Part shown: positions 1-64,000 of the stretch, piece after piece
Layout: each line of letters opens with the position of its first letter
Position numbering within the stretch: position 1 is the first letter of the stretch
NCBI GenBank assembly: GCA_020137815.1
Contig: CM035355.1
Span: 5,828,001-5,892,000 of the forward strand
DNA from: Hormiphora californensis
Taxonomy: Eukaryota > Animalia > Ctenophora
Length of the DNA stretch: 64,000 nucleotides
Direction of reading: 5' to 3'
Notes under the pieces: model-generated
The model's input: the letters and a program-made list of their open reading frames with translations, nothing else
Database searches by the model: none
What the model was told of the DNA's origin: nothing
Position numbers and translations under genes: made by a program

Positions 1-66
1 GGCTCCAAACAGATGTGACAAAAACTGGAACAATTGGGAGAGGTCGATGTAGTTATCGACTCTACT

Positions 67-305
67 ATCAGTTACCAGGGGCAACCATTGTACATCAGTT
101 ACCAGGGGCAACCATTGTACATCAGTTACCAGGGGCAACCATTGTACATCAGTTACCAGGGGCAACCATTTGAAATGGTCCATTTCAAAGCAGTTTCCAG
201 GGGCAACTATTGTCAATTGTATATACCATTTATCAACTTCCAGGGGTAACTATCGCATTGTAGTCGCCAGGGGCAACCAATATAGTCAACTGCCAGGGGC
301 AACCA
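67..305. repeat. 27-bp tandem repeat (about 4 copies) followed by degenerate CAGGGGCAAC units
   Basis: catcagttaccaggggcaaccattgta repeated at about 67-170; decayed units continue to about 305. Confidence 0.9.
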
Positions 306-335
306 TTATAAATCAGCTGACAACCTCTCCTATCA

Positions 336-2029
336 TCACGTAAACATTGGTTCCTCGAATTCCATCATCAACTCATCCTCCTCCTCCTCTCCAATCTGGC
401 TATCCTGAGAGAGACAATACGTCTCATCAGCAGGATCATCATCATCTGGAAGATCCTCCCCAGTCATTAGCATCGCATACTCCTCCTCATCATCACCCGC
501 CTCATTATCTCGGAATGTGAAGAGCGGCACATCAGCCCGGCTAATGACCACCTCATTATCAGATATGGGGTCACCGTCAATGTCATCAGGGTCACCGTCA
601 ATTTCATCTGGTACTTGGGTGATGACGTCATCGACTGTAGCAGGGGTGAAGTTGACAAGGAGACCGTGGGAGTCGAGGATACCACGACGTTTGAGGTCGG
701 TGTTGTTTGAGCTATACTTGGCTCGGGTGGCTAGACCAACCTAATAAAATAGGGCACGTCAGATAAGAGTCAGCCAATTTAAGGACAATAGTAATTATTT
801 AATTGCAAATTTGCAAAATGTATTCTATGTGAATTGTGGCACCTGCTAGGCAGGAACCGACCGAGACAAGTAAACAACCAATCATAACTCGTTATTTAGG
901 TCACGTGACTGGTTATCAGCCAATCAGGGACCAGTATCTCCTGATTCGGTCGGTTCTTGCTGCTAAGTTACCTGAGGGGTGTCCCACTGATGTAAAGACT
1001 GTTTCCAGGCCTTGATCTGACTAAACCACGATCTTTTAGAGTAGGGCTTATTTTTCTTTGGGGTCTCGGGATCCTGCTTTCTTCGTGCCGACTTTGGGAC
1101 TATCTGGAAATGGAAAGACGAATTAAAAATAGACTACGGAGCTTTAGACTATGGAGCTATTATATATAGACTATGGAGCTATGACTATGGAGCTATGGAG
1201 TATGGGGGACATTTAGGCGCGGGACGCGAGAGAACAACATGAATTATTACCTTTTTATAGTTCTGGTATCCAACAGTAACCTTTCCATACACAATATCTT
1301 TCTCCCTGCTAACTTTCTGTTTCTCAGTCAGCTCCTTATCCTGAACACTAGTCTCACTTGTCCTCCGCTCCCTTCCAAACAAGGCCTTACCAACTAGATC
1401 AGGGTTAGGCTGCCTGTTCTTCAGCAGCCTTGTATCAGACCGGGGAGTAGTTAGTTTCTTCTTTCTATCTGGGGTGTGGTCTGGTGTCCCCTGTTTGAAT
1501 CTTTTGTTGCTCTTCTTACCGGACATTGGAGAGGCTACCTCGCTGGGGTCTCGTTTGTTGTGTCGTGGGGTCCTTGAGCGGGATGGGAAACGGCCGGGTG
1601 ACTTTGAAGGAGCACCCTTCCGTTCAGGGGATGTGCTGTTGTTTCTGGGACCAACTCGATGTCGAAGGGATGCCCGTGGACCAAGACCACTGGATCGTTC
1701 AGGGGAAGGTAGCAAACGGGTTCTTCTCCTCTATATCATTTCCGTTTTCCAAGTCGGTGCCGGAGAAGTGCTCGGGGGCCTAAACCGCTACTGTGATGAT
1801 CCTTCTCTTCCCTTTTCTCGGCAGACGGAGGAGCCTCCTTGAGGGGCGAGAGGAATGTTTGGAATTTTCCAGTTGATGATAATGCAGTTGACTTTGTGTC
1901 GTTCTCTTTCTCTTCTTCTTTTGCGTGGTAGTCAGGTTGTGATCCTCCCTGTTGTTGTCGTAATAGTTCTTCTTGCTCTGCTTCCTCTTCTAGTGTTATT
2001 TCGAACCAGGATCGATTCAGATCAGTCAT
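336..2029 (-). CDS. SLBP: Histone RNA stem-loop binding protein; 3 exons (about 2029-1251, 1103-972, 741-336); frame break near 1716-1740
   Basis: Spliced RNA-binding domain [19 protein letters not shown]|[41 protein letters not shown] matches the SLBP consensus (YGKNT..Y..Y...VP....TP.K..YS.RSW...IK.WK..LH.WD); GT-AG introns; acidic C-terminus. Confidence 0.9.
851..959 (+). mobile_element. 109-bp MITE family (CAGGAACCGACCGA termini), copy 1
   Basis: Terminal inverted repeats; 7 near-identical copies in the window; imperfect 8-bp TSD ctgctagg/ctgctaag. Confidence 0.9.
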
Positions 2030-2419
2030 AATGCAATAGTCCTGATATATTTATGCTGTCTAGAAACACATTAGCGGGTTAGGATAATAAGTATAAAGGA
2101 TGAGACTTGGGAGAGGGAAGAAATGTGAACAGTTGAGACTATAGCTTGATGCTGAAGATGATAGTATAAGGAAGTGTTGGACGTGAGATCGAGTAAGAAA
2201 GAGCACATGTAGCAGATTAAAACAAATAATATTTAGACAAACGTTGTCTTTCAATCAACAGAAACAGCAAAACAACAAAATAGACAACAATGTCCCCATT
2301 TCCATATATAATTATAAGTCTTTATTTTGTACAACTCTCTGATTCCATTGGTCGGTGATCTAGTGTGTAGTCTCTTGATTCAAGACATGATGATTTTCAG
2401 TTTTCCCCTGATGATATTT

Positions 2420-4330
2420 TCACCTCATGGTACTAGGAGTGGAACAACGTGAACCTGACAGAGATCCAGAATGGGAACTACGGGGTCGAGGCATTCTGAA
2501 CAATATACCTGGGGGAGGGGGTGTGATTTAGCAAATTGTTTGACAAATACAAAATAATAGGTGATGATCACCTATTATTTTGTATTATATTTCACGTGGT
2601 AATCCACATTTACGTATTAGCAATGCTTGTCCTAAACATACTAAGAATATATTAATAACTTACTCGGTGTTTCCTTCTTTTCATCAAATCCCCTCCACAT
2701 TTCATACAGCTGGATGATCTTCTCAGAAACTTCTGTTATCTTATCCATACTGAAAACATGGAAACATTTAATATACTGGGGTCTGGAGTTGGCCACAGTT
2801 AGAAACTTGAAATCCAGTGTGAACTGATCAGTTGAGTAATAGTAATTACTAATTAACAAGTTAGAACTCAGATACCAGCACAATATAAGCGACTCAAAAA
2901 CAGCGGATCAACTTATTGACTGTTACCTAATTACAATATATTTTACCTGATGGTAAGATCACTGAACCACTTCATAGCATACTCATTGTTATGTATCACT
3001 GCTGACATGTGTAGTGCAGATAGAGCTATCATGTGGGGTGGGTGGGTCAGGATAACATCACAACGTAGGGAATCATTAACTATGTGCCACGCGGTATTCA
3101 ACACCTGATCAGGGGGATATTGTGGTGCTCATTATGTTTTTGTGGGGTTGCCATGGTGACATTTGGTGACATGTGGTGATGATGATATTCGAAGGGAGCA
3201 TATAATCGGTTTTATCCCAATATTCGAAGGGAATCATGTCAATGTCCCCCCAACACTAACCTCAGGTCCCCCAAGGTTTTCAGCGTATAACGTTAAAGGC
3301 CTGTAGGGTTGGTGAACAATAAGGCAACAATCCATCATCTCCAGTAGATAGAACTCGCACTCTAGGACATGTTGGGGACGATATATGAAGTCGCTTGTCA
3401 TGGCAAAGCAGAACCGGGATTTGATAAGGGAGGAGCACACTGTGATGAGCCGCTGGATGGGAATCGCTCCACATTCTTCAACCTGGGAATGGGGAGGGGG
3501 TGCAATGTGAGGAGTTTTTATCCTTCCAACTAGAATCTAGCTGATCTAGTTGCTAGAGTTAGACATGACAAGTAGACGAGTTTTTTGAACTTTCAAACAC
3601 CACACTAGTAATAGTTTTCTACCTTTTTACACCATACAACATGATATATATTGTATACTGCCTAGTAAGTCAAGGTGGAGTTTACCCTCCCGAACCCGAA
3701 GCCACCTATAATGCGAACCTGTCCTGTGGGCAGTTCCTGATGGTGGGGGAGGGGAGGGGGGCTATTCTCCTAGTGCCGGCGATATCGCTTTGCGATAGTC
3801 CCCTGTGGGCTTGCCGCAGGCAAGCCCAGGCACTCCGTAGATAGATAGAAGTCAAGGTGGTTAGCAGGGTATTACACTCACTTTTGAGGCTAGGAAGATG
3901 CATGTGGGAGCCATAAGAAAGGGATCGATACTTTTGAAGGAAGTGAGAATATAAAACCGTTTGAAGTATACTGTAGCAGTTGCTATTACTTGCTGTCGTA
4001 GCTTGTTAGTTTCACCAAGAGCCTGGAAATTTAACATGATAATTGATTGATGAGTCAACAATTAGTAATTACATTAAAACATTTGGAGACTGAGAAATTA
4101 CTCCAAAAAAGTTCGTAAACGTTCCTAATAGAAACTTTAGAAGATGAAGGCCAAGAAAGCTTCACTTGAAAGCCATTGTTTACCTGTATAAAGTTCGCGA
4201 AGAAGATATGTAACTTCTTAACATCATCAACAGACAAGCTCTTTGAGTCCCTTTGTTGTGCCTCCAAGACCCTTTCCTCCCCTATTATCCACTGACCGTA
4301 GTGGGAGCTCATCCAAAAATTACCCGCCAT
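2420..4330 (-). CDS. CCNC: Cyclin C (Mediator CDK8 module), 6 exons
   Basis: MAGNFWMSSHY start; ALGETNKLRQQVIATATVYFKRFY; IDPFLMAPTCIFLASKV; VLECEFYLLEMMDCCLIVHQPYRPL, all close to the cyclin C consensus; stop at 2420-2422. Confidence 0.97.
3679..3848 (+). mobile_element. 170-bp retroposed insertion (non-LTR 3' end or SINE) in a CCNC intron
   Basis: 12-bp TSD AAGTCAAGGTGG at 3667-3678 and 3849-3860; (TAGA)n tail; structured GC-rich 3' part. Confidence 0.75.
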
Positions 4331-4616
4331 AGTCACTTCAATGTTATAGAGAGGTGAGATATAACACGCAGCAAATATATAAAAACCAGGAAAGGTTTGG
4401 AGATGGAAAAAGTTGTAATATAAGAGGGACTGACAACAATGATAGGACCTTGAGGCAGTCTTCTGATCGCGTCACTCGGTAGATAGATCAGCTGAGGTCG
4501 GTATATAATTTGGTTCAGCTGACACAAAAAATGAGGGCAAATATCGTGGCAAGGGTTTAAAAAGTTTGTTAAAAATTATAAACTCGGTTTAAAAAGAATA
4601 TATACTCGAGCCGCGC

Positions 4617-7600
4617 TCATTTCGCATAATATCCCTCGCCCCTGAATGGTCTGTGTTCGTAATAATCAGGAAAGTGTCCGTCAGGGAAGTGACCATAGTA
4701 ACCACGGTAAAATTCTTCGTAACGCTCCCTTTCTTCGTCATGGAAACGCTCCCTTTCGTTGTCATGGTAACGCTCCCTTTCGTCACCATGGAAACGCTCT
4801 TCATCGTGTCGCCTACCACGACGCCCTCTTCGTTCATGTCTCTGATCACTCTCATCGCGGTCTTCTTCCTCCCTCTCATTTTCTTCAAGGTGAGGTGGGG
4901 GAGGTACAGTGCCAGCTGAGCTAACAAAATTAGAATACTTCGCACCTTGCACTATGTTGTTTCGATAACTTGAGATGGCTGTCGCGACTTTATCATCAAT
5001 CGACTCTACTGGTACTGGTTTCGTATCCTCCCGGTATACGTCCAAAATGCGTTCCAATAGCCGGAGACTCTTCAACCGGCCGAGGATTCTGGAAAGCGCT
5101 ACTGCACGGGATCCCTCCAGCGTTTCCTTGTGGTATTGTAGGTGGTGGGCTAACTTCTTCACAAGGCCCGATAACACACCGACTGAAGCTTTAGCAGTTT
5201 CTTTGTCCTTCACAATTCCCTTTAGCCTGCAGTCCGTTTCCAGGAGTCCTTTGAGCCCTAGTTCCAGAAGTTCAACTTTCGTAGGAGCCCGGTTAAACTC
5301 CACAACCTCATCAGGCTCTTCTTTCTTGGCAGGGGGATTCCGTTCTCGCATGAAGCTAAAGTCGAAATCCGGGAAATCTTTTTCCGCGAATATCCCCTTC
5401 TTCAAAAGATACTTGATCTGTTCCTCGGGGTATTCCTCTAATAACAAAGCCCTGACACGAAGTTGACACTCGCTAAGCAGGACCACCTCTTTCTTTTCTA
5501 TTTCCTGGGCGGCGTCCATCAAGCGATCTTGGAACATGGGAACAAGAGATGGAAGGTCGTCCAGGTTTTTGATATTCTGAGCACCTTTTGGATCCCAATT
5601 CCATAACACATTCAATCTGTGTCCTTTGCCTGTTGTTTGTTAGGTTATTGGTAAAAAAGTTATTGTAACATTGCAATTATTCATTGGAAATGAGTATTAG
5701 AACATTGATTGACAACTGAAGCTATTGTTAGAATTGAATATATTGATGCACTTACCTTCCAGGTGTTCCAGTTTGTTGCTGTCGTTAAAGTTACACTTGC
5801 ACATGGTACAGTGGAACAACTGGGGTCCCTTCACTTCAATACAGTTGGCACCTGGTAGGAGGGAAGGGGATGTTATGGGTCCCATAGTAAGGATGAGGGA
5901 AGGGGATGTGATAATGGGTTCCATGGCAACCAGGAGAGGGATGTTATAATGGATCCATCCATCATGCTTTGCATCGGACAAACCTCGACCAACAAACAAG
6001 TAAATCAACAATCCCACATTAGTGACACACATGTCATATTCAAAGTTCAAACAGGAGCGATTAAAAACCCAGTACTAACCTATAAATGTAAACAGCTGAT
6101 CCTTCTTCACAACTGGCCGTACAATACTTTTCAGGGACGGATACTTGTCCCAGTCTATAGGCTCCTTAGGGTCGGATATTAGAAGAGAATGTGTCGTGGC
6201 GGTCTGGTGAAGAGAGGGAGGTTGGGAGTTGTGGACTGAAGCCCTCACTTGAAGCTCCAATAACGCCTGATCCGGATCTGCCTTGTTGAGACCTGTGTGT
6301 GGGTGTTCCGGATACATATCGGAGAAGAAGGATGGGATGTAAATATCAACCTCCGGGAGAGGGACATCGACATAGGGAACGTCAATTGGTGTCATATCAA
6401 TGTGAGCACGATCAGGAAGTGGTTCCTTATCCTCTTGGTCTGAACCCTCTTCTTCCTCCTCTTTCTCCTCCTCCTCTTTCTCATCCCCAGAGTGGGGTGG
6501 TTTTCCTTTTCGAATTGGGTTGAGATGTGTGGGTAGTGGTGGGTAAAAGAGGGGATACCCCGGGGGAGGGTAAGGGTATGCTGGAGGTGGGTACGGATAG
6601 GGATGTGGGTGCCCGAAGGGTGGAAGGAACCGAGGATGAGGTCGTGGCGGGTAGGGTGGAAATGGATGGTCATCAGGGCGCATGGGACGGTCTCTCATAT
6701 CGTCAGGACGCCTGTCTCTGTGATCATCGGGGTGCATTGGTGGCCTGTCTCTGAAATCATCTGGGTGCATCGGTGGCCTGTCTCTGGGACCATCTGGAAA
6801 CATTGGTGGTCTATCTCTAGGGTCCCAACCAGGAGGAAGATCACGGAAACCTCCTCCCCGTCTCATCATGGGTGAATGTGATCTCCCTCTATCCTCTCTC
6901 ATTCTGTCTTCTCGTCTTCTATCGTCCCTTCCTCGTTCTTCCCTCCACCTGCCTTCCATTTCCCTGTCTCCACCGTCCGATCTTCTTCTCCTTCGTCTAT
7001 CACGCGGACCGTTCTCTGTCTCTTCGTTTGCACGATCCCATCGCTTCTTCCTTTTCTTTCTTTCCTTCCCTCGCCTATTTTGTGCAGTTTTGAAAGGAGC
7101 ACTTATCTCCCTGTCGACCGTTCTGGGGCTTTTGGGAGGCTCAGCTGACTTTTTATCTTCTTCGTCACCAGGAATATCTGCTTTTGGTACTGGGATCATA
7201 TCCTCTTCAACATGCTCATTCTTCTCCTCTTTTTTCTCCTCTTTAGGACCCCCAAATACCTCAGCGTACGCTGCTATCGGATCCTCTTTCTTCGGGGCTT
7301 CTTCTTCAGTTCCTTCATCCCCGGAATCGTCAGTTTCCATTTTTTCTTCTGGCGGTGATTTATCATCACCTTCCTTCTTCTCTGCGGGTGAGTCTGTCTT
7401 ATCTGGTTTTGGCGATGATTTAGATCCTTCCCCTTCTGCAAAGGTTTTCCAAAATTCTTCCCTTTTCTTCCCAATATCCCGCTTTCCAACAACTTTTTCT
7501 CCTTTCTCACTTTTTCTGCTGTTTCTTGATGAACGAGGTTTTGGAGGCCTTTCCGGTGAGATGTCATCATAAATGGCGAGGGTTGATGATTGTTTTGATG

Positions 7601-8186
7601 AAGGAGCAGGAGTTACAAAAGCGTTGGAGATGTCTTTGATAATTTGGAACTCGTATCCCTCATCAGAGATAGTGATTTTGTGAGCAAACTGCAAGTCTTT
7701 CGCTCCACCCACCTAGAAAAAGAAGTTTGATTAAGATAAGAATTTCACATACTTACGATATCAGATATTATGACAATCTCTTTTCAGCTAAGAACCAACT
7801 TTTTCGACCACTGACCTTCAACATGAACTCAAGTCGTCTTATGTGTAGTTCACTACACAGATGTAACTCCCAGTCTTCCACGCTGTCAACTCTCACAAGA
7901 CATGACCGACATGTTAAACTTCCTGTTGTTAGCCCTGCATACTCGACAGATTCCTGTGCAACGAGAGAGATATTAGGGTTAAACAGATCGAGAAAAGGGG
8001 GATTTAACACCTTCTCTGCACGGGGGGGGGGGGGGGCACCGTGGTCAAGAAAGGGGGAAGTCGCGGGAGTGCTCCCGTACTTACCGTTAGTTTAGATTTG
8101 TGAGCTGGTAGTTTGGCATGGTCAATGTACTTGCTGTGGAGGAAGCGGGCACAGCATATCTCACACTGTAAAACTTCATCCGTCAT
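4617..8186 (-). CDS. Matrin/U1-type zinc-finger protein with R/D- and P-rich low-complexity regions, 4 exons
   Basis: Three fingers: CEICCARFLHSKYIDHAKLPAH, CRSCLVRVDSVEDWELHLCSELH and spliced CTMCKCNFNDSNKLEHLEG|KGHRLN; long exonic ORFs 6075-7712 and 4617-5629; frameshift at the G15 run 8022-8036. Confidence 0.75.
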
Positions 8187-8452
8187 GACATTGGCTAAAT
8201 ATATTGGGAAGCTGAAAGAGAGATATCAAATAGAACTATCAATAAACAGACTGTACATTGGTTGATTGAAAACTAAAACTGTAAATTTCTCTCTAGTAAC
8301 AAAGTTAAACGGAATCAACATTTACAACTACAAACATTACACAATAAGACGTCCTGAATATCAGCTAATAAAGAAACTCAACCCTTGCCTTGCTCGACCC
8401 TATTTCACTACACCCCCCGCGGGGAAATAAAAAATGGTTTGAACAAAACAAC

Positions 8453-9892
8453 TCAACCTTTAAACTCGATAACCCGTTCTGGTTGCACTTTATTGTCATT
8501 CAATATCGATTTCACTGAATCCATGAAACCAGCCGGACCACAAACCAAAAACAGTGCATCTTTCATCTTATCAGCAAAATGATCAGCACATACCCGCCCT
8601 CTCATCCCATCCCACTCTCCATCCTCTTGCGACAGAATATGTTTAACATCAATCTTACATTTCCCACCTTCCTTACCATTCCACGCGATATCACTCTGAG
8701 TTTTGTTATAAAAAAGAACCGTACACGTGTGAGATGAAAAGTGGTTATTACCGCTCAACTCCTCTAAAATCCTGTTAAAAGGTGTGATTCCTGTACCTGC
8801 TGCTAACATGACAATCTCAGTATAGAGATGGAGTTTGTTGAGGTCAACTTGGTTATCAAAACCACTGAACTGTACACTAGTACCGGGAGTGAGGTCCGTG
8901 AGGTAAGAGGAGTAGAGGCTGTCAGGGTACCGTTTAACATAAAGTTGAAATGAGGTGTTGTCCGGTGCGGAGAATACTGTGTAAGGTTTTTTATCCACCA
9001 TCTCGTTCTTCGTGTGGACGAAAACATGTGAACCGAGAGGAGGATCAGCTACAAAAGTGTCATTGTAACGAAACGTGATGAGATAACAATCGTGATTTAG
9101 TTTTTCAATCTCCCCCACAGTAGCAGTAAAAGACACTAGGTTGACAGTTTTTAGTGTTCGTTTGGAGTTGCTTGCATGATGTCCCTCACTCGGCCACAAC
9201 TTGTGTTCCTTTTTAAACAAACACAACTCAAACTTGAGATTTTGATGTCTGATCTGAATTGAGGAACATGGTTCGTGGTATGTAAGATTGAGTAAGTACT
9301 GTTTATCCTGACAACAAATCACCAGGTGAGATTTAGTTGACCCTGCAAAACCGTAATATTTGGACTGCCTGATCTTATTTGAGAAGGGGACACGACCGTA
9401 CACTATCAGAGTGTATCCCCGATCAGTTTGATAGCTGTCCCAGGAAAAGGAAACTTCTGGTATTGGAACTGTCTGAGGAACGGCGAGGGTGGCACTTTTT
9501 GAAGATGGCTTAACAGATATTGTGTCACTAACGAGATACCCAACCAGGCATTCCTTCAGCATATTCTGGAAGTTTACCCATTTGTGAACTTGATTGAACA
9601 GATCTGTTGAGTCAATTCCCGCTCCCTTCATCAGCTCATCCACCCCGCCAGGATGATAGTCAACATAACTTGTTATATCGTATACTGCACCGTGGATAGC
9701 TGTCCACACGTCACCAGGCTTGTTGTGGAGGGCCAGCTCGGAGGGTGTTATACGCCGTGGTCGGTCGGGAATGAGGCGATTTTTAAAGCGGACCCAGTCC
9801 ATTAAGCTGTGTCCGGGTTTTAGGGCGATCTTGTTTCGTGTGCTACCTCCCGAAGAGGCCACTTGAGGTGAGTTAGGGCTCAGAAAGGACAT
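8453..9892 (-). CDS. CYB5R4: Cytochrome b5 reductase 4 (NCB5OR), single coding exon
   Basis: RNKIALKPGHSLMDW N-terminus; b5 motif YHPGG; CS-like linker; FAD motif KPYT; NAD motifs AAGTGITP and CGPAGF. Confidence 0.95.
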   Translation of the reverse strand: MSFLSPNSPQVASSGGSTRNKIALKPGHSLMDWVRFKNRLIPDRPRRITPSELALHNKPGDVWTAIHGAVYDITSYVDYHPGGVDELMKGAGIDSTDLFNQVHKWVNFQNMLKECLVGYLVSDTISVKPSSKSATLAVPQTVPIPEVSFSWDSYQTDRGYTLIVYGRVPFSNKIRQSKYYGFAGSTKSHLVICCQDKQYLLNLTYHEPCSSIQIRHQNLKFELCLFKKEHKLWPSEGHHASNSKRTLKTVNLVSFTATVGEIEKLNHDCYLITFRYNDTFVADPPLGSHVFVHTKNEMVDKKPYTVFSAPDNTSFQLYVKRYPDSLYSSYLTDLTPGTSVQFSGFDNQVDLNKLHLYTEIVMLAAGTGITPFNRILEELSGNNHFSSHTCTVLFYNKTQSDIAWNGKEGGKCKIDVKHILSQEDGEWDGMRGRVCADHFADKMKDALFLVCGPAGFMDSVKSILNDNKVQPERVIEFKG

Positions 9893-10838
9893 TACTAAAA
9901 AGATTGGAATTAGAAATCTAACTATATCGAATGAAAAATTTATGGAAATGTGACACTCTACCACATTTCTTTGGATGGTGGCACTTTTAGCCTTTAGGAA
10001 TGTGGATCAGATCACGTTCAAACTTCAAGGCATCAGATGCCGCACCAAAACTACCCCAAGGTAGGGAAAATGCACCAGGGTCAGTAAAGCATTAAGATGC
10101 CCAGGGTTGCAACTTGGAAGTCGAAACTCGAAAGAAGAACCAAGCGTGCTTGGCAAACGCTGCTGGCCCCGATAAGGCAGCGCTTTTCAGACAAGCGTGC
10201 AAACTTTTTAAAATCAGGGTCGGTCGCGAATTTTGTTTTCCCGGATCGCGTCGCATGGCATCTGCATCGAGAACGCGCATTTTATGCCTCCGGGAGCGCG
10301 GCGTTTAATTTGCGCGTGAAAGTTGAACAAAGATCGCGCGGAGACAATGTCTACAAGAACCTGCTCCGCGCGTTACATTTCCCACGACTGTATGTGACTT
10401 TTCGAATTTCTACATTTGCCTCTAAAAAGATAGCTGGTAGGTACGTGTTATTTCATTTTGCATATTTTTGTCTACCGCGGCGGCCTCTCAAGTATCACTT
10501 CCATGAAACCGGATCATAAACATAACTCAAATTCAAAACAATATTTGTGTTTAATCAGATTTAGACAAAACAGTTTTGGCGAGAGTTGGAAGAAACGCAG
10601 TACGAACAAAGAACCGCGGATGTGGCCTTGCTTTAATCCGTTTCTTCCAACCCCAATTTTATAAGAAAATAGCTACAATACCAGCTCATCTTGCTTTGTT
10701 CAAACTCTTTTTATTTTATTTAAACTAACTTGGCAACATCTATCTACCACATCTCTCATGCTAATAATACGGATACACAATTATACACATCGCATCGCGA
10801 GATTCGAGTGTGTAACCGCATTATATTCATCAAACATC

Positions 10839-11233
10839 TAAAGTCGGATTTTTTGAAATTTTCATCCACTATCATTTTTTGTTCGACTTGATGAAAATGC
10901 AGAATCTCGTTTATTGGGAGAGAGTTCTCAACCTGATGTCTCTTCAACTTAGGAGACAACGTTACATGTTGATACATGTGTGGAAGACGATCCATGGGTT
11001 TGTTCCGAATTCCGCAAACCTTGTGAGTTGTGGAAGCTTAGGTCAATTCGAATCATCCCCGGGCAACTATTTGACAGGCTTCTATGACCATCCCCCTGTG
11101 AGAGGTTATCCATCACTTCCTAATGATGTTCCCCCAATGTGCTGTTTGAGAGTGGATGAAAGTGTTTAATTTATTTAGGTGGACCCACTAAGGCAGACCT
11201 GTGGGGGTGACAACTTCAAAAAATCCGACTTTA
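10839..11233. mobile_element. TIR element with the same termini as MITE 20558-20777, enclosing a decayed LINE ORF2 3' fragment
   Basis: aagtcggattttttgaaa ... ttcaaaaaatccgactt; internal peptide YWERVLNLMSLQLRRQRYMLIHVWKTIHGFVPN resembles CR1/L2-group C-termini. Confidence 0.6.
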
Positions 11234-11354
11234 ATAAATTCAACTCTCTTCTACATAAATCAACTGACAGGTTCCACATCACCACACACAAGTTGCGATG
11301 TAAAACCTGTCACTCGATTTCCCCGGACTGCTCTCCCATTCTAATAATACAGAT

Positions 11355-11463
11355 CAGGAACCGACCGAAACAAGTAAACAACCAATCAGAACTCGTTATT
11401 TAGGTCACGTGACTGGTTATCAGCCAATCAGGGACCAGTATTTCCTGATTCGGTCGGTTCCTA
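11355..11463 (+). mobile_element. 109-bp MITE, copy 2
   Basis: Near-identical to 851-959. Confidence 0.9.
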
Positions 11464-11880
11464 CTTCCTGGTGGGTACTGCCAACTCAGTAAGAGGGAAC
11501 AGTCTGGGGAAATGTTAATGGTATCTGGCGCCACAGATCCCGATATATATTGAGGATATATTACGGGGTCTGACAGCGCTAGACAGCTATAACAGAAATA
11601 AACCAGCTTCAATGCAGCTCAAGATTTAAAAAAAATGTTTTTTTCAAAAAATAATATTTTCTCAAAAAAGACAGAGGTCCATACTACTCTCCTCTGAAGG
11701 GTTTTATAAGTTGGAATATGTGGGAAATGACACCTTTGGAGCAAAACCAATTTAGGGGCAAACGTGTTTTGCTGGTCGTTAGGATCAGTAACCGTCTCTC
11801 ATCATCATATAGTAATGACGTCATATGACGTCACCATGGAGATGACGTCATTATGACGTCATGATGGTGAGATAGGGAAG

Positions 11881-13103
11881 CTACTGTCTAACGTAAAACA
11901 AATCCTGCTCTATAGGTTTTCCCACCCAACTACCGTATCCAGCCTCAGCCAAGCCATCGAAAACTCTCTTTTTTCGAAGTTGGTACACCTCTGCGTCTGC
12001 CTTGACAGCGTTGTAGTACTGTTCTTGGTATGGCGTACTCTTCGTAACGACAGAACACACTTCGTTAAATTTCCTAGAGGGGGAGAGAGGTGAGCGAGGT
12101 GAGAGAGAAGAGAGGGTAGGGTAAATAGAGGTGAGAGAGGTGAGAGAGAGAGGGCGGGTAAATTTAGTAACGATAGTTAAATGATCAGTTTTATAGGTAG
12201 TTAAATAGACAAGGGGTTTAAGAAAAAAATTTGTGATAGAAAATATGGCATACGAAAATGCAGACAACCACTATCTTTCAAGATGCGATACAATTCTAGA
12301 ACATCTGATTCGATGAAATCTAATTCTAGGAAATCAGAAGACAAGTATGTTTTGTAAACTCTAAACTTACTTAAAAAGAGATTTTTTGGACAGTCTACTT
12401 GGTTCTCCATTTGTCTTCAATCCCACGCTTGTTTTGATGACTTCGGTGGCTGTTTCACCGAGAATCCAATCTTTAGCGTAGTCTAAGAATATGGTGGTGT
12501 TAGCATTTCAAACTTTTAAAAATCACTTAACAAATTAATTTTATTAATGTTTTACTCTAATAATAGGTGTCATAAAATATTAGAACTTGTTAAGGGTAAA
12601 ACACATGTTAGAGACAGATGGAATTGTAACTGGTATTTGTGATTGGTAGTTACTTACTGCAGGATTTACAGGGTACTCGGTGCTCCTGCGGTGATACAGG
12701 CAGGATCAGTAGATCAGAGGGAGATGCACCAGGAGAGGCAGTTGACTGGAGGAGAGATGAAATTGTGAAATTGGAACACAACTGTTTAGTATACATATTG
12801 TTGGAAAAAAGTTAGAATAATCAACTCAATTGAACTCAAAGATAGTTCCATCACTGTAGGCTAGTTCTCGGCTAATAACGCTGATTATATCTCACCTCAC
12901 CTCTAGATACAAGTGCCGAGACCCCCAACCCCGGTTCCCCCACCCCTGCTCACCTCAACTCTAGATACGAGTGCCCGTTGGATGTGGGCCTTATGGAAGA
13001 GTCCACCTATAACAACAGACTTGAGGAAGACAGGCTGGATGAAGTGGGAGAGCATGGCTCCCTGGACCCCAACAGCGTTCCATATAGCCATCTGAAAAGA
13101 GCA

Positions 13104-13191
<88 letters not shown>

Positions 13192-16100
13192 TCAGAGAGA
13201 GAAAGATCAGAGAGACAGAGAGAAAGAGAACATACCTTGTCACTGCAGGACATGGTACAAAGTCTCTCCCCCGCCATTATCCCATCCCATGTTTGATGCG
13301 AAGATTCTCTATTGCTCACTGGTATCGTCCCCTCGCCACACTCGATCTTACTTCTCAGTACACCTCTGCTTAGCTGCTGAAATAGATTCAATGTTAAAAT
13401 ATGAAACGATAAAACGATAAAAATATGAAAAGATGAAACGATAAAAATATGAAAAGATGAAAATATTAAAAGATGACAGGATAAGGTTTGAGAGTGCTTG
13501 CCCTATCTCTTGTTATTATGTCCCTATTACAGGGTAAAGAATTTAAATAATAAAACTTGATTGTGAAAGATGTGGTAATCTCTGAATAGTTTGTAGTCTC
13601 TCGAAGGTTTTTAATTTGTCAGATCGCTATCTTGACAGATTCTTATCAAACTTGAAATTTTGAGGGGCCAGTAACTGTAACTTGTCACTAACACTTCACA
13701 GTTTGTATAGTCTAGACAGCAGCACAAGTTGTTATCTTGATAGTTGTTTATTTTGACAGTTTGCTGTTAGCACTGGTTCTTATCTGGACAGTTTGGAGGG
13801 AAACTGCACCAAATTTGGGTTGTCTGCTTGAAAATAAGAGATTGTATCCAGATTCAAATTTAAGATCCACAGATAACGCTAAATATCTCCAGATAACACT
13901 AACTCAGATAAAAACTAAATATTGTTGGCGTGAATTGATGGTGGGTTGTGTTCTATTTGTATTTTATCATAAATTCATTTACCCGGAAACAGTACTGAGG
14001 TACATAATTTGACTCGAATTGCAGTCTTGATTAATTACATCATAACATTCATTTGGAACATACGTTCAACCGAATAATGCTCGAACAGCTGGCAGTGAAG
14101 ACCGAGCGGCTGGTGAAAGGAGCGGCTGGTGAAGCGAAGTATTCCTACTTAAACGAACGAGGAGTGCATCCCCATTACCTTATACACACCTGTAATAATT
14201 AAATAGGCCACCAACCACCCAAATCGTAACAGCACCCTTGAAAAAGCTATGTACAAGCCAGTAGATCAACCCGATTACGTATCCTTAACAGACAAGTGAT
14301 GCGTTCCCTCACTGACGTTCCCGATATGAAGGCAGAACTATTTCAATCACAATATACCTAAAAATACTCTGCACTCCTTCAAACTCTTTATCTTGCTGCA
14401 GACAATATTACCCCTTCTACATATAACATGTTTTCTCCACAGCCGGTATTGAAAAGGCATTACATGACCTCAATCCCTCCTCCAGACGCAGCAATGACAG
14501 ACAAACCTCAGCCGGCCCACCAGGAGATATTTCTGATGTAAGTAATTGACTTGGAATCCGCAATCAAACACGGTCTGATTCTATAACGACAAATTTAAAT
14601 TTAAATAAACACATAACAGTGGTGCTCCGTCATATTGGCCTCCCGCATAAAGCGTCGCCCAAAGCGTTGTCCGTCAAAAACGCACTTCGCTGATATTGAA
14701 AGCGTTTTTGCACGTTTTGGACGTCGTGGACAACGCTTTGGGCGACGCTGTTCACGGAGCACTACTGTAATAAAATATGTATGTAAACACAAACACCAAA
14801 TAAATAGTCTCTGCTAGTATTATAGATGGCACTCTAGAAGATGATGATCTGGCTCTCTTTCGTATAGTCCTCTTGCAGTACATGGGAGCCAGTCGCTTTG
14901 CCAGTCACCAGTCTATTGGTCACCGATCCATCGGTCACTGCCAGCTGTTTGAGCATGATTCGGTTGAACTTAAACTGTTCCAAATAATAGTAAAAGAAAT
15001 GGGTGATGTAATTTCTAAGACTGATTAAATTCGAGTCAAATAATGAATATATTGTATCCCTGTAACGTTCCCGGGTGAATGAAAATAATAAGATATGAAA
15101 GTAACAATGTCTCCAGATGAAACTAAATATATTCCAACATAACAACCTGGTTACTGCCCGTGCCATCCTCTGTCTCACTGTTTCCACAGTAGATCCTGGC
15201 ATCCCCACAGGGGGCAGTGGAGATGTACAGATGGAAGGACAAGCCTGGGAGGAGGTGGTGGGGTTAAATAAAGGGACTTTGATGATTAAGGACAGGCCTG
15301 GGAGGTGGTGGTGGGTGTTGTGGGATGATGTGATTGAGCAATGTTTAAAAAAAATTGTGATGGTCGAATTTATAATATTAGTATCCCTTTACATATTAAC
15401 TAATACAAGCCCCTGAGATGTTTGAATAATCTAGAATAATAGCCGTGCTAAATAACCGAATATAGTAGTAACCGGTGGTGAATTTTACACATACGACCGC
15501 ATCATAATATGTAGTACAGTACTGAGTTTGGTTACTTAGCTACCCCTAGTTACCCCTGGTTACCTGGTTGCACCGTCAGCAAGAAGGGAGGGTCAGGAGA
15601 TTTAACCAGAATACTAGTTTCCCTACTATGAAACCTTTTCACTTGTTCCAGAAGGAACCTTTTAAAGGCTCGTCTGGCAAGGACCTCGGCATGGCAGTCG
15701 TTAACAACGTTGCCAGAGGTACTCAGATTCTCTCCGTCTATACACTTGGTACCAGTACTGAGAACCAGGACTTGGAGGTCGTCCGAGCCTGATACATCCG
15801 ACTGAAGGGAGATAGGTTGCGAGTTATATCCGACTGAAGGGAGAGAAGTTGTGAGTTTCATCCGACTAAAGGGAGGAGTTTCTCTTTCTATCTCGAATTT
15901 CCAAACCATATCAACAGACAAGTACTACAGTGTGAGCTAGAAAGTGAAGTTTTCCAAGGACTCTGGACATCAGGAACCGACCGACACAAGTAAACAACCA
16001 ATCAGAACTCGTTATTTAGGTCACGTGACTGGTTATCAGCCAATCAGGGACCAGTATTTCCTGATTCGGTCGGTTCCTGCAATATACCTTGTCAGATTTC

Positions 16101-19100
16101 CGGACCAGAATCCCTGCTAGAACCTTTCTCTTTATCTCGTGCTCCAACAGCCCTTCCGTCAACTGTGGGATGTGGGGTTGTTATGTTCTAACCCTCCTTT
16201 CCAATAACTGGGGACGCGGCGAGAGAGGGTCGAGCAAGGCAAGGGTTTATTCTGTAATACTTATCTTTTTACAATCAAATTCAGATATTTTCATAGATCT
16301 GTTTACTGCAGAATTACCTTTTCATATTTTTGTTTCACAAGGTTTGAAACAGCACGAGCAAATGCCAGCTCATCGGTAGAGTAATCTTCAGCCTTCCAAC
16401 TCTGACTCTGTAAATAAGATTTTAGTTGTTTAATCCTATACCTCACAGCTCATAAAATGAGCCATGACTCATGAAATCAATATGTAACAATGAAAATTAG
16501 TTGTTGGATTGCCCTCTCCAAACCGGGCAGTGTGCGAGACCTATAACAGTCATAGTGTATAGTATGACAACATGCCCCGGGAATCCCCACCCTGCACCAC
16601 TTACCAGTGCGGTAGTGCTGTGCTCAGTGTGTCCCAACTTCTCTTGTAAGACCTGTAGGGCCGCATTTAGTTTGGCACCTTTCTTGGTTGTCCCAGTCGC
16701 TACCCACTCTTCCTTTTTGATTGTCAGGGTGGCCTCAAACTTCTTACTGTGGTCCGGATTGTTAGGCACCTAACGGGAGAGAGTTGGTGAGAGATTGTTA
16801 TTTAAGTAATTTAATATTTATATCGCTCTCGAGTACACATAGTATACTATTACTAGTTGTTAATCAATCGATTGTCGATTCATCCACATGAGAACGTCGA
16901 ACTAAATTCTGGTAGGGTAAAATAATACGCGGAGTGAGCTGAACAAACCTCCATGATTTTCAAAGTAGGATGGAATATTTGGTTCACTAGTGCCAGGGCA
17001 TTCATCTTGCTCTCCGGGTCTGCTTTTTCAAGTAGAGTTTTAGCATCTATTACTGGGTCCGATATCCCATTAGTTCCATTCACGCCATTGGTCAACTTCT
17101 TTCGGCCATTTCCTGCAGATAAACACTGTTATAGTATCATGTGGTAATCATGAGCCAGTTATCAGCAGAGGGAGACCTACAAAGTAGAAACAATAATATC
17201 CTGGTAACTCTATCAGTGGAAAGAGTCTTAATAAACTAAAACTATTTGAATCTGGGTCTACCAAGATGTAAACAAACAAAAGCTATGAGTGTCTGAAGAA
17301 GTAGATACTATCCCTACCAGGAACCGACCGACACAAGTAAACAACCAATCAGAATTCGTTATTTAGGTCACGTGACTGGTTATCAGCCAATCAGGGACCA
17401 GTATTTCCTGATTCGGTCGGTTCCTGATTCCTACCTTTAGAGTGTTCACCAACATAACCCTGAACATCCTTCAGCTCAGGGGCAGGGGGTATCAGGAACC
17501 TTCTAATATCCTCCCTGCAAGACTCCAGTTTAGCTATTAGAAACTGGGCAGCAGCAGCACGGGCATCCTTCACTTTCCTTCCACCACCTGTAGTTACTTG
17601 GTGAAGTATTGACTTGGGGTAATGACGTAACGTCGTGAAGTATTGATACGCGCTAATGATATCATTTAACAAGTCATAGTAATAACTATGACAGAATATT
17701 AATTATTGTATCTACTATTGTATATTTTCGGTTGAACAGAGCTACAGATATGATTATCATTATAAATGGGACGTTAAGATTACCAATGTAAATTTCTGGT
17801 ACATGTTCACCTTTCCCTATGTATGTCACGTTGTCAATGGTAACGGAGCAGGATACTTCAAAGTTGGATATCCGCATCTTGGGTCCGAGTTGTTGGAAGG
17901 AGAAATGGTTCTGTTTAAATACTGGCAGTGGTATCAGTGCTTTCTGGCAGAATTCCTAAAAAATTGTTATTTTCAGAAAGGCTGCATCGTAAAGGCCATA
18001 TTAGGTGTTATAAACTGCTGTATAATATAGTGCATTATATTCATTTATTAATCATTATTAATACTATTCATGATTGTACCATTAATATTTAGACTCAAGA
18101 ACCCCAATTTATTAGCGAATATAATGATATCATGATAAGATATCATGAATATTTTGGCACAAAACCCCCAATTTACCTGCACAAGAGAGATGGGATGTTT
18201 CGAATTCATGATATCAAAAAGGGGTCCATGGTGGGGTATAGTTGGCACAGGCTCCTTCTTTACTGCAGATGGTTTCTTTGTCTTCTTCTTCTTCAAAACT
18301 CCCTCTTCATCTTCCTTCTTCATTGGTTTCAGTGGGCCATCCTCTTCTGTCAAATTCTCCAGAATTATCAGCATCTTCGCTGCTGCACTCACCTTGGCGG
18401 CTTTTTTATTTAACGCTAAGTAGAGTTTGTGTTAGCTTCAAGTTGTTATATAATGGAGAGTATGTGAGTGAGTCAGTTTACAACAGACAGTGCAGATGAA
18501 ATGTCGCAGATCCGAAGTGTATCACTACAGAGTGGACCATAAATTCTGAGGCCGGGGGACGATCAGGAATAGCTCCAAAAAGGTGATATAGTTGTACAGT
18601 AACTGTGTGTGTGTGTGTGTTTGTGTCACTATCACCATTGGAACATTGAATCATACCCTGTCCAGTAGTTTCAGATTGTCCCAGGATAAGTCGACAGTTG
18701 AACAATCCATTCACAATATCTTCCTCGTACACAGGCTTCAAACTATTCTTACTACAGTACTCCTGCACAGTCGACACAGGGTTCTGCTGTCTCTCTGCTA
18801 TCTTATCTAGCTCTGTCTTGTTTGATGCGATAACAGGTGAACGGCCACACAGTGCATCAAGCAGCCGGCATGCAGAATTCGCTTTAGCCTCCTTTTTGGA
18901 TGTCCCAAAACCTAGTATTAATTAGAAAAAGGGGGAGTTAATTAGATTAGGTAACCATGTGAGTGGCAACCAATTAAATTCATCTCCATCCGGCATCCCC
19001 CGTTCATCTTACCTCTATAAAGGTGCAGAGGTCACACAAACCCACGGCTACAAGGCTTTAAATGGTTACCCAAACTAACTACTAATTGTACTACTAACTA

Positions 19101-19621
19101 AGCAGTAAGCTGGGTGTTGTCGTTACCTTTATAGACGAAATCTTTGTACTGGTACCGAGGGTAATACTGGTTGACGGGATTAAAGTACACATTATACAGC
19201 GCCTCATCACGGACTCCATCCGGTACTTTAGACCGGGTTGAGACTCTGACCACAAACTTGAGGTTGTTCGTCCCCTCTACCTCCGTCAGGTCTTCATACT
19301 TGGGGACACTAATCCGGTTTTGTTGTGCCAACTCCTATTTTGAGGAGGGGGGTTGTCTAGCTAGACTCTGTTTCGTGCACCCGTAAAGGAGGGTTAGAAC
19401 ATAACAAGGGGGGGGGTGTTCAAGGAAATCGAAGATCTACACTAAAGATTTATTTGAAGTCCAAGATCTAGCATATAATTGGGATTCAGATTTTATTACC
19501 AACGCTTAAACATAATATCCGTGGATTTCTTACTTACGTATAGAGTTGAGACGGGGTTTTTCATCATTTCGGAAGCGGGTCCAATGCTTCGTTTTGGTGC
19601 CTTGCATGATCTGGACAACAT
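11881..19621 (-). CDS. ADAR: dsRNA-specific adenosine deaminase (ADAR2-like deaminase domain, four dsRBMs, no Z-alpha seen); many exons
   Basis: [19 protein letters not shown]...[77 protein letters not shown]; dsRBM starts [41 protein letters not shown]. Confidence 0.95.
13107..13230. repeat. (AG)n microsatellite forming the pyrimidine tract of an ADAR intron
   Basis: Direct observation. Confidence 0.95.
14160..14530 (+). pseudogene. Highly decayed LINE ORF2 fragment
   Basis: Broken peptide [11 protein letters not shown] ... [17 protein letters not shown] resembles the region preceding the RT domain (KAELLN..F; ..LN..KA.GPD). Confidence 0.35.
14617..14767. mobile_element. 151-bp hairpin MITE
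   Basis: TIR cagtggtgctccgt / acggagcactactg; internal inverted repeat agcgtcgcccaaagcgttgtcc. Confidence 0.75.
15971..16079 (+). mobile_element. 109-bp MITE, copy 3
   Basis: Near-identical to the other copies; 8 nt inside an ADAR 5' splice site. Confidence 0.9.
17318..17426 (+). mobile_element. 109-bp MITE, copy 4
   Basis: TSD on the minus strand GTAGGAAT/GTAGGGAT, which is the ADAR splice donor itself. Confidence 0.9.
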
Positions 19622-19708
19622 AGAATCTAAAAGTGATATCAATAATATTGTCATATTGGCGAACATTTCGAGCCGGGGACATGAGTACGATGCACCCTGT
19701 TGGGGTTA

Positions 19709-19997
19709 GGTGTGCACCTGTAAACAGGCCACGAAACACCCAGATCGTAACGGCGCCCCGAAACACCCAGATTTTTTTAACGGCACCCCTTTTTACGGGC
19801 GCCGTTACGATCTGGGTGTTTGGAGGCCTGTTTACAGGTGCACGCTGCCAAAAAAGTTGATTCACTAAAATGGCTCTAACCGCCAAACCACTCAACCGTT
19901 TTGGCTGATTCAAAGTTTATCTGGTAGGGAATGTCAAGGCCTAACCCCAACCCAAACCCTAACCCTAACCCTAACCCTACGTTAGCCCTAACCCTAA
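19709..19997. repeat. Inverted-repeat element plus (CCCTAA)n telomere-like run upstream of ADAR
   Basis: gtgcacctgtaaacaggcc ... ggcctgtttacaggtgcac; cctaaccctaaccctaa at 19940-19997. Confidence 0.65.
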
Positions 19998-20183
19998 AAA
20001 CCGTTTGTCAGCACTCCCAAAACACCCAGATTTTAACGCTGGCCCTTTTTTTTTTGCGAAAGCCGGGGTACCGGTTCAATTAGTAAAATGGATATAGAAA
20101 TCAATCTTATCTGTACATAAATTGGGTATAATAAATTAATTCTGGTTATTGTTTTTAATCATGTATAAAATGTTAATATCATA

Positions 20184-20787
20184 AGGAACCATAATAAAGT
20201 TCAAGAGCCTCCAAGAGCACCCAAGAGCGTACCCGATCGAAGAGAGACCACACCTGAGAGCGCACCACACCCAAAAGAGACCACATCCAAGAGCGCACCA
20301 CCTCCAGAAGACACCACTTCAAGAGCGCACCACATCAAAGAGAGCTCCCCATCCAGAAGATACCACGCGCAGGGGACACCACGCGCAGAAGAGACCAGCG
20401 CGGCGTTGTATTTGCGCGTGCGGTCTCTTCTGCGCGTGGTGTCCCCTGCGCGCGGTATCTTCTGGATGGGGAGCTCTCTTTGATGTGGTGCGCTCTTGAA
20501 GTGGTGTCTTTTGGAGGTGGTGCGCTCTTGGATGGGGTGCGCTCTTGAACTTTATTAAAGTCGGATTTTTTGAAACTGTCACCCCCCTGAAATAACAAAT
20601 TTGTCATATCTCCAGTTCCTGATAAGATAGAGACTTGAAATTTGGAGGTTCGGAAGAACTTAGCAAGATCTTTATAACCTCCAAATTTCAAGTCTCTATC
20701 TCATCAGGAACCGGACTTATGGTCATTTAAAGAAATTTGAAAACTCAGGGGGGTGACAGTTTCAAAAAATCCGACTTTATGGTTCCT
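20184..20787. mobile_element. Palindromic MITE A, copy 1 (TA TSD), interrupted by MITE B
   Basis: aggaaccataataaagttcaagagc termini; almost identical to 21052-21433. Confidence 0.85.
20558..20777. mobile_element. MITE B nested in the right TIR of MITE A, TA TSD
   Basis: TA|aagtcggattttttgaaactgtcacccccctga ... tcaggggggtgacagtttcaaaaaatccgactt|TA; removing it restores the MITE A end. Confidence 0.9.
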
Positions 20788-21051
20788 TATTGCGATCACT
20801 AAAACTCTTCGGGCCCTTTTTTTACACTTCTTTGAAGAAACAACAAGCCGACACTTTGTTGACCCCCCCCCCCTCGTTGAAAGTGCGCTGCAAATTTAGT
20901 TTAAAACGTAACGCGCGTAAAATTGTATTTGTGTATTGCATTGGCGACGCGCATTTACATGGCTCGCAAAATCAAAACGTTTTTGACTTTTGTGACTTTT
21001 TCAAGCCTCCCTTGAAAAGCGCTGCGTTTGCTTGAAAAGCGCTGCCTTATA

Positions 21052-21433
21052 AGGAACCATAATAAAGTTCAAGAGCCTCCAAGAGCACCCAAGAGCGTAC
21101 CCGATCAAAGAGAGACCACACCTGAGAGCGCACCACACCCAAAAGAGACCACATCCAAGAGCGCACCACCTCCAGAAGACACCACTTCAAGAGCGCACCA
21201 CATCAAAGAGAGCTCCCCATCCAGAAGATACCACGCGCAGGGGACACCACGCGCAGAAGAGACCAGCGCGGCGTTGTATTTGCGCGTGCGGTCTCTTCTG
21301 CGCGTGGTGTCCCCTGCGCGCGGTATCTTCTGGACGGGGAGCTCTCTTTGATGTGGTGCGCTCTTGGAGTGGTGTCTTTTGGAGGTGGTACGCTCTTGGA
21401 TGGGGTGCGCTCTTGAACTTTATTATGGTTCCT
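21052..21433. mobile_element. Palindromic MITE A, copy 2
   Basis: Intact TIRs and TA TSD; inserted into sequence related to the 10150-10200 repeat. Confidence 0.85.
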
Positions 21434-22104
21434 TATCCCGCTATCGGGGGCCAGCAACGTTTGCCAATGCGTTTGCCAATCCCTCATGACTCATCCCCGA
21501 GGCCCGAGTGACATTCGTAGAGGGAGGATTTTTTGGCCAAAATTTGGCCTTGAATTACTGGTCGCCATAAAAAAGAAAAAGTTAGCTAGATGCTTGCTCT
21601 TCGAGCAGCGACTCCGATTCCAATCACTTGATTTTTTAGCAGAATGGAAAAAGATGGTATGACGTAAACGAACATGAATATCGATGAAGCAGAAAATTGA
21701 AAGCAAGTTGAATGTAACCAAATCAGAGCAAGTGGAGCTTCATGTTCTAGTCGCTAATCCAGCTGCGTGGCGACCTGACAGCTGGCAAGCTTACGAAAGA
21801 GGGGCATCCATTAGTATCGGGTTTGTGAAGTAAGTTGATTGATTTCGGTTGAAATTTTTGTATAATTTCACTAAAATTAAATATCTTTTCCAGGACAGAA
21901 TTTCTGACAACACTATTTGACCTCCGATCACTTCTGATACAACAGCTCCGACCAGAGAGTCTTCCTGACCAGTATGTGTACCTAAGGACGGTGGGACGAG
22001 GGGCCACCGTGTGTAGCTCCCGCCAAGAACGGACTCTCAGAGCTCGAGATTTTGCACCTCCCTTCTACGCTCACGCTGAGATTTGCATCCTGTCCTCGGA
22101 AAAC

Positions 22105-32662
<10,558 letters not shown>

Positions 32663-32729
32663 TCTGCGCGCAACAATGTGTCTCACGGAAGAACTGTTGA
32701 AATCTGTCCAAACCTCGGCACGGTATTTT

Positions 32730-33729
32730 AGTAAGGTGATTTAACTCAAATTTTAGCCTCAACCACAAAAAAAATTGTTACAAAGGATTTCCACCTCAAA
32801 TGTACTCCTAAGGGTCCCCTCTATCGATTCCAACCAATGCTCATATTTGCTCAGGGGTGCTAAGGCCTCATTTCCGGGTGGGCGTGGTACCTGTATTTTC
32901 AGCCTGAGGCCAAAACCATAAGTACCCTTAAAATAGGAGTAGAGATAAAATCGAGGGCACTAGAGTGATCAGCGTCCTCGCATTAGTGGGGGTAGGTCTT
33001 GGAATTAAGTCTCTATCTCATCTGGTTAATTAGATAATTGGATAATTAGTTTTGCGCATAACCGTTTTTTGGCTATATGGCTATAGCCACTTAGGATTGG
33101 TTTAGAGACTTTTCATTGGTGCCATTTTGTAGGCAAAGCGAATTTATGGGGGGTCGACGTCGGACTTTTAAGTTCTATCTTCAACCGTTTAGCCGTTATT
33201 TGGCTTTTAAGATTCTCCAAATGAGCAAAATACGGTAAAATCCCCGATTTTGAACACCGTTAAAGCCAAATAACGGCTAAACGGTTGAAGATAGAGCTTA
33301 AAAGTCCGACGTCGACCCCCCATAAATTCGCTTTGCCTACAAAATGGCACCAATGAAAAGTCTTTAAACCATTCCTAAGTGGCTATAGCCATATATCCAA
33401 AAAACGGTTATGCGCAAAACTAATTATCCAATTATCTAATTAACCAGATGAGATAGAGACTTAATTCCAGCACCTACCCCCACTAATACGAGGACGCTGA
33501 TCACTCTAGTGCCCTCGATTTTATCTCTACTCCTATTTTAAGGGTACTTATGGTTTTGGCCTCAGGCTGAAAATACAGGTACCACGCCCACCCGGAAATG
33601 AGGCCTTAGCACCCCTGAGCAAATATGAGCATTGGTTGGAATCGATAGAGGGGACCCTTAGGAGTACATTTGAGGTGGAAATCCTTTGTAACAATTTTTT
33701 TTGTGGTGTTCCTGAATTATCACCTTACT
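32730..33729. mobile_element. 1000-bp near-perfect palindromic (foldback) element
   Basis: Arms of about 470 bp; termini AGTAAGGTGAT/ATCACCTTACT; probable 5-bp TSD ATTTT. Confidence 0.9.
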
Positions 33730-34146
33730 ATTTTCCTGTCAGGCCAATGCTCTGACCACAGTTCTCGCGAGAAATGAGAATAGGGTCAGGCCAATGCTCT
33801 GACAGGTATTTTCCGATTTCCGATGTGGATATGACAGTGGAGACGTCATATCAGAGGATTCCTTCTCTCAATGAATGCCCAACAAGAAAACAATCTCAAA
33901 ACACATTTGTTCGTTGACTCAATCGGGGTAACAATAGAAAACACAACAACAACATTAAACACATATCAAGTGGCGGGATATTCGCACACAACGGATCAGA
34001 TCTTATTTTGAACTATAATTGTTAACAGTTAACATGTTAACATAGTGTTAACTGGGGGATGACACTAGAGCCAGCTAGTGTCCCCTCTCTATCAATCTAT
34101 CATCATTATCTAATATACGTAACATCATATATAGTGTACAGTAACC

Positions 34147-34255
34147 CAGGAACCGACCGAAACAAGTAAACAACCAATCAGAACTCGTCATTTAGGTCAC
34201 GTGATTGGTGATCAGCCAATCAGGGACCAGTATTTCCTGATTCGGTCGGTTCCTG
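34147..34255 (+). mobile_element. 109-bp MITE, copy 5
   Basis: Near-identical to the other copies. Confidence 0.9.
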
Positions 34256-34419
34256 CTTTAACAGTAACCCAGAAAACATCACAAAGCTTTCGAGGATGTT
34301 TTGAATATTTGGACCCAAAATCCTATTTGAAATCTATATTACTATTTCCACAACACAAAAAATGTCCCTAAATCATACTACCCTATACTAAAGAATAGAA
34401 GTTTCATTGCAAGAAGTTT

Positions 34420-37400
34420 TCACTGAGAAGAAGTGGAGGAGTGTCCATTTTGTCTGTTTTCAAATGGGACATCTAGATCATAACGGCGAACTGTTGCGAA
34501 GTACTGGAGGGGCTGGGCCGCCATAAGAACAGATCCTGCCTCAAGTAGTGTGTCAGGAGATAATCTGTAGGGGAATGTGGTTAGTTGTTATGTTCTAACC
34601 CTCCCTTTACATTTGTACATTTCGGGTGCGGGGCGCCCGAAACACAGTCTAGCCAGGCAAGTGGTTAGGAAAGTGAGAAGAGGATGGTTAGGAAAGGGGA
34701 GTGTAAAATTAGTTTAAAACTCAAAATATAGCCATGATGAAATGATAGATGAGAAAGCAAATTCTATCTTCGAAATCAAATACAAACAAGACCAAAAATT
34801 GAGGTACTTACTCATCTTCGGGGGAAGGTGTGCTGTCCAGTTTACTGCTTCCCTACACCAGAGGAAGATAATGGGGTAGATCCACTCCCACTGCTCCCCA
34901 AACTGGTCACATTACTTCTCACCTCACCACCACTACCAAGGCTAGTCACATTACTTCTCACCTCACCACCACTACCAAGGCTAGTCACCGATTCAGGAGT
35001 CTCTCTTGCCTTTTCATCCCACAACTCACTTCCTCTAATGAAACTTTTAAAACTAGCTCTCTTTGTAGATCCACTGGCAGGCTTTTTAGAGAGAGTTCCC
35101 GTTCCAGGAGAAGTTTTGAGGGAGAGTGGCCGCTTCGGACGGTTTTCTGGGGAGAGCGGTGGTGTCGGTCGAGATTTGGATATCTGTAGGTGAGATGGGA
35201 CGATGCTCCATAGTCGGTCCGAGTGAGGTTGAGGAGAGGCCGTGGGAACTTTCCAGACTTCCTGGGAGAAAGAGTGGTTAGAATTTATTAGCTACCTTAA
35301 CATCACAATCTGATTAATATCAGATCCAAAAATTAGTTAGATTTTATCCATAATAGGGTCTAAAAAAGAAAGAAGTGATCCGATTTTATCGCTCTCCTAA
35401 TCTGACCAATATAAGAATACTTACCACCCATACTGCTAGTAGAAGGCTCAACACCGTTCTCTGTAGTAACAGAGCTGATAGATATCGACTCTCTGTTAAT
35501 CTTGAAACTGAGAAAAAGGGTTGTAAGAAACACGAGAATTAATGGTCTTTTTCCTAGCAAAACTACAAATGATCGGTCCAATATCCAGCCATTTCGTGAA
35601 GCAGTACACGTATTCGAAATTCTCTACCATTACCCTTGCTTACTTGACTGGAGCAGATCGGGCCCGTTTATGAGTTTTAGCAAAGTACCCCCCGAACTCC
35701 CTCAATATGGGATCATTGCCAATGGGCCTGATCGGAGGACCACAGCTCATAGTCATCTTTAACCTGGCCTCCATCATGGTCTTCAGGTTCAACAGAGGTT
35801 CCTTCATGTCTTCAGTTTTGAGGCCGCAGTGGTTGCGGAGTTGTACTATATTTCGGTAGAGAAGGAAGACCCCGTAACTGAAGTAGCTCCTGTCTTTGCC
35901 TCGCGTGTAGAGTGGTAAACTGTGGGGAGGGGAAGGGTTTAGTGATGTATTTTGTGTAGAATGGTAAACTGGGGGAGAAGGTGATGTATTTTGTGAAGAG
36001 TGGTAAACTGGGGGGAAGGGTTTATTTGAGCTGTCAGGAGTCCCTGCCACTTTCTGACGCATTCAGAAGAACGGTATCATGCAATAATTTCGCTAATTTT
36101 TTATTCAATTCTCACCTCCGTTTTTCATCCAGTTTTGCAGTTATATCATCCCTAATAGTGGACTGGGATAGGGCAGGGGTAACAGGAAATCCTAACAGGT
36201 AGATCTAGAATATAGGATGTTATCGCTACAAGGTGAGCCGTGTATCCCAGGGCAGCACACGTTTCTTCGTCTGATAGAACATTTGATCTGTCTCCTGAAA
36301 GGAGGGAGGGGTCAAGGGGGAAATAAAAAAGGAAGAAAACCTCCCAAGTCCAGTGTGCTAGGAGGAAAGAAAAATGATGTGGTCATCTCAGTTATATTAC
36401 TACTCTGGTCTCTCCAAACCTTGTGCCTCAGAGCTGAGAAGTTGACTCATGCCTAGTCCAAATATCCTCTGTGTTCGACTGTTCTTGTCCTCAGTTATCT
36501 CAAATATCCCTCCCAACTGGCCCAACAAGGATTGCCTCCGTTTCAGAAGTCTAACATTAACTTTTAACGAGTATTTTTGTTTCCATTCCACATTCTCAAT
36601 TTCCCCCCGAAGTTCATCTTTCAATTTCTCCAATTGTTCCCTCTGTTCTCCACACTTTTTCCGTTTTCCATCCACCCTCCGGTGAACTTGGGAGAGTTTG
36701 GCATTGTTAGCGGTCACCGCAGCGTTTAGTTTCGCTATCCTGTCCCTCAGTTCCCGGGCCCTTCCCTTTGATTCTGTTGTTGCACCCCTGTTACCACAGC
36801 GATCATTGACTAATGATCGGAGGGTGGAGAGTTGGGACTTAGCACCCTCAATACCTTTACACATATCATGTAACCTGAATGGAATGAAAGTTATAGAGCG
36901 TGTGAAATGGTAATTGCCCTACAAGAGAGAGGGTTGAATAGTGGCATTACCAATGAGGTCTGGGTTAAATAGTATCATTACTTACGTTGACACGGTTCGG
37001 GTATCGTAGGAGTGAATGGTGTCGCATTGTCTCACAACAGCGAACATTTTCTTACATTCCTCCCCCTCTAGACTGGGCCCAAAATCTGGGTACACTCCTG
37101 AAACAGTGACATTGGTAAACTCGCAAATTTTTCTTCAAAAACGAGAGATAAAGTTTCTTACCATGCTGTGAAAAGAAGAGACCATCACTAATCTGATATA
37201 TCACCGTGTTGTGATCGTAGGATTCGGGCTGAAAGAAACGTAATTGTCAGTAACCCGTGATTTTTTTTGGACGAGAGGGGGGTCAAGGAGAGGGACGCTC
37301 TCGTGATATTTCTCGTCCAAGGAAATAGAAAACCAAAGGCAAAAGTGCCAGTGTCGGGTTACTCCCTTGCGCGCGCGGTGTTATCTATGTCGGGCGCGCC

Positions 37401-40400
37401 AAAACGACGGTCCTTTCCATACAAGCAGAGCATAGCGCGTTACTGCAATATCTTTTACCGGGAGGCAATGCAAGAGGAATTTTTTAAATCACCATGTTTG
37501 GATCCGAGATTGGGTTTGGGCTTTGGAAGTACATTGGAACAATATGAGGTACCAAAGTTTTGGACGAACCTGTTGCGTGAGGTGGGTAAGGGCTGAAAGA
37601 GCCACATAATGTTCAATAAGAAGCTGTCGTTCATCCGCGTCCCAAATTTGTACTATCAACTCTGAGGAAATACATGAACTGTTGAAAAGAAAGGGAAATG
37701 TACTAATAATAGGCACCATGAATAAAGACTAAAGAGAGAGGTGTTCTAAATTGTGGCGTTTTTTTCTTTGTAAGATACGAGCCGTGTCCCATAGAATTCT
37801 AGCCATTACCTTGGCCGGTAATCCGAAACTGACAGTCATCTCGGTTTACTCGCCCACTGAGTGTGCGAATGTAGAAGAAGTTGAAAAATTTCACCACGAT
37901 CTCAGGGACTACATCAATACTGTTCCAGCTCATAACCTCCTTGTCGTTGCCGGAGATTTTAACGCCAGAATTGGCTGGGAGGACTCTGGCTTCGGGTGGT
38001 ATTTACATCAACATACCAGTAGAAATGGAGAGCTGCTCCAGGAGACAGCTGAGGAGACCAGATTGGAAATAGCCAACGTTAGGTTTCGGAAGAACAAGGG
38101 AAGACTCTGGACTTTTCTATCGGACGGTACTGGACGGAAGGCTACACTGGATTACATTCTCGTTCGTCGGAAATGGAGAAACAGTATTAAGGATGTGGAC
38201 ACGTCCGGGGCACTAAGCTCGATCGGGTCGGACCATCGACTTCTGGTGGCCAGGGTTAAGGTCACTCTCAGGAAGAGGAAACTAGCCCCGGGTCGCCCCA
38301 ATCTGGATTATAGTGCTCTGAAGAAGGACCCTGATCTACAGGAGAGATTCTCGGTGGAAGTGAGGAATCGATTTGCTGCCCTTTCTTCTGCTGACTGTGC
38401 AGATGCCTCTGAAAAGTATGGAGACCTGATACAGGCGGTTGAAGAAACTAGCAAGAAACTACTAGGAAAGAAGAGGAAAAGGCTTAAGGATATTGTGGCT
38501 GAGGACTTCCGGGTGAAGAGGGCAAGAGACGATCTTGAGTCTGCCACTGCTAGGTACCACACCTCACCTTCAGAAGAAACACGTTCCACTGTAAATGAAG
38601 GAAAAGAGGCACTCACGGAAGCGTACCTGGCCGTCGAGGAAGAGCATCTCGATAGGAAAATCAAGAGTGTAGAGAGAGCCACTCGGAACGCGAAGACGAA
38701 GGAATCATGGAGGCTAGTAAACGAAATCTCTGGGAGGAAGGACAAACACCCCATCCAAATTGAAGGAGCGTCCCCAGATGATCGGAAAGCCAAATGGTTC
38801 AGCCACTTCCAGTCGCTCCTCGGGACAGAACCACCGGATGAAGTAGATCAAGACATCCCGGAAGTGTTTCCCCGAGCAGATATCTACGACGGCCCCTTTA
38901 CTGAAGAGGAATTCAAGAAGGCGAAGGATCGGATAAAGGAGGATAAGGCCTACGGAAATGATGCCATCGCACCCGAGATCTTGAAGCGATGTGACATTGA
39001 TGACCTCGTGCTTACCTTTTGCAACGATGCCTTGAGCGGAAATGGAATTCCGGAACAGTGGACTCTGAGTAATATTGTCCCTGTCCCGAAAAAGGGCGAC
39101 CTCTCTCAACCCGGAAACTATAGGGGCATTTCACTTACTTCTATAGTTGCCAAAACCATGAACCGTATGCTTCTTCACCGGATACGGCCTTACATCGAGA
39201 CTGTTTTACTCGATTCCCAGAACGGTTTTAGGGAGGAGCGGTCCACAGGTGAGCCACATCCTCACCATTAGGAGACTCATCGAAGGAGCTACTGCCAAAC
39301 AACTACCACTGGCAGTAGCCTTCTTGGATTTTGTTAAAGCCTTCGACTCCATTAACCGGAAGCGCATGATCAAAGTACTCAGGGCTTATGGCATCCCAGG
39401 GAAGATCGTCGACCTCATCCAGTGGATGTACAGTAATACAAGAGCTCAGGTCCTCACTCCAGACGGCCTCACGGATATATTTGAAATAGTTGCCGGGGTG
39501 TTGCAAGGAGATACTCTAGCGCCCTACCTATTTATAATCGTGCTTGATTATTGTATGCGAACAGCACTGGAGAGGCACCCTGATATAGGATTCACACTGA
39601 AGCCAGCCCGGAGTAGAAGAGTACGAGCGGAGAGGGTTACTGACACAGACTTTGCTGATGATGTAGCTCTCCTAGCTGACTCAGTGGAAGATCTTGGCGT
39701 TATCATGCGGGAGGTAGAGAGTGTCTGTAAGGAGGTGGGTCTCGAGATAAACCGGGCGAAGACAGAGTTCATGGTTGAGGGTATACCAGACCCCGGTCCT
39801 CTCCACAGCATCGATGGCACTAGGATAAAGTTGAGCGAGGACTTTAAATATCTTGGATCATGGGTAAGGGACTCTAAAAGGGACATTAAGGTTAGGAAGG
39901 CTAAGGCATGGAATGCGTGTCACGGGCTTAGGACTGTTTGGAATTCAAAGCCGAGCGACAAGATCAAGGCCAGACTCTTTGTAGCAACGGTTGAAACAGT
40001 CCTTTTGTACGGGTGCGAAAGCTGGACGCTCACCAAAGACATGGAAAGGAGTCTTAACGGTACCTACACGAGGATGCTACGGATGGCACTAAATAAAAAC
40101 CAGTATCTCCTTCAAATGAGCAATGCCACGCTGTACGGTATCGGAAATCTACCTATCCTTAGCACCAAAATAGCGGAAAGGAGACTCCGACTAGCCGGTC
40201 ACGCTGTGCGTCATCCTGAACTTACGCTCAACAAGGTCATACTCTGGGAGCCTCTCCATGGAAATTCCAGGCGAGGGCGACCAAAACAGACCTTTGTGGA
40301 TGTACTCAGGCGGGACACGGGACTCAGGGAGACCTCCGAGATAGCTACTGTTATGTCTGATCGTGACGGGTGGAGAAGTGTTATTCATGGAGTTCGGAAA

Positions 40401-41749
40401 TACCACACGTGGAATCCGCCCTAAGTCAAGTAAGTCAAGTAAGTCAATATAAATGGTCATTTCTCAAAAACATATCCTCCTTTGTTTGTTTGTTTGTTTG
40501 TTTGTTTGTTTGTTTGTTTGTTTGTTTGTTTGTTTGTTTGTTTGTTTGTTTGTATCTCACCTTTATCACATTGTATATCCTGGGGTGTATTCTGGAACGT
40601 CCACCGTGGGTACGCTGATGGGCTGTGAACATGACTCAGATAGACAGGGGATCTCGTCTCAGCGCTGACAAGAGCTACCTGAGTCTGGCACACCTGTCGC
40701 AGATTTTTAACCTGTAACCCTTGCAGGTGCCTCACTCGAAACTGAAAGGAGGTTGGGAGGTTTTATAAAGTTTTCTGTTCAGTTTGGTGACTCAACCCCA
40801 CGAGAATTAATCACTGAGCGATAACGCTATTCCCAGTGCCCCGATATTGCAAACCCGTGTAATTTTTTGAGCAAATATTTGCAGCCTGACTGATTTTTTG
40901 CAGCCTAAATAAAATAACCTCGACTGATATTGCAGCCCGGGCTGCAGAAAATATAAGTATGAAATATAAGCTTCCCCAAATCACATGGGTTTAATATCCC
41001 GTATTGGCTAACAGTGCTAATAAGGCGTCCCAGAATGGTGTCACATATCCATCCCCCTCATTAGAGTATGAAATACATATGTATTTCGGTGTCGAGATTC
41101 TTGCAGCCCGGCTGCAGAAAATTTCGAGGAAATTTTCCCATTCTGGGCTGCACGATGATTTTGCTAATTAGGCGTCCCCTGTCAGACCAATGCTCTAACA
41201 GGGCGTCCCAGAATGGTGTCACATATCCATCCCCCTCATTAGAGTATGAAATACATATGTATTTCGGTGTCGAGATCCTTGCAGCCCGGCTGCAGAAAAT
41301 TTTGAGGAAATTTTCCCATTCTGGGCTGCACGATGATTTTGCCCCGAAAGTGGTACTTTTTTTCTCTATTAGCCCAACTTCTACGATGCTGACGTACGTC
41401 GCGAGGTCGAGGCTGCGTAGCAGCCGAGACCGAGCAAAAATTTGCAGCCTAGCGAATAGAATCTTGCAGCCTAGCTGAAGGCTTAGAAAAATATTTTTTT
41501 AGATTTCTGAAATTCGGGGCACTGGGACGCTATTATAGGGAAGGCAATGGCCATGACGGTGGGTTAAGTAGTGACAGGAACCGACCGAAACAAGTAAACA
41601 ACCAATCAGAAATCGTTATTTAGGTCACGTGACTGGTTATCAGCCAATCAGGGACCAGTATTTCCTGATTCGGTGAGTTAAGTAGTGAGTTAAGTAGTAG
41701 TAACCTGTTGTGTAGAAAGTGAGAAGGCATGGTTTTTGCTGTAGTTCAT
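34420..41749 (-). CDS. UVRAG: UVRAG/Vps38 (PI3K complex II subunit); C-terminal exons uncertain
   Basis: LSTQQ|FRVRHLQGLQVKNL (compare LPSQQRRLRHLRNIAARNI); ELIVQIWDADERQLLIEHYVALSALTHLTQQ; NTVIYQISDGLF; coiled coil ending RRQSLLGQLGGIFEI; PLYTRGKDRSYFSYGVFLLYRNIVQLRNHCGL. Confidence 0.88.
37771..40447 (+). mobile_element. RTE-clade LINE, 5'-truncated inside the APE domain, antisense in a UVRAG intron
   Basis: APE motifs VYSPT, AGDFNARIG, LDYIL, SDHRLL; RT motifs NYRGISL, FLDFVKAFDS, GVLQGDTLAPYLF, FADD, FKYLG; RGRP C-terminus; (TAAGTCAAG)n tail; one +1 frameshift near 39248. Confidence 0.95.
40481..40552. repeat. (TTTG)n microsatellite
   Basis: Direct observation. Confidence 0.95.
40832..41526. 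mobile_element. MITE with 8-bp TSD (hAT-like) and an internal duplication of about 140 bp
   Basis: TIR cccagtgccccga; TSD ACGCTATT on both sides. Confidence 0.85.
41575..41674 (+). mobile_element. 109-bp MITE, copy 6 (3' end truncated)
   Basis: Same sequence; flanked by gttaagtagtga repeats. Confidence 0.85.
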
Positions 41750-41934
41750 AGAAGCAGGGTCCAACTGCTCACCGCCCCCAACCTCTCACATGCTAAACTA
41801 TAATGATAGAAGGGAGTTGTTAATTGAATTGTTAATTGAATAACTAAACTGAATACATAGTGGGAAATGTTGATGTTGGTTCTCCGTCGAGAGCTGTACT
41901 GGAGAGCTAGACGGATCACGTCTTAAGAATTTAA

Positions 41935-43233
41935 GGGTACGCTAACCAAAAATTTTTTTCGAGTGCAGGGAAATCTCTCACCGCAGGGTTGTAGGCCATG
42001 CCAAGGAGACCTCAAATATGCAATTTTAGCCCTCAAGTCGAATTCATATTTTTGCTACAGCCGTTTTAAAATCGTCTTGAAAATTTCTGAAAAGACGTTT
42101 TTGACACCCTAAAAATACATTTTCAGGGCTAGAAGCTTAAAATTTTGGGGATTTCAAGGGGATAGGAAGCTTTATCGACACAAAAATTTTTATTAAAATC
42201 GGTGATGATTTTCGGTCGTGAGATTGATTTACTTTTTTCCCTCTTAAAGGCCCTATTTAGCAAAGTTCCGAAAGTTTGTGAAGGCTGTAAATTGGTGAAA
42301 AGTTGCGTCTAACGATTATCTAAGTGGCCACAAATTTTTGGCGTGTCCTTATTTGAGACAAGTTGTACAGAGCTTTTTTGTGAAAGCCGTTTTTTTAGAA
42401 ATAAAGAAATAGCCTGTATCTCAAAAACGACTGATTTTAGTGACCTGAGACCAAGCTTAAACGATTCAGAAGGTCCGATTTTGGGGGGGTCTTCTGAGAG
42501 ACATTTTTCTCCTACTTCAACGGTTTTCGCTGTAATTGCGAAAAACAAATCCTTTGAAGAGGGCAAAAGAGGAGTTCCGACAGCCTGCTTCGTGCTGCTT
42601 TTCCACCTTCTTGCTAAATCCTTTTTCGCAATTACAGCAAAAACCGTTGAAGTAGGAGAAAAATGTCTCTCAGAAGACCCCCCCAAAATCGGACCTTCTG
42701 AATCGTTTAAGCTTGGTCTCAGGTCACTAAAATCAGTCGTTTTTGAGATACAGGCTATTTCTTTATTTCTAAAAAAACGGCTTTCACAAAAAAAGCTCTG
42801 TACAACTTGTCTCAAATAAGGACACGCCAAAAATTTGTGGCCACTTAGATAATCGTTAGACGCAACTTTTCACCAATTTACAGCCTTCACAAACTTTCGG
42901 AACTTTGCTAAATAGGGCCTTTAAGAGGGAAAAAAGTAAATCAATCTCACGACCGAAAATCATCACCGATTTTAATAAAAATTTTTGTGTCGATAAAGCT
43001 TCCTATCCCCTTGAAATCCCCAAAATTTTAAGCTTCTAGCCCTGAAAATGTATTTTTAGGGTGTCAAAAACGTCTTTTCAGAAATATTCAAGACGATTTT
43101 AAAACGGCTGTAGCAAAAATATGAATTCGACTTGAGGGCTAAAATTGCATATTTGAGGTCTCCTTGGCATGGCCTACAACCCTGCGGTGAGAGATTTCCC
43201 TGCACTCGAAAAAATTTTTTGGTTAGCGTACCC
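41935..43233. mobile_element. 1.3-kb palindromic element with TTAA TSD (Kolobok- or Harbinger-like termini)
   Basis: TTAA|gggtacgctaacc ... ggttagcgtaccc|TTAA; nearly identical arms of about 615 bp. Confidence 0.9.
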
Positions 43234-43529
43234 TTAAAGCTGTGTGAGAACAAAGCAAGCAACAAATTGAAAAATTGTTAATAAATTAAACTATTTACAA
43301 AACCAAAGGCGCTCTCATCAAAAAACAATAGGATAATTTCCATGGGCGATGTTGTCGACGATTCTTTCTTTCTGTTACTCCCCCAACTTTCAATCCTTCG
43401 CTCACTCACCCACTCACTCTCTCTCCCTCAATTCTTCGACCTCCTCTATCTCGCAATCTCCCTCCTCACCCAAAGCTGTGGAATTCTCTATGATCAGCTG
43501 ACCTCACTTCTCTTGAGACGTGAGTTCCT

Positions 43530-44434
43530 TCACTGTTGAAACTGAGGTGCCAGTGATATCTTCAACCTTCTTCTCACCACATTCACTCCCTCCTCAAGAT
43601 GCCTCTCAAAATACACATTCATGAAGAACTGACTGGCTCGTCCACACGCTAAAGCCCACGGGACTTGTGAAGAGATGAGGAATCTTTGTTCTGCAAGGGG
43701 CAGTGGGAATTCCACCGACGAGAGCTGAGAGAGCACACATTGGTAGACCAGTTTGGATCATTTCATACCATTTCAGGGCTACCTCCTCACCCACAGTTAC
43801 ACCTAGACCTGGGGGAATAATTTGTACAGTAGCAGTATAACATATGGCATTTTAACTCAATTCCAAGATTTTAACTAAAATACTGTATGGATCCCAATTC
43901 CAAGTCCCAGCATCTAGATACCTGTCAGTGTGTGTAGGAAATCATGATTCTCCCTATAACGCGTCATCACATACGCTAAGCTCTTCATCCTCTAACAAAC
44001 TTCGTACTGGCCCTCTCCGCACTCAGTACCATTATCAGACATGAACCTGTAGTACGCATAGCCGAACGTGTCCTCATGGAAGTACCCCTAAGGTAACTCA
44101 AAGTCCATGGTTTCAGGCGTGTATGCGAGGTCGCTCCTTTAGAATCTCCAACCCAACTGTGCTCATACGCATCTTATCTCGCATCGCAGTTAGAGCCGCC
44201 GTTCCTAGAATGGTATGGCGGTAATTCGTGGAAAAGTGTTATAATTTGAATGAGCACACAATTTGAGGTTTCAACAATATACCACCTACTAGTACCTACC
44301 AGTACCTACCAGTACCTACCAGTAGTTTCCCCAAGTGTGGCTACCAGATCTCCCCTGTATGGGTTAACCAAGGCTCCAACTGCAGAACCCGCTGTTAGGA
44401 GAACCCTTTGAAAGGGCCTCAATGGTGGGGCCAT
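43530..44434 (-). CDS. COQ4: Ubiquinone biosynthesis protein COQ4, 3 exons, multiple apparent +1 frameshifts
   Basis: [31 protein letters not shown]; ILKERPRI; [18 protein letters not shown] (HDxxH); [17 protein letters not shown]; VPWAL..G...FFMNVYFE. Confidence 0.9.
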
Positions 44435-44454
44435 AATGCTAACAATAACATGGA

Positions 44455-44690
44455 GGGTAGTTATAGGGAGTTATTGGTTATAGGGTGGTTATAGGGTGGT
44501 TATAGGGATAAGGGTGTTATTCGTTATAGGGTGGTTACAGGGATAAGGGTGTTATTCGTTATAGGTTGGTTATAGGATGGTTTATGGTTATAAGGTGTTA
44601 TTAGGGTGTTATTAGGGTGGTTATATGGACCACCATATAATATGGTGGTTATAGGGTGCAATGCTATAGAGAGTAGTTACAGGGTGTTTT
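44455..44690. repeat. Degenerate (GGTTATAGGGT)-type minisatellite
   Basis: Direct observation. Confidence 0.8.
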
Positions 44691-45608
44691 TGGAAGATAT
44701 CAGTGGGATTTAATAAGCTGTGTTTATAACTGTTTTAATAGAATAGCAGAATAAATAAAAACTGTTTAAAATATATCGTAATAATTACACACAGTTCATA
44801 AAAAGTAGTTGGAGTGCGAGTGTGTGCGTCTAGACTTGTCCGTGTGTAATACACACTGTGTGCTTACACATCAACTTTTTGGTGCTTCGTCAGCTTGTTC
44901 ACCAAAACAGTGCACACACACTCACATGAAACATATTATATTGTCGTTATTCCTCTTGGTATATTTTCTACACCAATATATTATATCAAGTCTCGTCATT
45001 GTTCTCTCATATTGTTATTTGTCAACAAGAATTATTGCATTATGTATTCATAATGCTGTGTTTCCCAGCCCTACCGTTTCACATGTCAGTGACATTGTCA
45101 CTGCCAACAGGATCAAGGCTTGGTCAAAATGTAATGTGAGATGCATACGATCTAGCTGTCAGTATACTTCTCACATAGCTTAGAGTTAGCTAATTCCCAA
45201 TCACATGACACTTGCTAACAGCTAACCAGCTTTTGACATTCCAACTTAACTACTTATCTAACATCTCACACTCGACTCGCAAGATGAAAATGTGTATGTA
45301 ACACGCGAAACACGCGGCAGAGCATTTCATGTTTTGTTGAGTGGCGCACGCACACACGTCCATCAAACTGTGTCAATGAGGTGTTTGATGAAGGAGTAGC
45401 TCGTCACTGTGCGCGCGGCTCTAGTTGCTACACCGTTGCCCTCGCAACGAAAGTGTGACCAAAAATGTCCCTCTACCGATTAGTTAGTATACCAAAATGT
45501 CGTTTTCGAATTCTAACCCTGCTATGCCTTTTTACAAAGTAAAAAGGCATCCGGGTGAATGCCTCCGGCATTCACCCGGGCAGGGAAAAAATTCCATCTA
45601 CAAATTGT

Positions 45609-46963
45609 TTACAGGGTGTTTACGTCAAAGGACAGCTCCAAAAGTTCTGATAGCTCATGGTCTAGATCTGGGGTGGATGGCAGTTCTAGATCGTCAAGAG
45701 TATACTCCAATGACCTAATCGACTCATCGAATATACCTGCAAAATACACTATTTCAACGAGTGACAAATCTCAGATTCGCTATAAAACTGTCGTTCATTC
45801 GTTAATATAGGATTCGATATCAGATCTACACTATTTTGTGTGTTGTAAACATCAAGGAAATTACAGTCGGCCGTATCGCGTGTGACATTTAGTAGTGTGC
45901 CACTTACGCAGTGAATCAAGTTGTAACCGAGTTGTATCTAAATCACTCATTCTGGAAATATTGATATCAAGACTTGGCGGGAGCGAGGGAGATGATATGG
46001 TTTCATCGTGAAGATATCCAGTCTCCATCTCGTCCTCGTCAATTCCGTCAATGTCAGGAAGGGGGAGGAGGGTTTCGAGGGTAAATTCTAGGTCGCTGTC
46101 TTCCGGGAGATCTAGGTCACCTAGTGGGGAATGTTGAGGTAGAGAGAGATAGAGAGAGAGTGGAGAGAGAATAAAGAGAGAAGCGAGAGTGTGTGGTAGA
46201 GAAGCGAGGGTTGTGAGAGACTCTCACAACCCTCGCTACCAACTCTCACTGAGAGTTGGTAGAAGTGAAAGAATTCAGTCTGAAGGCAACACAAAGACAC
46301 ACGAAGTATCTTACTTTCTTCTCTTCTACAAAGTCGCTGTCGAGGCACATCATGGTGTACAAAGTCCTGAATAATTTCCATATCAGGGGGTGTTATTTCC
46401 ACCTCTTCCTTTTTCATGTTGCCCCACGGACAATTTTCAACGGGATCGTATTTCTCTGCCTGGTCCTCGAATATCGAGAAGGTCTTGTTGGGGGTGTGGC
46501 TGATGGGCCGTCCTGGCGTCCTGAGAAATACAACGTGTTACGTGATGAACCTTTATTTTAGGTATGGCTAGATTAACTTTCAGAGACTAGAAACTACATA
46601 GGCATTGGAGAAGTTCCACGCACTGGTACTTACTTAAAATGAAGTCCATTTAAAGCTGGTTTTTTAAATTTCACGGTGTTTGGTGTGTTGTACAGTAGGC
46701 CTTTATTTCCCAAAACTGACTTGGGTGTTGCAAGGACTGTTCTCTTGGTGGGTGTTGCAAGATTTTGTGCAAATTTAGTCGTCCTCTTTCCTTTCACATA
46801 TTAGACTGTGTTAGTATTTCATTAAATCTTTACGCCCAGCATAATAACTTAAGGGAGGGGGCTAGAACTTACCTGGAGCATTTGGAAAGTTTGAATTTTT
46901 CGATTTCAATGGTGTTCTGAGCAAATCAATGTTGTCAAATGTTTCTCCAAGGGTAGTTGCCAT
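45609..46963 (-). CDS. 5-exon, largely disordered protein, basic N-half and acidic C-half; securin-like candidate
   Basis: Phase-consistent GT-AG exons; RTPLKSKNSN (D-box-like), several TP sites, FSIFED, YDPVENCP, D/E/L-rich tail. Confidence 0.6.
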
Positions 46964-47802
46964 AGTCTAACAGGGAATTGACGCAGTTTTAGTACTTTAT
47001 CGATCATTTTAGGGTAGCTAGAGCTTTGGAAAAACTAAAAAGTAAAAATTGAAACGAAACTTTTAATTTTTTTTGCGGCCCAATTTTTTTAAATTTTGAA
47101 GATATCAGTTGCGCGGCGCGCAACAATGCGGTGCATTGTTACATAATCTGCGTGTTCCAGTACATTAGTTATTTTGAATTCTTGCCACTGTGCGGGTGCC
47201 TTTTTGAGTAAGGGGTGGTCAACAAACTGGCAGGTTACCTGCTGGAACCATAAAAAACACTCAAATTTCCGGATAATGGTCTAACATTCAAATTAAAATA
47301 ACAAACAAAACAGTAATTGCAATGGAAACAACACTCGACACAACTTGTCATGCTACGCAGTCTGTCCATTCGGCATTCGGCCCGGTATGAGAGCCGACAG
47401 ACTGGGAACATGTCAAGACTGAAGACGCAACACTCTATGCAGAACTAAAATAATTGGTCCATAACTGGAACAATCTCTGCAAGTGCATGACTTTAGCAAC
47501 AAAACCGTTTGACTCTAAATCACAATGTGAATGATTCAGATCGAACCTATATCTCACTCTCAAGATCTCATATAATCTCATATCAAATGTCCAAGTATAA
47601 TTTCACAGAACTCTATTTGTATCGTAATAGAAGTGATCCTCCTCCAGATACCGGAGGTAGTTACCAACGTGTACATGTTCAATACTGGGTCCAGGCACAG
47701 CAGCAGTCTGAAAACATGACTCGGTGTTAGAGGCACACAACTCGTGACAAATACATCGTAGCTCACACAAAATGTCAATAATTTTAGATCCTTATTCGAT
47801 CA

Positions 47803-57253
<9,451 letters not shown>

Positions 57254-57691
57254 GGGAGGAGATTAGGGCTCGACGTTGTTGGGTAAAAAGTTGAACAAAT
57301 GATTGATATATGTGCGATTTACGTTACAACATTATACAGAGAGCAGGGGAGACTGAGAGAGAGAGCGCTCCGGCTACGTCACGCAGTAACGGACCAATCA
57401 GAGACGAGAGATAGAAGATGTGGAGAGAGAGAGCCGCGCCGCGTGGCTCTATAATAATCCACTCTCTCTCCAGCTGACAGGGGGGGTTGAAAGTGTGCGG
57501 TGATTAGGAGGTGAACCCAACACTAGAGATGATTTAGTTTTGTGAAATATTGTAACAATAACAATTTACATATGTAACAGTTTTGTACAAAACACTGCAC
57601 GTTTCAAAACATTTGTGACAGTGAGATTGTTTGATTGGACAATATTGCGATCACGTGACATCGTCACACGTGATTCTTCTAGCTTTCTTAA

Positions 57692-57809
<118 letters not shown>

Positions 57810-58005
57810 TCCCTCTCTCTCCCTCTCTCTCTCACTCTTTCTCCCATATGTAGCAGCCTGAGCTCGGTTCAAAGCTCGAACTCGGAGGCGTGAGGACCTC
57901 GACACATTTCACTTTCCCATATAATAATAGTGTGTGTGGGCTCATCATCATCTCTCTCCCTCTCTCTCTCTCTCCTTCTTTCTTTTCTTCTCCGACTCTC
58001 TCACT

Positions 58006-61000
58006 CTAGAACTCGTCCCGGTTGCTACGTTGTGCTGCTGCTGCACCTCCCCCCGGTGCCACTTTTATCACAAAAGGAGAGGAGGGTGCCGGGTGGATTG
58101 GCCGGGTGAACCGGGGTACAAACTTAACAGCCGGCTGATCATCTTCTACCCTGCGAGTATTAGTAATCCTCAGCACAGCTCTCTCCGGACTGAGATGTCG
58201 AGCTATGGCAGGAGGGGAGATGAGATCAGGGTGGGGAGGGGAGGGTGGAGCGGCGGGAGGAGGAGCAGGCTTCTCAAAAAACATTCTCTCATCGGGCCAG
58301 ATTATCTTCCCTGGTTTGGTAGGTTCATCATCGGGTGATGAAATGATGATAAGATCGGGATTATCAGATCCTGATGATGTGATTGAGGTGGCGGAGATAT
58401 TAAGAGTTCCTTTCTGCCCGCTGGGAATACGATCACGATCCAAGTCGTCCCCTGGAGTCATATCAGTGGTTTCTGGAGTCATGCTGGTGGTTCCTGGGGT
58501 CATATCAGTGGTTTCTGGAGCCATGCTGGTGGTTCCTGGAGTCATATCAGTGGTTTCTGGAGTTAGGGCCATATCGGGTGGTGTGGTATTGTATTGGCAA
58601 GGTGGTGTGTCAGTAATCTGGGGAGGGGATCTATTATTATCAGGTGATACAAGAGACATATCTTCAATGTTATAATTTGTAGTCCCCAACAAGTTATCTG
58701 GAGTGTTGTTGGATTTAGCACGAGAGTGATTTGGAGATTGGGGCATCTGATCGGTAGATGAGCGAGATTGGGAGTTAGGAGGTGAGAATGAGGTTCTAAC
58801 ATTGTCTCCTCCAGGTGAAGATGGTTTTATCACGGGTTCTGGGGCATGTCTCACTACACCACCCGAGCCATGGATCTCTTTCACAGGTGCTATAGTAGCA
58901 GGCGATGGCTTGTTGCCTGTTGAAGGTTTGTTTCTTCGTCTCAGGACGTCCTCCAGAACAGCACGAACCCGATCAGAACTCTTCATTTTACCCTCCTGTT
59001 GAGGCTTGTTGGTGATGTCTGGAACCCCCTCAGATATTGATCCGGGGTTCATCAACTTTGTAGTATCCATAGTTACTGATTTAGTGACAGGATTTGTTTC
59101 TCTCGTGGTGGTGGCGGTTTGAACTTCCTGACTTTCTGAAGGAATCCGATTCCTAACTGGGGGTGTAACTGAGGGTGTAACTGATGGGCCGGTAATGGAT
59201 TTGATAGTTCCGGTAGGTGATGTTTGGCGAACAGCAGGGACGGTTACAGTGGTAACCGATCTCATGGCGGGAGTTGTGGTTTGCATAGCAACGGGAGTTG
59301 TGGTTTGCATAGCAACGGGAGTTGTGGTTTGCATAGCAACGGGAGTTATAGATCGCATAGCAACGGGAGTTATAGATCGCTTAGTATTGGGAGTTATGGA
59401 TCGCTTAGTATCGGGAGTTATGGATCGCTTAGCAACGGGAGTTATGGATCGCTTAGCAACGGGAGTTGTGGATCGCTTAGCAATGGGAGTTGTGGATCGC
59501 TTAGCAACGGGAGTTATGGATCGCTGAGTAACGGGAGCAGGTGAAATGGACCTCTTAGCCTCACCGGAAATACATCTCAATCGGTCTTGTTGTGACAGTC
59601 TGGTCACAGTGGTGATTCTGGTACCGCTTCCTTCCCTACTCCTAATCTGGTCTGCAGAAGAGTGGTGGGATCCTGGAGATGGGGAGTGGGAGGAGTGGGA
59701 TCCTGGGGAGTGGTGGTGTATATTTGGTCCACCTGAAAGATGCCTAATTCGGGGATTAACCGGAACCACCCTGGAAGAAACAGCAGTTTGAGCGGACACC
59801 ACAAATGTCGAACTCAAAGTGCCCTCTTCTCGCATCACAGCGGAGGATGGTTGGGTGATGGTTGGAAGATTCTCCGGGGAGATAAGATCATTATCTACCA
59901 TTGGTCGGTCGGAATAGCTCAGACTGGAAACATCAGGATTTGACCTTTGACTATGACTCTTATTTCCTGTTTTGAGGTTGGTGTTGCCCTTGAAATATCG
60001 ACTACAGATATCTTTAACTTTGGCCCTCTTTTCCTCATTAGAAGTTTCCCTCTTTCGATCACCACTTTCACTAAACTCCACATCATTCATGATTTCCGAC
60101 TTTGATATTTTCTCACGAGACACATCATCCTCCTCCAATCCTGATACAGCACGAGAAACAATGCCCTCCTCAAGTCCTGATGTAGGAGGAGAAACAACAT
60201 CTAACCCTGATACAGGATAAGATACAACATCCAACCCAGATATTATCTGAGTACAAGATCCACCCTCTTGGGGGCTGCATGCCGTTATCTCGCACTCACT
60301 AGCAACTGACATGACATGATAAGTCACGTGCCCAATCGTCTCACCCTCATACTCTGTTTGGATACCTTTACTCTCCGTATCGTTATCATCCGTCTGTGCA
60401 CTTCTACTCTCCTTCTTCTCCTTCCCTCCCTCACCACCAATATTAACCTGCCTCAGCGCTGAAACCAAAATGGTGCTGAGAGGGTGACGCTTGGAGTAAC
60501 CATGGTCGCTGTCAATAGAGAGGACAAGTTTAACTAACCCTCCGGGTCCTGATACCACGTTTTGTTGGGTCTCTCCCGGTGGTGTTTGTGTGTCAGCATC
60601 TCGAAGAAGAACTCTTTGGATTAGAGGTGTTGCTGGGGCACTGGGAACAGCAGCAGGAGGTGGAGTGGAAGGAGGATGAGGAACAGCGGAGGTGGACCTA
60701 CTGCGGGGAGAAGAGTAGGAGCTGGACTTGCCGTGACCACCCTCGCTGGACCTACCGTGGCCACCCTCCTCAGAGAGGTTGCTAAGGTTGTGGTTACTAT
60801 GGATACTATGGTTACTATGGTTACTAATGTTGTGGTGGTCAATCATGCCCGTTGTAGAGAACAGATCTCGGCAACTCTCGTTCAAACTGTCATTAAGAAG
60901 GGTCTCATTGATTATTTTGGTAGAATTAGGAGGAGGTGGAGGGGCGTCAAAGAGAGGTTCCTGAGGATCACCAAACATACCAATTGGGTCGTTTCCAAAA

Positions 61001-63076
61001 TTGGATTCACTAAACTCCCCATCTCTCCCACTAATATCCTCGTCGTGGTTTGCTGTCATGGTATCCTGAGAGACTCGTCTTGACTGTGCGATACAAGATG
61101 AGAATTGCTGTTGCTGACCCTCCCTAAACATGCTGTGGTTTGTATGGGGTGTCACAGCTTCTGCCCGGGATCGCTTCGAGAACAACAACTCAGATATATC
61201 TGATGAGGATCGCTTTACAGAGCTAACCCCGAGATGTGGCACTGCCGGTGTCTTGAGGAACGATTTTGTGAATGATGTGTTGAGGTTGGTACTGCTTGTA
61301 TTGTGATGTGAGGGTGTGTTGTCTCCCTCACCTCCACCACCAAATAGAGCATCAACGGGATTGTGGTCAGGAAGGGCTGGTGGTGGTACTGTCGTCCGGG
61401 CCCACGATGGAACCTGACATGAAGTTTCATATAAAACATCAAGACTGAAGGCCAATGTAAAACATCGAGACTGAAGAGTGAAGAAATAAAAGCGAATTTT
61501 GGTGGGTTTAACTCACGTTTTGGGGTCCTCTCAGTACATTATCTAGTACTTCTTTTGGGTTGCGACCTGGAAGAGATGTCACAGTGTTACAGATGTCACA
61601 GTGAGCTGTTGTCAATTGAAGGTCATCTTTTGGGGTACACGACCCGGGTATGACCTGAGGTCATTGACCTCCCTTGGTGGGGCTAACTTGTGCGGAAGGT
61701 GTTGAACATAATTCTACCTTCATGTGACCCATATTGAGCTGGACAACCAAACAATTATAGCATGAGACCAGTTGGAAATATATAAGAAGGTTCTTGTCTG
61801 TTCGGAAAGCCCTAAAATTAGCAGATTATAGAATCATAGGTGCAAGAACCTGTAGCAAAGTGGGCTAACATCGTGCGCGCAGGTTCAAATGCTCAGATGA
61901 AAGTGCTCGAAGAGACGCTTGTGACATGAAAATGTCACGGCGCGTTACATGCAACCTACAATATATTCGCCACCGGTTTGCAAAAGTGGCAAAAACTGGG
62001 GTGGGGAAGGGCAAGCCACATCTCCTTTTAAGTGATAAAACGGTATCAGAACTCACCAATGGCATTGGATTGTTGTGGAGGGGACATGTTAACAAACTGG
62101 TGTCGTATTCCACCCGCGTTACTCCCCTTTTGTTGTTCAGGCTTGGGTGGCAACACTCCTGGGAATTGGGATGAGAGATCAACAACTTTTGAGAAGACTG
62201 AATGTTCAAAGATTTGAGAGACAGTTTTCCCGCGAGGGTTGAACTGTTCGTACTGTCTCCGCGATTTCAACAAAAGAAACATGGGACGAACTGAACTCCA
62301 GGGAGCATGCGAGGTTTCCAAACAAATGTCAGCAGGATATAACACTGTTATCCTACTGACATTTGTAGTTAACTGTTATCATAGCAGTAATACTCACTTT
62401 GAGAATTGCGAGGATTACTGTTGGCTGCAGATACCGTTCTCATTGAAACAATATCAAGACTCTGGCGCCGTCCCATTAACTGGATATCACGGGAGCGGTT
62501 CCTTTCGAAAAACTCCTGGTTTTGGATTAGGGTGGGTAAAAGAATGGAACATTAGAATAGTTGAATCAATAAGTTGACCAATCGGCTGTTTTTGAGTCGC
62601 ATAGTTTTGATACAATGAAATAGTGTTTATTTAGGACTGTAGACGACTCGGAGATTTATTTCAGGAAAGATAATACGGGACGGTTTCGACGTTTAACGTC
62701 ATCATCAGCTCAAATTAATTTGTTTAAAGTAGTGTTGAAAAGTTTCAAACTTTTCAACACTACTTTAAACAAATTAATTTGAGCTGATGATGACGTTAAA
62801 CGTCGAAACCGTCCCGTATTATCTTTCCTGAAATAAATCTCCGAGTCGTCTACAGTCCTAAATAAACACTATTTCATTGTATTAGAATAGTTAGGAGCCA
62901 GGTTTAGTGATGGAGCGAATCCCACACTTGGGCAAATCGAGTGGATTATTAGGACCGAAACTAGAATTAGAACTAGGATAATTTTGCTACTTAATAATCA
63001 GAATTAATATTACCTTTCTCCTCTTCCCTTCCTCGCTGTCTTTCATCCTATTCCTTGCTCCTCCCATCCAATTCAT
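58006..63076 (-). CDS. REDIC1: REDIC1/C12orf40 (DUF4552)-like protein, 5 exons, about 1330 aa with a long S/T/P-rich tail
   Basis: MNWMGGARNRMKDSEEGKRRK|EFFERNR...SLDIVSM matches the MNWxGGxRxR...KEfFEK...SLDll signature (from memory); phase-consistent exons lead into the 1149-aa ORF. Confidence 0.75.
59270..59560 (-). repeat. 24-bp coding tandem repeat (KRSITPVA-type, about 11 units)
   Basis: Seen in DNA and protein; a second 21/42-bp repeat at about 58450-58570. Confidence 0.9.
62741..62783 (+). other. Ctenophore spliced-leader exon sequence (retro-copied, not an SL RNA gene); mirrored on the minus strand
   Basis: AGTTTCAAACTTTTCAACACTACTTTAAACAAATTAATTTGAG matches the Pleurobrachia/Hormiphora SL as recalled; followed by CTG rather than a GT donor. 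Confidence 0.88.
62784..62819 (+). ncRNA. Minimal type-I hammerhead ribozyme core (mirror copy at 62673-62708, minus strand)
   Basis: CUGAUGA-U-stem II (GACGU uaa ACGUC)-GAAAC-C-GUC; 5' strand of stem I absent. Confidence 0.7.
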
Positions 63077-63303
63077 GGCTTCAATTATTATAACACCAGG
63101 GTTAAAACTATAAACTTGATTAATAGTGGGTTTGTTCTTATCAAATTTATGTGTCCGTTCTCAGTTCTGACGTTTATCACACATATATCACAGTCTAACG
63201 AATTAACCACCTGTACAGTATTGTTTGAATATTTAAAAGAAAGAGAGAGTCTGGGCGAGCCTCCAGAGATTTCGACTATTCCAGTCATATTATATGTCAC
63301 AAA

Positions 63304-64000
63304 ATGTTCACTATTCTTCTTTTTGTTTCAAGTCTAACAGCTGTTACTGCCAATGTTCAACAATTCGAATGGGAGCCCTGGGGCAAGACAGACTGCAGTT
63401 TCGAACTGGATCTCATCAACAGTCTTAACACAGTGAGTCAGGAGCAGAAGGAAAACTACCGAACAACTCTGACTGAGATTCGACAAAGTAACAAGTTTAC
63501 ATTTGCCAACAGTACACAACTTCTTCGTTACCCAAAATCTGGATTCCTCTTCGAGGTGTTCTGGATACGAACAGAGAAGGGCAGGTTTGATCTACTTGAG
63601 ACCTGTGAGAGGTTTATCAATAGTCTACCCAAGCACGATCCGGATCTTTACTGCCTTACAAATAAGTCGGAGGACGATGTGCTGAGTGTGTGCATGATGC
63701 CCAGCCGGAACTGGCGAGATGATTGTGAGGAATTCTCTTTCAAGAATATTTACAAGGAAGGAGAAGGGAGTAAGGCACTGGAAAATCTGGCTAGGGCCAA
63801 GATAAGAAATGGCTTTAAGGAAGGAACGTGGATTGGTAAAATGATGCACATTTTCAGGATGCAGAAACTCCGTAACAAATGGTGGTATTTTCAAACATGT
63901 TCCGGTATAGGCAGCACCGACCGAATGTTCTCCAAATGTACTAATTTCTCAAAAAATGTCACCAGAAACTTCAAAACGGGGAAGCAGCTCCATGGCCATC
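63304..64000 (+). CDS. Putative secreted glycoprotein of unknown family, open to the window end (at least 232 codons)
   Basis: Stop-free frame MFTILLFVSSLTAVTA|NVQQFEWEPWGKTDC...; signal-peptide-like start; NST, NKS, NFS and NVT sequons; 7 Cys; missing from the ORF track because it has no stop. Confidence 0.75.
   Translation, partial: MFTILLFVSSLTAVTANVQQFEWEPWGKTDCSFELDLINSLNTVSQEQKENYRTTLTEIRQSNKFTFANSTQLLRYPKSGFLFEVFWIRTEKGRFDLLETCERFINSLPKHDPDLYCLTNKSEDDVLSVCMMPSRNWRDDCEEFSFKNIYKEGEGSKALENLARAKIRNGFKEGTWIGKMMHIFRMQKLRNKWWYFQTCSGIGSTDRMFSKCTNFSKNVTRNFKTGKQLHGH

Follow-up and report, generated by a model that had tools for sequence, protein, structure and literature searches.

A predicted intron of a ctenophore gene contains a short insertion in which the host spliced leader (SL) runs directly into the core of a hammerhead ribozyme, and this arrangement occurs twice, head to head. 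The question raised by this locus is how a host leader came to stand, in DNA, at the head of a ribozyme-bearing unit. The unit consists of SL, hammerhead core and tail and is non-coding, and the account favored here, which is fairly likely, is that the enzyme of a Penelope-like element (PLE) reverse-transcribed a sense RNA to which the SL had been trans-spliced. The locus lies in a 64-kb stretch of DNA, here called the window, and the features discussed are collected in Table 1.

The insert occupies 62563-62880 of the window sequence (318 bp) and is flanked by a 12-bp target-site duplication (TSD), whose match by chance has a probability of about 8e-8 for a given pair. Its two arms, 62610-62745 and 62747-62882, form a perfect inverted pair of 136 bp each around the single centre base C at 62746, the last 2 nt of the right arm being common to the right TSD. 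CTGATGA begins at 62784, abutting the SL without a spacer, and the GTC closing the core ends at 62813. The tailed arm extends 146 nt from the start of CUGAUGA and the untailed arm 97 nt, an end that would mark a second start of reverse transcription. The coordinates given in the first-pass annotation for a 318-bp intronic insertion with a 12-bp TSD, perfect 136-bp arms and a one-sided 47-nt tail are correct, and the order it described, SL, CTGATGA without a spacer and then about 70 nt with AATAAA, is read directly in the window. Its statement that each arm carries the SL holds as to the presence of the leader, but not as to a whole leader in each arm, as the two heads overlap by 11 nt at the centre. 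Across both strands of the 64-kb window, the pattern of core, stem II and GAAA occurs in these two arms only. The longest reading frame in the insert has 15 codons, and the insert shows no evident promoter. A 3' hairpin was considered but is not supported: its stability does not exceed that of shuffled sequences (z -0.73), and the excess of variable places that are unpaired (7 of 9, against 64% expected) is not significant.

Table 1. Features of the insertion, its host intron and a dispersed repeat in the window
Feature	Position	Strand	Remarks
Predicted host intron 1	63013-62516	-	498 nt, GT-AG; 168 nt without the insertion
Left target-site duplication (TSD)	62551-62562		12 bp, ATTAGAATAGTT, begins ATT
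PLE-type 3' tail	62563-62609	-	47 nt, one arm only; 49 nt if the 2 shared nt are target
Inverted arm	62610-62745	-	SL nt 7-43, hammerhead core, 3' region
SL 5' end, head-to-head junction	62741-62751		11-nt near-palindrome; 62746 is the C of the SL on the + strand
43-nt ctenophore spliced leader (SL), probably complete	62741-62783	+	next letters CT, no GT donor
Minimal type I hammerhead core	62784-62813	+	helix I 5' strand replaced by SL
3' region	62814-62880	+	two AATAAA, at 62832 and 62861
Right TSD	62881-62892		12 bp, ATTAGAATAGTT; basis: window sequence alone
Repeat of about 110 bp, copies	851-959, 11348-11462, 15969-16079, 17318-17426, 34147-34255, 41575-41674, 48131-48239		

The intronic location proposed at first is borne out, yet on the minus strand, within an intron whose inferred gene model places flanking exons at 63014-63076 and 62515-62398. 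The signals of this intron are intact (donor GTAAT, branch-like CCCTAAT, acceptor CAG), and the insertion lies 35 nt from the acceptor. Similarity to organism B stops at 62519, beside the predicted exon edge (contig record 25), and Pfam returned zero matches for either short flanking exon. The predicted host gene also includes the open reading frame 58006-61512 on the minus strand, and its protein starts with MNWMGGAR, which resembles the N-terminal end of REDIC1 (C12orf40), a meiotic protein. Its pre-mRNA would hold a 136-bp perfect hairpin in intron 1. A host gene on the plus strand was dropped as a candidate, the plus-strand frame 63229-63999 having no Pfam match or longer homologue; this frame has a signal-peptide-like start and seemingly begins a separate gene divergent from the host gene.

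The 43-mer at the head of the unit had been taken for the ctenophore SL, an identification confirmed from two sides: its letters correspond to 43 of the 44 letters of the leader printed in the relevant part of PMC8527503, and all 43 are matched by the SL of a tandem SL RNA gene. This gene (loci L087/L088, with a 778-bp period and an SL followed by GTAAG) came to light when metagenome contigs were searched with 24 nt of the SL, which gave 121 loci; its upstream sequence could serve a study of the promoter. The letter before its 43-nt leader is a C, and the SL of the window is therefore probably complete. At the insertion the SL is followed by CT instead of the GT donor that marks an SL RNA gene. 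In 113 of the 121 loci the SL stands at a contig end before diverse sequence, and most of these look like mRNA starts; in the other 8 it is internal. The SL had no match in viral contigs. A passage of PMC8527503 counts 718 leader copies in that ctenophore genome, and the same source puts shared leader exons down to possible mis-mapping of reads.

The core comprises CUGAUGA, an extra U, a 5-bp helix II with G10.1-C11.1, GAAA, C-C-G and UC. Three marks of the minimal hammerheads of PLEs are named in a section of PMC4209133, namely an extra base before helix II, the pair G10.1-C11.1 and complementary 15.2/16.2; all three are present in the element, where the extra base lies between 9 and 10.1. 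Loop 3 is a single C and is not palindromic. Helix I is missing: the SL end and the bases after GUC pair at 3 of 8 positions, one of them adjacent to the core, and the helix was not recovered in folds of the monomer or the dimer. The Rfam scan yielded no hammerhead match, only miRNA-type hairpins below the gathering score, which were rejected as effects of the palindrome. The earlier claim of a hammerhead thus stands for the minimal core and falls short for helix I and the Rfam models. Because addition of the SL leaves helix I unpaired, the ribozyme is probably dead, and the SL-headed form is predicted to be inactive.

The distribution of the unit was followed in assembled contigs from four of 22 listed runs, X1 and X2 (organism A), X7 (organism B) and X15 (an RNA run, the one retained among the small-share runs X10-X22), which were aligned to the 777 bases 62000-62776 and gave 1478, 766, 1411 and 432 records, respectively. 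In X1 and X2 the flank has a depth of a few hundred and the element one of about 1e5; in X7 the corresponding values are tens and 7e4. Summed over the hammerhead bin, it exceeds the flank 351-fold in X1, 151-fold in X2 and 2498-fold in X7, ratios that are not copy numbers. In both organisms the element belongs to a multi-copy family, and the depth excess answers the concern that the sequence might be single-copy. A decayed copy of its 3' tail at 2889-2921 of the window (plus strand, local score 55, next best 34) implies that the family is old as well as recent. The hammerhead core had no match in the metagenome contigs, the prokaryote genomes and the 121 SL loci; like the viral contigs, these collections hold little ctenophore genomic DNA, and such negatives carry little weight. 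No reverse transcriptase or GIY-YIG frame was tied to the repeat in the same collections.

The left junction is documented beyond one assembly. One X1 contig (record 5) runs from unique flank 25 nt into the tail with zero differences at depth 110, and an X2 contig from another study (record 17) does the same at depth 446, on a haplotype with a 27-nt insertion at 62188; the 25 nt are fewer than the 31 letters required for bridging, and the source sample may itself be X1. A further X1 contig (record 6) leaves the window sequence exactly after 62562, with 9 differences and a depth of 171 against 110 for the filled allele. It has 66 further letters beyond this point and departs where an empty allele would; the X1 sample would then seem to carry both alleles, which makes the recent insertion first suggested plausible. 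Loose ends at 62562-62564 are found in 13+10 contigs of X1, 10+6 of X2 and 26 of X7, and the flanks at these tail ends are unlike one another, AT-rich, in low agreement and without poly(A). In four other types of joint, among 13 joints listed in all, SL nt 2-5 adjoin an inverted tailed copy that is shortened; the joints show no more than 20-32 nt of SL. These four types imply that head-to-head insertion at the SL start has occurred repeatedly.

The reading that the SL was added to RNA draws on what lies where the SL would have been joined. Five of the 32 listed pieces (of 4125) leave the alignment or stop at 62710, at the AG before the core, and such departures occur in three of the four runs (X1, X7 and X15). 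In X1, record 7 matches to 62710 and has 81 further letters beyond the alignment; as a single contig, it could be a chance truncation. Records 30 and 32 of X7 and record 9 of X15 end at 62710. An RNA contig over SL-CUGAUGA (X15 record 11, depth 8.5) starts at 62681, 30 nt before 62711, as fits a fork of a 31-mer graph at 62710, the word length being assumed. This contig is no proof of trans-splicing, because genomic SL-headed copies or DNA could give it. The putative non-SL form appears to keep the AG, and we read it as the expected source for trans-splicing. The first-pass proposal of an RNA trans-spliced and then reverse-transcribed agrees with the divergence of the non-SL form at the AG, and its RNA-level step is one that we infer.

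SL-headed retroelements of another kind were also recognized. Among 12 of the 121 SL loci that were examined closely, four (L028, L039, L042 and L064) carry a 40-43-nt SL after unrelated sequence, followed by a 5' UTR and an open frame of 426-473 codons with cysteine knuckles (zf-CCHC, E 0.062). A second, overlapping frame begins there and resembles an AP-type endonuclease (PF03372, E 0.024 over 43 aa, below the cut-off). The LINE-like frame has 36 homologues, on contigs of up to 5.9 kb. These four are likely full-length LINEs headed by the SL, and the unrelated flanks upstream of the leader suggest that the contigs are DNA. The SL is likewise internal and without a GT donor in L071, L081 and L085, and many of these seven loci have TT, TG or GT right after the leader. 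Contig loose ends in X1 and X7 show the SL followed by TTTTCCG, close to the start of L039. Together with the LINE-like loci, these ends imply that SL-headed retroelements are not confined to the hammerhead family; orphan SL copies, which the earlier annotation expected to be scattered through the genome, do head retroelements in ctenophore DNA. Within the window, a decayed orphan SL copy without a GT donor is present at 12506-12541 (plus strand, local score 51, next best 34). A LINE-like element with endonuclease and reverse transcriptase domains over two frames occupies 37733-40424 on the plus strand, with no SL found upstream. A dispersed repeat of about 110 bp has at least seven copies in the window and is also present in loci L005, L029 and L062.

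The same observations bear on whether the SL is added anew to RNA or was captured once. According to the latter explanation, which is rather unlikely, the leader has since been fixed in the DNA of a non-autonomous master element, whose spread depends on a PLE enzyme acting in trans and whose RNA arises by read-through and is either re-trans-spliced at the AG of the genomic SL or left unspliced. High copy depth combined with SL-headed joints at several loci would be expected from such a master, the U-rich SL end AATTTGAG resembles an acceptor, and the LINE-like copies with an SL head appear intact within the 1.5 kb that is visible. Against it, non-SL forms are seemingly present in both organisms and in the RNA run, as the fork at 62710 indicates, and the unit has no evident promoter. 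The depth of the tail, moreover, is 2.0-2.3 times that of the hammerhead in X1 and X2, as for 5'-truncated copies of a longer element.

A DNA-level origin of another kind would be site-specific insertion into an SL RNA gene where its exon ends, with transcription from the SL promoter and the SL joined in DNA. SLACS/CRE and NeSL elements insert site-specifically in SL RNA genes; such insertion would yield the same SL/element junction, and ctenophore SL genes are tandem and multi-copy, as the L087/L088 period illustrates. This explanation is very unlikely, however: sequences unrelated to one another, namely the hammerhead element and the 5' ends of at least four LINE-like copies, begin exactly after TTTGAG, the sequence upstream of the L087 leader is absent from L028, L039, L071, L081 and L085, and the putative non-SL form keeps its AG.

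Reverse transcription of an SL-trans-spliced RNA by a PLE enzyme remains the favored account, and known PLEs supply precedents for it. Parts of PMC11167929 describe a purified PLE protein that cuts and extends both target strands and prefers ATT, with two internal cDNA starts that bound the tail and no need for hammerhead cleavage in vitro. An inverted 5' copy with a tail of 30-40 bp and a hammerhead as a standard trait are given for PLEs in a section of PMC8557442, and a passage of PMC3846280 reports a rotifer PLE whose inverted pLTR overlaps the direct one by 15 bp and is 37 bp shorter. As far as these sections describe them, EN+ PLEs share with the element a head-to-head inverted repeat with a short palindromic overlap and a one-sided tail, a minimal hammerhead about 100-150 nt before the 3' end, an AT-rich target and a precise 3' end without poly(A). 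Their TSD is of similar size, 8-10 bp against 12 bp here; the element differs in its head of host SL, its lack of an ORF and its tail of 47-49 nt instead of the usual 30-40. The PLE-type anatomy first proposed fits in tail, head-to-head layout and minimal hammerhead; since no reverse transcriptase or GIY-YIG frame is tied to the repeat, PLE membership rests on this anatomy.

The proposed pathway would begin with a PLE repeat having an acceptor AG directly before CUGAUGA, at which the host would splice the SL. What lies upstream would be lost through trans-splicing, together with the helix I 5' strand, so that the RNA would not self-cleave. By analogy with PLE biochemistry, the enzyme would then nick both target strands 12 nt apart, and cDNA synthesis would begin at both nicks, on internal template positions that lie 146 and about 97 nt beyond CUGAUGA; two internal starts would account for the one-sided tail. 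Each arm end is joined to one end of a TSD beginning ATT. The SL opens with an 11-nt near-palindrome, which is precisely the segment in which its two heads overlap. Two cDNA ends complementary to the SL start can form 10 of 11 pairs, with a central G-G mismatch, so that both cDNAs, on reaching the SL 5' end, might anneal through this segment and be filled in, which would give perfect head-to-head arms and one unpaired centre base. If the enzyme bound its own SL-capped RNA, starts so close to the 5' end would yield a product with only SL, hammerhead and tail, twice. Snap-back of a single cDNA from the left nick and tail was rejected, as it would leave G and not C at 62746 (plus strand), and snap-back of the other cDNA alone cannot supply the tail. 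Without an ORF or an evident promoter, the product is probably a dead-end by-product. Pol II transcripts are already capped, and the idea that trans-splicing serves to gain a cap is not supported; its visible effect is loss of the outron and helix I. The label retrozyme was likewise abandoned, there being no tandem units and no helix I.

It is highly improbable that a genuine insertion with one arm was turned into a false palindrome by fold-back during library construction or assembly. In favor of such an artefact, the identity of the arms is 100%, the window sequence is the source for both the centre and the right junction, and the self-complementary SL 5' end could snap back in vitro. Against it, the insert is bounded by a 12-bp duplication and gives way to unique sequence on either side, the tail sets the arms apart, and the base at the centre is the one found in the SL; contigs assembled from short reads in two studies also contain asymmetric head-to-head joints of a similar kind.

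The individual traits of the SL-headed, PLE-type copy have precedents. The Penelope of D. virilis has an intron whose last base borders the 5' end of helix I (passage of PMC4209133); as proposed for the element, the acceptor lies at the 5' side of helix I, and spliced and unspliced RNA have different ribozymes. That case, as described there, involves cis-splicing with the intron-bearing form in the genome, whereas trans-splicing would have produced the form integrated here. Partial SLs beside LTR and LINE sequences at 597 flatworm loci have been proposed to be integrated trans-spliced RNAs (section of PMC12582326), and about 30% of Hydra TE Iso-Seq reads carry an SL (section of PMC12220107). 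Unlike the present case, these two passages name no PLE, hammerhead, junction mechanism or ctenophore. Non-LTR retrozymes, in the part of 10.64898/2026.07.22.740005 that treats them, resemble the element in being non-coding, derived from PLE repeats and equipped with a type I hammerhead; they are head-to-tail tandem units with complete hammerheads, in contrast to two units set head to head with helix I lost. Relics of an SL in dinoflagellate retrogenes (PMC12014239, PMC5585692) also illustrate how a genomic SL marks passage through RNA, but there host mRNAs were copied passively, whereas here the RNA of a mobile element itself would have been copied. Full-text literature searches listed no report of SL-headed PLEs or SL-headed ctenophore retroelements.

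The SL serves as a natural tag of RNA polarity and processing. A section of PMC3846280 proposes an antisense template for intron retention in PLEs without excluding a sense one, and leaves open whether head-to-head junctions and intron retention arise through antisense or unspliced sense RNA. EN+ PLEs, in the sections cited, keep introns, whereas this copy carries the mark of spliced sense RNA, and an SL-headed copy implies that a spliced sense template was needed at least once. The centre base and the tail fit the two-nick, two-start model that part of PMC11167929 derives in vitro. With this tag, genome data on hundreds of loci could be used to test which strand PLEs copy and how their junctions form. 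The tag also suggests where the 718 leader copies in the genome may come from and warns that SL counts are not equal to SL-gene counts.

A broader conclusion can be put forward only tentatively: ctenophore retroelements of two classes, PLE-type and LINE-like, may use SL trans-splicing as a standing 5'-end system, with every full-length copy headed by an SL. If this is true, the terminal AG of the SL would restore an acceptor, and copies that lack a promoter would acquire a new cap through read-through RNA of the host, in a manner comparable to the use of a ribozyme by R2. Splicing would switch the PLE hammerhead off, and the SL palindrome would seal head-to-head insertions. Such loci would provide an in vivo record of PLEs copying spliced sense RNA from both nicks, and most of the hundreds of SLs in the genome would belong to retroelement copies and not to SL genes.
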